Positions 1 to 64,000 of a stretch of DNA of 64,000 nt are shown here, in pieces; positions within the stretch are counted from its first letter, which is position 1, and every line of letters starts with the position of its first letter. The notes beneath the pieces are model-generated. The model did not search any database. It was not told where the DNA came from and saw only the letters and a list, made by a program, of their open reading frames with translations. The translations under genes were made by a program, and so were the position numbers. This DNA is from a virus (lineage: Duplodnaviria; Caudoviricetes): positions 1 to 64,000 of IMG/VR virus record IMGVR_UViG_3300032218_002424. One strand, given 5' to 3'.

Positions 1-6
1 AATATT

Positions 7-92
7 TGTTTAGATAAACGAAAATCCCTTCGGAGGCGGATCCTAGGGGATTTTCTAATGTAAGGGAGAATGGTGGTTCTCAACCAAACACT
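7..92 (-). ncRNA. Candidate structured small RNA or 5' leader
   Basis: Lies downstream of a consensus promoter (127..99). Closing stem 84-90/7-13, hairpin 66-70/77-81, hairpin 20-28/47-55 with inner 32-34/41-43; no convincing ORF within the window. Confidence 0.4.
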
Positions 93-98
93 ACTATA

Positions 99-127
99 AG
101 AATAACATAAGTGTAATTTCTAGTCAA
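99..127 (-). promoter_or_regulatory. Sigma-A/70-type promoter TTGACT-N17-TATTCT with extended TG
   Basis: Reverse complement reads ttgact agaaattacacttatgt tattct. Confidence 0.6.
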
Positions 128-217
128 CTAGATACATGGATGAGCTTCGATAAAATCTACACCATCATCTATATTATGAGTATGTTCTTTAGAACAATCT
201 CCACAACTCTTACACAT
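128..217 (-). CDS. 29-aa Cys/His-rich peptide MCKSCGDCSKEHTHNIDDGVDFIEAHPCI
   Basis: Not in the ORF track; its ATG overlaps the stop of the upstream gene (TAATG) as elsewhere in this genome; CxxCxxC-HxH motif. Confidence 0.55.
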   Translation of the reverse strand: MCKSCGDCSKEHTHNIDDGVDFIEAHPCI

Positions 218-408
218 TAAAAATTTCCAATTGGACAATCAAAGGCGGGATCAGAGTAATAACTCTTTGAATATACATCCAGCATAGTACACTTAACCTC
301 AACAGGATCAAACTCAGTACATGGTATACATATCTCTTGTCTAAATTCTGCTAATAGTGTTCTTTGCAGTTTAGGGTCTAATGGGTTATTAGGGTTTGAT
401 GTCATCAT
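217..408 (-). CDS. Small Cys-containing hypothetical protein (RxxICxxC...C...CPIGxF)
   Basis: ORF track 217..516; start moved to the MM at 408/405, overlapping the end of the previous gene; Cys spacing resembles 13147..13395. Confidence 0.6.
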   Translation of the reverse strand: MMTSNPNNPLDPKLQRTLLAEFRQEICIPCTEFDPVEVKCTMLDVYSKSYYSDPAFDCPIGNF

Positions 409-610
409 TTTCTGAAAGTCCCGCCAATGCTGGATTTGGACCCAGGATTTGCCCTTCTGCATGCATATTGACCACATTCTGCACAAGATCAGGGTTCTCT
501 GTAATTCCTGTTGCAATGATGGTCATAATGTCATAGATTCGGGCTAACTGGATATATGTAGCCATTGCTAAATTATCTTCGATATTTTCTTTATTTACTT
601 CTTCTGACAT
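389..610 (-). CDS. Hypothetical protein, 73 aa
   Basis: ATG with purine-rich RBS, downstream of the TGCTATAAT promoter at 695..687. Confidence 0.7.
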   Translation of the reverse strand: MSEEVNKENIEDNLAMATYIQLARIYDIMTIIATGITENPDLVQNVVNMHAEGQILGPNPALAGLSENDDIKP

Positions 611-686
611 TTCTCGCCTCTTCGTAATATTTTCTTAAATGACCCCGCACATATTTATGTGAGGCTAAATGCTTTCTTATCTTTCT

Positions 687-695
687 ATTATAGCA
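687..695 (-). promoter_or_regulatory. Extended -10 promoter TGCTATAAT
   Basis: Plus strand attatagca; same motif recurs in many intergenic regions. Confidence 0.6.
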
Positions 696-712
696 AATGG
701 ATGAATTAATGG

Positions 713-744
713 AAAGTGCTTCTACGCCGCCGAGCACTTTTTTT
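713..744. terminator. Hairpin AAAGTGCT-N12-AGCACTTT with T-tract; probable terminator
   Basis: 8-bp inverted repeat in the intergenic region downstream of 765..1547. Confidence 0.5.
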
Positions 745-764
745 CGCACTAATTTAGGCTCATA

Positions 765-1547
765 TTAAATAGATTCGTATGTTCCAGATATATAGAAATA
801 GTCTGCAGTAGCTGGAGATGTAGGATATGTATGATTCATAGGATTTTCATTTCCGCTTCCTGCTGAATGCCATAAAGACATTGTTGTTGAGTTTGCAACA
901 GCATGTACTGATAATTCATAATTAGCACCAGTTGCATCTTTTTTGTATAAAGCATTTCTGAATACATAATCTGCTGCTGGGGCAAATGGAAGAGTTATAT
1001 AATATTGATTTCCATTTCCAGTTCCAAATGCTGTAAATGTTGCATAGGAAACTCTTATTCTAAAGTTTACTAGCTTTCCCTGCTTCATGTATGATCCTGT
1101 TGCGGGAGTTCCTGTAAAAGCCATTTGAGTTGATCCGCCAGCACTTGAAATTACAGGATTGTACGCTGTAGGTGTTGGAGCATTTAATGAAGCAATATCT
1201 GGCTTATTAAGAATTTGTGCTTTGCCTGTTGTTGCATTCCAATCAGCATTTACTTGAGCAACTGCTGCAGTTGTTTGTAAGGTATTATCATTAAATGTTA
1301 AATTGGTGACTTTAACATTGGCAAGTTGTGCCTGTGCAACTCCGTCAATTTTAAATACACCATTGTCTACAGAAATTGCAGCATCTGCATTTGTTGTAAT
1401 ATCTGTAATGTAGAGGGTTCCTTGACCAAGGTGGGCACCTTTAAAACGATTTCCAGATTTACCTAAAGAAACTGTATTATCTAGTGTAGGAAGAATATCT
1501 TCTTGAACATTTGCAAAATTAACTGCGGTATTTTTATAGATTGTCAT
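765..1547 (-). CDS. Putative virion fibre protein
   Basis: Fibre motifs ILPTLDNTVSLGKSGNRF and QVNADWNATTGKAQILNKP; C-terminal GSYMKQGKLV...ITLPF...ISGTYE receptor-binding-type domain. Confidence 0.7.
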   Translation of the reverse strand: MTIYKNTAVNFANVQEDILPTLDNTVSLGKSGNRFKGAHLGQGTLYITDITTNADAAISVDNGVFKIDGVAQAQLANVKVTNLTFNDNTLQTTAAVAQVNADWNATTGKAQILNKPDIASLNAPTPTAYNPVISSAGGSTQMAFTGTPATGSYMKQGKLVNFRIRVSYATFTAFGTGNGNQYYITLPFAPAADYVFRNALYKKDATGANYELSVHAVANSTTMSLWHSAGSGNENPMNHTYPTSPATADYFYISGTYESI

Positions 1548-2629
1548 TATGCCCTAGTCATTGTTGTAGAAATTGGTAATGCTGTAATTAGAGGATTTAC
1601 TTTAGTATTTGTTGTTCCACCAACTCCATCTGGCATAAAGAACATTGGACCGTAATAAAGAACTGATCCAGCTACTCCATCAATTGCTCTTCCTGTGCCT
1701 GCAGCTGGAACATTAAATGTTACAAGTCCAGCAAAAGAAACTGAACCAGCTTGCTCCAAAAGAATTCCTGTAGAATTAGCTGCAGTTGTTGTAATTTTTA
1801 CATTTGCCATAGTCAATAAGCTATTTGCATAAACTTCAACACAATATGAGCCAGCAGATTGAAGGTCTGAATTTGTTAGGTTTACAGATGCTCCGCCACT
1901 TACTGAAATAACTGAAGTGCTGACTCCAGAAGTTTCAATAGAGTCTAAACTTGCTGTACCTTTTGTTGCATTTACGCAATGATAATCTCCAGAACCATTA
2001 TGGCTAAACTTAGAATCATTAGCGTGAACAGTTGATCCTCCGCCTGTATTTGTCATTGTAATTCCATGTGCGGCACCATTTACTGTGATCCAGACATCTT
2101 TTAAAAACAGACGTTGTGGATAAGATCCAGAAAAAGTTACTACATCTGTTCCAGATACTCCAACTAACTCAATATTAGATACTGCAAAGTGGTTTTCACT
2201 GATAGATGTGTTTGGTCCTTGAAAAGTTAATGAACCAGTAAACAATAATGGGGCATGTGTTCCAGATGAATTTTCTGCAGTAAGGAAAATATGTCCTTTT
2301 GAAAATGTTACATTTTCTGGTGTTGAGTTACTACTTAGCAAAACAATTGTAATTGGATTACTTGAACTTCCAATGTTTGAGGCTGTTGTGTAAGCTGCCG
2401 CCAATGTCTTGTAGGGAAACTCTCTAGATCCAACTGATGTATAAGAATCAGATCTTAAAAAATCTACATAAATTTTGCTTGTAATTGGAATAACTGGAGT
2501 TGGACCAGTTGCACCCGTATCACCCTTTGGCCCAGGAACAGTGCTAGCAGCACCTTGTGGTCCAGGAATACCTTGTGGTCCAGCGGGACCAGCAACACCA
2601 TCTAAAACGCTATTAGTTACATGAATCAT
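1547..2629 (-). CDS. Collagen-repeat protein with probable parallel beta-helix (pectin-lyase-like) domain
   Basis: G-X-Y repeats GPAGPQGIPGPQG and GPKGDTGATGP; IYVD...GSREFPYKTLAAA cap motif typical of beta-helix starts. Confidence 0.7.
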   Translation of the reverse strand: MIHVTNSVLDGVAGPAGPQGIPGPQGAASTVPGPKGDTGATGPTPVIPITSKIYVDFLRSDSYTSVGSREFPYKTLAAAYTTASNIGSSSNPITIVLLSSNSTPENVTFSKGHIFLTAENSSGTHAPLLFTGSLTFQGPNTSISENHFAVSNIELVGVSGTDVVTFSGSYPQRLFLKDVWITVNGAAHGITMTNTGGGSTVHANDSKFSHNGSGDYHCVNATKGTASLDSIETSGVSTSVISVSGGASVNLTNSDLQSAGSYCVEVYANSLLTMANVKITTTAANSTGILLEQAGSVSFAGLVTFNVPAAGTGRAIDGVAGSVLYYGPMFFMPDGVGGTTNTKVNPLITALPISTTMTRA

Positions 2630-2892
2630 TGTTCAATGATGAATACAGCTAATGTGCATCCATCTTCACCAACCGCATAGATCTTGTCATTAGGCAAAAG
2701 TTCAATCGAGAATGTTTGTCCTGGATAAAGTCTGTGTCCATAGTTTGTTGTAGATACAGATTCATTTCCTAGGTAAGCATATTTTGTAGCTGATACATTT
2801 TGAATTGACAAAGCATTTGGTGTATCTACTTGATCGTCAATAGTTAGTTCTTGTGCAACGTTTGTCATTGCAAGTAATCTTGTTCTTAGCAT
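2626..2892 (-). CDS. Small beta-rich putative virion protein
   Basis: RBS AAGGAG; IQN...YLG...VS...G.RL.PG...IYAV pattern of small phage jelly-roll proteins. Confidence 0.65.
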   Translation of the reverse strand: MLRTRLLAMTNVAQELTIDDQVDTPNALSIQNVSATKYAYLGNESVSTTNYGHRLYPGQTFSIELLPNDKIYAVGEDGCTLAVFIIEQ

Positions 2893-2918
2893 TTTAGCTC
2901 CTTTACCGCCTTAAACTA

Positions 2919-3149
2919 TTATACAGCAGGGTTAACCCTAGAAAGGATTAATTTAATATCTTCTGGAATTTCAGTTGCATTATTAACCCATGTCCAGGGT
3001 CCATATGCAGTTATCTTATCAGCACCCTTATAGACTTGACCAGTCTCTGAATCAATTAATATCCATTTGGAAGGAACTTTTGTTTTTACAGAAAGATGAA
3101 CCGATTGATTATGTTCTAATGCTTCTTCGCCATTTATTAGCTTTCTCAT
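2919..3149 (-). CDS. Hypothetical protein, 76 aa (TKxPxKWxLxDxETGQVYxG)
   Basis: ORF track; ATGA overlap with the upstream gene. Confidence 0.7.
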   Translation of the reverse strand: MRKLINGEEALEHNQSVHLSVKTKVPSKWILIDSETGQVYKGADKITAYGPWTWVNNATEIPEDIKLILSRVNPAV

Positions 3150-3361
3150 AGCAATCCAAATTTCTCAAGGTACCTTAAAACCTTGTCATAAAGTTCAATG
3201 CCTACAAAATTTTTGTAGGAACAATCTAAGCAATAAAGATAAAGTTCATCTTCTAAAGTTAAATTTGGCATCAATAGACTTTGATCTATTGGACAAGTAA
3301 GCGGGGGAACTTTTAATTCCCCCGCCAACTTTTGATACTCAACGATTAATTGTGTTTTAAT
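3146..3361 (-). CDS. Small zinc-ribbon-like protein (CPxD...CxxC); start uncertain (TTG 3328 or ATT 3361)
   Basis: ORF track 3146..3328; frame stays open up to the end of the upstream gene. Confidence 0.65.
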   Translation of the reverse strand: MKTQLIVEYQKLAGELKVPPLTCPIDQSLLMPNLTLEDELYLYCLDCSYKNFVGIELYDKVLRYLEKFGLL

Positions 3362-3371
3362 TCTACTGTCT

Positions 3372-3920
3372 CTATTCTTTTATCATCGTTAAACACTTTG
3401 CAGGAAAATCTTTTAGAAATTCCTTATATCTTACAGTTCCGTAACTAGGCCAAGAACTCCAGTCCTTGCCCGCCTTACTCATCCTATAAACGACCTCTGC
3501 GTTTAAAATGGGGTTAAATAATTTAGAATTGGAAATGAGCCCATATTGTGCTCTTCTGTCCACTCCAAGATACCCAAGCATGTTTACTTGAAAAATCCCG
3601 TATGAGTGATCCCCTGTTCTTAAGTTTCCGTTATAAGCAAGCGGTCTTCCGTTAGACTCTGTCTTTGACACAGCCCACGCTTTTTTTAGAGCCTGACCAT
3701 TAAAGCCAGCAATGCTTAAAACTTCCACTAATTCGCAATCTGTTAAATTCGTTGCCGAACCAAAATAGACTGCTTTTTGTTGCATAATCTCTGACTTGCT
3801 CAAAGACAATGCATTTGCAGGAACAAATGTATGTGTTACAAAAATAGCTGCTACCGCAAACATTACTAATATGGTAGAATTACTAAGTAACTCATACAAA
3901 CGTTTCATACTTTTCTCCAT
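3372..3920 (-). CDS. Secreted or membrane-anchored lytic transglycosylase (SLT/Rpf-like lysozyme fold)
   Basis: N-terminal hydrophobic segment; catalytic ES motif (KTESNG), YGIFQVN and W..W motifs; RBS AAGGAGG 7 nt before ATG 3920. Confidence 0.85.
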   Translation of the reverse strand: MEKSMKRLYELLSNSTILVMFAVAAIFVTHTFVPANALSLSKSEIMQQKAVYFGSATNLTDCELVEVLSIAGFNGQALKKAWAVSKTESNGRPLAYNGNLRTGDHSYGIFQVNMLGYLGVDRRAQYGLISNSKLFNPILNAEVVYRMSKAGKDWSSWPSYGTVRYKEFLKDFPAKCLTMIKE

Positions 3921-3952
3921 TGGCAAAACCTCCTTTAGAGACAGTAAATATA

Positions 3953-3981
3953 ATCTTACAGAATTACAACAACTCTGTCAA
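3953..3981 (-). promoter_or_regulatory. Strong sigma-A-type promoter TTGACA-N17-TAAGAT for the transglycosylase operon
   Basis: Perfect -35 box and 17-bp spacer. Confidence 0.75.
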
Positions 3982-4003
3982 GCCAGTCGACCAGAAAGTT
4001 ATA

Positions 4004-4996
4004 ATGAATATTTCTTATTATACAGTTAAAGCGGGATTAAATCCTGCAGTTGGTTTTGGTTATGCAGGACAAAACATAGTTAAATCATTACAAGAACTTG
4101 GGCATACAGTAAGTTATGCAAATCCAAAAGCTGATCTACAATTAAACTTTACACAACCAGATAATTTTAAGTTTCATAAAAATCAATATCAAATTGGTTA
4201 TACTCCATGGGAATCAACAAAAATTGACAAAGACTGGATTACAAAATTTAATGCATGTGATGAAGTTTGGGCAACTTCTCAATGGACTGCAAATGTTTTT
4301 CAAGATGCAGGTATTGATAAAAAAGTAAAAGTTTACATGCATGGAATTGAAGACATTTGGAAACCAAAACAAAGAATTCAAAGAGATGTTATTAAATTTT
4401 TGCATGTTGGAGAACCTTCACCAAGAAAAGGCGGACAACAAGCTGTAGATACTTTTATTAAGTTGTTTGGAAATAATCCAGATTATCATTTAACTATCAA
4501 GTGCCATCTTAATAATACTATTAGAGTATATACAAATAATAACATATTATCTTTACCTAATATATATAATAATATATCAATTATAACAGAAGAATATGAA
4601 CCTCGTCAACTAGTAAATCTTTTTCACTCTCACGATATACTTTTGTATCCTAGTTGGGGAGAAGGTTTTGGTTTTATCCCGCTTCAAGGTTTAGCAACTG
4701 GAATGCCAGTAATATCAACTTATGATTGGTCACCTTACAAAGAATTTCTTGGACCATTAAAGTTAAAGTCTAAACTTTCAAGTGAAACTTTACCAAAATC
4801 ACTTGGACATACATATGTTGGCGAAATGTACAAGCCAGATCAAGAACATCTTGAGTTTCTTATGTATGATGCAGTTATAAATTTTAAAATGTATTCCGAC
4901 TTTTATTTTTCTCAGTCAACTAGAGTACATGATAAGTTTAATTGGTTGCAGTTGACTAAGAATGCTTTTGCAGATTTGGATAAAAAATTTTCTTAG
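4004..4996 (+). CDS. Glycosyltransferase, GT4/GT-B family
   Basis: YTPWEST, DEVWATS, RKG and PSWGEGFGFIPLQGLATGMPVI motifs; start moved to ATG 4004. Confidence 0.9.
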   Translation: MNISYYTVKAGLNPAVGFGYAGQNIVKSLQELGHTVSYANPKADLQLNFTQPDNFKFHKNQYQIGYTPWESTKIDKDWITKFNACDEVWATSQWTANVFQDAGIDKKVKVYMHGIEDIWKPKQRIQRDVIKFLHVGEPSPRKGGQQAVDTFIKLFGNNPDYHLTIKCHLNNTIRVYTNNNILSLPNIYNNISIITEEYEPRQLVNLFHSHDILLYPSWGEGFGFIPLQGLATGMPVISTYDWSPYKEFLGPLKLKSKLSSETLPKSLGHTYVGEMYKPDQEHLEFLMYDAVINFKMYSDFYFSQSTRVHDKFNWLQLTKNAFADLDKKFS

Positions 4997-4999
4997 CCC

Positions 5000-5028
5000 T
5001 TGCCCTCTAAAAAAACTTTAGGTATACT
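5000..5028 (+). promoter_or_regulatory. Promoter TTGCCC-N17-TATACT upstream of nrdJ
   Basis: Spacing and consensus. Confidence 0.6.
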
Positions 5029-5082
5029 TAGAATCTCAACAAAAAACTATTAACCGTTAAGGTGGAAGCGAGTACTCAAAAA

Positions 5083-7017
5083 ATGTCTAGAACTATTGAA
5101 AACCCATATGAAAACTTCATTGCTTTATCTCGATATGCGAGATGGATCTCTGAAGAAAATCGTCGTGAAACATGGGGAGAAACAGTAGATAGATATTTTG
5201 ACTTTATGTTAAACCATCTTAACGAAAATCATTCGTATGTTCCAGATGCAAAACTTGTTGAAGAGTTAAAGTCTGCAGTATTTAATAGAAGCGTTATGCC
5301 ATCAATGCGTTCTGTTATGACTTCAGGTCCAGCTCTTAGCAGAGACCATGTTGCAGGATATAATTGTTCTTTTGTTCCAGTTGATTCACCAAGATCATTT
5401 GACGAAACAATGTATATCCTTATGTGCGGCACAGGAGTAGGATTTTCTGTTGAATATAAGTATGTTAATAAACTTCCTTCCGTCCCAGAGACTTTTGAAA
5501 AATCAACAACTACAATTGTTGTAGAAGATTCAAAACAAGGTTGGGCAAAAGCATACCGTGAGCTTTTAGCACTCCTTTGGTCTGGTCAAATTCCAGCAAT
5601 TGATGTTTCAAAGCTTCGCCCAGCTGGTGCAAGATTAAAAACTATGGGAGGAAGATCATCAGGTCCTCAACCACTAATTAATCTTTTTGATTTTACAATT
5701 GCAAAGTTTAAATCAGCAGCAGGTCGTCAATTAAAGCCAATTGAGGCACACGATATTATGTGTAAGATTGGAGAGATTGTTGTAGTTGGAGGAGTTCGTC
5801 GTTCTGCAATGATTTCACTTTCAAATATTAATGATATTGAAATGGCAGCCGCAAAATCTGGTAATTGGTGGGAAAGCAATTCTCAACGTGCATTATCAAA
5901 TAATTCTGTTGCGTATTCCCGCAAACCAGACATGGAGCAATTTATTGCAGAGTGGAAATCTTTATATGATTCTAAGTCAGGCGAAAGAGGCATCTACAAT
6001 GTGGCAGCAGCCCAAAAGCAAGCAGCGAAATATGGTCTTCGTGATCCAGAAATTCATTACGGAACAAATCCTTGCTCGGAAATCATTCTCCGTCCTTATC
6101 AGTTTTGTAATCTTTCAGAAGTCGTATTACGTGAAAAAGATACAGTTGAAGATGTATCAAACAAAGTACGCCTTGCAACAATTCTTGGAACATGGCAATC
6201 AACATTAACAGATTTTAAGTATCTTCGTAAAATTTGGAAAGACAATACAGAAGAAGAAAGACTTCTAGGAGTCTCACTTACTGGACAATTTGGTCATAAG
6301 TTCTTTTCTGGTAAAGAAGGATTAGATAAACTTGAGTCAGCTCTTAATGGTCTTCGTGAATATGCAAGAGATGTAAATTCTAAAGAGGCTGGGAAAATTG
6401 GGATTCCTGAGTCTGCCGCAATTACTTGTGTGAAGCCTTCTGGCACCGTGTCTCAATTGGTCGGGGTATCTTCAGGAATGCATCCATGGCATTCACAATA
6501 TTACACACGTACAGTACGTGGAGACAAAAAAGATCCACTTTCAACATTCCTTAAAGAAGTTGGAATTCCAGTGGAAGATGATGTTATGAAGCCAGATGAC
6601 ACTTATGTATTTTCATTTCCAGTAAAAGCACCCGAAGGTGCAATTCTTAGAAATGATTTAACGGCGTTGGAACATCTTGATACATGGTTAGTTTATCAAC
6701 GTGCATGGTGTGAGCATAAGCCTTCAATTACAGTTTCTGTAAAAGAAGAAGAGTGGATGGAAGTGGGTGCTTGGGTTTATAAGCATTTTGATGAAGTATC
6801 AGGAATTTCATTCCTTCCTTATTCTGATCATACATATAAGCAAGCTCCATATCAAGAAACAACAGAGGTTGAATATTTGGAGTTATTGGCTAAAATGCCA
6901 TCTAATATTCGTTGGGAAGATTTGTCTTTTTATGAGACAGAAGACGGAACCAGCGGAACACAAACACTCGCCTGTACATCTGACGGGAATTGTGAGATTG
7001 TAGATATTTCTGCCTAG
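5083..7017 (+). CDS. nrdJ: Class II (adenosylcobalamin-dependent) ribonucleotide reductase, monomeric RTPR type
   Basis: YNCSF, GTGVGFS, VVGGVRRSA, TNPCSEI, TCVKPSGTVSQL, WCEHKPSITV and C-terminal CxxxxxC; no beta subunit nearby; no intein seen. Confidence 0.93.
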   Translation: MSRTIENPYENFIALSRYARWISEENRRETWGETVDRYFDFMLNHLNENHSYVPDAKLVEELKSAVFNRSVMPSMRSVMTSGPALSRDHVAGYNCSFVPVDSPRSFDETMYILMCGTGVGFSVEYKYVNKLPSVPETFEKSTTTIVVEDSKQGWAKAYRELLALLWSGQIPAIDVSKLRPAGARLKTMGGRSSGPQPLINLFDFTIAKFKSAAGRQLKPIEAHDIMCKIGEIVVVGGVRRSAMISLSNINDIEMAAAKSGNWWESNSQRALSNNSVAYSRKPDMEQFIAEWKSLYDSKSGERGIYNVAAAQKQAAKYGLRDPEIHYGTNPCSEIILRPYQFCNLSEVVLREKDTVEDVSNKVRLATILGTWQSTLTDFKYLRKIWKDNTEEERLLGVSLTGQFGHKFFSGKEGLDKLESALNGLREYARDVNSKEAGKIGIPESAAITCVKPSGTVSQLVGVSSGMHPWHSQYYTRTVRGDKKDPLSTFLKEVGIPVEDDVMKPDDTYVFSFPVKAPEGAILRNDLTALEHLDTWLVYQRAWCEHKPSITVSVKEEEWMEVGAWVYKHFDEVSGISFLPYSDHTYKQAPYQETTEVEYLELLAKMPSNIRWEDLSFYETEDGTSGTQTLACTSDGNCEIVDISA

Positions 7018-7026
7018 TGGTAGAAT
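7018..7026 (+). promoter_or_regulatory. Extended -10 TGGTAGAAT before the holin, followed by hairpin GGGAC-AAA-GTCCC
   Basis: Recurrent motif. Confidence 0.5.
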
Positions 7027-7061
7027 ATTGTTAGGGACAAAGTCCCAAAAGGAGAAAATAT

Positions 7062-7253
7062 ATGAATAAGCAATTACAAGCAGCACTTGCATCATATGCA
7101 CGTACTGCAGTATCAGCAGGAATCGCTATGTATATGGCTGGGCACACAGATGCTAAGTCAATTGGAATGGCAGCACTCGGTGCAGTTGCAGGTCCATTAC
7201 TACGTGCATTAAATCCAAAGGACGGATCTTTTGGAATCGGTGCTACTAAGTAA
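7062..7253 (+). CDS. Putative holin (small two-TM actinophage type)
   Basis: 63 aa, two hydrophobic helices, SYART...LRALNPKD..FG; RBS AAGGAG. Confidence 0.7.
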   Translation: MNKQLQAALASYARTAVSAGIAMYMAGHTDAKSIGMAALGAVAGPLLRALNPKDGSFGIGATK

Positions 7254-7273
7254 TTAACAAATACTTTAGAACG

Positions 7274-7305
7274 GCCTCTATGATAAAATGAGCATAGAGG
7301 CTTTT
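7274..7305 (+). terminator. Intrinsic terminator GCCTCTATG-N10-CATAGAGGC-TTTT with TGATAAAAT embedded
   Basis: 9-bp perfect stem plus T-tract. Confidence 0.7.
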
Positions 7306-7327
7306 CTATTTATATAAGGTGGTAATT

Positions 7328-7678
7328 GTGGCTGCAACCAAAAATTTTGATGTTGATCAAAACGCTACTTTTTCATTTTATGTAGAATATAAAGATTCTC
7401 TAGATAATCCAATTGATTTAACTGGAGCAACTGCTAAAATGCAGGTTAGAGATTTAAAAGGTGGAAAGCAATTAGTTGCTACTGTTTCAACACCACATTC
7501 AAGTGGAATTACTATTGATGGTCCAAATGGCATTGTTAATGTTGTAATCCCCGCCGCTTCTACAAATAAATTTATTTATCCAAAATCAGCCTATGACCTT
7601 GTAATTACAGATACAAATGGAAATAAAATTAGACTGCTTGAAGGATTTTTGACTCTCAATAGATCGGTAACAATTTAA
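7328..7678 (+). CDS. Virion structural protein (BppU-N/Ig-like adaptor)
   Basis: DQNATF...PIDLTGATAKMQVR...YDL...RLLEG motif; GTG start with RBS AAGGTGG. Confidence 0.75.
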   Translation: MAATKNFDVDQNATFSFYVEYKDSLDNPIDLTGATAKMQVRDLKGGKQLVATVSTPHSSGITIDGPNGIVNVVIPAASTNKFIYPKSAYDLVITDTNGNKIRLLEGFLTLNRSVTI

Positions 7679-8121
7679 TGGCAGAAAAAGTAGTTGTTCA
7701 TGAAACTGTAAATCAAGTAGTAGTTGGTTCTGCTGGTCTGCAAGGTCCAAGAGGTCGCACCATTCTTAATGGTCACGGAGTTCCAGCCCCAGGACTTGGT
7801 TTAGCAGGAGATTTTTATTATGATAAAGATACAACCAGATTTTATGGTCCCAAAGAAGTAGATACAACATGGACTGGTGTTACCAGCTATTTACTTTATA
7901 CAGAAACAGCATTGAGATATCCATGGGAGCTTTCTCAAGTTACTGGCCCAGTAAATGGAATATATTCTTTAAGAATAGAACACAATTTACATTTTCAGCC
8001 AAATGTTACTGTTAAATCTAGTACAGGCGACGTATTAGAGACGGGAATAGACTATAATAGTATTGATGTCTTGACACTAACAATGTCACAGGCATTTTCT
8101 GGGACAGCTTACCTGTCTTAA
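7678..8121 (+). CDS. Putative virion fibre protein
   Basis: GLQGPRG, GxP...GDFYYD...FYGPK and HNL..P.V...F.SGTAYLS motifs. Confidence 0.7.
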   Translation: MAEKVVVHETVNQVVVGSAGLQGPRGRTILNGHGVPAPGLGLAGDFYYDKDTTRFYGPKEVDTTWTGVTSYLLYTETALRYPWELSQVTGPVNGIYSLRIEHNLHFQPNVTVKSSTGDVLETGIDYNSIDVLTLTMSQAFSGTAYLS

Positions 8122-8136
8122 AAGGAGATAAAACAG

Positions 8137-9885
8137 ATGGCAAGAAAATTTTTAGTTAGTTTAGACTTAAATAAGAATGAGTTATTGAATGCAAGAGTTC
8201 AAAACCTTCCTACAGCATCTAAACCAGCAAGTCCTGTAACAGGTCAAATTTACTATGACACTACAGACAATTTCCTTTATTTCTGGAACGGATCAACCTG
8301 GCTAAGAGCTTCAGGTGATTTTGGTGCTTCAGGACAAACAACAGCATTAAAATTTGGTAATACAAAATCTGATGGAACTTCTACCTCAGTTGCAAGAGCA
8401 GATCACACACACTCAATCCCAGACATTTTGGGAACATCTTCTTATGTTGGTGTTGCAAAAGATGCCACAACTGGCAATGCAACAATTTCTCTTGTTGATT
8501 CTGGCGTAACAGCTGGATCATACGGTTCAACAACAAAGATCCCAACATTTACAGTAGATTCAAAAGGTCGTTTAACTGCAGCTGGTGAAACAAACGTAGC
8601 AACTAATCTTTCTATTGCTGGAGAAACTGGCACAGATACAGTAAACCTTCTTACAGATACATTGACTGTAACTGGTGATTCAGCAATTGATACAGCAGTA
8701 ACAGATAACAGAATTACAATTACTGCAAAAGATGCCACATCATCTCAAAAGGGTGTTGCTTCATTTGACTCAACAGACTTTACAGTAACAGGTGCAGCGG
8801 TAACATTAAATGCTGAGCGTGTACAAGATATTGTTGGTGGATTAGTACAAAGCGGAACTGGAATTACAGCAACATACAATGATGCTGGAAATACAGAATC
8901 AATTAGCATTACAAACACTGGTGTAACAGCTGGTACATATGGTTCTGCAACAAAAACTTCAACAGTAACAGTAAATGCACAAGGACAATTAACTTCTGCA
9001 TCACAACAAGATATTTCAATTCCATCAACACAAGTAAATGACTTCCAAGAAGCCGTTGAAGATGTTGTTGGAGCTATGGTTACATCTCCAAATACAGAAA
9101 ACGGTATTGTAGTAACCTATGATGATACAGCAGGAAAGCTTAACTTTGATGTTAATGATCCTACAATTACACTTACAGGAGATGTAGCTGGTTCTGCTAC
9201 AATGACAAACCTCGGTAACGTAACAATTACCGCAACAGTTCAACCAAACTCCGTAGCACTTGGAACAGACACTACTGGAGATTATGTAGCTGGAATTCAA
9301 GGAACTACAAATCAAATTTCTGTTACAAATTCAGGTGGAGAAGGATCATCAGTAACAATTGGTCTTCCACAAGATGTAACAATTTCTAGAAATCTTACTG
9401 TTAATGGAAGCCTCGATGTAGTTGGAACAATTAACTCTGTTAATTCTACACAGGTTAATATCGTTGATAATAAAATTAATTTAAACTCTAATCAGTCTGA
9501 ATCTGCATCACCAGTTCTTGATTCAGGTCTTATTGTTCACCGTGGATTAGAAGCAGATGCCTACTTTACATGGAATGAAACAACAGACCGTTGGGAAATG
9601 GGATTTGAGCCAGGATACGGAGTTGAAGAAAGACAATTTGCGGTAGCCCGCAAGTATGCAGCAGATTTAACAGCAGGAACATATGTAACGGTATCTGGTG
9701 GCGGAACAGTATTTGTTGTTAACCACGGATTAAATACTAGAGATGTTCAAATTCAAGTTTACGAATCATCTGCAGAGTGGAGCAATGTTGAAGTTGATAC
9801 AGAAAGAACAACTGTAAATACAGCAACAATTAGATTTGGTACAGCACCAGCAGCTGGAGCATACAGAGTCGTTATTACTGGATAA
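8137..9885 (+). CDS. Long virion fibre protein, 582 aa
   Basis: GQIYYDT..LYFWNG; two GVTAG.YGS....TV...G.LT.A repeats; QD.VG...I..TY.D repeats; C-terminal HGLNTRDV domain. Confidence 0.8.
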   Translation: MARKFLVSLDLNKNELLNARVQNLPTASKPASPVTGQIYYDTTDNFLYFWNGSTWLRASGDFGASGQTTALKFGNTKSDGTSTSVARADHTHSIPDILGTSSYVGVAKDATTGNATISLVDSGVTAGSYGSTTKIPTFTVDSKGRLTAAGETNVATNLSIAGETGTDTVNLLTDTLTVTGDSAIDTAVTDNRITITAKDATSSQKGVASFDSTDFTVTGAAVTLNAERVQDIVGGLVQSGTGITATYNDAGNTESISITNTGVTAGTYGSATKTSTVTVNAQGQLTSASQQDISIPSTQVNDFQEAVEDVVGAMVTSPNTENGIVVTYDDTAGKLNFDVNDPTITLTGDVAGSATMTNLGNVTITATVQPNSVALGTDTTGDYVAGIQGTTNQISVTNSGGEGSSVTIGLPQDVTISRNLTVNGSLDVVGTINSVNSTQVNIVDNKINLNSNQSESASPVLDSGLIVHRGLEADAYFTWNETTDRWEMGFEPGYGVEERQFAVARKYAADLTAGTYVTVSGGGTVFVVNHGLNTRDVQIQVYESSAEWSNVEVDTERTTVNTATIRFGTAPAAGAYRVVITG

Positions 9886-9896
9886 GGGGTTTATAA

Positions 9897-10148
9897 ATGT
9901 CTGTAAAAAGATTAGTACCCTTAAATACAGTTGAATTAGCTAATAACCCTGCAACAGGTCGCATTGGCGATATTTATTACAATACAACATCACAAGAGTT
10001 AAGAGTATATACTGGAACCGATTGGATTTCTGTTGGTGGAAATCAAACTGGCATTTTAGAACACATTCATACTTATGATGGAGATATTTATTCTGTAGGA
10101 TCTTTCAATGTTCAATCAACAAATACAATTGACGGAGGACTCGCATAA
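9897..10148 (+). CDS. Small fibre adaptor protein
   Basis: GDIYYNT..LRVYTG.DW motif; HIHTYDG; ends IDGG. Confidence 0.65.
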   Translation: MSVKRLVPLNTVELANNPATGRIGDIYYNTTSQELRVYTGTDWISVGGNQTGILEHIHTYDGDIYSVGSFNVQSTNTIDGGLA

Positions 10149-11629
10149 TGGATATGACAATCCAAGTTCGCAGAGGAACTACATCGCAATGGGCAGCATC
10201 TACAAGAATTTTAAAACAAGGCGAAATAGCTTTAGATACAACATTAAATAAAATAAAATTTGGTGATGGAACTTCCTTATGGTCAGCTTTGCCCTTTGCA
10301 AATATTCTTCCATCAGAACTTAAAGAATTAACTCAAGATTATATTGGCGAGGCATTTGCAGCTGGTACACATAGCCATATAACAGTAACTTATGATGATG
10401 CAACAAATAAGTTTAGTTTTGCTACCGCTCCAGAAGTTGTTTTATCAACTGGTTTAAGTAATACACTTGGAGATTATTTAACTGCATCTGCATTTAATGC
10501 TCAATTAGATTCTGCTGGTGGAACACCAACATTAGATCAAGATTCTTATATTAGAGATATAGAAATTTCTCCAAGAATAGCAAGAATTGATTCTCCTGCA
10601 TTTACTGGAACCGTAAGCGGCATTACAAAAATAATGGTTGGACTTGGCAATGTTGATAATACATCTGATGTAAACAAACCACTTTCAACAGCAAATACAG
10701 CAGCACTTGCCTTAAAAGCACCAATTGCTTCTCCAACATTTACTGGTACTGTTTCTACAGGAAATCTTTCTGTTTCTGGAAACTTAACAATTACAGGAAC
10801 AACAACAACTCAATCAACACAAAATCTTTCTGTTACAAATCCACTTATTTATGTTGGAAGTAATAATCAAGCAAATATAATTGATGTTGGAGTAGTTGGA
10901 AGTTTTAATAACGGAACATATCAACATACAGGTTTAGCAAGAGATCACTCTGCAAATAAATGGAAATTATTTAAAGGCGTAACAGATGAACCATCAACTA
11001 CAATAAATTGGAGTCAATCTGTTTTAGACGACATTGCCGTTGGAAATCTTACATCAACAACAATTTCATCTCCTACAATTTCATCTACAACACAATTAAA
11101 TGCTGTAGGTTTAACAGTTACTGGAACAGTTATTCTTCCAGATAATGCAATTAAAAGTTCTCTTTTAGACTGGGAACATTACAACACTGAAGCAGATCTT
11201 CCATTAGCAACATTAAAACATGGAATGTTTGCACACGTTCATGGGACTGGTTCAGCTTATTACGCACATTCTGGTGGCTGGTACAAACTTGCAAAAACTT
11301 CTGATGTTGAATTAATTTCATATGGCACAGCAGCAAGTGGAGCCACATATTTAATTACATCTGCAAATACATCAAAAGTAACAGAACTTACAAACACAAC
11401 AGAAATAACAGTTACAATTCCATCAGACCCAACAGATTCAATTTATCCAATTGGATCAACAGTTGAATTTAGACAAATGGGTGACGGAAGATTAAAATTT
11501 GTTCCTACTTCACCAGCAACACTTGTATCAACTGACTCCTACATAAGAACAAGAACAAAATATTCTTCTGCCGTACTTGAAAAACGAGCATCAAATTCTT
11601 GGATTTTAGTAGGGGACATTGATGCATAA
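10148..11629 (+). CDS. Fibre protein with Mtd/hyaluronidase-type N-terminal domain
   Basis: IQVRRGT..QW....L..GE...DT...K.K.GDG; VGLGNVDNTSD..KP; KAPIASPTFTG; C-terminal ..W.LVGD tip domain. Confidence 0.8.
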   Translation: MDMTIQVRRGTTSQWAASTRILKQGEIALDTTLNKIKFGDGTSLWSALPFANILPSELKELTQDYIGEAFAAGTHSHITVTYDDATNKFSFATAPEVVLSTGLSNTLGDYLTASAFNAQLDSAGGTPTLDQDSYIRDIEISPRIARIDSPAFTGTVSGITKIMVGLGNVDNTSDVNKPLSTANTAALALKAPIASPTFTGTVSTGNLSVSGNLTITGTTTTQSTQNLSVTNPLIYVGSNNQANIIDVGVVGSFNNGTYQHTGLARDHSANKWKLFKGVTDEPSTTINWSQSVLDDIAVGNLTSTTISSPTISSTTQLNAVGLTVTGTVILPDNAIKSSLLDWEHYNTEADLPLATLKHGMFAHVHGTGSAYYAHSGGWYKLAKTSDVELISYGTAASGATYLITSANTSKVTELTNTTEITVTIPSDPTDSIYPIGSTVEFRQMGDGRLKFVPTSPATLVSTDSYIRTRTKYSSAVLEKRASNSWILVGDIDA

Positions 11630-13128
11630 TGTTTAAAAGAAATAGATCTAGTGTAATAACGTCTCGTTTAAAAGCATTTCAAACTTTTGCAGATTTATTT
11701 AGTCTTACTTCAGGTTTAAAAAATGGTTGGAAAACTTATCGTGGAACCTGGTCATCAACAGGAACTTTAGCAAATTCTTCAGATACCGCACAAACTTATA
11801 CTTTAGCTGGAACCAAAATGGCTTCAACAAATGTAATTGCTTCAGCAAATGTTACTGGCGGAACAGGGGTAGCATTTTGGATAACAGATGCTCAATCTTG
11901 GTATGCTACAGTAGCATATAATAATACAACAACCTCTTATCCTTGTAATGCTTCATATGTAACCTCTGGATCAAATCCAGCTTCAGGAAGCTGTTGTTCA
12001 TCCACTTCTCTTGTTTCTGCAACTCAACCAGCATATAGTTATTCTGTAGCTGCTAGTTATCAAAATGCATATTCTTATACATATGGTGCATCATATCAAC
12101 AGGCATATTCTTATAGTTATTCTGCACAATATAATGCTCCATATTCATATACTTATTCAGCACAATATAATAATGCATATTCTTATACATATTCTGCTGT
12201 TTATCATCCTTCAACATCATATTCATATAATTATACAGCTACATATACAGTATCAGGCGGTGGAACAACTTCAATTGGTTGCTATACAGCTTTTTCTGGA
12301 TGTCCTACAACATATAATGGATATGCCGTTACAGAAACAAGTGCTCCAGGATTTTGTGGTTGTCCTACTGGACAAAATAAACATTGTTGTACATATAATG
12401 CCCCAGGAACTGGATCTTATTCGTGTCCTTCTGGCGGAACCTTATCTGGAAATATTTGTTATGGAGCAACTGGACAAACTGGTTCATATTATGCCTGTGA
12501 TTATGGAGGAACATTATTTGCAGGAACATTATGTCAAGTAAATGTTGGTGCATCATATTCATGTCCATCTGGTGGAAGTTTGTCTGGAGCAACCTGTACA
12601 GTAAGCGTAGGATCATCATACTCTTGCCCATCTGGAGGTTCTGTATCTGGAACTAACTGTATAGTAAATGTAGGAGCATATTATTATTGTTCTGGATCAG
12701 ACTCAATATCTGGAACTACATGTACACGTCAAGTTGCTGGATATTATTATTGTAATTCTGGAACATTAAATGGTTCAAATTGCACTATTCAAGTTGCAGC
12801 AGTGCCAGCAGTTTATGGATGTTATACGGCAACAACTCCAACACCAGTAAATAATTATTATCTTAGAGTAATTCAATCTTCAGGAGGTGCAATTAGCACA
12901 GTGGGATCAGATGTTGCACTATCAACAGCCCCATTTGCTATTCGAATTGCTTCTTCTGGAAATTCTGTAGTTTCAACAGCATATTCAGACTCTGCATTAT
13001 TAACACAATTAGGAACAAGAACAGATAGTTTTACTTCTCCAAATAAAACTGGTATAACTGGAATTATTAAATCTCCAGCAGACTATATTCAGGGCTCGAC
13101 AGTATCCAACTTTTCTGCTACAATATAA
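11629..13128 (+). CDS. Tyr/Cys-rich putative adhesin: split lectin-like base with inserted repeat stalk and Cys knob
   Basis: 6 Tyr repeats, a 6-Cys segment and 6 YxCxxGGxLxGxxC-like repeats; follows a fibre-tip gene. Confidence 0.7.
   Translation: MFKRNRSSVITSRLKAFQTFADLFSLTSGLKNGWKTYRGTWSSTGTLANSSDTAQTYTLAGTKMASTNVIASANVTGGTGVAFWITDAQSWYATVAYNNTTTSYPCNASYVTSGSNPASGSCCSSTSLVSATQPAYSYSVAASYQNAYSYTYGASYQQAYSYSYSAQYNAPYSYTYSAQYNNAYSYTYSAVYHPSTSYSYNYTATYTVSGGGTTSIGCYTAFSGCPTTYNGYAVTETSAPGFCGCPTGQNKHCCTYNAPGTGSYSCPSGGTLSGNICYGATGQTGSYYACDYGGTLFAGTLCQVNVGASYSCPSGGSLSGATCTVSVGSSYSCPSGGSVSGTNCIVNVGAYYYCSGSDSISGTTCTRQVAGYYYCNSGTLNGSNCTIQVAAVPAVYGCYTATTPTPVNNYYLRVIQSSGGAISTVGSDVALSTAPFAIRIASSGNSVVSTAYSDSALLTQLGTRTDSFTSPNKTGITGIIKSPADYIQGSTVSNFSATI
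12031..12246 (+). repeat. 36-bp (12-aa) degenerate tandem repeat x6, consensus AYSYTYSAxYxx
   Basis: gcatattcttata... units visible in DNA and protein. Confidence 0.85.
12418..12783 (+). repeat. ~63-bp (21-aa) degenerate repeat x6, consensus YSCPSGGxLSGxxC
   Basis: Units start near 12418, 12490, 12556, 12619, 12682 and 12745. Confidence 0.85.
13096..13124 (+). promoter_or_regulatory. Promoter TCGACA-N17-TACAAT with extended TG, for 13147..13684
   Basis: Spacing and consensus, inside the end of the adhesin gene. Confidence 0.5.
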
Positions 13129-13146
13129 AAAAAGAAAGAGTGTAAA

Positions 13147-13395
13147 ATGACAGATCCATTTGACCGCCCAGCTAGACCATGGGACTTATTTAATAGAAAT
13201 CTTGGAAGAGTCTCAACTCAAGTTGCAGATAAGAGGCTTGAAATCTGCAAAGCTTGTCCAGAATTATTACCGACTGGCAATTGCAAAAAGTGTGGTTGCT
13301 TTATGTCTGCTAAGGTAAAGTTGCCTAATGCAGAATGCCCATTACATAAATGGGAACAAGAAAGAGTATCTTACAAGGAGGAAATGAATGACTGA
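13147..13395 (+). CDS. Small Cys-rich protein (DUF6171-like: RLxICxxC...CxxCGC.M..K......CP..KW)
   Basis: 6 Cys in a recognisable spacing. Confidence 0.75.
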   Translation: MTDPFDRPARPWDLFNRNLGRVSTQVADKRLEICKACPELLPTGNCKKCGCFMSAKVKLPNAECPLHKWEQERVSYKEEMND

Positions 13396-13684
13396 AGATT
13401 CAGATTATATTGGCCCAGGAAGAGACGCTCCAGCATTTGAGCCATCAAGAATGACACCCCCAAACAAGATCGCTTTTGTTATTGATGCAACAGTTGTTGA
13501 TGTTTTACATACAGATGATAGACTTGCAGCAATATTTTTAAGTGAGCCTAAAGTAATTGATGTAACAGAACATTATGAAAATAACCCTAATTTAAATATG
13601 AGTGGTTGGCTTTATGATGGTCAAAACTTTTTAGACATAACAAATAGAGAAGAAAGTGTCCCTTTAGCACAGGATAATCAATAA
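13388..13684 (+). CDS. Acidic putative fibre/adhesin assembly chaperone
   Basis: AFVID..VVDV...GW.YDG..F pattern of small chaperones that follow adhesin genes. Confidence 0.6.
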   Translation: MTEDSDYIGPGRDAPAFEPSRMTPPNKIAFVIDATVVDVLHTDDRLAAIFLSEPKVIDVTEHYENNPNLNMSGWLYDGQNFLDITNREESVPLAQDNQ

Positions 13685-13704
13685 ATGGGTTATATACCTC
13701 AAAA

Positions 13705-13713
13705 TGGTATAAT
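13705..13713 (+). promoter_or_regulatory. Extended -10 TGGTATAAT, 6 nt before ATG 13720 (leaderless)
   Basis: No SD; spacing puts +1 at the ATG. Confidence 0.65.
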
Positions 13714-13719
13714 TTATAG

Positions 13720-15978
13720 ATGAGCTCAACTACCACAGATTATCCAGTTTCTATAGATACTTTTGTAAATCCTTTATCTACTGATTCAGTAAAAGCCGTA
13801 TCTCATGCTGCTCAACACTCAAAGGTAAACGATGCTTTACATGCCATAGAGCTTAAACTTGGTGTAAGCGGTTCAACAGATGCTACTTCTATAGAAAATA
13901 GACTTACAACACTAAAGTCTTTTGTGGACAATATAAATACTTCTCAGATTATTGAAAACTCTGGTTATCTTTTCTTTACTAAAGAAAGGGCCCAAGATGC
14001 AATTGCTGAATCATTTAATAATACAGATCACCAAAATATAAGTGTAGTATATGATGATGCAGCAAATAAATTTATTTTTTCTACTGGCCCAAGAGTAGTT
14101 CTTTCAGATGGCTTGTCAAATACCCTTGGTGGATATTTAACAGTCTCTAATTTTGAGGCACAAAAAGATCAACCTAATGGAGTTCCAACTTTAGATCAAG
14201 ATGGTTTTATTAGAGATTCTGAAATTCCAGATTCAATAACAAGAGATACAGAATTAAGCACAGCAAGCAATGCTGCTAGGTTAGCCGCAATTACAGCTGC
14301 TTCTGCAGATGCAACAACAAAGGCAAACAATGCTATTTCAACTGCAGTTGCAGCCGCAGCAGCAGACGCAACAACAAAAGCAAATACAGCACAACAAAAT
14401 GCTATAGCTGCAGCATCACAAGAATCAGAAACTAGAAATGCCGCAACATTAGCAGCAGCTGGAACATATACTGATAATAAAGTTGCTGGGCTTGTTAATT
14501 CAGCACCAGCAGCATTAGATACTCTTAAAGAGTTAGCAGATGCTTTAGGTTCAAATCCTAATTTTGCTACTACAGTAACAAATAATTTAGCAGGCAAGTC
14601 TAACATAGGTCATGGCCATGTATCTACAGATATAACAGATTTTATTGAAGCAGCCCAAGATGCTTCGGCAGTTCTTTTTAATCATGCAAACCATAATAAT
14701 GTTACTGCCACATATGACGATCAAAATAATAAGATTATTTTAACTGTAAGTCCACAACTTACACAAGAACAGGTTCAAGATTATATTGTTCCACTTTTCC
14801 AAAGTGCCAACAACAAAAATATGAACATCATGTATGATGATGAATCAAATCAACTTATTTTAGAAGCTATTACAGAGCCATCTAAGGCTGTTATGTCAGA
14901 TACCCCACCATCAAGTCCAGCACACGGTGCTTTTTGGTTAGATACAGATGAATTTAGAAGCGGTGTTAGAGCACTTAAGATTTATAATAAGTACCCAGCT
15001 GCTTATAAGGGAGACTATAATAACGGTGGGTATTATGCATTAAACGATGTTATTTCTATTCCAATTGGTAGTCCATATGGAACTGCTGGAGATTTTTATA
15101 TTAGAACAGGAAACCCTGGTAACCCAGGTTATCCACCAGGAGCTCCAGGAAACTGGACACTATATTCATTTACTCCAAATTGGGAGTATGCTTCAACTGC
15201 TTTAAGTCTAACTACAGAAAATGTTTGGACAACTAAAAATACTTTTAATCAAGGTATTATTATGGGAATGGATGTTGCTCCAAGCAATCCAGTTGAAGGA
15301 CAAATTTATTATAATCTTGCCGCAGAAAAGCTTAGAGTCTTTGACGGCATAATTTGGAAAGATGTTTCGGGAGGTGCAGGTGGAGGAGGACTTCCAAGTG
15401 TATCTACAGATGGAACAGCAACTCCAGCAACACTATTTTTTGGAATGATTGCTCCGCCAACAGCAGCGGCATTACCAGGAGACATCTGGTTTGATATTGA
15501 TGACAATGGAATTCCATTTAATCAATTCTTTACTGGAACAACTGCACCAGATCCAACTCAGTATGAATTTTGGGTTGACCCAAGTATTGCTCCTGGCGAA
15601 TTAATATTTAGTGACACAGTTGCTCCCACTCCACAATACGTTGGAGACCTTTGGATTAAGACGGATGATCAAGAAGGTGAACTTGTAAGAATAGATTCAG
15701 TTAGTCCAGATCCAGCATTAGTTCAATTATGGGTTGACACACAAGATTTAGATACTCCTTCATATTATTCTAATTTATATTTTCCAACATATGCTTCAAT
15801 AACTAATTTTCCATCAGCTTCCACAAAGCCAGGAATGTTGGCTGTAGATGGATCTAGCGGAATAGTTTATGTTTCAATAGGAAATTCTTGGATTCCTCAG
15901 CCACAAAAAACTGATTTAGATTTAACTACAACAGTTTCTAGAGGAAACGAAGCATTAATTTGGATGGGCTTTTTATAA
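13720..15978 (+). CDS. Long virion fibre protein, 752 aa
   Basis: YP.SID...H...NDA..AIE.KLG start; Ala-rich coil; APAALDTLKELADALG.NPNFATT; repeated P...GD.W.D motifs. Confidence 0.8.
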   Translation: MSSTTTDYPVSIDTFVNPLSTDSVKAVSHAAQHSKVNDALHAIELKLGVSGSTDATSIENRLTTLKSFVDNINTSQIIENSGYLFFTKERAQDAIAESFNNTDHQNISVVYDDAANKFIFSTGPRVVLSDGLSNTLGGYLTVSNFEAQKDQPNGVPTLDQDGFIRDSEIPDSITRDTELSTASNAARLAAITAASADATTKANNAISTAVAAAAADATTKANTAQQNAIAAASQESETRNAATLAAAGTYTDNKVAGLVNSAPAALDTLKELADALGSNPNFATTVTNNLAGKSNIGHGHVSTDITDFIEAAQDASAVLFNHANHNNVTATYDDQNNKIILTVSPQLTQEQVQDYIVPLFQSANNKNMNIMYDDESNQLILEAITEPSKAVMSDTPPSSPAHGAFWLDTDEFRSGVRALKIYNKYPAAYKGDYNNGGYYALNDVISIPIGSPYGTAGDFYIRTGNPGNPGYPPGAPGNWTLYSFTPNWEYASTALSLTTENVWTTKNTFNQGIIMGMDVAPSNPVEGQIYYNLAAEKLRVFDGIIWKDVSGGAGGGGLPSVSTDGTATPATLFFGMIAPPTAAALPGDIWFDIDDNGIPFNQFFTGTTAPDPTQYEFWVDPSIAPGELIFSDTVAPTPQYVGDLWIKTDDQEGELVRIDSVSPDPALVQLWVDTQDLDTPSYYSNLYFPTYASITNFPSASTKPGMLAVDGSSGIVYVSIGNSWIPQPQKTDLDLTTTVSRGNEALIWMGFL

Positions 15979-15984
15979 AAACTT

Positions 15985-15993
15985 TGGTATACT
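15985..15993 (+). promoter_or_regulatory. Extended -10 TGGTATACT
   Basis: Recurrent motif, followed by RBS AAGGAG. Confidence 0.55.
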
Positions 15994-16013
15994 TTGTAAA
16001 GGAGTAATATACT

Positions 16014-16643
16014 ATGTCACTTAAAAGATGGGATGGCTCTTCATGGGTCGTCGTAGCAGGATCTAGACCAGGACCACAGGGTCCAACTGGTGCAACTGGT
16101 CCAGCTGGTACAAATGCAACTATTTCTATTGGTTCGACTAATACTACTTCTTCTGGTACAAATGCAACTGTAACAAATTCTGGAACAGCAACTGCAGCAG
16201 TACTTAATTTTAATATTCCTAGAGGTGCAACAGGTGCACAAGGAACACAAGGAATTCAAGGAATCGCTGGAACTAGAGGAAGTTATATCTATGCTGGTAT
16301 AAATGCTCCAACAGATTCAAGTCCAGCAAAATCTGGTTTACTAGGTAACGATCAATATCTTGCAACATCAACTGGAAACTGGTATATCTATGATGCATCT
16401 GGTTCAGGTGCATGGTCTTTGCAAGGAAACGTAAAGGGTCCAACTGGTTCACAAGGTCCAAAAGGTGACACTGGAGCAACAGGTCCTTCAGGAAGTGCTT
16501 TAGCAAACTCAACATATGCACAAATGCAACTTTATGCAATTGATGCACAGTTTAATTTGGGTATTTATTATCCAAAGTACACAAGTACATTAACACAAAC
16601 ACAGCTAAACAGTAGATTTGCTGCAAGCAGTTACTTATTTTAG
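16014..16643 (+). CDS. Collagen-repeat fibre protein
   Basis: Three G-X-Y blocks; A.VTNSGT...AVLNF.IPRG motif. Confidence 0.8.
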   Translation: MSLKRWDGSSWVVVAGSRPGPQGPTGATGPAGTNATISIGSTNTTSSGTNATVTNSGTATAAVLNFNIPRGATGAQGTQGIQGIAGTRGSYIYAGINAPTDSSPAKSGLLGNDQYLATSTGNWYIYDASGSGAWSLQGNVKGPTGSQGPKGDTGATGPSGSALANSTYAQMQLYAIDAQFNLGIYYPKYTSTLTQTQLNSRFAASSYLF

Positions 16644-16654
16644 GAGAATAAAAG

Positions 16655-19600
16655 ATGGCAAGAACACAGATAGAAGATACATACTATACATTTACTCCAA
16701 GTACAAATACTATTGTAGTTCCTAGAGTAATTAAGCCTGAGCGTTTGATGCTTATCACTAACGTTACTCAAGGCATTGTAATTTATAACTTCTCTGATTC
16801 AAATTTGGGTGCAGTATCTTTTACACAAAATAATACTCTTCCAAACGACCCTTGGACAACAATTGTTCTTAAGTACAACTGTTCAACAATGCTTGCAACA
16901 GACAAGCTTGCTATTATTTATGATGAGTTATCTCAGCAAACAACCTTTGAAGCACCACTCCTAGATGCTGTTCAAAAGCTTCGTGTAGCACCACCACAGT
17001 CATTGATGGATACAGACTTTGAATATGGTGTACAGCCATCTAAATGGGAAGCTTTAGTTACATGCGATAATTATCCTACATTTTTCTCAAGAACAACAGG
17101 CGGAAACTCATATGACCTTATTTCAATTACTGGAGATGGAGCTTCTCCAAGATCAGTAATTACAGTTGTAACAGCTTCAGCACATGGACTTAGTACAGGA
17201 GATGTTGTTTCAGTTCAAGAAACAACAGGAAACGTTACAGATGGAACTTTCCCAATTCTGGTGGTAGACTCAACAACATTTACATACACAGCTCGTGGAG
17301 TTGCCACTGGTACCGTAAAAGACGGAAATATGACTGGCGTTTACGGCGGCGGAATTTATGATAATGCACATATTACTGGTGGATTAAATGGACTCTATAA
17401 CTCTTGGACAGCAATTTCTGATCAAGCTACTCCTTCAGTAATTACAGTTCAGACACCAAGACCTCATGGACTTCTTCCAGGTACTCCTATTCTTATTGGT
17501 GATCTTACATCTCCAATCGGTGGAAACCAATTTATTACAAACGTTTCTCAACCAAATCAATTTAAGTTTACAGTCGCATCTGGTCTTCAGGTAACAAACC
17601 CAATTAATACTTCAAATGTTGGTTTGTTTACTCGCCCAGAAGGTTACGTAGATCACCGTCCATTTGACGGCGGAGTTATTTTAACAACAGCAAATAACGT
17701 TTGCGGAGTTCAAACAGTTCGTCAAACACGTCGTTATTTCCGTTATCAATCAGGTAAGTCAATTCAGTTCTCAACTGGTGCAAAGCTTACTCCAACATAC
17801 GATATTGATTCAATTTATGCAGATTCAAATTCAGTTGGAGTTGTAAATGTTTATGTTACAACAAGACAAGATCATGGACTTCAGCCAGGAGCTGGAATTA
17901 GAGTTGAAAATGCAACTGTAACTGGTTCATATAATCCTTGGAATAATAACTTTGTAGTTGCAGAAACTACTGGAACAAATTCATTTAAATATCAAATGAC
18001 TTTGACATCAGTTATTCCTTCAACAGATCAATTCCCAGGCGGAACAGACCTTAAGATTACAGTTACAAAATGGAAGGGTGCAGCAACTCGTTGCGGACTC
18101 TTTGATGATCAAAACGGATTCTTTATTGAATACGATGGTGGGCAGTTCTACGTAGTTCGTAGATACACAAAGAAGGAACTATTTGGAAGACTTAATGTAA
18201 CACAGTATTCAAATTATGTTCAGGGAGTAAATACAAGATTTAGAAAGCAACTCGTTGTTGGAGATCAAATTACAATTAGAGGTGCTCATTATAAAATTAT
18301 TCAAATTAATAGCGAAACAGATATGTATATTGCTCCAGCATACAAGGCTCAATCTGTTTCTTCGGCAAGATATTTAAAGACAGAACAGATTAAGGTTCCA
18401 CAATCTCAATGGAATATTGATAAAATGGATGGAACAGGACCTTCAGGTTATGTAATTGATCCAGGTCGTATGCAGATGGTTTATATTGACTACACTTGGT
18501 ATGGTGCAGGATTTATTCGTTTTGGATTTAGAGCAGTAGATGGAAATATTTACTATTGCCACAAGATGCCTAATAACAATACTAATACAGAAGCTTATAT
18601 GCGTTCTGGTAACCTTCCAGCTCGTTATGAAGCTGTTAATGAGCCAACAAAGTTTGCTCGTTTAGTAGCAGGCGGAACAGCAATTAGTGGTGCAAATCTT
18701 AATCCAACAGAAATTGCAATGTATGTTGATAACGTAGACTTCTGGCCAACAGATGGATACCTTATGATTAAAGATGATCAAAACTGTGAAATCGTTTCGT
18801 ATTCATCAATTGGTGCATATAATGCAACAGCAGGTGGATATCTTGTAAATATTGCACGTCGTCAGCCAATGTCAATCAACTATTCAGGTTCAATGGTTAA
18901 CTTAACTGGAACATCTACATCAATAGTATTTTCTCCAGATGCAACAATTCCTTCAGGAGCTGGAACAGTACAAGTTTCAGTACAACCAATTTCACAACAA
19001 TGTGCACCAGTTATTTCACACTGGGGATCCTCGGTTATCATGGATGGAAGATTTGATGATGATAAATCATACATCTTCACTGCTGGTATGCAGAGATTCT
19101 TACAGATTTCAGGATCTGGTACATTTACTGCAAAGATTGCATCTCGTTCAGCAACAGGTGGTGTAGCAACTCTTACAACAACTACAACACATACAATCCA
19201 GCCAGGATATAACGTTTCTATATCTGGTGTTAATACAACTGCTACAATTACTGCAGCTTCAATTACTACACTAAATACAGCAAATATTACCACATCTGGT
19301 GCTCACAATATTTTGGCTGGACAAACAGTTGCAATCACTGGTGTAATTGCTTCAACTAATACAATATTTAATGGAACATATGTAGTTGCAACTGTTCCTT
19401 CTGCAAATACATTTACTTACACAAAAGTATGGCCTACAAACGTTAGCTATACCGCATTAAATGGAACAGTTACAGAATCTGCAACATTTAATGGAACATT
19501 CTCTGTAACAGCTGTAACATCAAATACAATTACATATAATATTGCAAATGCTAATACATTTGGAACACTGATTGTATCTGGTACAGCCACACAATCATTT

Positions 19601-20152
19601 GGTACATCTTCACAAGCAAGACCATTAGTATCAATTAGAATTGCTCCTTCTGTAGATAATGGTTTGGGAAGAAACTATGGAGTTCGTGAACTTATTAACC
19701 ATATGCAGCTAAACTTAAGCTCAATTGGTATTCTTTCATCTGGACAGTTCCTTATTCAAGGATTTTTAAATCCAGCAGCACTTTCTGGAGTTTCAATACC
19801 AAATGATTGGGAAACAACAAGAGTTGCTGGTGGCTCACTCGCACAGGTAATTTACCATGATAGTTCTGGAATTCCAGGTACAACAATTACCAACCCAACA
19901 AATACAATTACGGGAGGTGACCAGGTGTTTGCGTTCTATACTGAAAACTCTGGTGGTGATAACCTTTCTGTTACAAACTTTGATCTTTCAAAGGTAAGAG
20001 ATCTTGGAACATCTATTCTTTCTGGAAATGGTAATACATCTGCTCCAGGATTCCCAAATGGTCCAGACATTCTTACAATCGTAGCAACTAACCTTGGTGC
20101 TACAACTGGTAACATTACTTGCCGTCTATCTTGGACAGAAGCACAAGCTTAA
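16655..20152 (+). CDS. Large virion structural protein, 1165 aa, with five T..HG/HN(L/I)..G beta-barrel repeats
   Basis: YTF.P...E.L.LITNVT...IYNF start; SLMDTDFEYG.Q..KWE; QTRRYFRYQSGK; YTWYGAG; YMRSGNLPARYE. Confidence 0.75.
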   Translation: MARTQIEDTYYTFTPSTNTIVVPRVIKPERLMLITNVTQGIVIYNFSDSNLGAVSFTQNNTLPNDPWTTIVLKYNCSTMLATDKLAIIYDELSQQTTFEAPLLDAVQKLRVAPPQSLMDTDFEYGVQPSKWEALVTCDNYPTFFSRTTGGNSYDLISITGDGASPRSVITVVTASAHGLSTGDVVSVQETTGNVTDGTFPILVVDSTTFTYTARGVATGTVKDGNMTGVYGGGIYDNAHITGGLNGLYNSWTAISDQATPSVITVQTPRPHGLLPGTPILIGDLTSPIGGNQFITNVSQPNQFKFTVASGLQVTNPINTSNVGLFTRPEGYVDHRPFDGGVILTTANNVCGVQTVRQTRRYFRYQSGKSIQFSTGAKLTPTYDIDSIYADSNSVGVVNVYVTTRQDHGLQPGAGIRVENATVTGSYNPWNNNFVVAETTGTNSFKYQMTLTSVIPSTDQFPGGTDLKITVTKWKGAATRCGLFDDQNGFFIEYDGGQFYVVRRYTKKELFGRLNVTQYSNYVQGVNTRFRKQLVVGDQITIRGAHYKIIQINSETDMYIAPAYKAQSVSSARYLKTEQIKVPQSQWNIDKMDGTGPSGYVIDPGRMQMVYIDYTWYGAGFIRFGFRAVDGNIYYCHKMPNNNTNTEAYMRSGNLPARYEAVNEPTKFARLVAGGTAISGANLNPTEIAMYVDNVDFWPTDGYLMIKDDQNCEIVSYSSIGAYNATAGGYLVNIARRQPMSINYSGSMVNLTGTSTSIVFSPDATIPSGAGTVQVSVQPISQQCAPVISHWGSSVIMDGRFDDDKSYIFTAGMQRFLQISGSGTFTAKIASRSATGGVATLTTTTTHTIQPGYNVSISGVNTTATITAASITTLNTANITTSGAHNILAGQTVAITGVIASTNTIFNGTYVVATVPSANTFTYTKVWPTNVSYTALNGTVTESATFNGTFSVTAVTSNTITYNIANANTFGTLIVSGTATQSFGTSSQARPLVSIRIAPSVDNGLGRNYGVRELINHMQLNLSSIGILSSGQFLIQGFLNPAALSGVSIPNDWETTRVAGGSLAQVIYHDSSGIPGTTITNPTNTITGGDQVFAFYTENSGGDNLSVTNFDLSKVRDLGTSILSGNGNTSAPGFPNGPDILTIVATNLGATTGNITCRLSWTEAQA

Positions 20153-20164
20153 TAGGAGGAATAA

Positions 20165-20833
20165 ATGCCTGATTTTAGTACATTATCGAGCCAGGTAACA
20201 ACTTTTAAAACAAAAGTTGATGCATTGACTGCATCTGGCACATTAAGTGCTAATGATCTATTGCTATTAGCAGAAGCTCTTCAGGTTATTGGAACAGCTC
20301 TGGGTGTTCAAGACGTTATTGCTGCTACAGCAGATCAAATTACTAAAATTCAAGCTGCGGGAACATCAACAATTGCAACTGTTAATGGAACAGCAAATGG
20401 TACAGCGGTATCTAATTTACAATCATCATATAACACATTGCAAGCATCATATACAAACCTTTCTCCTCGTGTAACATCACTTGAAGCAACAAGCACATCA
20501 CAAGCTTCATCAATTGCAACCGCATCAGCATTGGCATCACTTGGAGGATGGAATGCATGGAAGATTGTTACTTCAAATACAACTTTAGTAGATAAAGACA
20601 GAGTGTTTGTAGTTCCAGCAGCAAACATGGTACTTACATTACCAATTACTCCATCAATTGGACAAGCAGTAAGAATTGTTGATACAGCAGGAACTGCAGG
20701 AACAACAAACTTTACAATTGCAAGAAATGGTCAGCCAATTATGGGTACAGCTCAAGATATGACTGTAAATACAAACTCTGCTAGACTACATCTTGTATAT
20801 TCAAGTTCTACTTATGGTTGGAGATTAGTATAA
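20165..20833 (+). CDS. Fibre adaptor: helical N-domain, coiled coil, C-terminal T4 gp9/10-like beta domain
   Basis: LTLP..P..G..V..VD..G.....TI.RNG..I.G...LVY...YGWRL; N-terminus paralogous to 26623..26955. Confidence 0.7.
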   Translation: MPDFSTLSSQVTTFKTKVDALTASGTLSANDLLLLAEALQVIGTALGVQDVIAATADQITKIQAAGTSTIATVNGTANGTAVSNLQSSYNTLQASYTNLSPRVTSLEATSTSQASSIATASALASLGGWNAWKIVTSNTTLVDKDRVFVVPAANMVLTLPITPSIGQAVRIVDTAGTAGTTNFTIARNGQPIMGTAQDMTVNTNSARLHLVYSSSTYGWRLV

Positions 20834-21225
20834 TGGCACTTTATAGCGATGTTGTTAACGCAACAATGAACTTTACAAATATTACTACAACTGGTGCTAC
20901 TCTTACCACATATTCAACTGGAAGAAGAGATTTAGGTACAGTTTCTGGAACAGTAAATTTAGATCTATCTCTTTCAAATGATTTTACAGCAACGGTAAAT
21001 GGAAATACAACATTTAATATTACCAACACTCCATCAACTGGAGTTGTTGGATTTTCTCTACAACTTAACGGTGGAGGAGCTTATACAATTACATTTACAA
21101 ATGCAAAGTATCCAGGAGCAACAGCTCCAGCTTTAACTTCAGGTGGAATTGATGTTATTACATTTATTACTTATGATAATGGAACATCTTGGAGAGGCAC
21201 AGTAGCAATGAAGGACTCAAAATAA
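20833..21225 (+). CDS. Fibre tip/adaptor protein
   Basis: DLS..N.F..T.NG.TTF..TN.P...P.LT..G.D...F.T.D.G..W.G; paralog of 28593..29030; start moved to the TAATG overlap. Confidence 0.7.
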   Translation: MALYSDVVNATMNFTNITTTGATLTTYSTGRRDLGTVSGTVNLDLSLSNDFTATVNGNTTFNITNTPSTGVVGFSLQLNGGGAYTITFTNAKYPGATAPALTSGGIDVITFITYDNGTSWRGTVAMKDSK

Positions 21226-21725
21226 TGTATGCACAAGTTATAGAAGAAGAAATTATTCAAGTTGTAGACGAGCAATCTTTAAGAGAGCTTTATCCTTCAA
21301 CACATTTTCCCTCACCAATCCTTCAAGCACATTTAGAAGATTTTGATAACTGGTATGTAACTCAAGACGATATTACTATTCCAGAATACAATAACTCAAC
21401 AAAAAAAATTGTATGGACATATGAATGGAATGCAGGAGCAGTTAAGGGATATTACAAAGTATTAAATTTAACTGCTGCAGAAAAAACAGCAGAAAAAGAA
21501 GCTAAATTAAGCACAGTAAAATATCACAGAGATAACACACTTGCTTCAACAGATTATTTAATGATGCCAGATGTATTTGCAAAATTTTCAGAGTCAGATC
21601 AATCAAAAATTATTGCATATCGTCAAGCATTAAGAGATATTACAACTCAAGAAGATCCATTTAATATTACATGGCCTTCATTAGGAATTGGATCTATTAC
21701 TTTAAAGTATAATGTGGAGGGGTAA
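21225..21725 (+). CDS. Tail-fibre assembly chaperone (Tfa-like C-terminus)
   Basis: RD..L..TDY...PD...YRQALRDIT.Q..P..I.WP. Confidence 0.8.
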   Translation: MYAQVIEEEIIQVVDEQSLRELYPSTHFPSPILQAHLEDFDNWYVTQDDITIPEYNNSTKKIVWTYEWNAGAVKGYYKVLNLTAAEKTAEKEAKLSTVKYHRDNTLASTDYLMMPDVFAKFSESDQSKIIAYRQALRDITTQEDPFNITWPSLGIGSITLKYNVEG

Positions 21726-22660
21726 TGCCTTTTCCACCAGCCAGATATCTATCATCACCAACAGCTAAATCTTTTCTTTTAAGACAAATTATTACAACTG
21801 GTTATGTTATTTGCGGATATAACTCTGGCAGCCCTTGGACAAATGTTAATCAGGTAACACATTCAACCGATACAACAATTGATATGGGTAACGTTATGGT
21901 AAACTCTACTGGTTATCCAGGTGGACTTTCTGACGACACTTTTGCGTATGCAGTAAAGTTAAACGGCGGTGTTGGAGGTTCTGGTACTGGTGTAGGGCAA
22001 TATAATATGCGTACTAACACCTGTGTTTCATTTACTGCTACACCAGTTACTGTAGGAAATACAGGAACATTTATGCATAAAGAACAAACCTATGCTTGGG
22101 CAACTCCATTTGGAGGTACAACAAGTACATTACTTAAATTTAATTTTGCAACAAAAACATGGTCTACAGCAACAGCAAGTTATGGAAGAACAGACGGTGC
22201 TGGAACTGGCGGTAGCACAATTTATGGAGAATTTACTGGATGGAATTGGGGAGATGGAAACTCATCTTCTTATAGTATGAAACTAGTATTTGCAACAGAA
22301 ACACAATCTAGTGGTGCATTTTTTGGAAACTATGGACAGCAAAAAGGAATTTCTTCAAAGGTAAACTTTGGTTATGCTGGAAATGAAGGCGATTACGCAG
22401 GTGGTAATAACTTTAGAAAATGGAATTTTACTACAGAATCAATTGTTTCTTATCCAGGAAAACCTATTGGTAACTCTGGTGAAGAAAATTTTGATATGGG
22501 TCAAGATCACCAATACATGTTGGGAATGTACAACGGCACTCAGAACAATCGTTCTTGGAGATTTAATTATGCAACAGATTCTGGATTTGAAGGATCTTCA
22601 ACAATGCAGTCTAAAGGTGTAAGTGGAAGAAGCTCTGCATATTCTGCACAGCGTTCTTAA
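21725..22660 (+). CDS. Six-bladed beta-propeller (Kelch-like) putative adhesin
   Basis: Six repeats ending QVTHSTDT, QYNMRTNT, KFNFATKT, KLVFATET, KWNFTTES and RFNYATDS, with aromatic/Gly starts. Confidence 0.65.
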   Translation: MPFPPARYLSSPTAKSFLLRQIITTGYVICGYNSGSPWTNVNQVTHSTDTTIDMGNVMVNSTGYPGGLSDDTFAYAVKLNGGVGGSGTGVGQYNMRTNTCVSFTATPVTVGNTGTFMHKEQTYAWATPFGGTTSTLLKFNFATKTWSTATASYGRTDGAGTGGSTIYGEFTGWNWGDGNSSSYSMKLVFATETQSSGAFFGNYGQQKGISSKVNFGYAGNEGDYAGGNNFRKWNFTTESIVSYPGKPIGNSGEENFDMGQDHQYMLGMYNGTQNNRSWRFNYATDSGFEGSSTMQSKGVSGRSSAYSAQRS

Positions 22661-22675
22661 TAGATAGGAAATAAA

Positions 22676-23407
22676 ATGCGTTATATTAACGATTTAACAT
22701 CGGATGTTCAGGCGTACTCAAAAGAACAAAAAGACATACTTTTGTATGCAGTCAATAGACAATGGGGAAGCCCAGTGTTTAAAATTGATAATTTTGTTGG
22801 TAATGCACAATATACACCATTTGGAAAACTAAGACAATTTTTATTAGAACTAGGATCAAGAGAAAATGCAATTATTGATCATGAGTTTAGTCTTGAAAAA
22901 ACTAAATTAGAAATAGAATTAGAGTTAGAAATGAAAGATCAAACAGAATCTCCAGTTCAAAAAAAGATTCATGACCTTAAAATAAAAGAATTACAAAGAA
23001 AACTTTCTGGTCAAAGGGTGACGGTATCTCTTGCTTATGAAGAAAGAGACAAGTATATGCTTTTAATTACAAAGTTTAATGAGTCTCCAGAAGGAAGACT
23101 TCCAGATGGAAGATTAATAATGGATATTATTGGAGACACAGAAGAAGAAGAAAGATTAGAGGCGGAATTGTGGGCAACAAGATTAGGTGCTCAAGCTGGA
23201 TATGATTTAATGTTTTATGGAAAAGTAAATAATGGAAACATGGAAGCAATAGATCAATTGCCAGAAAATATTAGAATGTTAGCAATAGAAAATGCAGTAT
23301 CAAAAGCTATTTCAAATTCAACAACAATTCAAGCAATTGAAGGAAAAGTAATAGAGCAATTAAGATTAAGTGCACCTCAAGAAGATAATTGGGTAGAAAT
23401 AGAGTGA
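22676..23407 (+). CDS. Hypothetical protein with central coiled coil (propeller-associated accessory protein 1)
   Basis: FV..AQ.TP...LRQ.LLEL..RE...E.W..RL..QA..D....G.V..GNM.AI; charged and helical. Confidence 0.75.
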   Translation: MRYINDLTSDVQAYSKEQKDILLYAVNRQWGSPVFKIDNFVGNAQYTPFGKLRQFLLELGSRENAIIDHEFSLEKTKLEIELELEMKDQTESPVQKKIHDLKIKELQRKLSGQRVTVSLAYEERDKYMLLITKFNESPEGRLPDGRLIMDIIGDTEEEERLEAELWATRLGAQAGYDLMFYGKVNNGNMEAIDQLPENIRMLAIENAVSKAISNSTTIQAIEGKVIEQLRLSAPQEDNWVEIE

Positions 23408-23955
23408 TATATTTTTTATATGATGTTGACGATAAACGTCCTTATATTAATGAAGTTGGAGACTGGAATGGAATTCTGGTTGGATCAATAGATGAGTCTT
23501 TAATGTTGTATATGAAGCTTCCAGAATGTTTAATTATTCCTGAAAAAGTTGCAATGGCATATAAATTTGCAAATAAATATAAAGGAACAATTAATGTAAG
23601 AGAAGGAATGCCTCAATACGAACAATTGGATAAGTTACTACTTACCCCATATAAAGACAAGTTTCAATATACTTTAACTGATGAAGATAAAACAAATGCC
23701 TGCTTGTTTCATAAAGCTGGAATGCATTTTCTTTTAAATAAATATTATTATAATAAAATATGTATATCTTTGTCTACTCCAAAAATATTTAAAGATGAAA
23801 ACTGGCAATCAGAATATGTTCTTATTGAAAAGAAAAAAATGATTATGAGCGAGATAGATGCTTGCCAAGATTGGCATGAAACTGGTATACTTTTACATAA
23901 ACGTTTTGGAGTTCATTATTCTCCAGATATGGAAACACAACCAGTAGATTTGTAG
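23404..23955 (+). CDS. Hypothetical protein (accessory protein 2)
   Basis: GTGA overlap with the upstream stop; 183 aa. Confidence 0.7.
   Translation: MIYFLYDVDDKRPYINEVGDWNGILVGSIDESLMLYMKLPECLIIPEKVAMAYKFANKYKGTINVREGMPQYEQLDKLLLTPYKDKFQYTLTDEDKTNACLFHKAGMHFLLNKYYYNKICISLSTPKIFKDENWQSEYVLIEKKKMIMSEIDACQDWHETGILLHKRFGVHYSPDMETQPVDL
23862..23891 (+). promoter_or_regulatory. Possible internal promoter TTGCCA-N18-TATACT with extended TG, ahead of the U32 gene
   Basis: Same motif as the intergenic promoters, but inside coding sequence. Confidence 0.4.
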
Positions 23956-23960
23956 GAAAA

Positions 23961-25604
23961 ATGTTTAGCGTACCGTTAAATCCAAAGCTCAATGAAAATC
24001 AATTAAATGAGTTTATTTCTTTTTTAAAAGAATATAAACCTTTTATATATGATTTTTATTTTACGTGCAGAGTTTCCCCTTTTGATCAAGATGCTATGGG
24101 CGATGTTTTTATTGGTGGGCAAGAAGATTATGATTATTTAATATCACTTGCTTTATTTATTCAAAATGAAACTGGAATAACAGCTTCAGCTGTATTTAAC
24201 AATATTGAAGTTAGACCAGATCAACAAAATTTAGATTTATTTATTAAAAACTTTAAAGAAGTATATGATGCTGGAATTAGGTCAGCTACAATTCCCCATA
24301 CTCATTGGATGGCTACTGGACAAATTAAAAAGGCTTTCCCAGAGCTATTTGTAAAAAATACTATTCTTCGAAATGTGTCAGAACCAAGAGATATAGAAAA
24401 ACTGGCACAGGCTGGTTTTGATTACATTAATCTGGATAGAGATCTTATGAGAGATCATGACAAGCTTAAAAGGTTTAAAAAAGCTAAGACTCAATTTAAA
24501 GTTAAGTTATCACTTTTAGCAAATGAATCATGTGCAGGCGGATGTATTATGATGGATGAACATTATCAGTTTAACAATACTCGAACAGATGGTCCTCAAT
24601 ATTTTAATGACCCAATAAGTCGAGTTTCTTGCCCTAAATGGAATCATGAAGATTTTTCAATTGCTTTAAAAACTGCTAATTTCCCACCTTGGCGTGAAGA
24701 TTGGCAAGAATTTTTAGACGACCTAGGTATTGATGTAATTAAAATGCATGGGCGGGAATCTCATATTAGACTTAAAGAAACTATGGATATTATTAAAAGA
24801 TATGCTAATAATGAAGAAATACTATTTGATAGCTTTAATGATTTTATTGAAGAAACTAATATGATTGATAAACCAATTACGGTGTGGCGTAATAAAATCA
24901 AAAACTGCAAATTTGATTGTTGGGATTGCGGATATTGCGACAAAATAATGGCAGTTAAATATGGAGATCATATTCATCCAAAGGTAAAACTTGTTGCAAA
25001 AGAATTAGTTGATTCTGTAAATGCTCCAATTAAAATTGATATACCAGGACTTACATCAACAAGAGTTCAATCTTTAATCAATGGTTTGGCTAAAGGATCT
25101 TCTAAGTATTTAGAAATTGGTTCTTATCAGGGTGCTACAGCTGTTAGTGCATTGATGGGTAACAATCTATCTGCTTATTTTGTTGACATGTGGCAGGAAG
25201 CCCCACAAGCCGTTAGAGAGGGGTGGGAGACACCAGTCACCAACACACTTGATGAATTTAAAAATAATATTAAGCCTTACATAGGCAGTAATAAAATATT
25301 TATATCTAACTCTGATATGTTTAAGGTTAATGTTTCTAAGATTTCAGATATTGATCTTTTCTTTTATGATGGACCTCATGATTTTGAGTCCACAAAAAAT
25401 GCAGTCAAATATTATTCCCCCTCATTCGCTAATCAGTCTATTTTAATATTTGATGATGCAAATTGGACGGAAGTAGTTCAAGGTGCTCATAAGGGAATAG
25501 TTGAATCTGGATTAACAATATTATATAGTAAGAAAATATTAAATAGTTTAGAGTCAGAAACCGATTGGTGGAATGGATTGTATATAGTAGTTGTGGAAAA
25601 ATAA
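23961..25604 (+). CDS. Fusion of a U32-family (TIM-barrel, Fe-S) enzyme and a class I SAM-dependent methyltransferase (Methyltransf_24-like)
   Basis: GFDYINLDRDLMRD, LLANESCAGGC...H...C, GIDVIKMHGRE, CxxxCxxCxxC; then YLEIGSYQG, VDMW, DLFFYDGPH, LIFDDANW. Confidence 0.8.
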   Translation: MFSVPLNPKLNENQLNEFISFLKEYKPFIYDFYFTCRVSPFDQDAMGDVFIGGQEDYDYLISLALFIQNETGITASAVFNNIEVRPDQQNLDLFIKNFKEVYDAGIRSATIPHTHWMATGQIKKAFPELFVKNTILRNVSEPRDIEKLAQAGFDYINLDRDLMRDHDKLKRFKKAKTQFKVKLSLLANESCAGGCIMMDEHYQFNNTRTDGPQYFNDPISRVSCPKWNHEDFSIALKTANFPPWREDWQEFLDDLGIDVIKMHGRESHIRLKETMDIIKRYANNEEILFDSFNDFIEETNMIDKPITVWRNKIKNCKFDCWDCGYCDKIMAVKYGDHIHPKVKLVAKELVDSVNAPIKIDIPGLTSTRVQSLINGLAKGSSKYLEIGSYQGATAVSALMGNNLSAYFVDMWQEAPQAVREGWETPVTNTLDEFKNNIKPYIGSNKIFISNSDMFKVNVSKISDIDLFFYDGPHDFESTKNAVKYYSPSFANQSILIFDDANWTEVVQGAHKGIVESGLTILYSKKILNSLESETDWWNGLYIVVVEK

Positions 25605-25605
25605 T

Positions 25606-26520
25606 ATGCCAAGTTTATCTATTTTATTTCAAGAATGGTATTACATTCTTATGTTGGGAACTGTTTTAGTTCTTTCATATAACGCCAAAAAGTATGATAT
25701 ATTTCAACCACTTTATTTAACAATTTCTAAAATATTTAAATCTAAAAGGGCAGTAATTGCAATTACATCAGCTATTTCTGGAGTACTTCCAATTAATGGT
25801 CGTGTAGTAATTTCAGCGGGAGTTTTAAATACTGTAGCTCCAGAAGATAAAGAAAAGCGTAAGAAGTATGCCGTTATTGACTATTTAGCAACACACCATT
25901 TTTATTTTTGGTCACCATTAGAGCAGACGGTAATTATTCCAATGGCTGCCCTACATATTAGTTATTGGACATTCTTAGGACGCACATGGGCTATTTTGAC
26001 TACAGCAATTACATGTGCACTTTGGTATATTTTTGGTGTTTTAAAAGAAGAAGATGTTGAAATTAACTTTAGAAAAGAACGCCAGAGACAGGATATGAAT
26101 CCAGCTAAGGCATTTAAAGATGGTTTAAAAACAATATTAGTTGTTACTGGATTGTTGATCGCTGGTAATTTTGTCGGATATCATCATGAGGCATTTCAGC
26201 ATATGTTTGATAATGCACAAAAAACAAGTCTTTTATTTGTAGTACTTTTGGCCTCATTTGCAATCAGCTGGTTGCTTGGAAGTAGCGAAAAATTTTCAGG
26301 TTTTATTGGAATTTCTTCAGCAGCATTTGGCCTTCAGTACCTCCCACTTCTTTTTGCAGTAAATTGGGCTGGATACTTTTTATCCCCAATGCATAAATGC
26401 ATGCTTTTAGGAAGACAAATTTTTGGGGCTTCATTTAAGGATTACTACAAGGTCTTGGTAGGAGTCGTATCAATGGTCATCTTGGTGGGGATAGTCCATA
26501 CATATACCACAGGGCTTTAG
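25606..26520 (+). CDS. Multi-pass membrane protein, DUF401/ion-transporter (IT) superfamily-like
   Basis: About 9-10 hydrophobic segments; GVLPINGRVVISA, THHFYFWSPLE and LSPMHKC motifs. Confidence 0.75.
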   Translation: MPSLSILFQEWYYILMLGTVLVLSYNAKKYDIFQPLYLTISKIFKSKRAVIAITSAISGVLPINGRVVISAGVLNTVAPEDKEKRKKYAVIDYLATHHFYFWSPLEQTVIIPMAALHISYWTFLGRTWAILTTAITCALWYIFGVLKEEDVEINFRKERQRQDMNPAKAFKDGLKTILVVTGLLIAGNFVGYHHEAFQHMFDNAQKTSLLFVVLLASFAISWLLGSSEKFSGFIGISSAAFGLQYLPLLFAVNWAGYFLSPMHKCMLLGRQIFGASFKDYYKVLVGVVSMVILVGIVHTYTTGL

Positions 26521-26542
26521 TAGGCTTCTTAAGACTTACTAA

Positions 26543-26604
26543 GGTATAATAAGAAGTATTGTAGGCTGGCGGAAACCTAAACAATAATCGAATTATGCTA
26601 TAAT
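26543..26604 (+). promoter_or_regulatory. Tandem -10 elements (GGTATAAT, TGCTATAAT) flanking a GGCGGA-loop hairpin
   Basis: TATTGT-AGG-CTGGCGGAAA-CCT-AA-ACAATA lies between the two boxes. Confidence 0.55.
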
Positions 26605-26622
26605 TTAGTACAGGAGAAATAT

Positions 26623-26955
26623 ATGCCAAGTTATGACAGTTTATCTAGTCAGATCACTACTTTCAAATCAAAAGTAGATGCTCTAAGCAGCAGTACCCTT
26701 ACTGCTCAAGACCTTGTGTTTCTTGCAAAAGCAATTGAAGCAATGGGAAATCTTTTAGGGGTAAATGATATTGTCGCTGCTACTTCATCTAGCATCAATT
26801 CAATTCAGTCTTCTGGAACAGGACAAATCACTAGCGTTCAAACAGCTGGAGCTACACAAATTGCTGCAGTAAATACAGCTGGAACACAAAACATTGCTAA
26901 CTTAGCAGCACAGATTAGCAACTATACTTTATACACAAATATGGGAGTAATTTAA
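26623..26955 (+). CDS. Fibre adaptor, paralog of the N-terminus of 20165..20833
   Basis: MP...LSSQ.TTFK.KVDAL...TL.A.DL..LA.A....G..LGV.D..AAT shared. Confidence 0.75.
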   Translation: MPSYDSLSSQITTFKSKVDALSSSTLTAQDLVFLAKAIEAMGNLLGVNDIVAATSSSINSIQSSGTGQITSVQTAGATQIAAVNTAGTQNIANLAAQISNYTLYTNMGVI

Positions 26956-26956
26956 T

Positions 26957-27274
26957 ATGGCAACAGTAAGCTTACCAGCACGTTTTGCTGCAGGAACAGC
27001 AACAACCTCAGAAACAACAATTTTAACAGTTCCTGGCGGAGAATCAGATGTAGTTACTTCTGTTTGCTTCGATAACATTACAGATGCAGCTAATCAAGTA
27101 ACACTAAAGATGGCTGGAATCAATTTCGCAAAGAACCTTGATCTTGCACCAAGATCTTTAACAGTTTTAGACTTTAAGCAAGTACTTAATACAGCAGAGA
27201 CAATTACAATACAGGCATCAGTTAACTCTGGTGTTACATACTTTATCTCTGGCGTAAAGATTACAAATTCATAA
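26957..27274 (+). CDS. Small beta-sandwich virion adaptor
   Basis: P.RF...T..TVP...N.T...D.KQVL...ISGV; paralog of 31159..31518. Confidence 0.7.
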   Translation: MATVSLPARFAAGTATTSETTILTVPGGESDVVTSVCFDNITDAANQVTLKMAGINFAKNLDLAPRSLTVLDFKQVLNTAETITIQASVNSGVTYFISGVKITNS

Positions 27275-27298
27275 TTAGAAATTAGAGGAGTTTAACAA

Positions 27299-28264
27299 AT
27301 GGCTGTAGCAAATTCAACTACACAAATCTTAGTACCTGGGCTTGATAAAAGCGTACAAGATAACCTTAATACATCTTTAAATACAAACGCTACATTGTTG
27401 TCTGTTCTCGCAGCTGCAGGAAACGTTCCGCTTAAGGTTGTAAAGCCAGTAACAGTCAAGTTAGATTCAACTCAATATTGGACACGTCCAGCAAACACAG
27501 TAGGATCAGTTGATGTTATTCTCGTTGGTGGCGGTGGCGGTGGCGGACAAAGCCATTCATCACACTATGATTCAGGTGGTGGTGGCGGAGGCCAAGTTGT
27601 AAGAAGAAATATTGATATATCTTCAGTTGCACCACTTTCAACAATTCTTGTAACAATTGGTGCAGGCGGTGCAGCAGTCGGTGGTAATGGATCTGCAAAT
27701 GGGGGAACTGGTTCAGCTTCAACATTTGGTTCATTTTTAACAGCTGGTGGCGGTGGCGGAGGTGCTGGTTATGGAAACCATGCACCACAATCAGTTGGTT
27801 CTACTGGTGGTGGCGGAGGAAGATCTTCTCACTCAGCTGGTGGCGGTGGCGGTGGAGCATCAGAGGCAGGATTACAAGCAGAATGTCAATATCAAAACAG
27901 CAGTTGGTATATTAGATCAGGACATTCAACTCACACTCCTACAGGTGATGAAGGTGCATCATCTGGAGGTCAAGGACAACGTGGCGAATCATCTTCAAGC
28001 CAAACATGTTCTGGTGGAAGAGGCGGTAATGGTCTTTATGGATTTGGTGGAGGCGGTGGAGGATCAGGACATCACGCTGGTGGTCCTGGATCAAATGGTG
28101 GTGGAACTGGCGGAGCAAGCAACGGAAATCCTTATGGATCAAATGGTGCTCAAGGAGTTGATGGATCAGGTGGCGGTGGCGGAGGCTGCGATAATGGTGC
28201 AACATCAGGACGTGGTGGAAACGGCACTTGCGTCATTACATATTGGTTAAAGGAGAATGCATAA
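27299..28264 (+). CDS. Glycine-rich (polyglycine II sandwich-type) adhesin, copy 1
   Basis: WT.P...V.V.LVGGGGGGG...VTIGAGG...STFG...G.GGNG.CVI.Y. Confidence 0.8.
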   Translation: MAVANSTTQILVPGLDKSVQDNLNTSLNTNATLLSVLAAAGNVPLKVVKPVTVKLDSTQYWTRPANTVGSVDVILVGGGGGGGQSHSSHYDSGGGGGGQVVRRNIDISSVAPLSTILVTIGAGGAAVGGNGSANGGTGSASTFGSFLTAGGGGGGAGYGNHAPQSVGSTGGGGGRSSHSAGGGGGGASEAGLQAECQYQNSSWYIRSGHSTHTPTGDEGASSGGQGQRGESSSSQTCSGGRGGNGLYGFGGGGGGSGHHAGGPGSNGGGTGGASNGNPYGSNGAQGVDGSGGGGGGCDNGATSGRGGNGTCVITYWLKENA

Positions 28265-28593
28265 TGTCATTTAGCAGAGTAGCAGCAATTAAAAATAAAA
28301 AAGTTGAAAATGTAATTATCCTTAGTTCAGAAAATTATGATGAGACTTTAGAGATGTTAAAGAAAGATATGCCAGACGTAGAACTTGTCAATGCTGATGA
28401 TTTTGAACATGAAACATTTAGTAATGTTAGTGCTGGCTGGGATTATATTGATGGTAAGTTTATTGCACCAGTATCAGATATAAAGCCTACAGATGAAGAA
28501 ATTGCAGCAGCTATTGCAATGCTTCAAAAAGATAAAGAAGAGGGCAATTTTGTAGGACAAAACCCTCCAGAAATTCCAGGAGGAACAAACTAA
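28264..28593 (+). CDS. Acidic putative adhesin chaperone
   Basis: A.I....VENVI...GW.Y.DG.F..P; TAATG overlap. Confidence 0.65.
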   Translation: MSFSRVAAIKNKKVENVIILSSENYDETLEMLKKDMPDVELVNADDFEHETFSNVSAGWDYIDGKFIAPVSDIKPTDEEIAAAIAMLQKDKEEGNFVGQNPPEIPGGTN

Positions 28594-29030
28594 TGCCAAT
28601 TACATCTATTCCGCAAACAGTAAGCCCAGCACTTTGGACTTATACTTATTTGCAAGCACCAATTAATGGTCAAGGATATACATATTTTAATATCCCATCA
28701 GCAGTACAAGCACTTGGAAATATTGCAGCAAGCGGTACAGCAACATGTGATATTTCTTCATACAATGTGTTTGCTATGACAGTACTTGGAAATGCAACAA
28801 TCGCATTTTCAAATATTCCTTCAACAGCTAAAGCAGCATTTTGGCAAGTTGAAATTAAGTCTGGTGGAACATATTCTATTACATGGCCTTCAGCAGTTAA
28901 GTGGGATGGCGGTGGAGCTTCAAACGTAGCACCACTTCTTTCTACAAATACAACAGTATTAAATTTTTACACCCGTGATGGTGGAGTTACTATTTATGGT
29001 GCTTACGCTTTCGCAGACTTGAACGTATAA
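28593..29030 (+). CDS. Fibre tip/adaptor protein, paralog of 20833..21225
   Basis: ITWPSAVKW.GG...P.L.....LNFYTRDGG...YG. Confidence 0.7.
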   Translation: MPITSIPQTVSPALWTYTYLQAPINGQGYTYFNIPSAVQALGNIAASGTATCDISSYNVFAMTVLGNATIAFSNIPSTAKAAFWQVEIKSGGTYSITWPSAVKWDGGGASNVAPLLSTNTTVLNFYTRDGGVTIYGAYAFADLNV

Positions 29031-29043
29031 GGAGAAACATTAA

Positions 29044-30015
29044 ATGGCAGTTAGTACAACAACAACGCAATATGTCTTGCCAGGAATTGATACAACTATG
29101 CAAAATAATATGCAGGTTGCATTAAACTCAAACTCTACACTGGCATCTGTTCTTGCAACAACTGGTGCAATTGCAAGCAAGGTGTTAAGACCAGTAACTG
29201 TCAAATTTAATGCAACTGGAAACTGGACACGTCCAGCAAATACTACTTCTTCTGTTGAAGTTCTAGCAGTTGGAGGAGGCGGCGGAGGCGGAGGTTCTCA
29301 CAACTCTGGTCATGCTGGAGGAGGAGGCGGCGGAGGACAAGTAGTTCGTCGTTTTGTTGATATTTCTTCTGTTGCTGTTGGTCAAAACATTGTTGTTACT
29401 ATTGGAGCAGGCGGAGGTTCAGTTTCAGGAAATACTAATACAAATGGTGGAAATGGTGGAAACACAACATTTGGTTCTTTTGTAACTGCATACGGTGGAG
29501 GCGGTGGAGGTTCATATGGAACCCACTCACCAGCATCACCAGGTGGTTCTTGCGGTGGCGGTGGCGGACAGTCAACTCACTCTGGAGGCGGCGGAGGCGG
29601 CGGAGCTGGAGGAGCTGGACAAAATGGTAAATGCTTCTCACAAAACAACGGTTGGTATATTTATCCAGGATACTCTTCACATGTTCCTTCACAGTCAGAA
29701 GGTGCTTCTGGTGGAGGATATGGAATGTATAAAGGATCTTCTTCAGATCAAAACTGCATGGGCGGTAATGGAGGAATGGGATTATATGGATTTGGCGGCG
29801 GCGGCGGAGGTGGTGGAGACCATGGTTCTGGGTCTGGATCAGCTGGAGGAGGACTTGGTGGAAATAGAGTTAACTATTCTCCATATGGAACTTCTGGATC
29901 TCAAGGAGTAGATGGCACTGGCGGAGGCGGCGGTGGAGCACAAGAAGGTGCAACATCAGGTCGTGGCGGTAATGGTACCTGTTTAATTACATACTATGTA
30001 AAAGAGACGGCGTAA
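29044..30015 (+). CDS. Glycine-rich adhesin, copy 2
   Basis: Colinear paralog of 27299..28264. Confidence 0.8.
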   Translation: MAVSTTTTQYVLPGIDTTMQNNMQVALNSNSTLASVLATTGAIASKVLRPVTVKFNATGNWTRPANTTSSVEVLAVGGGGGGGGSHNSGHAGGGGGGGQVVRRFVDISSVAVGQNIVVTIGAGGGSVSGNTNTNGGNGGNTTFGSFVTAYGGGGGGSYGTHSPASPGGSCGGGGGQSTHSGGGGGGGAGGAGQNGKCFSQNNGWYIYPGYSSHVPSQSEGASGGGYGMYKGSSSDQNCMGGNGGMGLYGFGGGGGGGGDHGSGSGSAGGGLGGNRVNYSPYGTSGSQGVDGTGGGGGGAQEGATSGRGGNGTCLITYYVKETA

Positions 30016-30016
30016 C

Positions 30017-30421
30017 ATGTACGCCGTAATCGAAGACAATAAAATTGTCGCATACGGCACTGTAGAGCAAATACTAAATGTATCTATTGGTGAAAACGGA
30101 TTAGAAGAAGTAATCAAACAAAACAACCTTTTAGAAGTTGTTACAACTTTAAAGCATGATTCTGATATAGAAAAACTTGTTTTTACAGAACCATACATTA
30201 AAGATAAAAAAGTTTATTCAGTAAAAAAAGAAAAACTTTCTAAAGAAGAAATCAAGTCAAATATTGAAGCACATGTTGATTTTGAACTTCTATCAATGGA
30301 AGGAAGAAAAGACAAGGTTGCAAAAGATTATGTTAAGGCCTTGCAGACTATTAAAGCTCAGGCAGAAACTTTCTCAACGATTGAATGGCCAACCAAGCCA
30401 TTGGAGGATAAAGCAGAATAA
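30017..30421 (+). CDS. Putative fibre assembly chaperone
   Basis: MYA.I....IV start and I.WP.KP end; highly charged. Confidence 0.65.
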   Translation: MYAVIEDNKIVAYGTVEQILNVSIGENGLEEVIKQNNLLEVVTTLKHDSDIEKLVFTEPYIKDKKVYSVKKEKLSKEEIKSNIEAHVDFELLSMEGRKDKVAKDYVKALQTIKAQAETFSTIEWPTKPLEDKAE

Positions 30422-31149
30422 TGTTAGGTAATCAACGTTCTATTTTTAAAAGAAATCGTTTTACGCAAACTGGTTTACAACTTTGGGTAGATGCCGCTCT
30501 TCCAGGAACTGTTACAAAAGATGGTTCAAATAAAGTTTCTTTATGGAAAGACAAAACTCTTAATGCTAGAAACTTTACTCAAGTAACACCAGCACAACAG
30601 CCAACCTATTTGGCAACTGGTATTAATGGTTTGGGTGCAGTCTATTTTGATGGTGCAGCATTTAATATGCCTTTCTCAGACCAGACTCTTGCATATATTG
30701 CGGGTAGTTCATTTACAATCGCTTTTGTTGCTACAAAAACAGCGGGATCAGCAAATCAATTTGTAATTGGTGGACAGGGAACAGGAACAAGAAATAATCT
30801 TACCCTTGGTTATGTATCTTCAAATACATTTAAATTTGGTCTTGGAAATGATGACATGAACTCTATTGTTAACGTAGTTAATGCAGGTGTTCCAGAACTT
30901 TATGTTATGACATTTGACGGAACAAGCTTTGCTAGAAAAACTCGTAGAAATGCAGTTGACGTAGCAATTGGAGCCGCATCAGGAACTTTGTCTGGAATGT
31001 CAGGACAGGCATTAGGAAAGTACCTTTCAGCATTTGGTAGCTTTGCACTAGGAGAATTGTTAATCTATAACAGAGTTTTGACTGCATCACAAATCACGGG
31101 ATTAGAACGTGATATGATGTCTAAGTGGTCAATTGCATATGGAAGCTAA
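30421..31149 (+). CDS. LamG/concanavalin-A-like lectin-fold virion protein
   Basis: GLQLWVDA...VS.W.DK...QPTY....ING...V.FDG...GE.LIYNR.L...KW. Confidence 0.8.
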   Translation: MLGNQRSIFKRNRFTQTGLQLWVDAALPGTVTKDGSNKVSLWKDKTLNARNFTQVTPAQQPTYLATGINGLGAVYFDGAAFNMPFSDQTLAYIAGSSFTIAFVATKTAGSANQFVIGGQGTGTRNNLTLGYVSSNTFKFGLGNDDMNSIVNVVNAGVPELYVMTFDGTSFARKTRRNAVDVAIGAASGTLSGMSGQALGKYLSAFGSFALGELLIYNRVLTASQITGLERDMMSKWSIAYGS

Positions 31150-31158
31150 GGAAACTAA

Positions 31159-31518
31159 GTGGCAACTACAGCAACAACTTATGTCCCAGTAAGATTTGGT
31201 GATCCAACTACATTAACAGCAAATCCTGTAAATGTATACACATTTGATCAAGTATCAATATTAAAGCAATTACTAGTTAGTAACGTATTTAATGGACTAC
31301 TTACATTTTCTATGTATTTGGTTCCAGCAGGAATGACACTTCAAGATAAATATAAAATTTTTGGTGACGTACAGGTTGATGGAAATACAGTGCTTACAAT
31401 TGATTTAAATCAAGTTACATATCCAGGAGAACAATTGTACGCATCTGCTAACGTAGCAAATGGACTTAACTTTATTATTTCTGGAGTGGAAATATTTAAC
31501 CCACCATTTGTAGAGTAA
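31159..31518 (+). CDS. Small beta-sandwich virion adaptor, paralog of 26957..27274
   Basis: P.RF...KQ..VSN...DLNQV...ISGVE. Confidence 0.7.
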   Translation: MATTATTYVPVRFGDPTTLTANPVNVYTFDQVSILKQLLVSNVFNGLLTFSMYLVPAGMTLQDKYKIFGDVQVDGNTVLTIDLNQVTYPGEQLYASANVANGLNFIISGVEIFNPPFVE

Positions 31519-31532
31519 GTTAGGAGTGCCAT

Positions 31533-33821
31533 ATGGCGTATAAACAATATGGAAAAGTTCTTAATACTCTAAACATCAAAGCAAAAAATGTTTTTAATTG
31601 GAATCAAAACTATAATAATAATTATGGTCAAATAAACTTAAATCATAAAGATGCACATAGCTATATTAATAGAAAATTAATTAGAGTTGCTACACAAAAT
31701 TCTTTGTTGGGATATGTTCCTTCTGTTAAAAATATTGATTATAATACTGCATCTTTAATTTTAAGAAATTCTGGCTTTACTCCAGATCCAGTTTATTCTT
31801 ATACAAATTCAATATACTTTCAATCATATAATGCATCTGGAGGATATGTTACTGCACAATCTCCAGCACCTTCAGCATCATCAGGAACTCTTCTTCAGTT
31901 TGGTTCAAGCGTAAGACTTGATGTACTTTTATATACAGCAACTCCCATTGATACAAGCACAGTTCCAAATGCACCGTTCTGGAGTAATGCTTCATCAGCA
32001 GACTCTTCTGTCATTCTTACATTTTTAACACCTTCAAATAACGGATCTGCAATAACAAGATATGAATATTCTATAACAAACGGAGCTTCTTGGATATCAG
32101 TTGGTTTACCAAGCAATAATACATTTACTGTTTCTGGATTAACAAATAATGTTTCTTACACTTTTTACATAAGAGCTGTAAATGCAAAAGGAAATTCTGC
32201 TTCATCTGCTGGAGTAACTAAATCTCCAACTAGTGGATCAAGTGGTGGAACAATAACAATTCCAGGTGCACCAACATTTACAATTTCATTTATTACAAAC
32301 ACTGGATTTAGAATCAATCTTACTCCGCCAACAAATAATGGTGGTGCAGATATTATAAGATATCAGCATACCATAGACGGAGGAACTACTTGGACAAATG
32401 ATTTTACAAACACTGGACCAATTACAGTTTCTGCACTTACCCCAGGACAAACTTATCAAGTTTCTATTAGAGCGGTAAACTCTGTTGGATCAGGACAAGC
32501 TGCTGTAACTCAACCTACGACAACAACCAAAATTGTTCCAGATGTAACTGGAATTGCTTTAAATACAGCAAAAACAATTATTACTTCAAATGGATATGTT
32601 TATGGAGATGGAACAGTAAGTGCTTCAAATAACCAGTTTTATTTAAATTATTCTGGAGGATACACTAGTGCTCAGTCTCCAGTTGCTGGATCAACATTAA
32701 CTGGAGGATCAACAATTCGTGTTGACTACACAACATATTTGGCAGCACCTTCATATGGAACAGTTCCAAATGTTATTGGGTTATCTTACTCAAATGCTAT
32801 TTCTCAAATACAGCAGGCTGGATATTCTAATATTACTCAAGTAACACAATCTGATCCTACAAAAAATTATGGAATTGTATATGCTCAAAATCCATCTGCT
32901 GGTACAGCATCACTTGTTAATACAGTTATTTCAATTACATATTCAGACTTTACTGGAACATTGCAGGCTCCAACAAATAGAACTCTTCCTTCAATAACAT
33001 ATGATAATCTTTATATTGGTTCTGTATTTAATTTAAATCCAGGACAATGGACAGACTCTCCAACATCTTATACTTATCAATGGTATGACTCTAATGGAAA
33101 TAACTTTTTAAATGCTACAGGTTCAACTTTTACTGCAAATGCAACAGCAGTTTCTAGATCTGTTACAGCTAAGGTTACAGCTACAAATGCTGCTGGTTCT
33201 TCTGTTGCAACACCTGTTGGAACTTCATATGGACCAATTAAAAATTTAGTAAAGCCATCAGAAATTGGATATGGAATTACAAATCCAAGAGCTGCAAATT
33301 CAATTATTATTAAATGGTCTGGTGGAGATTCACCATTTTATTTTGTTGGAATTTACAAAGCTGGAACAAGTTCTTATGTTGCTACAAAAATTACTAATCA
33401 GGAAACAACGACATTTACTGGTTTAGATTCGGCATCAAATTACTTTGTTCAAATATTTGGAAATAATAATTCAGAATATACAAATGACTCAACTACAAGT
33501 TCAGTATTGTCAACATTTTTTTCAGCTGCACCAAGTACACCAGTTTTAAATTCTGCAACAAAGTCTGGAAATATAATAAACTTTTCTGCAACTAGAGGGT
33601 CTAATGATGCAAGAATAAGAATTCAATTAGAAAATTTAGATGGATCCCTTGCTACTGGTGCAGGTTATATAGATTATGGATTTGATTTAACTCAGGGAAC
33701 AGTTTCTGGATCATATTCAATTAACGGTATATCTTCTGGAACCTACAAACTTGCAGCTTATGGGTATAATGAAGATTACGGAATTGAAACTACTGGATCA
33801 AAAGTTCAGATTAGTATATAA
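31533..33821 (+). CDS. Multidomain virion protein: 3 PASTA-like, fibronectin type III and Ig-like domains
   Basis: VP.V.G/N.....A...L/I...G.....AQ.P..G x3; P.AP...F..P..NG...I..Y.YS...GL...Y...RAVN..G x2; PTN..LP.I...G.W...P.SY.YQW. Confidence 0.8.
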   Translation: MAYKQYGKVLNTLNIKAKNVFNWNQNYNNNYGQINLNHKDAHSYINRKLIRVATQNSLLGYVPSVKNIDYNTASLILRNSGFTPDPVYSYTNSIYFQSYNASGGYVTAQSPAPSASSGTLLQFGSSVRLDVLLYTATPIDTSTVPNAPFWSNASSADSSVILTFLTPSNNGSAITRYEYSITNGASWISVGLPSNNTFTVSGLTNNVSYTFYIRAVNAKGNSASSAGVTKSPTSGSSGGTITIPGAPTFTISFITNTGFRINLTPPTNNGGADIIRYQHTIDGGTTWTNDFTNTGPITVSALTPGQTYQVSIRAVNSVGSGQAAVTQPTTTTKIVPDVTGIALNTAKTIITSNGYVYGDGTVSASNNQFYLNYSGGYTSAQSPVAGSTLTGGSTIRVDYTTYLAAPSYGTVPNVIGLSYSNAISQIQQAGYSNITQVTQSDPTKNYGIVYAQNPSAGTASLVNTVISITYSDFTGTLQAPTNRTLPSITYDNLYIGSVFNLNPGQWTDSPTSYTYQWYDSNGNNFLNATGSTFTANATAVSRSVTAKVTATNAAGSSVATPVGTSYGPIKNLVKPSEIGYGITNPRAANSIIIKWSGGDSPFYFVGIYKAGTSSYVATKITNQETTTFTGLDSASNYFVQIFGNNNSEYTNDSTTSSVLSTFFSAAPSTPVLNSATKSGNIINFSATRGSNDARIRIQLENLDGSLATGAGYIDYGFDLTQGTVSGSYSINGISSGTYKLAAYGYNEDYGIETTGSKVQISI

Positions 33822-33830
33822 TGGATAATA

Positions 33831-35579
33831 ATGTCTTACTACCTTAAAATTATAAAAGATAATCCAATAGCATTTTTGCCATTGGATGAGTCTACATTTA
33901 CCACCGCATATGATATTTCTGGATGCGGAAATAATGGAACTTACAATGGATCATTTTCAAACAAAATTATGCCTTTGGTTTATGGGGGATCAAACTCTAT
34001 TTTAATTACTGATACTTCATATGTGACATATTCAACAACAAAAGATTTTTATTCATTAACTGCTAAAGGCGGTTTAGCAACAAAAGACTACTCCGATAAT
34101 GATTTTGCTTTAGAAATATGGTTTAAACAAAATATTTTAACTCAAGATTTAAATCCAATCTTAGCTGATTCTACAAATCAAGTAGGACTATTTTATCAAA
34201 ATGGAAATATTATTTTTAAGATTCCAGGACAATCTTTAGTATATAAATTATCTTTTTCAAATAAAGCAATGCATATTGTGGCAAATTATAGTATTTATGC
34301 TATGGAACTTTATATTGATGGGTCGTTGGTAAAAGCTCAACAACTATCTCAGTATTCATTTACCAACTCTTCAGTATCTTTTGCTTCTGGACCATCTCAA
34401 TCTGGCAATTCATTTATTATTGATGCCCCAGCAATTTACAGAAAAGCATTAAATAAAGAACAAGTGACAAATCATTTTTATGCTGGAGTAGAACATACAA
34501 ACCCTTCTCAAATTGTTTCTCCAGATAAAGGTATATTGTTCCCATTGCATGGTGGTAATTTAGCACCAGTATTCAAATATGAATATCAAACTGAAAAACA
34601 ATGGAAGAGAATTTTAAATGATACTGTTTATTATGATTCCACATACGGATACGTTTCCTTTGTTCAAACATCAGATGTTCAATCAAAAACATTTGTTGGT
34701 CAAGATATTATTAATATTCCATCAACACTTTCAATAGACTCTTCTAAAATTGAATGGCGGGCGGATAAAGGAATTACAGTTGAAACAAGTATAGACGGAA
34801 CAACATATGTGCAATGTACAAATGGATCAGCTCTTCCACAATTCAGTAAAGAAACATCAATAACTACAAATATTTTATATGTTAGAATAACAATGACATC
34901 CTCAGACACATCCACAGATCTTCCTAGACTATCTGGATTTAAAATTTATTTTTATGCTAATAAAGATTTGTATGCACAAAATTACGGATACTTTGCAACC
35001 TCTACAAAAGAATATGATTTATCTTTATTTAATTATCCAGTATTGCTAAGACATCCAAATGTTGGATTAAAAACAGTAGGCACAGGCGGATTTGATATTG
35101 CCGTAGATCAAGAAATTAAAACAATTGAGCTTATGTTTACTCCATCAACTACAGCAAATAATATTTTGTTTTATTCTACAGCAAATGGCTCTTATCCAGA
35201 AACAAAATTGGGGTGGAATGGAACGGGTACATTAAAGTCCAATATTTCTAAGGTATATATTAATGGAGTAGATAAAACATCTGCAAATATTAAAAATGAA
35301 CTAGTTGCTGGACAACCTCATTATATTGTTTTAGTTTTAACGGAACCGATTAAAAATACTCTACAATTTAACTATTTATCTTCATCTAATTATGGACCAG
35401 CCTGCAATTATCATAATTTGGCTATTTATTTATATGAATTAACCTCAACCCAAGTAAATACTCATTACAACCTTTATGTAGGAAAGCCTTCAACATCAGT
35501 ATCAGATTCGTCATTCTCCTTGACAGAATCATCCACAAACTACTATAATAATCAGTGGTTAGTGGTTTCCAGTGCATAA
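33831..35579 (+). CDS. LamG-domain minor virion protein
   Basis: SY...I..DNP..F.PLDE...D.SG.GN.GTY; FALEIWF; IDAPAIYR.AL. Confidence 0.8.
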   Translation: MSYYLKIIKDNPIAFLPLDESTFTTAYDISGCGNNGTYNGSFSNKIMPLVYGGSNSILITDTSYVTYSTTKDFYSLTAKGGLATKDYSDNDFALEIWFKQNILTQDLNPILADSTNQVGLFYQNGNIIFKIPGQSLVYKLSFSNKAMHIVANYSIYAMELYIDGSLVKAQQLSQYSFTNSSVSFASGPSQSGNSFIIDAPAIYRKALNKEQVTNHFYAGVEHTNPSQIVSPDKGILFPLHGGNLAPVFKYEYQTEKQWKRILNDTVYYDSTYGYVSFVQTSDVQSKTFVGQDIINIPSTLSIDSSKIEWRADKGITVETSIDGTTYVQCTNGSALPQFSKETSITTNILYVRITMTSSDTSTDLPRLSGFKIYFYANKDLYAQNYGYFATSTKEYDLSLFNYPVLLRHPNVGLKTVGTGGFDIAVDQEIKTIELMFTPSTTANNILFYSTANGSYPETKLGWNGTGTLKSNISKVYINGVDKTSANIKNELVAGQPHYIVLVLTEPIKNTLQFNYLSSSNYGPACNYHNLAIYLYELTSTQVNTHYNLYVGKPSTSVSDSSFSLTESSTNYYNNQWLVVSSA

Positions 35580-35603
35580 TTTGTCACACAGCCTGACAAA
35601 ATC

Positions 35604-35632
35604 TGGACTTATACACCACGAAATGGTAAAAT
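35604..35632 (+). promoter_or_regulatory. Promoter TGGACT-N17-TAAAAT with extended TG, leaderless start at 35639; preceded by inverted repeat TTTGTCA-N7-TGACAAA (35580-35600)
   Basis: Spacing; -10 box 6 nt before the ATG. Confidence 0.6.
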
Positions 35633-35638
35633 AAACTA

Positions 35639-35974
35639 ATGGATATCAAAAGACTTAATTCTGAATTTATCGAAGAGACAACCCTAGGACTTTATGTTTG
35701 GGAAATGCCAGACGGAAGATGGGTGGGAGATGATGAAGGAAACTTCATGACAATCCAAGCATTCAAAGGCGATAAGACCAAAATGGATATGCTTGCGACG
35801 GCGGTAAGAGGATATGGAATTTACGAAGGTAAACCAACGTTCTTGTCAGGAAGAAGAAAAGTTACAGATGAAGAATTCGAAGAACAGCAATCAAGATTAA
35901 AATGGGGCCTTGTTCCAGATCCATATGACATGGGTGTATACAAGGAAAATAAGGCGAAGGGTCTAATCGTATGA
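35639..35974 (+). CDS. Hypothetical protein preceding the portal
   Basis: GLYVWEMPDG...DDEGNF...GL.PD; ATGA overlap with the portal. Confidence 0.8.
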   Translation: MDIKRLNSEFIEETTLGLYVWEMPDGRWVGDDEGNFMTIQAFKGDKTKMDMLATAVRGYGIYEGKPTFLSGRRKVTDEEFEEQQSRLKWGLVPDPYDMGVYKENKAKGLIV

Positions 35975-37566
35975 CAAAAGTAGTTTATGAAGAAGATAGC
36001 AATATCGTAGATAACGATGTTCGCATTAATACTTATGCGGATATGGTTAGATTTAGCAAAGCTCAAGAAGAAACTACAACTGACCCTTTCGCAGCAGATG
36101 CTGAAGAATTAAAAAAGTTTACTGGCCTATCTCCTGCATTTAGACGCAAATTAGGTAGAGAGCTAACAAAAGCATTTACTGGCCAAGATGGTGCACAAAC
36201 ACAACAGAGTCTTCTAGCTCAGGCGATCACTGGATATGCACTTTTAGATGTAATTGAACCAACATACAATATGGAATATCTCTCACGACTTTATGAAATT
36301 TCAACATATAATTATTCTGCTTGTAATGCTAAGACATCAAATATTGTTGGCTTGGGACACATGTTTATTGAAACAAGAAAAACAAATGACGCTCTTGATG
36401 GAATCACAGATGAAAAGCAATTAGACCGTGCACGTAGAAAGCTTGCAAAGTTAAAGCAAGATTTACAAGACTGGTTAGATGAGTGTAATGATGAAGATAC
36501 ATTTACAGAAACTTTAATTAAGGTATGGACTGACTATGAAGCTACTGGTAATGGCTATCTGGAAGTCGGTAGAACGGTTCGTGGAGACATTGGATACATA
36601 GGACATATCCCATCAAAGACAATGCGTGTACGCCGCCTTAGAGACGGTTTTATCCAGCTTCTGTATGGCAAGCTAGTTTACTTTAGAAATTTTGGAGATC
36701 AAGAAACTCCCAATCCAATTCTCGGCGGAGCAGATCGTCCTAATGAAATTATTCATTTAAAGAAATATACACCAGTAAATATGTATTATGGTGTTCCAGA
36801 TATTATTGCTGCACAAAATTCTTTAGCTGGAAACGAATTTGCTGCTAAATACAATTTAGACTACTTTGAAAATAAAGCTGTTCCTCGTTATATTATTACA
36901 GCAAAGGGTGCAAAGCTTTCTCCAGAATCAGAGCGTAAATTGCTAGAATTTTTCCAGGTCGGATTAAAAGGAAAGAACCATCGTTCACTTTATATTCCTC
37001 TTCCAGCAGACACTCCAGATTCTAAGGTTGAATTTAAGATGGAGCCAATTGAAGCTGGAGTCCAAGAAGGCTCATTTGATAAATATCGTAAATCAAATAG
37101 AGATGAAATTTTGCTTGCTCATCGTGTTCCAATTAATAAAATCGGAACTCCAGAAGGTGTTAATTTGGCAGTTGCTCGTGATGCGGATAAGACATTTAAA
37201 GAGCAGGTTTGCCGTCCAGCACAAATGCGTTTAGAGAAGAAATTAAATCAAATTATTCAAGAAAAGACAGATGCTTTAATTATTAAGTTTAATGAATTAA
37301 GCCTAACAGATGAAGATACTCAGTCTAAAATTGATGAAAGATATCTTCGCATGCAGGTTATTGTGCCTAACGAAGTTAGAATTCGTAAGGGTATGATTCC
37401 AATTGAAGGCGGAGATAAAGTAGTCGAATTAAAGCCACAACAGGCGGCAGAACAAACTGCTCAGGCTGGAAATACAAGACAAAGAACCCAACAAAGAGAT
37501 GCTAATTCCCCAGATAAATCTGGAGAAGGAAGAAATGCTCAAGGGGATGGAAGACAAACTCCATAA
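35971..37566 (+). CDS. Portal protein (PBSX/HK97-like)
   Basis: TGNGYLE, EIIHLK.Y.P...YYGVPD, YF.N.A.P, EILLAHRVP, PNEVR...G..P.EGGD. Confidence 0.92.
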   Translation: MTKVVYEEDSNIVDNDVRINTYADMVRFSKAQEETTTDPFAADAEELKKFTGLSPAFRRKLGRELTKAFTGQDGAQTQQSLLAQAITGYALLDVIEPTYNMEYLSRLYEISTYNYSACNAKTSNIVGLGHMFIETRKTNDALDGITDEKQLDRARRKLAKLKQDLQDWLDECNDEDTFTETLIKVWTDYEATGNGYLEVGRTVRGDIGYIGHIPSKTMRVRRLRDGFIQLLYGKLVYFRNFGDQETPNPILGGADRPNEIIHLKKYTPVNMYYGVPDIIAAQNSLAGNEFAAKYNLDYFENKAVPRYIITAKGAKLSPESERKLLEFFQVGLKGKNHRSLYIPLPADTPDSKVEFKMEPIEAGVQEGSFDKYRKSNRDEILLAHRVPINKIGTPEGVNLAVARDADKTFKEQVCRPAQMRLEKKLNQIIQEKTDALIIKFNELSLTDEDTQSKIDERYLRMQVIVPNEVRIRKGMIPIEGGDKVVELKPQQAAEQTAQAGNTRQRTQQRDANSPDKSGEGRNAQGDGRQTP

Positions 37567-37584
37567 CTTTTAGTCGACAAGTAT

Positions 37585-37613
37585 TTGCCTTTTTAAGCAC
37601 ACGTTGATAAACT
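37585..37613 (+). promoter_or_regulatory. Promoter TTGCCT-N17-TAAACT with extended TG, near-leaderless
   Basis: Spacing; no SD before ATG 37623. Confidence 0.55.
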
Positions 37614-37622
37614 TTACTGTAT

Positions 37623-38927
37623 ATGAATATTGAAAAAGCACATTGGTCAAGTAATGGAAATCGCCTGTCAATTGCGGTTCCATTCTCAAAGGTCAATAAG
37701 GAAAACAGAACAGTTTCAGGGTTCGCTACACTTAATAATGTAGACCAAACTGGAGATGTTGTTACGGCTGAAGCAAGCCTAAAAGCATTTGAAGGTTTCC
37801 GTGGAAACATTCGTGAAATGCATCAATCAATTGCAGTTGGTAAAATGCTTTCATTCAAAGCTGAGACATTCTTTGATCCAATTTCAAAGTCATTCTACGA
37901 TGGTGTTTGGGTAAGTGCTTACATTTCAAAGGGTGCACAAGATACTTGGGAAAAAGTTCTTGATGGCACACTTTCTGGTTTTTCAATTGGCGGAAGAATT
38001 AATGAATCAGATTTAGAAGTTAATAAATCAAATGGTGAGTCTGTTAGATTTATTAAGGACTACGATCTTATTGAGTTGTCGCTTGTTGATTCACCAGCAA
38101 ATGAACTTTGCAATGTTCTTTCAATCGAAAAGGTTAACGGAACACTTGTTTATAAAGGTTTAGTAGCAGAAACTTTTGCAGCTAATGTTTTTTTCTGTCC
38201 ATCAGATAACATTGTTGTTTCAGAGATGTCAGCTGAAAGAAGTTGCTCAGTATGTAATACAAAAATGGAAGTCATTGGTTGGGTGGAGAACAATGATGTT
38301 AATAAGGCGGATACAGTTCGATATGTCTATGAAAAATATATCAATAAGGTTTCTAGTTCTGCACAAGAACCAGAAAGCAACACCGAAGTAAAGGGAGGTA
38401 CACAAGTGTCAGAAGCAACAGTAGAAGACACAACCGTCGAAACTCCTGCAGCAGAAGCAGCAGTTACTGAAGAAGTAGCAGCACCAGCAGAAGATGCAGC
38501 AGCAGACGTTGTAGAAGCAGCACCAGCTGCAGAAGCAGATGCCGCCAATACCGAAGATGCACCAGCAGCAGATGCAGTAACTGAAGATTCAGAAATTGCA
38601 AAGGCTATGGGAGATCTCAAGGGCTTCTTGTCAGATACACTTAGTAAGGCAGCAGAGACAAACGCAGCACAGGTTGCAGAAGTTAAGTCAACTGTAGAGT
38701 CCTTTATGAAGAGTGTTGAGACAAGAGTTTCAGAATTGGCAGAACAATACAATACACTCAGCCAAAAAGTAGCTGAGGGAATTGACTCTGTTGAAAAGAG
38801 AGTCAATGCAGTTGAAACAGATACTGCAGTTAAGAAGTCTGCTGACCTTGGCGGGTCAACAGAGTTTGTAAAGAAATCAAAATGGTCAGGAGCTTTCCTC
38901 GGTTCCGTTAACGATATTTTAAACTAA
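37623..38927 (+). CDS. Prohead maturation protease (HK97-type) fused to a scaffolding region
   Basis: R.VSGFA...D..GDVV, IREMH, GFSIGG, ELSLVDSPAN; C..D/CxxC motif; acidic Ala-rich linker and coiled coil. Confidence 0.9.
   Translation: MNIEKAHWSSNGNRLSIAVPFSKVNKENRTVSGFATLNNVDQTGDVVTAEASLKAFEGFRGNIREMHQSIAVGKMLSFKAETFFDPISKSFYDGVWVSAYISKGAQDTWEKVLDGTLSGFSIGGRINESDLEVNKSNGESVRFIKDYDLIELSLVDSPANELCNVLSIEKVNGTLVYKGLVAETFAANVFFCPSDNIVVSEMSAERSCSVCNTKMEVIGWVENNDVNKADTVRYVYEKYINKVSSSAQEPESNTEVKGGTQVSEATVEDTTVETPAAEAAVTEEVAAPAEDAAADVVEAAPAAEADAANTEDAPAADAVTEDSEIAKAMGDLKGFLSDTLSKAAETNAAQVAEVKSTVESFMKSVETRVSELAEQYNTLSQKVAEGIDSVEKRVNAVETDTAVKKSADLGGSTEFVKKSKWSGAFLGSVNDILN
38406..38927 (+). CDS. Nested in-frame scaffolding protein (internal GTG start), 173 aa
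   Basis: SD GGAGG at 38394-38398, 7 nt before in-frame GTG 38406; composition switches to acidic, Ala-rich. Confidence 0.65.
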   Translation: MSEATVEDTTVETPAAEAAVTEEVAAPAEDAAADVVEAAPAAEADAANTEDAPAADAVTEDSEIAKAMGDLKGFLSDTLSKAAETNAAQVAEVKSTVESFMKSVETRVSELAEQYNTLSQKVAEGIDSVEKRVNAVETDTAVKKSADLGGSTEFVKKSKWSGAFLGSVNDILN

Positions 38928-38947
38928 AAAAGGCAGGTGAAAAAAAT

Positions 38948-39997
38948 ATGAGTAACGAATTATTAGAAAAGGCAGTAGCAGCTAACACAACAGCAACTAC
39001 TAGCATGAACGGCCAGAGCCTTTCAGGTTCAGGTATCCACGTCGGAGCTACCCAAACAGGTGGTCTCCTAAATCCAGAGCAGTCAGCACGATTCCTCGAC
39101 TACGTATTTGATGCTACCGTAATTGGTAAGGTCGCACGTACAGTAAGAATGAAGGCAGACACAACTGAGATTGATCGCATCGGAGTTGGCGAGAAGCTAA
39201 TGAAGGTTGCGTCAGAAGCAGAAGACACAGGTTCAAACGCTGGTGTCACATTCTCAAAGATCAACTTGACTACTAAGAAGCTTCGTCTTGACTGGGAACT
39301 CTCAACAGAGTCTCTAGAAGACAACATCGAAGGTCCAGATCTAGAAGATCACATTGCACGTCTTATGGCAACACAAGCTGGAAATGACATCGAAGATGTA
39401 GTCCTTAATGGAGATACATCACTTTCATCAGATAACCTTTACAAGGCATTTGATGGCGTTGTTAAGAAGGCTAAGGCTAACGGACACGTAGTTGATGCAG
39501 GTGGAGCAGCAGTTTCCCGTGCAGTATTCAACTCAGCACTCAAGGCACTTCCACGTAAGTACAAGCAACGTCGTACAGACCTTCGCTTCCTTTCAGGATC
39601 TAATCTTATCCAGGACTTCCTATATAGCCAGTCAATCTCAACCAATTTTGCAAACCCACAAGATATCGCATCAAGCGTTATCCGTGGTGAAGTTGCACCA
39701 CTTGGTGGACCAGCAGGTTATGTAGCACCATACGCATTTGGTATTCCAATTGTTGAAGTTCCACTCCTTAATGAAATCCAAGCTGGAGATTATTCAGGAC
39801 ACACAGGTTCACACGGTGACATCCACCTTTCATTCCCAAATAACGTTGTTATCGGAATTAAGCGTGACGTAACTGTTTACCGTTTCTTCTGGCCTCGCAA
39901 GGACTCAGTTGAGTACACACTCTACACAAGAGTTGGTGTTCAAATTGAGCAAGCCGATGCATGGGTCGTTGTAAAGAACGTTAAGGTAGCTTCCTAA
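38948..39997 (+). CDS. Major capsid protein (HK97 fold)
   Basis: Follows the protease; GGLLNPEQ..RF, E.LEDNIEG, D.ED..LNGD; strongly biased codon use; strong terminator after it. Confidence 0.92.
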   Translation: MSNELLEKAVAANTTATTSMNGQSLSGSGIHVGATQTGGLLNPEQSARFLDYVFDATVIGKVARTVRMKADTTEIDRIGVGEKLMKVASEAEDTGSNAGVTFSKINLTTKKLRLDWELSTESLEDNIEGPDLEDHIARLMATQAGNDIEDVVLNGDTSLSSDNLYKAFDGVVKKAKANGHVVDAGGAAVSRAVFNSALKALPRKYKQRRTDLRFLSGSNLIQDFLYSQSISTNFANPQDIASSVIRGEVAPLGGPAGYVAPYAFGIPIVEVPLLNEIQAGDYSGHTGSHGDIHLSFPNNVVIGIKRDVTVYRFFWPRKDSVEYTLYTRVGVQIEQADAWVVVKNVKVAS

Positions 39998-40014
39998 TTT
40001 AGGAAATATACTAT

Positions 40015-40048
40015 TAAAGACCCTCGAATTAATTTTCGAGGGTCTTTA
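40015..40048 (+). terminator. Terminator hairpin TAAAGACCCTCGAA-N6-TTCGAGGGTCTTTA
   Basis: 14-bp perfect stem after the capsid gene. Confidence 0.85.
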
Positions 40049-40064
40049 CCTTTTAAGCTCGTAA

Positions 40065-40073
40065 TGCTATAAT
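40065..40073 (+). promoter_or_regulatory. Extended -10 TGCTATAAT
   Basis: Recurrent motif, followed by RBS AAGGAG. Confidence 0.6.
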
Positions 40074-40095
40074 TGAACAGAACAAAGGAGATTAT

Positions 40096-40503
40096 ATGTC
40101 ATTTTCAACAATGAAAATCGCAGAACTCAAACAAATCGCAGAAGACTTTGCAGTGGACCTACCTAATTCAAAGAGCAAAGCAGAAATTATCGCAGCCTTC
40201 GCAGAAGAAGGCGTAACTTGGGAAATTTACCAAAAGACATTAAAGAATCTAGAAGATGATTCAATTGAGGCGGATGAAGCAATAGAAGTATTGCCAAAGT
40301 TTGACCCAAAGGCGGCAACACCAGAAGATACAACTTTAGTTAGAATGACTAGAGCAAACTTCAGATATGATATTCTTGGATTTACCTTTACAAAGGAACA
40401 TCCATTTGTAGCTATGCCAACAGAAAAAGCAGAAGAACTTTTTAGAATTGAAGAGGGATTTCGCATGGCTACAGCTACTGAAGTAAAAGATTTTTACAAC
40501 TAA
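40096..40503 (+). CDS. Hypothetical protein with Rho-N/HeH-like N-terminal domain
   Basis: MK.AELK.IA....V......K.EII. Confidence 0.75.
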   Translation: MSFSTMKIAELKQIAEDFAVDLPNSKSKAEIIAAFAEEGVTWEIYQKTLKNLEDDSIEADEAIEVLPKFDPKAATPEDTTLVRMTRANFRYDILGFTFTKEHPFVAMPTEKAEELFRIEEGFRMATATEVKDFYN

Positions 40504-40515
40504 AAGGAAGATTAA

Positions 40516-41508
40516 ATGGCTGAGTTATACGTAAATAGCAACGGAGTTTTGCGTCAAAAAATTTATTGGGCAGGAAAGCCAGTAGATACAGATAATGATG
40601 TTTCTGTTGCTGTTTACGATGTAACTGAAGATCCAGCAATTATTCCAGCACTTTCCCCAACATCATTGTTGGGAACATATGCTGCTTCAAATTTAGAAAC
40701 AGATAATGGAAACTATGAATTAGTTCTTCCATTTAATCTGACTGAAAGAAATAGAAAATTAAAGCTAATTTGGTCTTATAGTGTAAATGGAGAGGCTGGA
40801 CAGCAAACTACGTTTGTTGATGTTGTAACTCCATATACAAATATTTCTGAAGCAATTGATGCTTTAAATTTTGGAGTAGACCCATCAGACCCAGACTATA
40901 AGTCATATGAAGAACTTATGCGGGCAGAAGCTTACGCAAGAAAACTTATTGAGAATTATACATTTGACCAATTTTATCTTTATGATGATGTTCAAATTGT
41001 TTATGGAGCAGGCGACGATTCAATTGCTACTCTTTACAAGGTAAATCAAATTCATGAATTATATGCAAATGATATTCTATTGCTTGATAATCCTCACAAT
41101 ATAAATAATATTGGATATGATATTATTCCAGCATCAACTGGATATGGAATTAAAATTGATAGAGGTTCTTCAATCACAAGAGACAACACCGTGTACCTTG
41201 CAAATGGAATGGTGTCTCCAACTGTATATGATTTAGGATTTCAAGGTTTCTTTCAAAAAGGTGTTGCCTACAGAGTCCAAGGAAGATTTGGATGGGATGC
41301 TATCCCAGACGAAGTAAGTCTTGCAACAATTGAACTCATGAAAGATTTCTTTAACAGAGATACACAATGGAAACATAAGTATGTAAAGAATATTCAGACA
41401 TTTGACTGGAATTTTGAATATGATCCAGGAGTTTATAATGGAACAGGAAACTTTTATGCTGACAGCATTCTTTCAAATTATGTTGTCAAGCAAATGTTGG
41501 TGATCTAA
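40516..41508 (+). CDS. Head-to-tail adaptor
   Basis: A...IENYT...F; V.G.FGW..IP.EV..A...L; TGN..AD.IL..Y; position after the capsid genes. Confidence 0.75.
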   Translation: MAELYVNSNGVLRQKIYWAGKPVDTDNDVSVAVYDVTEDPAIIPALSPTSLLGTYAASNLETDNGNYELVLPFNLTERNRKLKLIWSYSVNGEAGQQTTFVDVVTPYTNISEAIDALNFGVDPSDPDYKSYEELMRAEAYARKLIENYTFDQFYLYDDVQIVYGAGDDSIATLYKVNQIHELYANDILLLDNPHNINNIGYDIIPASTGYGIKIDRGSSITRDNTVYLANGMVSPTVYDLGFQGFFQKGVAYRVQGRFGWDAIPDEVSLATIELMKDFFNRDTQWKHKYVKNIQTFDWNFEYDPGVYNGTGNFYADSILSNYVVKQMLVI

Positions 41509-41936
41509 TGTTAGCAGATTTGGTAGGAACAATCCTGTCAATGAAGGTTGACATTTATGTACAACAAGATTTTCAGGATACAGACACAGGTGCAATTAAA
41601 AAGTCTTGGATTTTAGACAGAACAATACCATGTTTTGCAAAAGGAAATATTTCAAATTCTTCAAGTGGTCGTGGATCTGACAGACAAAAATATGGAACAA
41701 GATACAAAGACATTGAATCAATTTCAGTAAGAGTTGGAGAATTTATTTCTCACAGAGAAAAACTTGTAAATATTAGAAGTGATAAAGATCAAACATTATG
41801 GTTTGAATTAAATTATCCAACAAGTACACCTACTGTTTTTGAAGTTGTTGGCAATACTCCAATTACCGATCCGTTCGGTGCAGTACTTGGATACAACTTG
41901 ATGTGTGCAAGATCGGAAAATCAGACAATTGATTAA
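41508..41936 (+). CDS. Head-to-tail stopper / head closure protein
   Basis: Size, position and D.TGAI...W...CFA pattern. Confidence 0.65.
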   Translation: MLADLVGTILSMKVDIYVQQDFQDTDTGAIKKSWILDRTIPCFAKGNISNSSSGRGSDRQKYGTRYKDIESISVRVGEFISHREKLVNIRSDKDQTLWFELNYPTSTPTVFEVVGNTPITDPFGAVLGYNLMCARSENQTID

Positions 41937-42720
41937 CAATACAATAGCTCTAGAAACAGCTTCACGAGGCTTAGAACGACTTATGGTGGGTTCTAAGCAA
42001 AAAGGAGTTATAGACGATGGCGGGACAGTTCAAAAAATTTCTGCTGGACTTTATTATCAGGTTAATGTAATGAATTCAATGGTAACAGAAGATTGCATAT
42101 CTCAAGGATATGTAAATAAAATATTTAATAAGATTAAGTTTGATTTAAATGAATTTATGGATATGCAAGCAAGATCTAAACCAAAATCATTTCACCATGT
42201 TTATGAATGGGGAAAAGTTGGTCAATCAGATTCAAGATTGTTTACAATTAATAGATCTAAGCAAAATGGGTTTAATTTTGTTTTAGGATATGATTTTAAA
42301 CTTTCAACAACAACTGTTCCAGAAAAAGGAAAAAATCCAAAAAAATATGTTTTTAAAAATAAAGCAATGGTTATGGAATATGCAGAGCAAGTAATTGTTC
42401 GTCCAAAAAATCCAAAGGCAGGTTTAGCTTTTGATATTGATGGAAAGTTTATTACCCTTGCTGCTGGAAAATCTGTTAAGATTAATAACCCAGGCGGTAA
42501 AGATGTTAAACTTTCATTTGCAAATGCATATACAAGATTTATGTCTGGGCCAGTTCAAAATTCAATTGCTATGTCTGGAGCTAAAGAATCATTTCAGGCA
42601 GTAATAGCAAACTCTATGCATTTGCCAGGTATGATAAAAGCAAAATCTTATTCCTATAATCCAGCATCTGTTAAGAATGCCGCAAAGAATGCAGTTCAAT
42701 TGAACGGGAGAAACATGTGA
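41929..42720 (+). CDS. Neck/tail completion protein
   Basis: HHVYEW, F.NKA.VME; basic; TTG start overlapping the upstream gene. Confidence 0.6.
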   Translation: MINNTIALETASRGLERLMVGSKQKGVIDDGGTVQKISAGLYYQVNVMNSMVTEDCISQGYVNKIFNKIKFDLNEFMDMQARSKPKSFHHVYEWGKVGQSDSRLFTINRSKQNGFNFVLGYDFKLSTTTVPEKGKNPKKYVFKNKAMVMEYAEQVIVRPKNPKAGLAFDIDGKFITLAAGKSVKINNPGGKDVKLSFANAYTRFMSGPVQNSIAMSGAKESFQAVIANSMHLPGMIKAKSYSYNPASVKNAAKNAVQLNGRNM

Positions 42721-43229
42721 GTGTAAATTACAAATTGGATTCAGCTAATGAAGTTCGTAAATTTTTATGGCGGGAATTAGAAGCACAGGGAATCTTCAAA
42801 GAGACAGACTATTATTCTGATAATGTTGGGGAGATAATTATCCCTATTATTCCAGTACAACAACAGCCAGAATTAAATCAATTCCTTAATGGTAAAAAGC
42901 ACATAGTCTATGATAAAACTAATATGACTTATGACTCTAATTGGCTTATATGCACTGAAAAGATGCAGTTTACTTTATATGCAATTGATGTGTCTGATAT
43001 CAATGAAATGAGAAACTTCATTATTGACCTATTTAGAAGAATGGATGAGTCAGCCAGAGATATTAATAGCTTTATGGGAAATGCTAGTCTTATTAGATTT
43101 CATACAATTTATATGTCTGATATATCCCCAATTGCCCCATCAGAAGAATTGCAGGGATTCCTTTCAGCAGATGTTATTATTGAGGTAAAGTATTCAAGAG
43201 ACGTAAATTCAGCAGGTAGATACAAATAA
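42717..43229 (+). CDS. Tail terminator protein
   Basis: Immediately before the tail tube gene; acidic, 170 aa; GTGA overlap. Confidence 0.65.
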   Translation: MSVNYKLDSANEVRKFLWRELEAQGIFKETDYYSDNVGEIIIPIIPVQQQPELNQFLNGKKHIVYDKTNMTYDSNWLICTEKMQFTLYAIDVSDINEMRNFIIDLFRRMDESARDINSFMGNASLIRFHTIYMSDISPIAPSEELQGFLSADVIIEVKYSRDVNSAGRYK

Positions 43230-43232
43230 CCC

Positions 43233-43261
43233 TTGCTTTATGAACTGATCAACTGTAAAAT
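43233..43261 (+). promoter_or_regulatory. Promoter TTGCTT-N17-TAAAAT for the major tail gene
   Basis: Spacing and consensus. Confidence 0.6.
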
Positions 43262-43330
43262 TAGAACTGAGGAAAGATGCCTAGCCAGCAGCCACTAAAA
43301 AATTTATAGTATTCCAGGAGGTGGAAATAA

Positions 43331-43975
43331 ATGGCATTTGAAGCAAAAAATATTATTGTCGGAGCAGCACCGCTGTTCTTGTCAAAAAAGGATTCAACTA
43401 ACGCAACATACGCAATAGTTCTTCCAGAAGGAACTAACGTAACAGCTAATACTTCAATTTATGATCCAGCAACTCGTGAGTTGTCAGGAGCAGGATTATC
43501 AGCAGCATATGCAAACGTTGGTTACACAAACAACGGTCTACAAATTACTTACAACCCAACATACGGTTCAGTAACAGTTGACCAGCTTCTTGATACAGCT
43601 AAGCTGTTCAAGGAGTCAATGGAAGTAATGCTTGCAACTGAATTTACAGAAGCAACACTTGAGAACGTTCTTAAGGTATTTGGTCAAGGAGCAGACACTC
43701 TTTCAAACGATACTCTAGGACTCGAAGCAGGTGCTCTTGGTCAAGAGCCAACAGAGCGTCAACTTATCGCTGTAGGTCTTGCACCACGTTCATCAGCAAA
43801 CAAGAAGCGTGAGCGTGTATATTATGCACGTCGTGTACTTTCTGTACAGCAGTCACAATTCACACTTGCACGTAATAACCCAACAGTATTTCCAGTAACC
43901 TTCCGTCTTCTTCCAGATGCAGCATATGCAGGAGCAGAATACGGTAAGATTATTGACCGTGTAATTGAAGCTTAA
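43331..43975 (+). CDS. Major tail (tube) protein
   Basis: NIIVGAA, VGYT..G....Y.P....V.VDQ, EATLEN, FPVTFRLLP; biased codon use; terminator after it. Confidence 0.9.
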   Translation: MAFEAKNIIVGAAPLFLSKKDSTNATYAIVLPEGTNVTANTSIYDPATRELSGAGLSAAYANVGYTNNGLQITYNPTYGSVTVDQLLDTAKLFKESMEVMLATEFTEATLENVLKVFGQGADTLSNDTLGLEAGALGQEPTERQLIAVGLAPRSSANKKRERVYYARRVLSVQQSQFTLARNNPTVFPVTFRLLPDAAYAGAEYGKIIDRVIEA

Positions 43976-44005
43976 TTCAAAACTTAATAACAACTTAATA
44001 TAGAG

Positions 44006-44034
44006 GCATGGCCCCCAGAAATGGGGGTCCATGC
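44006..44034 (+). terminator. Terminator hairpin GCATGGCCCCCA-GAAA-TGGGGGTCCATGC
   Basis: 12-bp stem with one bulge, GNRA loop, T-rich tail. Confidence 0.85.
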
Positions 44035-44056
44035 ATTTGGTTTATCAAAACACTTT

Positions 44057-44065
44057 TGATATAAT
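44057..44065 (+). promoter_or_regulatory. Extended -10 TGATATAAT before the tail chaperones
   Basis: TTGGTT lies 17 bp upstream of TATAAT. Confidence 0.55.
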
Positions 44066-44090
44066 TAAAGAAATTAGGAAGAGGAATAAA

Positions 44091-44423
44091 TTGGCAACTA
44101 CAGTATATAATGTAGAAGAAATCGAATTACAAAGCGGAGATAAGGTAAAGCTTAAGCCTTTATCAATTAAAGAACTTAGAGAGTTCATGGTCGTCATCGG
44201 AAAGACGGCAAACGTATCAACAGAAGATGAAACATTAGATATCCTTATTGAGGCATGTGGAGTAGCACTTAAGAAGCAGCTACCAGATTTGGTTACAAAT
44301 AAAGATGCATTTGAAGATGCACTTGATGTTCCAACAATCAACAGAATTCTTGAGGTTTGTGGCGGAATTAATATGTCAGACCCAAACCTTCTGGCGGCTC
44401 AAGTTCTAACTGGTCAGAACTAG
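44091..44423 (+). CDS. Tail assembly chaperone (gpG-like)
   Basis: Between tail tube and tape measure; TTG start after GAGGA; LKPLSIK.LR.F. Confidence 0.85.
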   Translation: MATTVYNVEEIELQSGDKVKLKPLSIKELREFMVVIGKTANVSTEDETLDILIEACGVALKKQLPDLVTNKDAFEDALDVPTINRILEVCGGINMSDPNLLAAQVLTGQN

Positions 44424-44755
44424 ATCTAGCCGCTTTAGAAGGACAAGTTTTTCTACTAGGTTTTTGGAAAAATTTTGAGGACCTAGAAGAAAATCTTTCA
44501 ATGCCAGAACTTATACACATACTTAAAACTATGGGCAAGAAAGAAGATGATAACAGAAGATTCCAGGCTTCATTGCAGGGAATAAACCTTGGAGAGGATG
44601 AGGTCATTGAGGAAGAGCATTCAAGTTTTGATGAGATCAAAATGAGAGCACTTGGAATTAATGGACTCGAAAACGATATCATTGCTCTTCGTGGTTCTGC
44701 AGCATCAGCAAAAGGTTTTGGAATAAACGAAGGACTTGGTTATTCCGAAGAATAA
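44381..44755 (+). CDS. Tail assembly chaperone -1 frameshift extension (gpGT-like)
   Basis: Slippery C CCA AAC at 44381-44387; -1 frame open from 44372 to 44755 (WSELDLAALEGQVFLLG...MPEL...). Confidence 0.85.
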   Translation, partial: PKPSGGSSSNWSELDLAALEGQVFLLGFWKNFEDLEENLSMPELIHILKTMGKKEDDNRRFQASLQGINLGEDEVIEEEHSSFDEIKMRALGINGLENDIIALRGSAASAKGFGINEGLGYSEE

Positions 44756-44758
44756 AAA

Positions 44759-47700
44759 ATGACAGAGAACATTAATACCCAGATCACCGCTAGTGCTGAC
44801 TTTTCTAGTTTAATAAGTCAGATACACCAAGCGGTATCTCAATTAGCTCTCTTGCAACAAAAAATCGGTGCATCAAATGTAGCACTGAGTCAACAAATAA
44901 ATGCAAGTAATAATGCATTTGCAAATACATTAAAAAATAGTAATCAATTTAGCACACACTTTGTAACCTTAGCTGGAGATACTGAAAAATTTGGTAAAGC
45001 TTTAGATCAAGGAAAACTAAAGTTAAAAGACTATTATAATTCTTGGCAACAATATCATCGCCAAGGCACTGGATTAATCAAAGATCTGGCAAAACAACAA
45101 GCGGCATTACAAAATGCAATTGTTCAACCTATGGGCAGAAATGCTCAAGGACAAATGCAGTTCAATGTACATGTTCCAGCTGGAATTGACGAGCTTGCAA
45201 ATAAAACAAAAATTGCTAAGCAAGAAATGTCAATCCTTAATAAAGTTATGTCTGACGGGGCCAACCAGTTAATTAACTGGGGAAAGAATACACAGTGGGC
45301 AGGCCGCCAATTAACAGTAGGTTTAACAGTTCCAATGGCAGCATTTGGACAAGCTGCAGCACAATCATTTATGCAGATTGATACAGAACTAACAAGACTT
45401 ACAAAAGTTTATGGCGGACTGTCTGCTACCTCACAAACAGAGTTAACAAAAGTAAGAAATGAAACTATCAAAACAGCAAAAGAACTTTCTTCTGCATACG
45501 GAGTTAACTTTAAAGAAACTATTGCTTTAGCAGCTGACATTGCTGCAACAGGTAAACAAGGCAATGAACTTATGTCTTCACTTAGGGAAACAACAAGATT
45601 GTCTGTTCTTGGTGAAGTAAGTAGACAAGATGCAATGAAAGCAACTCTCGCTATTCAAAATGCATTTAAACAAAATACAACAGAACTTGGTCAATCAATT
45701 GACTTCCTTAACGCTGTTGAAAACCAAACATCAACCACACTTCAAGATTTGGTTAATGCTATTCCAAAAGCTGGTCCAGTTGTAAAGGGCTTGGGCGGAA
45801 ATGTAAAAGACCTTGCATTAATGTTGGTAGCAATGAAAGAAGGAGGCGTTGATGCCGCTTCTGCTGCAAACGGATTAAAGTCAGCACTTGGATCTTTAAT
45901 TAATCCAACAAAAACAGCAAAGGGATTATTCCAATCTTTTGGTATTGATCTTGGATCTATTGTAAATAATAATGCTGGCCATGTAACAGATACGATTATG
46001 GCATTGCAAGAGGCATTAAATAAATTAAATCCATTACAAAAACAACAAGCTTTAGAAGCTTTGTTTGGTAAGTACCAGTTTGCAAGAATGGGTGCACTGT
46101 TTGACAATCTAGGTAAAAAGGGAAGCCAAACGCTTCAGGTATTAGATTTGATGAAAGCAAGCACACAAGATCTTGCTGGAGTAGCACAACGAGAATTAGC
46201 ACAGCAAACAGAGTCAGCATCTGGAAAGTATAAAAGAGCACTCGAATCATTAAGAGCAGATTTAGCAACAGTAGGATCTGGATTTTTGGGAGTGTCAACA
46301 AATCTTCTTAAAATTGCTGATGGAATCCTTAAGGCTTTTAATGCACTTCCATCTCCAGTCAAAAAGTTTGTAACTTTATTGGGTGGGTTAACAGCTGTAG
46401 CAGGACCAATTATTATGCTTACTGGTGTATTCTCAAACTTCTTGGGATACGTACTTAAAGGTTTTGCTGGTATTAGAGCATTCTTTAGTCATGCAGATAA
46501 GTTTAAATTATTAACTCCAGATATTAGAGCAGCAAATGAAGCTGGTCTTTTAATTGAAAAAACATTTTATTCAGATGCAGAAGCAGCAATTGTATTAAAA
46601 AATGCATTATCAGCACTTAAACTAGAAATGCAACAAATTGCTGCATTGGCAAACGAACATACTATTACAGCTAAGCCACTTGTTGGTGGAATTAGTGGCA
46701 CACAAATTGGCGGACTCGATTTTGCACATTATAATCCACAAGCTAGATTAACAGAAGAGCAAAGACTACAACAAACTTTTCATACAGCAATTCCATTAGA
46801 TCCATCTACTAATAAAAAGATTGGTGAAAATCCACAGGTAATGATGATGCCAGGTCAGGGCATTGCAAAAGTTCAGGGATTGACAATGATTAATGGAGCA
46901 ACCACTGGAATTAATGCGGCAGAGTCTGCAAAGTGGAATGCTATGATGACAACAATGGCAATGCGTACTAAGTCTGAAATGCAAGCCGTAGAAAAAGTTT
47001 TGATAGAAACAGGACAATTGCCAGCAGAATTTATGGCAGACTTTAATGTTATTCTTCCAAAGATGCAGGCAATTGCAACAACTGCAGCAGAATCTTCTGC
47101 TAGAGTTGCTCGTTCTGCAGAACAAGGAATTCTTTCTGTTAAGGCAGCTCAATCCGAAATTGAAGCAATTAATGCTGCAATGATTGCAGATATGAATGCC
47201 CTTAGTATTGCATCTGGAGTTCCGCAAGCTAGAATGACAATGGTTCCAGGAACCAATACAGCTATTGCTTCAGGTACTGCAGTTGCTGGAAATCAAGATT
47301 ACAATATGAGATCTGTTTTAAGAAGTGGCGAAGGAAGAATGGGTGGTATTACTTCTAGAATATCAAACGCACTTAAAATTGGAATTAGAAGAATTAAACT
47401 GCAAAATGGTGGAACAGCAATTGGACATTATTCAAAGGGATTTACTCCAAAATCTGCTATGGCAGCCGCAAGAATGCTCAAAGCTTTTGCAAAAAGATCT
47501 TCTGGTATTGGTGGATTAAGAACTCCTAATTTAAGAGGAACTGGAAGTGGTCCTTCTACAATTAGTGCATCTGAAGCGGGAACTGGAATATCATTTGGAT
47601 TATTAACAAAGAGAAACTCTAAGGTATATCAAGATCCAACAATTCAAGAATATGGAATTACTCCAACATCTGGAAATGATTTCTTAGTACATGCATTAAC

Positions 47701-50700
47701 TCCAGGGTATAGAGCAAGAACTGCATCCCTTCCAACAATGGGAACTCAATCAACCCCATCTGTTCCAGCAGATAGATTTGCTGAATTTGGAATAACAACT
47801 TCATCAAAATCTCCATACTTACAAACACTTCCAACACAATTTGTTAAAAATACTAAACAGTTTAATGAAGCATTAAGAGCTGGTGCAGATGCATCTCAGT
47901 TTAGACAAGTAACTGGACCTGATATGGTCAGCCTTTTGCTTTTCTTAAAAGATCAAGGTGTTAGTGCTGGTAAAGCAAAAGTAATTGCTGAAAGAGCAGC
48001 AAATGTTTTAAATGAGTTAGTTGCTTCATCTAATGTTCCTATTACAGAAGAATTATTTGGCAATATGGTTAATCGTGCTTCTGTAAGAGCAATTAGAAGC
48101 GGATTCCTTCCATCAATGACTAGAGTTGTAGATTCAATGGGCTACGATATGCACACTAGAAACAGAGGACTTGCACCAGTACCTTATGCCAATGGAGTAA
48201 CAAAACTTCCAGGTTATGGCGGTGGAGATATTATTCCAGCTATGTTGGAGCCAGGAGAGTCTGTTGTAACAAAGCAAGCAACTGCAAGATATGCACCAAT
48301 CATTGATATGATGAATAAAGGTCAACTTCCAGGTTTTGCACAAGGAGTTACAGGTATTGGAAAATTAGGTAACTTTGCTAAAAATATAATTACAGGTCCA
48401 GGAATTGTAGCAAGTCTTGTTGGAGGTATTGCTGGACAAAATATTGGTAATCAATTAGGTGGAACATTTGGCGGACTTGCTGGTGGAATTATAGGTCCAG
48501 CATTGTTAAGTCCAGTAATGAAATTGGGTGGAGCATTATTTAATGTTGCTAAAGCTGGCGGCGGAGTAAGAACAGTTTTGATGGGATTGAGAACAGCATT
48601 AATGGCAAATCCGTGGGGACTTGCAATTACTGGAACATTAGCGGTTGCCGCAGGAATGTGGAAACTTTGGGACAATGCTAGAAAAGCAAGACAAGCTTCT
48701 GTAGATGCATTTAAATTAACTGGCAAAGAAGCTGCTGAAGCAAAAATTAAAGTTGTAAGTTTTTCAGACAATATTAAATCTGCTATGGAGAATGCTAAAA
48801 AACAAGCAGAATTAAACAAGGCATTAATTGAATCAACAAAAATTGCAGGTGGCACTGGCGGATTAAATATGACAGTTAAAGAACTTAAAGAAATGCAAAA
48901 GTCTGCTAAAGAAACAATGCCAGATATTGTTAAGATGTTTGATCAAATGGATCGTTCAGATGTTGTTGCAAATGCAGCAGCACTAAAAGCACAATTTGTA
49001 GCAGGTGGAAAATCAGCAGAAGAAGCATCAAAGATGATTTTTTCAATTATCTCTGTTTCTAATAAAGCTGGTATGGCAGTTAAAGCAATTTCTTCACAAG
49101 CGTTTGTTGATATTAAAGATAAGGCAACCGCAGCAACATCTTCTATAATTGCATTCAATAATGCAATGAAGGTTGGAGCAGATAAAAAAGAATTAGCAGC
49201 AGCTTTTGATTCAGCAATGAGTTCCGTAGATGCATACTATCAAAGTCTTGTTGGAAGCAAAGATGAAACTGGACATATCATTACACAGACAGAAGCCCTT
49301 GCCATGTCTATGGATAAATTAAATAAGAATGCAAAAACAAATAAGGCAATTGGTGCAGACCAACTCGCAATCTTATTAAAAGAACGTCCAGAAATGTTGG
49401 GAATTCTTAGTGCAACAGATAGCACTGCAGATGCATATGCAAAGATTAAACTTTATACATCAGGAATTGCAGCAGACTTAACAAACATTAGCGGCAAACA
49501 AGCACAATCAATGTTGTCAGCACAAACAGCATTACAGCAAAGTGCAACAAATATTACTACAGATGCATCTCTTGGTGCACCAACTTCTGGTTTAGCAGCA
49601 CTTGGAACAAAGGCAGCAACCGATTCAAAGAATGCAGCTGCCGCTGCATCTGCTGCAGCTAAAGCAGCACAAAGAGATATTACTGCTGAAACAAATGCAA
49701 TTGATAAAAAAATTCAAGCAATTAAAGCAGAAGCAGATGCAAGAAAGAAAGCATTGTCAGAACAACAAGCATCTGCAGATATATCTCTTCAAATTCAACA
49801 GCAACAACTTAAATATCAACAAGCAATTGCTACTGGTAATATGGCAGATGCTGCTTCAGCACAATTAGAAATTCAAAAGTTAAGTGGACAACGTCAGACA
49901 CAACTTGCTCAAAATGCGATTGATAATAAAGCACAATCTCAAACTGAGGCCCTACAATCTCAAAAAGATGGTTTGGCAGCATCAATAGCAGCAGCTCAAA
50001 AGAAAGCAACAGATCTTCAAGGAAAAGCAACTGGTGCTGCAGACTATAGTTCAAAAATTCAAGCAATCCAACAAGCTATTGCGGGATTAATTTCTGAAAC
50101 ATCTCTTACTAGTGATCCAGCAACAATTAAAGCAAATGGAATAAAGTTAAGTCAGCAACTAGATGCCTTAAGAAAACTTGGATCTGAAGGTGTAAAGGCG
50201 GCAAATGCAATTGCTCCAACTTCTGGAAAAGTTTATAATGGTTCTACTCTTGAAAATAAGCCAACCGACTACGCACAAGTTCTTCAGCAGCTTGCATCTA
50301 AAAATGAACAAAATGCAAAAGATCAAAAATTATTTAGTGGATCGGTTTCAGATTTTGCAGCAGCAGTAGCACTCTTTAAGGGAGTTAACACAACTGGAAG
50401 TAATACAACCTTTACAAGTGGAAAAGCAGCTGCAGCAGCATTTAATAAAAAAACTGGCGGGTCTTGGGGTGCTAGTCAATTTGATAATTTTGAAACAAAA
50501 GCAAATACAAATTCTGATAGCGTATCTTCACAATTTGGTAAAGGAATGGGATATTCAGAAGGAACAGAATTTTCTGTAGATCATAACTTTAAGAGATACA
50601 CATATAAGATGCAAAAGAATAAAGATGGAAATCTTTATGCAGCATTTGAATCTGTTACACAGCTTCCAAAGAAAGCACAAGGTGGACTTATGTTTGGTCC

Positions 50701-51043
50701 AGGAACTGGAACATCTGATTCAATTCCAGCAATGCTTTCTAGAGGAGAGTATGTTGTTAAAGCATCTGCTGTTCAAAAATATGGCGTTGGCACATTAGAT
50801 AGCATTAACTCTCTTAAGATGGCAGCAGGCGGAATGGTAATGTCATATGGAGACACTTCAAGATATATGGGCGGCGGAAGAATTGCTATGGCACAGGGTG
50901 GACAAGCTACCACTGGAAATGTTATAATTTCTAATAACATTACTGTTAATGGAACAAACCTATCTGGTGATGAAATTGCAAGAGCAATTACTGTTGAACA
51001 AAATCGTCAAATGGCTATGAGCGGAAGAAGAAGGACTTATTAA
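44759..51043 (+). CDS. Tape measure protein, 2094 aa
   Basis: TP901-like core (NWGKNTQWAGRQL, N.VENQT), Ala-rich helices, hydrophobic segments, GTSDSIPAMLS.GEYVV. Confidence 0.95.
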   Translation: MTENINTQITASADFSSLISQIHQAVSQLALLQQKIGASNVALSQQINASNNAFANTLKNSNQFSTHFVTLAGDTEKFGKALDQGKLKLKDYYNSWQQYHRQGTGLIKDLAKQQAALQNAIVQPMGRNAQGQMQFNVHVPAGIDELANKTKIAKQEMSILNKVMSDGANQLINWGKNTQWAGRQLTVGLTVPMAAFGQAAAQSFMQIDTELTRLTKVYGGLSATSQTELTKVRNETIKTAKELSSAYGVNFKETIALAADIAATGKQGNELMSSLRETTRLSVLGEVSRQDAMKATLAIQNAFKQNTTELGQSIDFLNAVENQTSTTLQDLVNAIPKAGPVVKGLGGNVKDLALMLVAMKEGGVDAASAANGLKSALGSLINPTKTAKGLFQSFGIDLGSIVNNNAGHVTDTIMALQEALNKLNPLQKQQALEALFGKYQFARMGALFDNLGKKGSQTLQVLDLMKASTQDLAGVAQRELAQQTESASGKYKRALESLRADLATVGSGFLGVSTNLLKIADGILKAFNALPSPVKKFVTLLGGLTAVAGPIIMLTGVFSNFLGYVLKGFAGIRAFFSHADKFKLLTPDIRAANEAGLLIEKTFYSDAEAAIVLKNALSALKLEMQQIAALANEHTITAKPLVGGISGTQIGGLDFAHYNPQARLTEEQRLQQTFHTAIPLDPSTNKKIGENPQVMMMPGQGIAKVQGLTMINGATTGINAAESAKWNAMMTTMAMRTKSEMQAVEKVLIETGQLPAEFMADFNVILPKMQAIATTAAESSARVARSAEQGILSVKAAQSEIEAINAAMIADMNALSIASGVPQARMTMVPGTNTAIASGTAVAGNQDYNMRSVLRSGEGRMGGITSRISNALKIGIRRIKLQNGGTAIGHYSKGFTPKSAMAAARMLKAFAKRSSGIGGLRTPNLRGTGSGPSTISASEAGTGISFGLLTKRNSKVYQDPTIQEYGITPTSGNDFLVHALTPGYRARTASLPTMGTQSTPSVPADRFAEFGITTSSKSPYLQTLPTQFVKNTKQFNEALRAGADASQFRQVTGPDMVSLLLFLKDQGVSAGKAKVIAERAANVLNELVASSNVPITEELFGNMVNRASVRAIRSGFLPSMTRVVDSMGYDMHTRNRGLAPVPYANGVTKLPGYGGGDIIPAMLEPGESVVTKQATARYAPIIDMMNKGQLPGFAQGVTGIGKLGNFAKNIITGPGIVASLVGGIAGQNIGNQLGGTFGGLAGGIIGPALLSPVMKLGGALFNVAKAGGGVRTVLMGLRTALMANPWGLAITGTLAVAAGMWKLWDNARKARQASVDAFKLTGKEAAEAKIKVVSFSDNIKSAMENAKKQAELNKALIESTKIAGGTGGLNMTVKELKEMQKSAKETMPDIVKMFDQMDRSDVVANAAALKAQFVAGGKSAEEASKMIFSIISVSNKAGMAVKAISSQAFVDIKDKATAATSSIIAFNNAMKVGADKKELAAAFDSAMSSVDAYYQSLVGSKDETGHIITQTEALAMSMDKLNKNAKTNKAIGADQLAILLKERPEMLGILSATDSTADAYAKIKLYTSGIAADLTNISGKQAQSMLSAQTALQQSATNITTDASLGAPTSGLAALGTKAATDSKNAAAAASAAAKAAQRDITAETNAIDKKIQAIKAEADARKKALSEQQASADISLQIQQQQLKYQQAIATGNMADAASAQLEIQKLSGQRQTQLAQNAIDNKAQSQTEALQSQKDGLAASIAAAQKKATDLQGKATGAADYSSKIQAIQQAIAGLISETSLTSDPATIKANGIKLSQQLDALRKLGSEGVKAANAIAPTSGKVYNGSTLENKPTDYAQVLQQLASKNEQNAKDQKLFSGSVSDFAAAVALFKGVNTTGSNTTFTSGKAAAAAFNKKTGGSWGASQFDNFETKANTNSDSVSSQFGKGMGYSEGTEFSVDHNFKRYTYKMQKNKDGNLYAAFESVTQLPKKAQGGLMFGPGTGTSDSIPAMLSRGEYVVKASAVQKYGVGTLDSINSLKMAAGGMVMSYGDTSRYMGGGRIAMAQGGQATTGNVIISNNITVNGTNLSGDEIARAITVEQNRQMAMSGRRRTY

Positions 51044-51501
51044 TGAGCACAGTATATTTACCAGTAGGCTCAGCACTCTTTGTTGATACTTCAACAAATG
51101 ATACTCCAGTATGGCAAAAATTAACAGAGCACAATAGATCTCAGATAACTTTAGACAATAACAGAATTGAAAAAATTCAAAGAATGTCCAATGGGACACT
51201 TAGAAAATTATTTGTGGCGGATAAAAAGACATTTAGTACATCTTGGACAATGCTTCCATCATATTCAACAATGACAGTTGATGGCGGATGGGGAGCAGAA
51301 GATTTAAGATCATTTTATTATGGAACAAAAGGACAACAAACTTTTAAATTAAGAATTTCATATAATGGTACAAGAACAGAAGATTTTGTTGTTTCCTTTC
51401 AAACATGCAATTTTACAGTAGTCAAAAGAAATGTGAAGGCAAAATCATCAGATACACCCCAAGAATTTTGGGATGTTAGTCTTGCAATGGAACAGGTATA
51501 A
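51043..51501 (+). CDS. Distal tail (Dit-like) protein
   Basis: Directly after the tape measure; R..NGTLR......K..F..SW..LP. Confidence 0.7.
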   Translation: MSTVYLPVGSALFVDTSTNDTPVWQKLTEHNRSQITLDNNRIEKIQRMSNGTLRKLFVADKKTFSTSWTMLPSYSTMTVDGGWGAEDLRSFYYGTKGQQTFKLRISYNGTRTEDFVVSFQTCNFTVVKRNVKAKSSDTPQEFWDVSLAMEQV

Positions 51502-53489
51502 TGATCTCTGTAGGAACAGATGCGGACGACCTTGCCGTAAAAAATCTATTATCTCAAAGCACAAGCATGTCTATGGATATTGGTGCAACAATTGATATTA
51601 ATGTAAATTCAATGGTAGACTTTACAAGTTCTTCTATTACTGGAAATGATTATACTACGATTGCAAATCGTCAGCCATTTAAAAAGCTTTTTCCATTGGA
51701 TACAATTGTAAAGCCATTAAGACCAGTTTCGGCGGGAATTAAATATGGGGTATCAGGAGATGTTGCACAATATACATATGCAGATCCCACTACAGTTACA
51801 TATACTCCAGATGCACAAAAAACAAATACAATTAAATATAGAACCTATTATCCAGGTTCAGACACATATTACAAATATTGGCTAAGCCCAAAAGATCAGA
51901 ACGCATCCCTTGCGATTACATATCCAAAAACAGTTTATGCAAATAAAATAATTATAACATTTGAAATTAGTCATTCGATGCCATCTGCCTGGTCTATTAC
52001 AGTTGGTTCCTCAACAATATCTGGAACATCAGCAGATATTAAAAACTTCAATTCAACAAAGTTTGATGCTGGGCAGTTGGCACTTTATTACAATGGAACA
52101 ACATGGAGCAAAAATGCTTCAGATATTAATTTAAATTCTTATGCAAGCTTTACAACAATGTCAATGACCGCCACAAATCCAGGCGGATATATTGGAGTAA
52201 TTGAATTTGCACCACACTGGGTAAGAGATTTGACACCATATGTAGTTGATTTTAATTTAAGAAAAGAATCTTCAGCAAGTACTGAAGCACTAATTCCAGT
52301 AGGAAACATTACCGCAAACTCTTTATCAATGATGTTAAATAACTATAATGGCAATCAATCTTCTGGATCAATTTACTTTGAAACATATTTGAAGTCAACA
52401 ACAATTGATATTACAAAGATGTATTTATACAAGCAAGCTCAAATAAATCTTTATATAAAATTATACAATTCAGGCGGAGGGTATTCAGATTCAAAGGGAT
52501 CTTATTATAAGATTAATCAAGGAACATTTTATTTAGATTCATGGGATATCGCAGAGTATGGTGATGTTACTTTAAACGGACTTGATGGAGCAAAAATTCT
52601 TCAAGAAACATTAGCACCAGATATTTTTTGCGATGGCTATTCGTCCGTAGCAATTATTAGAAGATTGCTTGATGCAGTAGGATTTACAAATTATAGCTTT
52701 AACTACAATACAAATGATCAATCAATTATTTCTCCAAATTACTGGTGGACAGATGCCACAATGACAGTTTGGGATAACTTACAAAATCTTTGCAGAGATT
52801 CTCAGATGAGTGCTGTTATGGATGAAAACAATGTATTGCAGTTTTATACAAGAGACTTTATCTATGATGCTACTAAGTCTGTAAACTATCAGTTTAGAAA
52901 TTCTTTTAGTGGATCTGATTTATCAAATATAATTTCATTGGTTAAAAAAGATTTGCCATCTGTTAATCAGGTAAAAATTATTTACTACAGTGCCGTAAGC
53001 TCTGCATACGACCAAAGTAGTGCACCTCTTTGGTCATCTGGACAATCATTTCTTGCCGCAGCAGCATTGGTTGAAAATATTTTAACTAGTGATGTTCCTT
53101 CAATAGGAGTAAAAAAATATCTTCATCTTAATCCAATTGTTATTAATGATTTAAATGCAGAGCAAATTGTTTATAGTTACAACGGATTTTTTATGGTGGG
53201 ATCTGAGATTATAGAGTATGATGCTATAGAATATCAATATACAGATATTAATACGTTAGATTCTAAAACAATTGATGTTACTGGAGAATCTGATCTTCTT
53301 AAATATCGTGGGCAAGCAAAAATTAATGCAACCCCAGGAAATAATTTATATCAAACAACATTTACGCCAACTGGAAGATATAGAATTAAAACCAGAGGAG
53401 CGTTTGGCACAAAGATCGAAAATCATTATGTTAATGCAAAAAATGATTCAGATGGTTGGTCTGGATATAAAGGCGTGGTGTGGAAGTAA
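51501..53489 (+). CDS. Tail tip / baseplate hub protein
   Basis: Position; TVW..LQ.L.......DE.N.L.F pattern; EII.YD...RG.FGT. Confidence 0.7.
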   Translation: MISVGTDADDLAVKNLLSQSTSMSMDIGATIDINVNSMVDFTSSSITGNDYTTIANRQPFKKLFPLDTIVKPLRPVSAGIKYGVSGDVAQYTYADPTTVTYTPDAQKTNTIKYRTYYPGSDTYYKYWLSPKDQNASLAITYPKTVYANKIIITFEISHSMPSAWSITVGSSTISGTSADIKNFNSTKFDAGQLALYYNGTTWSKNASDINLNSYASFTTMSMTATNPGGYIGVIEFAPHWVRDLTPYVVDFNLRKESSASTEALIPVGNITANSLSMMLNNYNGNQSSGSIYFETYLKSTTIDITKMYLYKQAQINLYIKLYNSGGGYSDSKGSYYKINQGTFYLDSWDIAEYGDVTLNGLDGAKILQETLAPDIFCDGYSSVAIIRRLLDAVGFTNYSFNYNTNDQSIISPNYWWTDATMTVWDNLQNLCRDSQMSAVMDENNVLQFYTRDFIYDATKSVNYQFRNSFSGSDLSNIISLVKKDLPSVNQVKIIYYSAVSSAYDQSSAPLWSSGQSFLAAAALVENILTSDVPSIGVKKYLHLNPIVINDLNAEQIVYSYNGFFMVGSEIIEYDAIEYQYTDINTLDSKTIDVTGESDLLKYRGQAKINATPGNNLYQTTFTPTGRYRIKTRGAFGTKIENHYVNAKNDSDGWSGYKGVVWK

Positions 53490-54862
53490 TGGCAACAGAT
53501 CGTATTGTAGATTACAATGCAACAGTATCATCTGTTGCAGCTCAAGTAGATACAACTACTCAAGCATATGATGGAACTGAACAAGTTTCATATACAATGA
53601 ATAAAGAATTTAATGTTTCTAAATCTCTTCTTACAATTAGTACCGATAACGATTCTTCAACAAATTCTATTATTATAAGAGATAGCAAAATATCAACCGC
53701 CTCCCAATACTATGCTTTTGGCACAACTATGTTTTTTAAAGCATCCGTTAATGATGAAAGACAATGCGGTGGCATGGGATTTTTTGTTGATGGAAATGGT
53801 GCCACAGGATATTTTGTTTCAATTACTAGTACATCAACTGCCGCAGCTCAAGGTGGAAATGAATTTAAATTTTATAAGGTAAAAAATGGCAATAAGTATT
53901 TATTGGATGATTCTCAATCAGTAAGTGATGCGGCTAGACTTACTGGAATTTATAGTGGAACCTCTTACAAGATAGATATATTTGTAAATGTTGGGTCAAC
54001 CAAAACCGATCTTATTGCCTATGTTAATGGATTTAAAATTACAGCTTCAGATTCATCTAAAACAGTTGGGTCTAATACAATTGCAGTTTTACCTAAATCT
54101 AGCAAGATTGGACTTTATGCCAATCTGGGTACAGCAGCATTTGACTATGTTTATGCCATGCAAATAGATTCAACACAATTTAACTCTGCAAATACATATA
54201 ATATTTATAAGCAAAGCTTTTCTAAAACAGCAATTGATGTAGCATACGGAGATTTATTTGTAAGTGGAACTCAAGAAGTTGATTCATCAACATCAACAAA
54301 ATTTGTTCAAGAGTTTGGGCCAGTTGCTAGAGAAATTAGAAATATCAAAACTAGATACGACTCTACTCCAGCTTTTCCAAAATATATTACAACTGGAATT
54401 AATCAGGCGGTTTCAGTTATTGGATCTAAACTTTCTTCGTTTACAGCAGACATATATCTTTTAAATAATTCTGGAACCTATGTTCCAATTGATGATGGAG
54501 CACTCACATCGTTTGCAATTATTGGAAATACAATTACAACAAGCAGCCCACTTACTTATATGGATGATACACTAGACCCATATTCTCCACAAGAACCAGT
54601 TGCATTTAATTCACAATGGATTCAAAAATATATTGATGCTAAAAATCTTTCTGATTGGATTAAAAATCAATGGAAAAATCAACAAAGAACTATTGAATTA
54701 GTTACATTTGCAAATCCATTAATTTCAGTTTCAGATATTATTACAGTTGATTATCCGTTCAATGGATTGTCTTCAAGTAATAAATTTGTAGTTACAAATG
54801 TTACTCAAGCATGGAAGGACGGGTTAGAGACTACCATTACAGCTAGATCCATTTATAGTTGA
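53489..54862 (+). CDS. Minor tail protein (lectin-like domain plus hub C-terminus)
   Basis: EFG.VARE; S.WIQ...A..L..W; NPLI...D...V.Y; TAATG overlap. Confidence 0.7.
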   Translation: MATDRIVDYNATVSSVAAQVDTTTQAYDGTEQVSYTMNKEFNVSKSLLTISTDNDSSTNSIIIRDSKISTASQYYAFGTTMFFKASVNDERQCGGMGFFVDGNGATGYFVSITSTSTAAAQGGNEFKFYKVKNGNKYLLDDSQSVSDAARLTGIYSGTSYKIDIFVNVGSTKTDLIAYVNGFKITASDSSKTVGSNTIAVLPKSSKIGLYANLGTAAFDYVYAMQIDSTQFNSANTYNIYKQSFSKTAIDVAYGDLFVSGTQEVDSSTSTKFVQEFGPVAREIRNIKTRYDSTPAFPKYITTGINQAVSVIGSKLSSFTADIYLLNNSGTYVPIDDGALTSFAIIGNTITTSSPLTYMDDTLDPYSPQEPVAFNSQWIQKYIDAKNLSDWIKNQWKNQQRTIELVTFANPLISVSDIITVDYPFNGLSSSNKFVVTNVTQAWKDGLETTITARSIYS

Positions 54863-54867
54863 CCAAA

Positions 54868-54876
54868 TGGTATAAT
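54868..54876 (+). promoter_or_regulatory. Extended -10 TGGTATAAT, 7 nt before ATG 54884 (leaderless)
   Basis: No SD. Confidence 0.6.
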
Positions 54877-54883
54877 TAAAATT

Positions 54884-55276
54884 ATGACTAATGCTAACAT
54901 TTCCAGCAACCAAGTAGCAAAAAATGCTCCGATATTTTTAACGGCAGATTCACCAGAGCTATATTACCTAGACCCATCCTTTGTAAGAATTATTTCTGCA
55001 AATGCTACCACTAGCTATGTTAATGCATATTTGTCTGGCGGAAATTTTGGAGGAGGAAGTGGGCCAGTTGTTCCACCATCAAATCCAGTTGATCCAGTTA
55101 ATCCAAAAACTCCAGCAAAAGGAAAAAAGCTTCCACCAGATCTTTCTGATATTTCAATTTATAAACAAGAGATTGATTACACGGTTAATCCCCCAAAAGT
55201 TAATATTACATTTAGAGTAAAAAATTCAACTGGACTATCAGTTGTCGGACTGAATATGTTGGTGCCTAAGCAATGA
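54884..55276 (+). CDS. Minor tail protein with Gly/Pro linker
   Basis: ORF track; position in the tail module. Confidence 0.7.
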   Translation: MTNANISSNQVAKNAPIFLTADSPELYYLDPSFVRIISANATTSYVNAYLSGGNFGGGSGPVVPPSNPVDPVNPKTPAKGKKLPPDLSDISIYKQEIDYTVNPPKVNITFRVKNSTGLSVVGLNMLVPKQ

Positions 55277-56148
55277 TTACTAAATTTGGAAAAAGATTTA
55301 TTACTTCTTATCTAGCAGGAAATGCCCCGTTCCCAGGGCAAGAGCTTGCAATTGGTATTGATTCAACAGCAGTTAATTCAAGCGGTAACGATACACGACT
55401 TGGATTTGAATTTTATAGATATCCAGTAACCCTAGGCTCAATTGATATTCAAACAGATCAATCTGGCAACAGCACATATGCAGTTGTTTATAAAACAACT
55501 ATTCCACAAGACGTGGCGGGGATTGTAAAGGAAATAGGTCTTTACCCAGGAGTAAGATCTAGCGTTAATGCATTTGATAGCAAGTTTATTTCAGATTTTG
55601 AAAACAATTTATTGTGGGTAGACTCTACTGGAATTAATCCAGATTTAGTTACAACTCCAACACCAAGAATTGGATCAACAATGTTTAAGATTGTTTCCGC
55701 ATCAGGAGCTGTAAAAGAATTTACCTCATCAATTATTCCTCTTAATATTTCTGGTTATAGTCAAAATGACACACTTGCTTTGTCTTATAACCAAGCAGAT
55801 ACCAATCTTTCTTCTATCAAGATAAAGTTTTATAGTTCTGATTCAGATTATGTTTATTTAAACTATACTAACTTTTCCGCAACTGGAGAAGCAATTAAAA
55901 GCCTTCCGCTATCTGGATTAGTTACAGTAGGAAATCCAGATACAACATCAATCTTTAAAGTTGGTGTAGAGGTGACTGCCAAAAATACTGGTGCAACAAC
56001 AGTTTATTTGGACGGATTAAGAATTAATGACGAAGATACTTTCGATCCTAGATTTGGAATGATTGCTAGATCAGTTCTTTCAACACCACTTACAAAGTTG
56101 GCTGGAAGACCAGTTGATATAGAATACAGATTGGCACTGAACTTTTAA
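55273..56148 (+). CDS. Minor tail / fibre-attachment protein
   Basis: MIT..GKR....YLAG...L.FEF.R.P...EIGLY...R..L..P..K......IEY.L. Confidence 0.75.
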   Translation: MITKFGKRFITSYLAGNAPFPGQELAIGIDSTAVNSSGNDTRLGFEFYRYPVTLGSIDIQTDQSGNSTYAVVYKTTIPQDVAGIVKEIGLYPGVRSSVNAFDSKFISDFENNLLWVDSTGINPDLVTTPTPRIGSTMFKIVSASGAVKEFTSSIIPLNISGYSQNDTLALSYNQADTNLSSIKIKFYSSDSDYVYLNYTNFSATGEAIKSLPLSGLVTVGNPDTTSIFKVGVEVTAKNTGATTVYLDGLRINDEDTFDPRFGMIARSVLSTPLTKLAGRPVDIEYRLALNF

Positions 56149-58271
56149 TGGCAGGACTATTAATCCCAGCTGATCTTAACGTAAAAGGATATGCAGATCC
56201 TTCCGATAAGAATTACTTTGACGTAAAAGCAACAGGCTTACTTCCAAACACTGGATATGGATTTCAATTTCAATGGGTGTTTGAAGATGGAACAACAAGT
56301 GATTGGTCAGCAACAAGATATGTTTTGACAGATTTAATTTCAACTCCTGGACAACCAGATCTTGGCGTTAACGATGTGGTTGGCGGAGCTGGATATATTA
56401 AAGTAAATTGGTCAGGAACATCTCAAGGTTCTCCAATCACAAACATTTCAAGAGTTGATGTTTATATAAGCGGTGCACCATTTGACGGAACAAAACCAGC
56501 GGAAACATTTGTTACATCTGGTACTAAAACAATTGCAGCCCCAGGCGGAACCTATATTGTAAAACTACAAGCCATTCGTCCAGATGGCACAACCTCTTCA
56601 TTATTTAGTCTTTCAAGAACTGTAGTTGTGACAGACATTGTTACCGAAACAATACAAGATCCAACAAATCCAAATGGTTTTTCCATAGACAGAATTCTTT
56701 CTGGAATTCAAGTAAATTGGGCAGGAACATACGCCAATGGAACATTTACTGGATTTCAAGCAATTAAAATTTATGTAGGCAATTCAGCAACCGCTACAGC
56801 TGGAACATATAAAGAAGCTGGTGTAATGACTGGCAACAATCTTAAAAATACAATTACAATTCCAGTAGACGGAACATATTTAAATTATGATACTCCAGTT
56901 TACATTCATGCAGCAGCAGTAAACAAAAATGGAACAGTTGGAACCATACAGCAAAATGTTGCTAACGAACCGCTTGGAGCAAGATCTGCAATACCATCTG
57001 ATTTAGCAAATCAAATTATTACAAATGCAAAATTAGTTGATGCTGCAATTACTGAAGCTAAAATTGCTACATCAGCAATTACAACAACTAAAATTGCAGA
57101 TGATGCAATCACATCATCCAAAATTATTGCAAACGCTATTACTGCAGATAAAATAGTTTCATCAGCAATTACTGCAGATAAAATTGCTGCAAATGCTATT
57201 ACTGCTGGCAAAATTTCTGCTGGATCAATTGATGTTACAAAATTAGCAGCAGGAACTATATCGGTTAATAATTTAGAGGCTGGCTTGATTACAAGCACAT
57301 CATATATTCGTGCAGGTGCATCAACTGGTGCTAGAGTTGAAATATCAAGTTCAAATATAACTAATGGTCCATCTGCTGGATTTTACATTTATGATTCAAC
57401 TGGTGTAGCAATTCTTTCAGCTCCACTAGCTGGAGGCCTATCAATAACTGGCGGTGGAACATTTAGCGGAAACTTGCAAGGAGCTGGCGGTACATTTACT
57501 GGTGCATTAAATGTTGGAACACAAAATGCTGGTGGATTATATCCATTTAGTGTTTCTAATAATGGGTATATGAGAACTATAAATGCATCAATTGGTGGAT
57601 TTATAATTGACGACACTTCTATATCAGCAAACAATAATACTTTTCAAATGAACAGTACAAATGGCAGACTTGCTGTAGGAACAATAACAGATTCACACAT
57701 TGAAATTGACGGAACAAATGGAATCATTCATAAAAACAATTCTTCAGCAACTGGTAATTTTCAATTAACACCAACAGGATCTTTAACATTAGGTTCAAGT
57801 TCTGGATCTAATTATTTTTCTTGGACTGGATCAGCATTAACTGTTAAATCTACAAGCGTTTCTTTTATTGGAGATAGTGCTTCATCATTTACAGTTAATT
57901 CAAACGGAATTTCTTTAATAGGAAACCCAAGAACTTCAGGTTCTGGAACAGATACCTGGGCAGCATACAGTGGTGGAACTCAAATTTTAGCTAATAGCAC
58001 AGGTCTTCATATGTATGGAATACCAGTTCAGCAAGATGCAGACATTGCATACCGTGCACAAGGAGCATACGATCCTCATCCAGGATATAGAAAAGGTTCA
58101 GGCGGTCAAGATTTATATCCATTAGGTGCAGTTGGAAGACAAAGAATGGTTGTTGAAAGACCTGAAACTGGCGAACTTCAAATGGGTATGGCTGTTTACT
58201 ATAGAGCAACTGGCAACTCTGATCCAGGATATACTTCTGGGTATGTAGGAGATTTGTGGGTAGTGTACTAA
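56148..58271 (+). CDS. Tail fibre protein with FN3-like domains and AIT..KI repeats
   Basis: About 8 AITxxKIxxx repeats at 57016-57275; C-terminal GDLWVVY. Confidence 0.8.
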   Translation: MAGLLIPADLNVKGYADPSDKNYFDVKATGLLPNTGYGFQFQWVFEDGTTSDWSATRYVLTDLISTPGQPDLGVNDVVGGAGYIKVNWSGTSQGSPITNISRVDVYISGAPFDGTKPAETFVTSGTKTIAAPGGTYIVKLQAIRPDGTTSSLFSLSRTVVVTDIVTETIQDPTNPNGFSIDRILSGIQVNWAGTYANGTFTGFQAIKIYVGNSATATAGTYKEAGVMTGNNLKNTITIPVDGTYLNYDTPVYIHAAAVNKNGTVGTIQQNVANEPLGARSAIPSDLANQIITNAKLVDAAITEAKIATSAITTTKIADDAITSSKIIANAITADKIVSSAITADKIAANAITAGKISAGSIDVTKLAAGTISVNNLEAGLITSTSYIRAGASTGARVEISSSNITNGPSAGFYIYDSTGVAILSAPLAGGLSITGGGTFSGNLQGAGGTFTGALNVGTQNAGGLYPFSVSNNGYMRTINASIGGFIIDDTSISANNNTFQMNSTNGRLAVGTITDSHIEIDGTNGIIHKNNSSATGNFQLTPTGSLTLGSSSGSNYFSWTGSALTVKSTSVSFIGDSASSFTVNSNGISLIGNPRTSGSGTDTWAAYSGGTQILANSTGLHMYGIPVQQDADIAYRAQGAYDPHPGYRKGSGGQDLYPLGAVGRQRMVVERPETGELQMGMAVYYRATGNSDPGYTSGYVGDLWVVY

Positions 58272-61200
58272 ATGCCATTTTGGGTAAAAGATAGTGCGTA
58301 TTCTTGGTCTCCTGTAAAAGAATTATGGGTTAAAGTAGCAAGCAATGGATCTGGTGCTTGGCAATTGGCTTCTGAGGCATGGGTAAAAGTTTCATCAACT
58401 GGATCAAGTGCTTGGAAAAAGTTTTATACTAATACTTCTTTAAAGCCATACAGCACTGTACCAATTTCAATTAGAACTTCAAGTTATACTGGAACAAATG
58501 TAAGTGGATCATATACTTATGTGGGAACAAAATTATGGGGAAATGAGTCTGTAAGTCCAACTAACTATTGGCAAAATGGTCCTTTTACAAGTACATCTTA
58601 TAATTGGTATTATAGTAAAACATCTGATGGTTCTGGATTATTAGATGGTTATACAAACATTGATACGTTTGATTCAACATATTATGATGGATATTACATT
58701 TACTTTCAAGTTAAAAAAACAAATTCAAGAGGTCTTTCTGGAACAGAAACAAGTTCTCCAGCATATATATGTTTACACGTTCCAACTCATGGAACAAATA
58801 CTTTTGGTCTTACTACAACTGCAGCACAAGTCGGGACACCGATAACCTTTGCCTACTCTTGGAAAAATTCTAGTTCTTATGGAATTGATACGTCTAGATC
58901 AACAATTGAATGGTATAGGGGATATCCATATGCAGATAAAAGAAATTTAATTGAATCAAAAACATATTCGCAGCTTGTTGCCACATCTTATGGATCAGAT
59001 TATTATGGAACTTATTCTTATACTCCAATAACTGCAGATCTAAATAATAACATTTATGTTGTGTCAACTGCATACAATTCTTATACAGATTATACTTCAT
59101 CTCCAATTGTAGACACATATTCTTCTGATGTTATTTATACTAAGCCTATAATTAATAATCCAGTAACTATAAATAAAGACGGCGGTTATCAAACATATGG
59201 GTATAATTTAAGTGCAAATACTCAAACGTATACTCCAACATCAGATCTAGTTTATTGGGGTTGGCAATATGCATCAACAAATACTGCAACTACAGGAAGA
59301 ACATTTTATCATTATATAAGTCCACCAGGAATACAAGTAAATGATTTTGGTTCAGATTCGTATGAGGGCGGAACACACACATTTACTTTGAGAGACGTAT
59401 ACGATAATGCAACAGGAAATACCGTATCTTTAGTTGGACAGTATTTAAGATTTTATTCTATTGGTCAAAAAGGCGGGGCACAATCAGATGTAAACTATTC
59501 TTCTTGGATTGGTCCAATATATAATGCCCCAGTTGCACCAACTACAGGTCCATCTATAAGTTTTGCAGGAGCATATAGTGCTTCATATGCATACATACGT
59601 GCATTTTGGGATCCAGTAACATATACCAAAGACTATACACTTCAATATAAGTCTGGAAGTTCTTGGGTAGATTTAGTAACTTTAACAACCGCACCACAAT
59701 ATGCTTCAACAGATTCATTTTTGGTTCCAGTAGGAAGTCAAATATTTAGAGTCAGAACAAGAAATGATGACGGAATAAATTTATATTCTCCAGAAGTAAC
59801 CTATGTTGTGACTGGAACTTATAACTTTGCTTTTGGAAATTATTTATATCCAAATACAAATGGTCAAATCGGTTTGGATGGTGGAGTTCAAACTGTATAT
59901 CCTTCTTCTGGAAGAGCTATTGGAGTTTATCCATTAGACATGGCAGAAACTACAACTGGATATTATTCAGATAGTAGATATTTTTATATTCAATTTTCTG
60001 GATATCAATATCAAAATGTTGGAACTGCAACATATGCACTTAGATATCAAGTAAAATTTGATACCTTAAATCCTACATATGCTGATGTTTTAATATGCAA
60101 TAAGGGATCATCTTTGCCTTTAACAGTAACTCAACCTGGACTCTATAATGGATCAAATGCAGTTTCTGGACTTCCAGGACCATATGTTATTTCTACTGGT
60201 ACAAAATATAGAATATATATGGACGGAACTATTGGAAGCTTTGGACAAACTCAAGCACAGATTCCATCTTCAAATTTCATTACAGATTCCTTGGCTTATG
60301 GTACAGCAGATGATGGATATCACAGTATTGCAACTTCAGCAAATCAATATCAAAAAAATATGCTATCAGTTACATCAGCAACAGTTGATTCAAGTGGAGT
60401 ACATGTTTCGTTTACTGGACTTAATGATTATTCTTATTACAACTATACACTAAATACTGGAAGTTATAGCGGATCTGTTTGGAATTCTTTAAATAGCCAA
60501 ACTGCTAATCCTTTAAATATTGGAAGTTTAACAGGTGGTACTACATATTATTTAACAATCACACCTTACAACTCTTTGGGACAAGCTGGAAACGTATATC
60601 AAAATTCATTTACAGCCCCAAATAATCCACAACCATTTACAACAACCAGCGGAAGCAAAGGTTTTCCTTCTGGAGCAACACAGTCTGTATCTGAACCATC
60701 TGGAAATAGAACAGTTACAGTGGGATGGAATTCATCTACAAATTCTGCTGTATATGAGGTAGCACTACAAGGAAGTACAGATAACAGTACATGGAGTTAT
60801 GTAACAATTGGTGGAGTATCTCAAACTTTAGATAATTCGGCATATGTTTTGTCTGGAACAAGTAAAACCTTTACAGCACCATACTATAGATATTACAGAT
60901 ATACTGTTCGTGGAAGAGGCTCAGACTATAGCTTGTCAAATGCAGTATATAGTGATTATGGAACATCCACTAGTTTAGTTTGGAAAAATGTTGATGGAAC
61001 TGCTCCAAGTTCTGTAAGTCTAGGAACTATAACAAAAACTACTACAACTGCTTCTATTCCATTTACAATTCCTTCTGGAGGATCAAATACAGTAGACTGG
61101 ATTCAATATTCAACTGATTTAGTTAGTTGGACCAATACTTATACAAGCCCACTATCTTTATCAAGTTTAAGTGCAAATACATCTTATAACTATTATATTA

Positions 61201-62177
61201 GAGCTTTAAACTGGGATCAGATAGCTGGATCATATTCAACTGCAAGTTTTACAACAGATCAAATTGCAGTTCCTACAAATAGTTCTGTGCCAACACTTAG
61301 CGGAACAACAAAAGTTGGACAGACATTAACATTTGGTGTCGGTTCTTGGACTGGTTCACCAACTTCATATTCTTTGAGGCTTTATAGAGGAACAGCTGGA
61401 GTTGCAACGTCTGAAACTTTGGTTAAAGATGCTGGAAATACAACAAGCAGTACATATGCTATTCCTTTATCTGATTATACAGATGCACAAAGTAATAGCA
61501 GATATTACTACAGAGCATTTGCAACAGCAACAAATGCTGGTGGAACTTCTAATAGCGGTACATATACGGCTGGTACTGAATTAGGACCTCTTACAAATAT
61601 AGTTTTGTATACAGTAACATTTGATGCAAATGGTGGAAGCAGTACTCCTTCTGCAGTTACACAAACTACAGAAGGAGGATCAGTAACATTAGCCGCTGCA
61701 ATATCAAGAACTGGATATACATTTGGAGGATGGAATACAAATTCTTCTGGTACGGGAACCAACTATTCTGCATCTTCTTCATATACTCCAAGTGCAAATA
61801 TTACTTTATATGCAAAATGGACAGCAAATGTTACAATTCCTCCAACCCCAACTATATCAATTTATGGTTATGGTAGTTCTAATAATTCAACGGCATCTGG
61901 ATTTACAATTGCTTCTTCAGGTGCAACATCTGTAAACTGGTATTTGTACAGAACTGCAACTGGAACTGGAACTACTGGTTATGGAACTGGAACGTATACA
62001 CAGGTTGCATCAGGATCATATGCCACGTCTGGAAGTGTTAACGTATTTATTTATCTTGCTTATGCAAATTCAAATGGATATTACTACCTTACCGCATCCG
62101 CAACAAATAGTGCAGGAACTAGCTCAATTTCTTCTAGATTTCCTGCAGCAGCTACAAGAAACTGGTTTTATTACTAA
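58272..62177 (+). CDS. Large Tyr/Ser/Thr-rich adhesin with Ig/FN3 domains and an InlB-B (Listeria/Bacteroides) repeat
   Basis: PTN...PTLSG..KVGQTLT..G.W; YTVTFDANGG...RTGYTFGGWNT...G.GT.Y...ITLYAKW. Confidence 0.8.
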   Translation: MPFWVKDSAYSWSPVKELWVKVASNGSGAWQLASEAWVKVSSTGSSAWKKFYTNTSLKPYSTVPISIRTSSYTGTNVSGSYTYVGTKLWGNESVSPTNYWQNGPFTSTSYNWYYSKTSDGSGLLDGYTNIDTFDSTYYDGYYIYFQVKKTNSRGLSGTETSSPAYICLHVPTHGTNTFGLTTTAAQVGTPITFAYSWKNSSSYGIDTSRSTIEWYRGYPYADKRNLIESKTYSQLVATSYGSDYYGTYSYTPITADLNNNIYVVSTAYNSYTDYTSSPIVDTYSSDVIYTKPIINNPVTINKDGGYQTYGYNLSANTQTYTPTSDLVYWGWQYASTNTATTGRTFYHYISPPGIQVNDFGSDSYEGGTHTFTLRDVYDNATGNTVSLVGQYLRFYSIGQKGGAQSDVNYSSWIGPIYNAPVAPTTGPSISFAGAYSASYAYIRAFWDPVTYTKDYTLQYKSGSSWVDLVTLTTAPQYASTDSFLVPVGSQIFRVRTRNDDGINLYSPEVTYVVTGTYNFAFGNYLYPNTNGQIGLDGGVQTVYPSSGRAIGVYPLDMAETTTGYYSDSRYFYIQFSGYQYQNVGTATYALRYQVKFDTLNPTYADVLICNKGSSLPLTVTQPGLYNGSNAVSGLPGPYVISTGTKYRIYMDGTIGSFGQTQAQIPSSNFITDSLAYGTADDGYHSIATSANQYQKNMLSVTSATVDSSGVHVSFTGLNDYSYYNYTLNTGSYSGSVWNSLNSQTANPLNIGSLTGGTTYYLTITPYNSLGQAGNVYQNSFTAPNNPQPFTTTSGSKGFPSGATQSVSEPSGNRTVTVGWNSSTNSAVYEVALQGSTDNSTWSYVTIGGVSQTLDNSAYVLSGTSKTFTAPYYRYYRYTVRGRGSDYSLSNAVYSDYGTSTSLVWKNVDGTAPSSVSLGTITKTTTTASIPFTIPSGGSNTVDWIQYSTDLVSWTNTYTSPLSLSSLSANTSYNYYIRALNWDQIAGSYSTASFTTDQIAVPTNSSVPTLSGTTKVGQTLTFGVGSWTGSPTSYSLRLYRGTAGVATSETLVKDAGNTTSSTYAIPLSDYTDAQSNSRYYYRAFATATNAGGTSNSGTYTAGTELGPLTNIVLYTVTFDANGGSSTPSAVTQTTEGGSVTLAAAISRTGYTFGGWNTNSSGTGTNYSASSSYTPSANITLYAKWTANVTIPPTPTISIYGYGSSNNSTASGFTIASSGATSVNWYLYRTATGTGTTGYGTGTYTQVASGSYATSGSVNVFIYLAYANSNGYYYLTASATNSAGTSSISSRFPAAATRNWFYY

Positions 62178-62374
62178 TGAACGATATAAACTTTGAAAAA
62201 ATAACAAATGAGAAAATACAGATATATTTGGATAGAAAAATAAAATTTCAATCCATAATAGATTTGTCTGAAGATGAACAAGAAAAAGCTTGGTTATCAA
62301 ATGCGATAATTGAAATGGACAAGATAATTGAGTCTTTTAGGCTAAATTTAGAGTCCTTGACCCAACAGGGTTAG
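62177..62374 (+). CDS. Small helical hypothetical protein
   Basis: TAATG overlap. Confidence 0.6.
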   Translation: MNDINFEKITNEKIQIYLDRKIKFQSIIDLSEDEQEKAWLSNAIIEMDKIIESFRLNLESLTQQG

Positions 62375-62385
62375 TTTGCTATAAT
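62357..62385 (+). promoter_or_regulatory. Promoter TTGACC-N17-TATAAT with extended TG
   Basis: Near-perfect consensus; RBS AGGAGGAGG follows. Confidence 0.75.
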
Positions 62386-62401
62386 ATAGGAGGAGGAAAC
62401 A

Positions 62402-62635
62402 ATGGCAACTGAAACATCACTACTTACAAATGAAGATAAGGTAAACATCCTTAATCAACATATAAAGAATCTAGAATATGCTATTTATGGCTTACAGCTA
62501 GATATTATTGAATACAATGCATCAACTTCAAAGGATGCTGCTCATACAGCAGAATTAAATGCTAGACTTACAGAACTACAGGCCAAGAAAACCGTCTTGG
62601 ATTCTGAAAAGGCAGATTTAACAGCAGGAGCATAA
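62402..62635 (+). CDS. Small coiled-coil protein
   Basis: Strong RBS; heptad pattern. Confidence 0.75.
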   Translation: MATETSLLTNEDKVNILNQHIKNLEYAIYGLQLDIIEYNASTSKDAAHTAELNARLTELQAKKTVLDSEKADLTAGA

Positions 62636-62636
62636 C

Positions 62637-62819
62637 ATGGAAAAGGCGGAATTAATTATAACCGCTTTGCAATCTCGCATTGGCGAAATTGTATCGGATT
62701 ATGAAGTTAAGGTTGCTGTACTTAGAGCAGAACTAACAAACTTAATTAATGAAAAACAAGAAAGAGAACAGCAGATGCAAGACTACAGCGATAGTGTTGC
62801 TCAAAAAATTGAGGGGTAA
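62637..62819 (+). CDS. Small coiled-coil protein
   Basis: RBS AGGAG; LIITALQ.RIGE....YE...A.LRAE.T. Confidence 0.75.
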   Translation: MEKAELIITALQSRIGEIVSDYEVKVAVLRAELTNLINEKQEREQQMQDYSDSVAQKIEG

Positions 62820-62821
62820 AA

Positions 62822-63265
62822 ATGGCAACGGACTTTAAAAATATTACATTTCAAGAGGGTGCACCAATTAGTGCCAGCCAATTACAGGATCTTGTCACAT
62901 ATGTAAATGAAATTAATTCCAATGCTGCACAATTTGCTGGAACATTTGGAACACTGGCTGATAAAGCTATTTCTAGAAAAATGGTTGCTGGAACATGGCC
63001 AGTTGGAACGGTTGATGTTTCAAAGGCTGGACATCCAGTAAGAATTAATTTTACCCCACCATTAACAGCAGAACCTGCAACAGTTCAAATAACATTAGAG
63101 ACTGCTTCAACAGATTCAGAATTAATTCATTTTATTCAATCTGGAACAGCCTCAGCCACAGGAGTTACAGTTTGGATCACTAGAGCGGCTAATGGAGTTG
63201 GCTCAGCAATTGTAAAGCCAACATCAGTAACCCTACATTATTTTGCAGTAGCAAAATCTGGTTGA
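62822..63265 (+). CDS. Small putative virion protein (fibre-tip-like C-terminus)
   Basis: F.EG.P.....L..L start; I.F...L...P.......L.YFAV end. Confidence 0.65.
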   Translation: MATDFKNITFQEGAPISASQLQDLVTYVNEINSNAAQFAGTFGTLADKAISRKMVAGTWPVGTVDVSKAGHPVRINFTPPLTAEPATVQITLETASTDSELIHFIQSGTASATGVTVWITRAANGVGSAIVKPTSVTLHYFAVAKSG

Positions 63266-63325
63266 CAAACCAATAAAATATAGTACACTTATCAAAACAA
63301 CAAGTCACGGCAATCGTGACTTTTT
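63262..63325 (+). promoter_or_regulatory. Promoter TTGACA-N16-TACACT followed by hairpin AAGTCACG-GCAAT-CGTGACTT-TTT
   Basis: Perfect -35 box; 8-bp stem with T-tract at 63302-63325. Confidence 0.6.
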
Positions 63326-63350
63326 GTGTCTAACAGAATAGATATTATTA

Positions 63351-64000
63351 ATGTCAAATGATTTAAAATGGATGCTTTCATCCGATCAGCAGTTCCCTCA
63401 TCAAGATGATAGAGCAATCGCTTTATGGTTTCAGGTAATGAAATGGTTTAAGCCAGATGTAATTGATTATCTTGGAGATACAGACGATCAGGCATGCTAT
63501 AGTAAGTATACAGAGGGACGTTCAGCAGAATTTATGCAGTTGCACAAAGATGACAGCAGGGATCTTATTGTTCCTATGATTCGTCACGAAGCAAAAGCTG
63601 CAAGAGATTTTTACGCCAAAACAAGAGACATGATGCCTAACGCACAACTATTTTCTGCACTTGGAAATCACGATATTAGAATTTTTGAATATTTGGATAA
63701 AAAGCTTCCAGAGTATGCAGCAGATGTAACCCCAGAAGCATTGTGGTCTTTAGATTCTTTGGGCTATGAATATATCTATTATAATGATGCACCAAAGCGT
63801 CGCTTTGGAGACATCCACGTACATCATGGAAATGCTATTTCACAAAATGCTGGTGAGTCAGTTCGAAAAGATGTAGAAAATTTTGGAGTATCTATTATTC
63901 GTGGACACTCTCACAGAGCAGGAACATTTTATCAGACATTCCAACTTCGCAACGGCGGAGAAGGAGAAACTCTTCGTGGATATGAGATTGGCCACATGTG
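63351..64000 (+). CDS. Calcineurin-like metallophosphoesterase (truncated by the window end)
   Basis: Not in the ORF track; translation shows SDQQ, GDTDD, GNHD, HHG and GHSH motifs. Confidence 0.88.
   Translation, partial: MSNDLKWMLSSDQQFPHQDDRAIALWFQVMKWFKPDVIDYLGDTDDQACYSKYTEGRSAEFMQLHKDDSRDLIVPMIRHEAKAARDFYAKTRDMMPNAQLFSALGNHDIRIFEYLDKKLPEYAADVTPEALWSLDSLGYEYIYYNDAPKRRFGDIHVHHGNAISQNAGESVRKDVENFGVSIIRGHSHRAGTFYQTFQLRNGGEGETLRGYEIGHM

Follow-up and report, generated by a model that had tools for sequence, protein, structure and literature searches.

The open reading frame at 11629..13128 (+ strand) of the window, the whole 64,000-nucleotide stretch of phage DNA analysed here, encodes a 499-amino-acid protein in which a Cys-rich insert is nested within a ConA-like lectin scaffold. 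The insert carries two unlike tandem repeat arrays, and comparison of homologous sequences shows that their copy numbers, the positions of their duplications and their repeat periods co-vary. We consider it probable (roughly 0.6) that the protein is a nested paired-repeat stalk on a ConA-like base and serves a freshwater actinobacterial phage as a binding protein associated with its tail fibre; contacts between the two arrays have not been shown in three dimensions, and the physical pairing of the arms is an inference.

Anatomy of the 499-residue protein

The two halves of the ConA-like β-sandwich are encoded by 11707..11925 (+; residues ~27–99, pLDDT 76–90) and 12856..13125 (+; residues 410–499, pLDDT 79–89), and the insert between them makes up ~310 residues, or 62% of the protein. 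Its parts, all on the + strand, follow one another in the order reported in the earlier note: an N-side base unit of the form C-x15-CC (11926..12000, residues 100–124; Cys 106, 122 and 123), six 12-residue Tyr/Ser repeats that would form an outward arm (12034..12255, residues 136–209), a six-Cys knob of pattern C6C17C1C7CC (12280..12390, residues 218–254; Cys 218, 225, 243, 245, 253 and 254), six Cys-closed hairpin repeats of ~21 residues that would form the return arm (12418..12783, residues 264–385), and a C-side closing unit, Y-G-C-Y-T... (12814..12855, residues 396–409; Cys 398). The Tyr units start at residues 136, 148, 160, 172, 184 and 198 (spacings 12, 12, 12, 12 and 14), and the hairpin Cys pairs are 266/277, 290/302, 312/323, 333/344, 354/365 and 375/385, with spacings between hairpins of 24, 22, 21, 21 and 21. 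The pattern Y-x-C-P-S-G-G-x-L/V-S-G-x-x-C describes four of the six hairpins; D-Y-G-G is found in the second, and the final two are degenerate. Tandem Repeats Finder detects a 36-nt period at 12058–12197 (3.9 copies, 77% matches) and a 63-nt period at 12537–12679 (2.3 copies, 73% matches). Counting Cys positions confirmed that their number, 22 in total, is even at every level, as had been claimed. The mirrored irregularities noted at the same time are upheld in this protein, both arrays having their longer spacings next to the knob. The wider family is inconsistent in this respect, and mirror symmetry of irregular spacings was dropped as family-wide evidence.

About 45 full-length homologues have the same architecture, so it is not a chance arrangement, and the identical-length 499-residue form occurs on contigs from three further samples of two studies. 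The protein is present in a single copy, with no second or partial copy. No match was found by megablast of positions 10000–14000, or by tblastn of the protein, against 50,697 GenBank phage records. Searches of Pfam (to E≤10), PHROG and NCBIfam gave no family for it and no curated lectin or carbohydrate-binding module (CBM) profile; a PDB sequence search gave nothing but potempin A at a non-significant E of 0.42, Foldseek against the PDB gave nothing at E≤0.001 beyond weak lectin and galectin rows, and the ESM Atlas held no usable look-alike of residues 125–405 (TM<0.3).

Placement of the scaffold needed an exhaustive VIA-align search with the predicted model. In this search the outer parts (residues ~27–99 plus 410–499) align jointly to single ConA-like lectin/CBM domains, which bears out the suggestion that a lectin-like β domain is split by the insert. 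The best match is the CBM66 chain 4b1m_A (Z 17.4, rmsd 2.5, 149/165 residues), and others are the mycobacteriophage Douge baseplate protein 8zdo_a (Z 15.1), the C-terminal receptor-binding domain of TM4 gp23, 9n6a (Z 14.8) and the CBM2 of the Lactobacillus phage J-1 Dit protein, 5ly8 (Z 13.2). Dozens of lectins and CBMs score above Z 10, all covering model residues ~20–499 and hence both halves, with aligned lengths of 149–176 residues and only 5–14% identity. Comparison of the predicted model with solved structures thus shows the scaffold to have a ConA-like lectin/glucanase fold, a CBM66-like β-sandwich. The base may add glycan binding, for which there are no binding-site or binding data.

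The insert is modelled far less well. The full AF2 model has a pTM of 0.39, and its base unit (residues 103–135) and closing segment (390–405) are below pLDDT 50; the Tyr array is predicted as strands of 6+3 residues in each unit at pLDDT 72–78. The insert modelled alone from a 12-row alignment is poor overall (pLDDT 37) and uninformative about the fold; only its hairpin array stands out (50–67 versus 23–29). Co-folding of residues 128–214 with residues 256–394 scored 0.41, and the best of three controls 0.01; the runs share at least 99% of their contacts, with pLDDT 87 for the partner and 89 for the other chain, and the Tyr array co-folded with an unrelated partner has a pLDDT of 36. When the test was calibrated, 58 of 80 solved complexes and 2 of 110 mismatched pairs passed the mark; only 7 of the 80 solved complexes, but both of the passing mismatches, did so with a score of 0.60 or less. 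The co-folding prediction thus gives weak support to the idea that the arms touch.

Gene neighbourhood and superfamily

The gene lies within a block of tail-fibre genes. Its start overlaps by one base the stop of a gene for a 493-residue tail-fibre protein (10148..11629, +) that matches Pfam Mtd_N (E 6e-13) and PHROG minor tail/tail fiber families; tail-fibre or minor-tail PHROGs or Mtd_N are matched by the neighbours at 8137, 10148 and 13720, and related loci have the same tail-fibre neighbours. The source phage record is 109 kb long, derives from an uncultured virus and carries whiB. Immediately downstream are genes for an 82-residue DUF6171 protein (13147..13395, +; Pfam PF19668, E 9e-8) with six invariant Cys, and for an acidic 98-residue protein (13388..13684, +), the third gene of a conserved module, which has no Pfam, PHROG or NCBIfam match. 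A DUF6171 gene follows the family gene after 0–26 nt in 41 of 43 loci, its Cys being conserved at 0.98–1.0 over 51 sequences, and a homologue of the acidic protein follows DUF6171 in 37 of 41 loci. Our literature search found no paper that mentions DUF6171 and nothing on Cys-rich tail proteins of freshwater actinophages. We note that BFVD contains weak ConA-like matches to actinophage minor tail proteins. The designation "adhesin" given to the protein in the earlier note rests on gene context and fold only; virion location and receptor binding are inferred without virion or binding data, and the role of DUF6171 is likewise an inference.

HMMER finds 265 matches in the wider superfamily, and many proteins of 270–420 residues match residues 1–120 and 400–499 with other inserts between. 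A superfamily that combines a split ConA-like domain holding a Cys-rich nested insert with a DUF6171 neighbour appears to be undescribed, and the 499-residue protein has both attributes. The numbers of N-side 3-Cys and C-side 1-Cys units are equal (1/1, 2/2, 3/3, 4/4 or 7/7) in 16 of 17 architectures, the one mismatch being P0212 with 5/7. On the strength of these matching copy numbers we propose that the base unit at 11926..12000 is the partner of the closing unit. Of 72 superfamily members, 71 have an insert with an even Cys count, and the totals are often not multiples of four (22 in the 499-residue protein, 18 in P0044). Losses of Cys are paired: P0061 has C in place of CC in both middle N-units and G in place of C in both middle C-units. 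P0040 and P0044 each have one Cys left in the outer N-unit and both closing Cys kept. The mini-ladder repeats (C-Y-x-T out, C-N-P-Y back) occur only in P0153 and P0126, too few to serve as a pairing test.

The hairpin repeat is not peculiar to these phages. The form Y-x-C-P-x-G-G-x-L-S-G-x-x-C is common to the N-terminal parts of TraN-like, RHS/YD and Saccharibacteria pilin-like proteins, all extracellular adhesive or surface proteins, and their repeats give significant HMMER matches to residues ~255–390, although the arrays there lie outside any lectin domain and without Tyr repeats as partners. For the repeat itself there is no Pfam or NCBIfam model. The "TraN" names given by JGI to some homologues rest on this shared repeat only; the 499-residue protein lacks the defining domain of an F-type T4SS TraN, with no PF06986 match at E≤10, while the TraN-like P0059, P0104 and P0105 do have PF06986.

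Co-variation of the arrays and exchange of the tip

The earlier note had named co-variation of the two repeat numbers among homologues as a check on its reading, and they do co-vary: equal numbers of Tyr units and hairpins occur in 48 of 54 distinct homologues (4/4, 5/5, 6/6 or 7/7; p≤5e-5 by a naive shuffle that ignores relatedness). These four classes recur in separate clades, and the tree of matched forms alone implies about 9 parsimony changes of the joint count. Regular expressions could not be relied on to count the Tyr, hairpin and closing units, as they ran on into the knob or missed every other unit, and the counts were curated by eye (P0042, P0039 and P0024 have 5 hairpins; P0006 and P0008 have 7 Tyr units). 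The six mismatches (7/4, 7/5, 7/6, 6/5 and two of 4/2) are all on zero-length terminal branches, and hairpins are the fewer in each, the outcome to be expected if near-identical 63-nt units had collapsed; the sequences are all metagenomic short-read assemblies, and the varying or extra 63-nt units are 97–100% identical in DNA at the L loci, to which the DNA comparison is confined. The claim that stalk length could change only by paired gain or loss is too strict as a mechanism, since intermediates altered on one side occur, if these do not merely reflect collapsed assemblies.

Position and period co-vary as well. In the youngest clade Tyr units 2–3 and then 2–4 have been duplicated, and correspondingly hairpins 4–5 of 6 and then 4–6 of 7, which follows the register i ↔ n+1–i exactly. 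The two periods shift jointly from 12/21 to 14/23 residues, that is by two residues each.

Hypervariability of the knob, which the earlier note had put forward as a point to check, is rejected for the main clade, in which the knob has 71% identity and the flanks 67%. Of 54 subfamily members only 3 have the knob type of the window, which is similar to the centre of the distant P0046 and P0076. In the window's lineage the knob is exchanged as a cassette; it is a part that lineages swap, not a hypervariable one. Against the 95% identical P0002, 22 of 25 amino-acid differences fall within residues 136–386 (Fisher p 1e-4), and against L001 dS is 0.26 in residues 196–292 and 0.06 in the scaffold. 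Because dS is raised too, recombination in the tip is suggested; positive selection there is not supported (dN/dS 0.28). An origin of the variability in a diversity-generating retroelement (DGR) was also rejected, as the 109-kb record has no RVT_1 match.

Could the two arrays simply be independent and arranged in series, a Tyr/Ser linker or separate sheet followed by an autonomous TraN-type rod, with equal counts a matter of ancestry or coincidence? Hairpin arrays of 5–9 units do stand alone in the TraN-like, RHS and pilin-like proteins, and since these long arrays lack a Tyr partner the repeat can probably fold alone; the insert-alone model, poor as it is, has some confidence for the hairpin array only, and mismatched forms are on record. 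Ancestry or coincidence does not readily account for equal counts in four classes and separate clades with 9 joint changes, for the mirrored positions of recent duplications or for the joint two-residue shift of both periods, and the mismatches are confined to zero-length tips and always hairpin-poor. In addition, since the two lectin halves make up a single domain, both ends of the insert have to come together whatever the arrays do. We therefore regard independent arrays as improbable.

Two further alternatives concern the cysteines and the function of the insert. The Cys could bind metal (Zn or Fe-S) instead of forming disulfides, the 3+1 Cys of each outer layer making a tetrahedral site comparable to the iron sites of the T4 fibre. 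Virion assembly takes place in the reducing cytoplasm, and the CxxC...CxxCxC pattern of the DUF6171 neighbour could serve in metal handling. Degenerate outer layers keep exactly two Cys, however, in the combinations expected of one surviving disulfide: P0061 retains two N-unit Cys without an inter-arm pair, and P0040 one N-unit Cys and the closing Cys. Each hairpin has only two Cys, vicinal CC is unusual in Zn sites, and Cys numbers that are even yet often not multiples of four also speak against metal, so this reading is very improbable; the disulfide map itself is inferred, there being no disulfide data. It is possible, though unlikely, that the protein is not the receptor-binding part at all, with its ConA-like domain binding glycan or docking on the fibre and the insert acting as a strut, shield or spacer or as a decoration that binds environmental polysaccharide. 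The top fold matches are non-catalytic carbohydrate-binding modules, the main-clade knob is conserved, and only ~25 residues, with no recognisable virion-attachment domain, precede the lectin domain. On the other hand, the sites at which close variants differ are concentrated in the distal insert, away from the lectin halves, lineages exchange their knob types, and the superfamily keeps its scaffold while its inserts differ completely, the pattern expected if the insert carries specificity.

Comparison with known systems and the proposed stalk

The CBM66, Douge, TM4 gp23 and J-1 Dit chains share the β-sandwich fold of the 499-residue protein (Z 13–17), and the phage receptor-binding modules among them, several from actinophages, are likewise parts of tail or baseplate proteins; none of these chains aligns with the ~310-residue nested insert. 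The receptor-binding tip of the phage T4 long tail fibre, formed by the needle and head domains of gp37, likewise has an elongated β needle with repeated cross-links, in which the chain runs out to a distal head and back, a path reportedly described by Bartual and colleagues in 2010. It is, however, an intertwined homotrimer with His-x-His iron sites. Its needle holds seven His-coordinated iron atoms (PMC6957217). The 499-residue protein has only two His (193 and 252) and no HxH, and so lacks the motifs of a T4-type iron staple; its cross-links would be Cys pairs, its arms are of two different repeat types and its base has a lectin fold. Bovine ultralong CDR H3 resembles the proposed structure in that an antiparallel stalk emerges from a β-sandwich loop and bears a small disulfide-rich knob (PMC5994613, PMC8602281), and the length of the stalk has a bearing on antibody stability (PMC8602281). 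The antibody differs in its immunoglobulin scaffold and in a plain two-stranded stalk without repeat layers or disulfides, and its diversity is somatic, whereas that of the phage family would arise by germ-line recombination and repeat slippage.

In the nested-stalk reading that we prefer, the chain would leave one loop of the β-sandwich and run out and back to form nested layers. The outer layer would consist of the N-side C-x15-CC unit and the C-side Y-x-C-Y-T unit, with one disulfide inside the former and one between the arms; each of the six middle layers would pair one 12-residue Tyr/Ser repeat with one 21-residue disulfide-closed hairpin (i ↔ n+1–i), and the six-Cys knob would sit at the tip. 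Each layer would need one repeat per arm, and only equal-count forms would therefore persist, length changing by duplications and deletions at two mirrored gene sites through short-lived one-sided intermediates. Such a rigid stalk would hold the knob and a Tyr-rich surface off the virion for contact with the host envelope, and its tip part may be exchanged between lineages by recombination. The 22 Cys would be oxidised to 11 disulfides, possibly aided by DUF6171 and the acidic protein, or after lysis in oxic water. A more far-reaching version, which we put forward only tentatively, would have a length-adjustable display stalk, each layer built from two unlike tandem repeats ~400 nt apart, with coupled mirror-positioned duplications whose intermediates are visible in lake metagenomes, and in addition two genes, for the six-Cys DUF6171 protein and its acidic partner, as a maturation system devoted to disulfide-laddered virion proteins in the reducing actinobacterial cytoplasm.

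In tandem-repeat proteins a change of length normally affects a single array. This gene appears to keep two unlike arrays at the same copy number, with mirrored duplications, and would offer a clean natural example of repeat loci that lie apart yet are structurally coupled. An adjustable-length rigid stalk with a small knob would also be an attractive display scaffold for protein engineering. The analysis defines a large, unannotated tail-protein family of freshwater actinobacterial phages, and among the hosts are bacteria that rank with the most abundant in lakes. The family consists of a lectin scaffold and a freely replaceable, putatively disulfide-pinned outgrowth, accompanied by two conserved genes with a presumed helper role, and it may account for the means by which such phages alter host recognition and build disulfide-rich virion parts.

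The gene, its neighbours and a lectin-fold scaffold

P0001, the 499 amino acid protein encoded by an open reading frame at 11629–13128 (+), lies within a series of tail-fibre-like genes, and the upstream tail-fibre gene matches the Mtd_N and minor-tail PHROG families. The stop of the latter and the start of P0001 overlap by a single base (window 11627–11631; one frame ends and the next begins at 11629), which suggests that the two are translationally coupled. The source record is a 109-kb viral contig (CheckV completeness 93%) and carries, outside the window at locus L094, a whiB gene (G000:C1:86749-86922; PF02467, E 7e-13); whiB genes are characteristic of actinobacterial phages, and this WhiB-family gene points to an actinobacterial host. 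Relatives of P0001 are found on viral and metagenome contigs that, from their names, we take to be freshwater, and the 499 aa form recurs, with its length unchanged, in contigs from three further samples of two studies. Cultured examples exist for phages of 'Ca. Nanopelagicales', which have been isolated (PMC10202952).

P0001 has no matching model in Pfam, PHROG or NCBIfam. An AlphaFold2 model built on a 48-row alignment is of moderate quality (mean pLDDT 67.8, pTM 0.39; 76–90 in the scaffold, about 72–81 in both repeat arrays and below 50 in the base and closing segments), and a Foldseek search of the PDB with it gave no significant match. Exhaustive VIA-align comparison aligns residues from about 20 to 499 with single ConA-like lectin/CBM domains, namely those of CBM66 (4b1m; Z 17.4, rmsd 2.5, 149 residues aligned), the Douge baseplate protein (8zdo_a; Z 15.1), the TM4 gp23 receptor-binding domain (9n6a; Z 14.8) and the Lactobacillus phage J-1 Dit CBM2 (5ly8; Z 13.2). 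Just 150–175 residues are aligned over this whole-chain range, indicating that the N-half (about 27–99) and C-half (410–499) are one domain, and thus that residues 100–409 are a true nested insertion whose two ends must meet.

Directly after the adhesin gene, at window 13147–13684, lie a DUF6171 gene and a small acidic gene. The gene for the 82 aa DUF6171 protein starts 0–26 nt past the family gene in 41 of the 43 loci with room for it, an adjacency that persists where the adhesin insert is unrelated, and a homologue of the 98 aa acidic protein comes next in 37 of these 41. DUF6171 proteins have six near-invariant cysteines (C-x2-C-x8-C-x2-C-x-C-x12-C) and are up to 83% identical to the window copy, even with adhesins that are about 30% identical. 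A literature search found no paper mentioning DUF6171, and any part that it and the acidic protein play in oxidative folding or assembly is purely inferred.

The insert and its relatives

The 22 cysteines of P0001 are positioned exactly as the earlier note had described them. Three N-side cysteines (residues 106, 122 and 123) are followed by a Cys-free stretch of six Tyr/Ser units (first residues 136, 148, 160, 172, 184 and 198, hence spaced by 12, 12, 12, 12 and 14), a knob with six cysteines in residues 218–254, six C-x10-11-C hairpins from 266 to 385 (spaced by 24, 22, 21, 21 and 21) and a last cysteine at 398. The DNA has matching 36-nt and 63-nt periodicities, but identity among units is merely 73–77%, so these repeats are old. 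A 158 aa His/Ile/Leu-rich open frame (window 12065–12541, +, other frame) spans the Tyr array and knob; it most probably arises from the repetitive TAT/TCT-rich sequence and is not a gene. We note also that contigs from two other samples have, at window 12243–12252, pairs of +1 and -1 indels that offset each other within 10 nt, in the linker past the innermost Tyr unit, so that a short stretch is translated in another frame in those variants.

A word-indexed search returned about 45 full-length homologues (446–537 aa) with the module order of P0001, and an exhaustive HMMER search gave 265 matches, many of them proteins of 270–420 aa in which similarity is confined to the two lectin halves and the Cys-rich inserts are wholly different. 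Of 72 members, 71 have an even number of cysteines in the insert. Matches to the hairpin motif also include long arrays that stand by themselves in RHS and pilin-like proteins and, outside the PF06986 domain, in TraN-like proteins, which explains the "TraN" names of some homologues; P0001 itself has no TraN domain. One unrelated pilin-like protein, P0102 (549 aa, with an N_methyl motif), has the same module order, with a Tyr/Asn array of 9-aa repeats, then a unique segment that contains Cys and lastly nine 17-aa CPxGG hairpins, so a Tyr array combined with a hairpin array may occur outside the lectin scaffold. The small family members P0153 and P0126 have 4-aa C-Y-x-T repeats outward and 5-aa C-N-P-Y repeats back, flanking a single CPxGG-like hairpin; this arrangement amounts to a Cys ladder in miniature, each rung having one cysteine per arm.

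Copy number and proposed pairing of the two arms

The earlier note's key prediction was that the two arrays would co-vary in number, and this is borne out. Among 54 distinct subfamily sequences (proteins from the word-indexed search plus open frames from 92 loci, with units counted by regular expression and curated by eye where that failed), the Tyr count equals the canonical hairpin count in 48: seven sequences are 4/4, 27 are 5/5, eight are 6/6 and six are 7/7, the 5/5 and 7/7 forms including five curated rows. When mapped on a tree of the lectin halves alone, the matched forms require nine changes of the joint count, and each of 5/5, 6/6 and 7/7 is found in at least two clades. The unequal six (Tyr/hairpin) are the proteins P0033 (7/4), P0023 (7/5), P0044 and P0045 (both 4/2) and the loci L005 (7/6) and L070 (6/5). 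All have fewer hairpins than Tyr units, and each has a matched sister with which its lectin halves agree completely; at the DNA level, which could be compared only for L005 (sister L002) and L070 (sister L008) since the others are protein records, the difference is in 63-nt hairpin units that are 97–100% identical. These features mark them as either recent slippage intermediates or short-read assembly collapses, and we cannot choose between the two.

Two further observations favour an antiparallel register, in which unit i of one arm would face unit n+1-i of the other, on the evidence of sequence alone. One young clade contains the recorded series 5/5, 6/5, 6/6, 7/6 and 7/7, in which the duplicated Tyr units are 2–3 (100% DNA identity) and then 2–4 (86–92%) and the duplicated hairpins are 4–5 of 6 and then 4–6 of 7, exactly the mirror positions; hairpins 2–3, the partners in a parallel register, are only 54–59% identical. 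The array periods also shift jointly, being 12 aa (Tyr) and 21 aa (hairpin) in the clade with one closing unit and 14 aa and mostly 23 aa in that with two.

Direct structural evidence for arm pairing is thin. When the Tyr array (128–214) and hairpin array (256–394) were co-folded as separate chains, the result was "weak support", with a score of 0.41 (best of three controls, 0.01), contact agreement between runs of at least 99% and pLDDT of 87 for the partner and 89 for the other chain; the Tyr array with an unrelated partner had a pLDDT of 36. In calibration, 58 of 80 solved complexes passed this mark, as did 2 of 110 mismatched pairs, but scores of 0.60 or under account for only 7 of the 80 complexes and for both passing mismatches. 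AlphaFold2 applied to the isolated insert, on a shallow alignment, gave no usable model.

The outer layer is similarly matched. N-units (C-x11-17-C-x0-1-C) and C-units (aromatic-x-C-Y/F/T/S-T/S...) number 1/1 in the window clade, the P0003 clade and P0134; 2/2 in the P0035 clade, P0042, P0050, P0138, P0142 and P0143; 3/3 in P0054 and P0062; 4/4 in P0157, P0061 and P0077; and 7/7 in loci L026 and L031. The sole exception is P0212 (5/7), a shorter relative of the L031 protein (L031:3890-5692); its absent N-units are near-identical to their neighbours, and the mismatch could reflect a genuine deletion or else collapse during assembly.

The tip, rival readings and known systems

A conserved knob pattern, CC18C2C3C8CC10C, is present in 41 of the 54 sequences, and there the knob is 71% identical against 67% for the scaffold, so the hypervariable knob that had been expected is not found in this set. 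The window lineage has another type (C6C17C1C7CC) that resembles the central part found in distant members, P0046 and P0076 among them, and P0039 and P0042 have still different knobs; the knob is swapped as a cassette. Between variants that are 95–96% identical, 22 of 25 amino acid differences fall within residues 136–386 (Fisher p 1e-4), most densely at 203–292. Positive selection in the tip is disfavoured, since between P0001 and the L001 protein dS is also raised there (0.26 in the densest region, 0.06 in the scaffold) and dN/dS is 0.28, and imported segments are suggested instead. The source genome has no reverse transcriptase and hence no diversity-generating retroelement.

The best-supported reading is that P0001 is a tail-associated binding protein with a nested, disulfide-pinned, layered stalk on a lectin-fold base. 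The base would bear the stalk with the Cys knob at its tip, and every layer would require one unit from each arm. Adhesin function is inferred from fold and gene context only. The main rivals of this reading are that the two arrays are independent of each other; that the lectin base does the binding and the insert is merely a strut; and that the insert cysteines bind metal. Paired losses speak against a four-Cys metal site: in P0061 the CC pair of the two middle N-units is reduced to one Cys and the two middle C-units carry Gly instead of Cys, and P0040 and P0044 retain just one Cys in the outer N-unit but both closing cysteines. Such losses would be expected of one disulfide inside the N-unit and one between the arms. 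For P0001 the predicted bonds would join Cys106 to one of Cys122/123 and the other of these two to Cys398, with a single bond inside each of the six hairpins and three inside the knob.

The closest systems in working principle are the T4 gp37 tip, a trimeric needle with iron and histidine whose chain runs out and back, and the stalk and knob of bovine ultralong CDR H3. P0001 is a member of neither. The feature that P0001 and its relatives add is the presence in one protein of two unlike tandem arrays whose copy numbers are coupled.

Follow-up and report, generated by a model that had tools for sequence, protein, structure and literature searches.

The closest described systems to the locus analyzed here are built around U32 proteins, a superfamily of (β/α)8 barrels that includes UbiU/UbiV, TrhP (YegQ), RlhA (YdcP), and Mk0906. 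In the literature consulted, U32 members with a characterized role are tied to O2-independent, Fe-S-dependent hydroxylation, and even for canonical U32 proteins hydroxylation has reportedly not been demonstrated in vitro and the reaction has not been reconstituted. In Bacillus subtilis, TrhP1/TrhP2 (YrrN/YrrO) and TrmR (YrrM) convert tRNA U34 into ho5U and then mo5U, and TrhP and RlhA are reportedly required for the formation of ho5U and ho5C (PMC6599085 and PMC5727448). Two further points of comparison are the O-methyltransferases of the COMT class (COMT, CCoAOMT, TomG, SafC, MycF/TylF, and MeT1; Methyltransf_3/_24) and the tailoring clusters of cyanophages, which combine halogenase, 2OG-Fe(II) oxygenases, and O-methyltransferases (Iyer et al. 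2021, PMC7824862). The phage locus resembles the B. subtilis system in pairing a U32-type protein with a COMT-class O-methyltransferase, an arrangement compatible with the same hydroxylate-then-methylate logic. Unlike in B. subtilis, however, the phage pair is encoded as one polypeptide or by overlapping genes, its barrel is far more divergent, it displays no link to tRNA, and its partners are a membrane protein and proteins of the tail-fibre block.

The fusion gene was examined in a window of 64,000 nucleotides, i.e., the whole stretch of phage DNA that was analyzed. Our own translation of the open reading frame yielded a 547-aa protein containing every motif named in the original prediction: C191-x3-C195 (nt 24531–24545), SRVSC, whose last residue is C224 (nt 24618–24632), KMHGRE (residues 261–266), and KNCKFDCWDCGYC (nt 24900–24938), which holds C316, C320, C323, and C326 (Table 1). 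This protein is matched by 126 phage records, and 1887 clustered homologues were recovered at E ≤ 0.001; cultured cyanophages such as S-CAM4, S-RIM2, and Syn33 are among the carriers of the gene. An NCBIfam search with the fusion protein returned no match, and a PDB sequence search with the whole protein returned nothing significant. The public names of homologues are “hypothetical protein”, “methyltransferase domain”, “O-methyltransferase YrrM”, and “thioredoxin”; the “collagenase” mislabel that had been anticipated is absent from these names, and the Pfam U32 model gives no match. The family is acidic by net charge, yet so is E. coli TrhP, and this property is thus non-discriminating. Among the matches of a sequencing-run search, the gene was carried by no RNA run and by seven metagenome runs of DNA, which belong to three studies and of which one may stem from the source sample itself. 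The source of the gene is a freshwater phage, in which it lies beside tail-fibre genes.

Table 1 Positions of the fusion gene, its modules and motifs, and the neighboring cassette genes in the window.
Feature	Position	Strand	Basis
311-aa phrog_1417 protein, first cassette gene	21725..22660	+	phrog_1417, E 7e-39
243-aa helical protein (phrog_1409), most widely conserved partner	22676..23407	+	phrog_1409, E 2e-26
188-aa accessory protein	23389..23955	+	Start overlaps end of phrog_1409 gene
U32-like barrel + O-methyltransferase fusion, 547 aa	23961..25604	+	ORF; full-length match to phrog_1458, E 2e-165
U32-like (β/α)8 barrel module, residues 1–340, including C-terminal helical extension	23961..24980	+	AF2, fold Z, hhalign
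Putative first Fe-S site, C191/C195/C224, excursion between strands 7 and 8	24531..24632	+	Kept in ≥90%
KMHGRE motif, barrel strand 8	24741..24758	+	K261, G264, R265 each kept in ≥90%; align with U32 KIEGR
Putative second metal or Fe-S site, C316-x3-C320-x2-C323-x2-C326	24906..24938	+	Invariant, 68/68
Cation-dependent-type class I O-methyltransferase domain, residues 350–547	25008..25601	+	Methyltransf_24, folds
DUF401 polytopic membrane protein, transporter-like	25606..26520	+	Pfam DUF401, TIGR00529

The N-terminal half had been proposed to be a relative of the U32-type Fe-S barrels, and both fold and profile–profile comparisons support a remote kinship. The AF2 model of the barrel had a pLDDT of 93.2, and its best match among 48,161 chains of solved structures was 5d88_A, the U32 protein Mk0906 (Z 16.6, rmsd 3.0, 222/247 residues), with the runner-up fold at Z 13.1. 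Foldseek likewise placed Mk0906 first by TM-score (0.51/0.70). When the barrel family was compared by hhalign with our own 34-sequence U32 profile (Prob 86%, E 5e-6), N80, R160, and K261-x-x-G264-R265 were paired with the U32 motifs tlN, LARE, and KIEGR, so that the strand-equivalent N, R, and K-x-x-G-R motifs are shared along with the barrel itself. R160, located in LDRDL, falls within the confident core of this alignment, while the pairing of K261-M-H-G264-R265 with KIEGR was obtained in a separate sub-alignment (E 0.013) and also in the realigned full alignment. The first viral model outside of the family, at E 2e-10, came from Escherichia phage OLB35 and is named “Peptidase”, and PF01136 was found in 20% of the members of the nearest ESM Atlas clusters.

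The Pfam U32 model (PF01136) did not match the fusion protein at E ≤ 0.1, any of 68 diverse homologues at E ≤ 0.01, or any of four further homologues at E ≤ 1, while the E. coli controls in the same run scored 298 (TrhP), 255 (RlhA), 228 (UbiU), and 38 (UbiV) bits. Similarly, the family profile gave no significant hhalign result against single UbiU or UbiV sequences, the signal appearing only with the 34-sequence U32 profile, and the N-domain profile found nothing significant among PDB sequences. Compared to U32, the phage barrel family is mostly viral, lies in fibre gene blocks, does not reach the Pfam threshold with any of the members tested, and includes neither Peptidase_U32_C nor DUF3656; in E. 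coli YegQ, PF16325 covers residues 359–434, and no such domain is present in the fusion protein or its homologues. Based on model and profile comparisons, the barrel may represent a new branch of the U32 superfamily, one that has diverged very far. Importantly, however, a fold shared with U32 proteins is not proof of a shared reaction.

Conservation was evaluated across an alignment of 68 diverse homologues, unfused ones included, whose columns average 16% identity. Seven cysteines are conserved in this set: C316, C320, C323, and C326 are invariant (68/68), and at least 90% of the homologues retain each of C191, C195, and C224. The same holds for K261, G264, and R265, while C36 is not conserved. 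Given the low overall identity, these seven cysteines cannot be regarded as chance occurrences. The first three lie in a segment between model strands 182–186 and 259–261. In U32 proteins, the cysteine ligands of the 4Fe-4S cluster sit in the equivalent strand 7–8 segment and follow a four-cysteine consensus, CX6CX15CX3/4C (PMC6747719); our own U32 alignment included four cysteine columns at 97–100% and no further cysteine column at ≥97%. This canonical motif is not kept in the phage barrel, for which the same excursion holds only three cysteines, spaced CX3CX28C. They cannot be paired unambiguously with the U32 cysteines, since they lie outside the confident core of the hhalign alignment. Judging from position and conservation, C191, C195, and C224 probably bind one Fe-S cluster.

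The second group, CX3CX2CX2C, is an addition relative to U32 proteins and had been described as an extra feature of the fusion. This part of the original prediction did not hold, as the motif is equally invariant in unfused homologues; it is therefore part of the barrel module rather than of the junction. In the lineage with split genes, the barrel gene stops 15 codons past the motif. These four cysteines would probably provide a second metal or Fe-S site.

Downstream of this second cluster, the predicted Rossmann-type (class I) methyltransferase domain was recovered as a match to Pfam Methyltransf_24 (PF13578) over residues 384–499 (E 8.5e-10; 39.9 bits vs a cut-off of 26.3), and the same model matched 20/20 homologues tested. 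The C-terminal half can be assigned to the COMT-type O-methyltransferases, the structural class to which TrmR belongs. The top folds were TomG (Z 17.0), COMT (16.7), MeT1 (16.6), and MycF (16.5), i.e., a Rossmann-fold likeness to the COMT class at Z 16–17, and TrmR (5zw3_B) followed at 15.6, a small spread. Structural neighbors were nearly all cation-dependent O-methyltransferases, within a range of only Z 17.0–14.8 that also includes RNA methyltransferases. E385, G387, G391, D470, D498, D499, and N501 are invariant; the first three form the SAM-binding glycine motif E385-x-G387-x3-G391, and D470…D498-D499-x-N501 appear to be positioned like the COMT metal-binding triad. Unlike members of the COMT class, the phage methyltransferase is coupled or fused to a U32-like barrel and has no detectable sequence relative in the PDB when searched with the C-domain profile.

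The two halves were found either fused or overlapping, depending on the lineage. They are fused in 80 loci, which form one phage lineage, while in a second lineage (65 loci) a separate methyltransferase ORF overlaps the end of the barrel gene in 62 cases (by 14 nt in locus L147), and the sequence is cut within 162 nt in the remaining 3. Fusion in one lineage and overlapping genes in another support the notion that the two halves work together. For the unfused barrels of Ralstonia jumbo phage RP31 and a Leptospirales metagenome-assembled genome (MAG), a hidden methyltransferase was sought upstream, and neither RP31 ORF137 nor the 229-aa Leptospirales ORF showed similarity.

The enzyme gene is embedded in a recurrent cassette. 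A phrog_1417 protein, putatively propeller-like, is encoded upstream at 75/80, 63/65, and 13/14 loci in three phage lineages and is missing from three of six lineages; it has no Pfam or PDB relative that we could find. Across the phage lineages, homologues of the helical phrog_1409 protein are encoded upstream of the U32-like gene, and they also precede the barrel gene in RP31 (BLASTP E 4e-22) and in the Leptospirales MAG (E 2e-14). PDB sequence searches with the two upstream proteins gave nothing significant, and an ESM Atlas search with the helical partner yielded no lead. The 188-aa protein is present in 59/80 fused-lineage and 47/65 split-lineage loci and has no similarity to the methyltransferase domain. 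On the 3' side, the DUF401 gene likely starts, as judged from homologues, at the ATG at 25606, right after the stop codon of the fusion (25602–25604). Its product matches PF04165 (46.9 bits vs a cut-off of 24) and TIGR00529 (E 1.4e-11) and has about seven hydrophobic segments; the RP31 homologue has a weak CitMHS match, below the family cut-off, and the DUF401 profile found nothing significant among PDB sequences. The U32-like gene is followed by DUF401 in 69/80 loci of the fused lineage and in all 46 split loci with at least 1858 nt downstream, as well as in RP31 and the Leptospirales MAG, whereas two other groups have DUF401 in only 4/14 and 0/7 loci. The trio of helical protein, barrel, and DUF401 protein thus recurs with an unfused barrel in both RP31 and the Leptospirales MAG. 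A complex prediction for barrel and DUF401 protein scored 0.00, which gives no verdict. Scanning for promoters and terminators gave no excess over shuffled sequences and marked out no operon.

In all phage lineages, this cassette lies within the fibre block, after fibre-like genes, and Gly-rich and collagen-like fibre genes are found nearby. The gene upstream encodes a collagen-repeat protein in RP31 and a 1523-aa DUF6519/Laminin_G protein in the Leptospirales MAG. Other neighbors vary by lineage: a radical SAM gene is present in 64/65 split loci, and a 2OG oxygenase or halogenase elsewhere. Related loci in which the cassette is accompanied by 2OG-FeII_Oxy_5, DUF6445, or Trp_halogenase resemble the cyanophage tailoring clusters, whereas the window cassette has no 2OG oxygenase, and a halogenase-like gene is located elsewhere in the genome. 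A term search of PMC7824862 found no mention of U32, RP12, or RP31, and neither literature searches pairing U32 with cyanophage nor those on DUF401 turned up anything relevant.

Taken together, we favor a reading in which the fusion is a two-module tailoring enzyme, composed of a U32-like barrel and a COMT-type methyltransferase, within a conserved fibre-linked cassette and acting most likely on a target other than RNA. We give this explanation, including the placement of the barrel as a U32 branch, a probability of roughly 0.5. Counting against it are the absence of any Pfam U32 match, the departure from the canonical four-cysteine motif, the narrow range of methyltransferase Z scores, with RNA methyltransferases among them, and the lack of DUF401 in some lineages. 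By analogy with UbiU/UbiV, TrhP, and RlhA, the first module would most likely catalyze the O2-independent oxidation or hydroxylation of an aromatic or heteroaromatic ring carbon. The second module would then O-methylate the new hydroxyl in a cation-dependent, COMT-type reaction, for a net product carrying a methoxy group. All members of the cassette (phrog_1417 protein, helical protein, small protein, enzyme, and DUF401 membrane protein) would be made together with the fibre genes. The target may be a fibre or adhesin component encoded next to the enzyme; alternatively, the DUF401 protein may handle it, in which case it would be a small or lipid-linked molecule.

The best-surviving alternative narrows this target to virion proteins or peptides, with aromatic side chains of the fibre-tip/propeller or helical protein being modified in a RiPP-like manner (e.g., Tyr to catechol to methoxy-phenol). 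The location behind fibre-like genes in all phage lineages, along with the collagen-repeat and DUF6519/Laminin_G proteins upstream, would fit such a role. Enzymes of the radical SAM, 2OG oxygenase, and halogenase classes commonly tailor peptides and proteins, and their presence as variable neighbors points in the same direction, as does the fact that the top methyltransferase neighbors TomG, COMT, and SafC use catechols or aromatic amino-acid derivatives. Against it, no modified residue is known, the transporter-like partner has no obvious part in protein modification, the propeller protein is missing from three of six lineages, and comparable cyanophage clusters have been read as secondary metabolite or polysaccharide decoration (Iyer et al., PMC7824862). 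We hold this more specific version to be possible and tentative. A bolder form appears unlikely to us, namely an undescribed system of fibre or adhesin tailoring, which freshwater and marine myophages would have in common with a Ralstonia jumbo phage and a Leptospirales genome. In this system, a new U32 branch with two clusters (a three-Cys site and CX3CX2CX2C) would hydroxylate aromatic side chains of a co-encoded fibre-tip or helical protein without O2, the COMT-type domain would cap them as methoxy groups, and the helical and DUF401 proteins would be obligatory helpers.

By contrast, it is improbable that the fusion is a one-protein equivalent of TrhP and TrmR, which would hydroxylate tRNA U34 (or an rRNA base) and methylate it to 5-methoxyuridine, thereby retuning decoding during infection. 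The role of TrhP and RlhA in ho5U and ho5C formation favors an RNA target, B. subtilis TrmR is among the structural neighbors of the C-domain (Z 15.6), some homologues are publicly annotated as “O-methyltransferase YrrM”, and the phage encodes seven tRNAs. These tRNAs, however, are Met-CAU, Arg-UCU, Asn-GUU, Leu-UAA, Gly-UCC, Gln-UUG, and Asp-GUC, while the carriers of (c)mo5U are the Ala, Val, Ser, Thr, Pro, and Leu-UAG tRNAs, and none of the seven belongs to this anticodon set. Furthermore, small-molecule O-methyltransferases outscore TrmR (17.0 vs 15.6), the extra C-terminal domains of E. coli TrhP and RlhA (Peptidase_U32_C and DUF3656) are absent from the family, and what constantly accompanies the gene in the fibre block is a membrane protein and a helical protein, not a set of translation genes. 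Overall, the two-step hydroxylate-then-methylate logic put forward in the original prediction remains plausible, given a U32-like barrel and a COMT-type domain that are fused or adjacent, whereas its tRNA target found no support and has the fibre-block partners, the missing C-terminal domains, and the anticodons against it.

Two readings concern the barrel chemistry instead. The barrel could be a non-canonical radical-SAM-type or purely electron-transfer module performing non-prephenate chemistry, with a three-Cys cluster on CX3CX2C(X2C) whose open iron would bind SAM or substrate. The invariant C316-x3-C320-x2-C323 is spaced like the classic radical SAM motif, seven conserved cysteines would fit one four-Cys and one three-Cys cluster, and there is precedent for a C-terminal cluster motif in TIM-barrel enzymes, e.g., ThiC. 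Yet Pfam Radical_SAM (PF04055) gives no match, the motif is located past the barrel and not past strand 1, an Asp and not an aromatic residue precedes the third cysteine, and in the split lineage a canonical radical SAM gene next door suggests a division of labor rather than redundancy, which together make this option very doubtful. Finally, a hydrolase acting on fibre or cell wall (a U32 “collagenase”-type peptidase or glycosidase-like TIM barrel with cysteines binding structural zinc) is highly improbable: U32 was originally described as a family of peptidases, Z scores of 11–12 against the model are reached by many glycoside hydrolase barrels, and Gly-rich and collagen-like fibre genes are close by, but every hydrolase barrel scores at least 3.5 Z units below the U32 fold, characterized U32 members are tied to Fe-S-dependent hydroxylation, and redox tailoring accounts better than hydrolysis for seven conserved cysteines and an O-methyltransferase that is fused or adjacent.

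Returning to the two-module tailoring enzyme, this phage family offers an abundant and compact set of proteins for the study of U32, with an altered cysteine architecture, both fused and split forms, and fixed partner genes. The putative O-methylation would act as a built-in reporter step and could help trap a U32 product. Identification of the target would tell whether the putative methoxy group is placed on fibres, on a metabolite, or on RNA, and would assign a function to four families currently without one, i.e., phrog_1417, phrog_1409, phrog_1458, and DUF401.

The fusion is a real feature of this genome and a widespread one, without a characterised member. Translation of its ORF recovered every motif named in the original prediction, with a class I methyltransferase domain downstream that is identifiable by Pfam. 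The record containing the window is 109,063 bp long and an estimated ~93% complete; the window itself has a G+C content of ~35% and includes tail-fibre and portal genes. Two Gly-rich paralogues (27299-28264 and 29044-30015) are located just 3′ of the cassette, both matching the tail fibre families phrog_863, phrog_2295, and phrog_21412.

Features of the fusion gene and its product (nucleotide positions refer to the window)
Feature	Position	Strand	Size or basis
Fusion ORF	23961..25604	+	547 aa
C191-x3-C195	nt 24531-24545	+	translation of fusion ORF
SRVSC, last residue C224	nt 24618-24632	+	translation of fusion ORF
KMHGRE	nt 24741-24758	+	translation of fusion ORF
KNCKFDCWDCGYC, with C316/C320/C323/C326	nt 24900-24938	+	translation of fusion ORF
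Class I methyltransferase domain	residues 384-499 of fusion protein		Pfam Methyltransf_24, E 8.5e-10

All 80 viral loci retrieved with the whole protein encode the fusion (55–98% identity), and nearly all of them share the gene order of the window, i.e., a phrog_1417 protein, the phrog_1409 helical protein, a small protein, the fusion, and DUF401. A second scan, using unfused homologues as query, yielded a split lineage of 65 loci in which one gene encodes the barrel (~346 aa) and another the methyltransferase (~221 aa). The two genes overlap in contig L147 of this lineage, with the methyltransferase ATG 14 nt ahead of the 3′ end of the barrel gene, an arrangement seen in 62 of 65 loci; the remaining three are cut within 162 nt. 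This pattern, in which the two domains are either fused or encoded by overlapping genes, is the strongest computational evidence for a joint action of both modules. It also runs against the refuting case of the original prediction, in which homologues would never have the two domains fused or next to each other. Other architectures were also observed: P0125 and P0126 (~540–550 aa) keep the U32-like barrel and its Cys motifs with C-terminal halves that, by alignment, are not methyltransferases, and in P0132 (579 aa) the N-terminus is extended by 234 aa without a Pfam match at E ≤ 0.01.

Based on consistent structure and profile comparisons, we conclude that the N-terminal half represents a distinct and only remotely related branch of the U32 superfamily, outside the Pfam family as defined. 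The U32 assignment of the original prediction is favored by fold and by profile–profile alignment, but not by the Pfam model: PF01136 gave no match to the fusion protein at E ≤ 0.1 and none among 68 diverse homologues at E ≤ 0.01, while E. coli TrhP, RlhA, UbiU, and UbiV scored 298, 255, 228, and 38 bits, respectively, in the same kind of run. PDB sequence searches with the fusion protein and with an N-domain profile found no chain, and the barrel family is small, with an exhaustive phmmer search (residues 1-350 against 1.84 billion representatives) returning only 291 proteins at E ≤ 0.001. The AF2 model of this half, built from the 68-sequence alignment, is a (beta/alpha)8 barrel (pLDDT 93.2, pTM 0.90). 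Among 48,161 representative chains, its best solved fold is the U32 protein Mk0906 (5d88_A; Z 16.6, rmsd 3.0 Å, 222/247 residues), followed by MTHFR (Z 13.1) and generic barrels (Z 11–12), and Foldseek also returned 5d88 with both the best TM-score and the best rmsd. Among viral models, a 269-aa “Peptidase” from Escherichia phage OLB35 (E 2e-10) ranks first once family members are set aside; in the ESM Atlas, the nearest clusters are viral, with PF01136 in 20% of their members. Using hhalign, the barrel-family profile matched a U32 profile (E. coli UbiU, UbiV, YegQ, and YdcP plus 30 Spirochaetota proteins) with a probability of 86% and E 5e-6, over a confident core of strands 2–6 and 283 columns once realigned. 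This alignment pairs N80 with the U32 “tlN”, R160 (LDRDL) with “LARE”, and K261-x-x-G264-R265, i.e., the KMHGRE motif, with “KIEGR”. Mislabeling as a collagenase had been anticipated, but public names of homologues are “hypothetical protein” (the name used in phage records), “Methyltransferase domain”, “predicted O-methyltransferase YrrM”, and “thiol-disulfide isomerase/thioredoxin”: the actual annotation problem is that the barrel goes unrecognized.

At a mean column identity of 16% across the 68-sequence alignment, C316, C320, C323, and C326 are invariant, and C191, C195, C224, E189, E200, H201, K261, G264, and R265 are each kept in ≥90% of homologues, while C36 is not conserved among them. 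In canonical U32 proteins, four Cys ligate a 4Fe-4S cluster, usually spaced CX6CX15CX3/4C, with CXnCX12CX3C in UbiV and CX6CX16CX38C in UbiU (PMC6747719). These four columns are 97–100% conserved in our U32 alignment, and all four fall in the segment that separates barrel strand 7 from the KIEGR strand. In contrast, the phage family keeps only three Cys in the same excursion (CX3CX28C), which falls between strands 182-186 and 259-261 of the AF2 model; the realigned hhalign comparison tentatively places C191 and C195 on U32 Cys3 and Cys4, in a region outside the confident Viterbi core. The CX3CX2CX2C motif, on the other hand, has no matching conserved Cys column in our U32 alignment. Originally presented as an extra feature of the fusion, this motif is also kept in unfused homologues, and the split-lineage barrel gene stops 15 codons past it, so that it is a hallmark of the barrel family rather than of the fusion junction. 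Judging from sequence conservation, the seven conserved Cys would suit two putative clusters, one with four ligands and one with three.

For the C-terminal domain, Methyltransf_24 matched all 20 homologous C-domains tested, while a PDB sequence search detected no relative. In the full-length AF2 model (pLDDT 83.6), the best fold matches to residues 350-547 are cation-dependent O-methyltransferases, including TomG (Z 17.0), Streptomyces COMT (16.7), an M. tuberculosis O-methyltransferase (16.7), MeT1 (16.6), MycF (16.5), and SafC (16.1), with lower scores for B. subtilis TrmR (15.6) and RNA methyltransferases (~15). E385-x-G387, G391, D470, D498, D499, and N501 are invariant, which fits the predicted SAM site and acidic metal site, and we infer that the D470/D498/D499/N501 positions correspond to the COMT triad.

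The enzymes encoded next to the barrel vary between lineages. In 64 of the 65 split-lineage loci, the barrel gene is overlapped at its 5′ end by a radical SAM gene, and DUF401 is present in this lineage in all 46 loci with at least 1858 nt of downstream sequence. On L147, this radical SAM gene (3003-4004; 333 aa; PF04055, 35.3 bits) extends into the beginning of the unfused U32-like gene; a homologue was found in only 1 of the 80 loci of the window’s lineage, and none in the window’s own genome (G000:C1). Within distant fused lineages, a 2OG-FeII_Oxy_5 gene and a 241-aa gene separate the fusion from DUF401 at locus L051, DUF6445 and 2OG-FeII_Oxy_5 follow the fusion in S-CAM4, and 9 of 14 loci have a Trp_halogenase downstream of the fusion. 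The P0200-type barrel, a 430-aa variant, is found close to a halogenase and Gly-rich fibre proteins, without DUF401. Outside the window, G000:C1 includes a stretch with 35% identity to the Trp_halogenase of locus L119 (91367-92926) and another resembling the 241-aa protein of L051 (93674-94276); unlike this halogenase-like stretch, the halogenase of other lineages directly adjoins the U32-like gene.

Since the U32 members with a known role support hydroxylation and a COMT-type O-methyltransferase requires a hydroxyl acceptor, the simplest reading, to which we assign roughly an even chance, is that the U32-like barrel would first hydroxylate the target and the fused COMT-type domain would then O-methylate the new hydroxyl. 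UbiU/V, TrhP, and RlhA are Fe-S proteins on which the O2-independent hydroxylation of aromatic or pyrimidine rings depends, prephenate donating the oxygen in the case of UbiU/V, although direct in vitro activity has not been demonstrated for these proteins (PMC10990095). Two candidate classes of target remain. The first, part of the upstream-encoded fibre or adhesin, is supported by the cassette position and the kinds of enzymes nearby. The second comprises small or lipid-linked molecules that DUF401 would handle, in line with the secondary metabolite or polysaccharide decoration proposed by Iyer et al. for comparable cyanophage clusters (PMC7824862). The window has no tRNA genes, and the phage’s seven tRNAs (Met-CAU, Arg-UCU, Asn-GUU, Leu-UAA, Gly-UCC, Gln-UUG, and Asp-GUC) are encoded outside it (G000:C1:79682-103465). 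While the two-step chemistry of the original prediction is plausible for a U32-like barrel joined to a COMT-type domain, its tRNA target is unsupported and improbable: the barrel family has no counterpart of the additional C-terminal domains found in TrhP and RlhA, its constant neighbours in the fibre block encode a membrane protein and a helical protein, and presumably none of the seven tRNAs belongs to the class carrying (c)mo5U.

Two unfused barrels far from these phages retain part of the cassette. Ralstonia jumbo phage RP31 encodes a phrog_1409 homologue (ORF137; E 4e-22), the unfused barrel (ORF136), and a DUF401 protein (ORF135) whose gene overlaps that of the barrel; a collagen triple-helix repeat protein (ORF140; L118:2393-2905) is encoded four genes upstream of the barrel. 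The second case, a 6.4-Mb contig from a Leptospirales MAG, encodes a phrog_1409 homologue (E 2e-14), then an ORF of 229 aa, then the barrel, whose gene overlaps that of DUF401. Just upstream of this helical/barrel/DUF401 trio is a 1523-aa protein with DUF6519, DUF2341, and Laminin_G_3 domains (L087:1847-6418), and downstream are cellular genes (patatin, adenylate cyclase, and adenosine deaminase). In the window, the ORF list starts DUF401 at TTG 25591, overlapping the fusion, but since homologues begin at the Met of MPSL..., ATG 25606, right after the fusion stop (25602-25604), is the likely start. Because the RP31 and Leptospirales loci keep these genes, the conserved core is the helical protein and the barrel, usually with DUF401, and the methyltransferase and other redox enzymes are lineage-specific additions.
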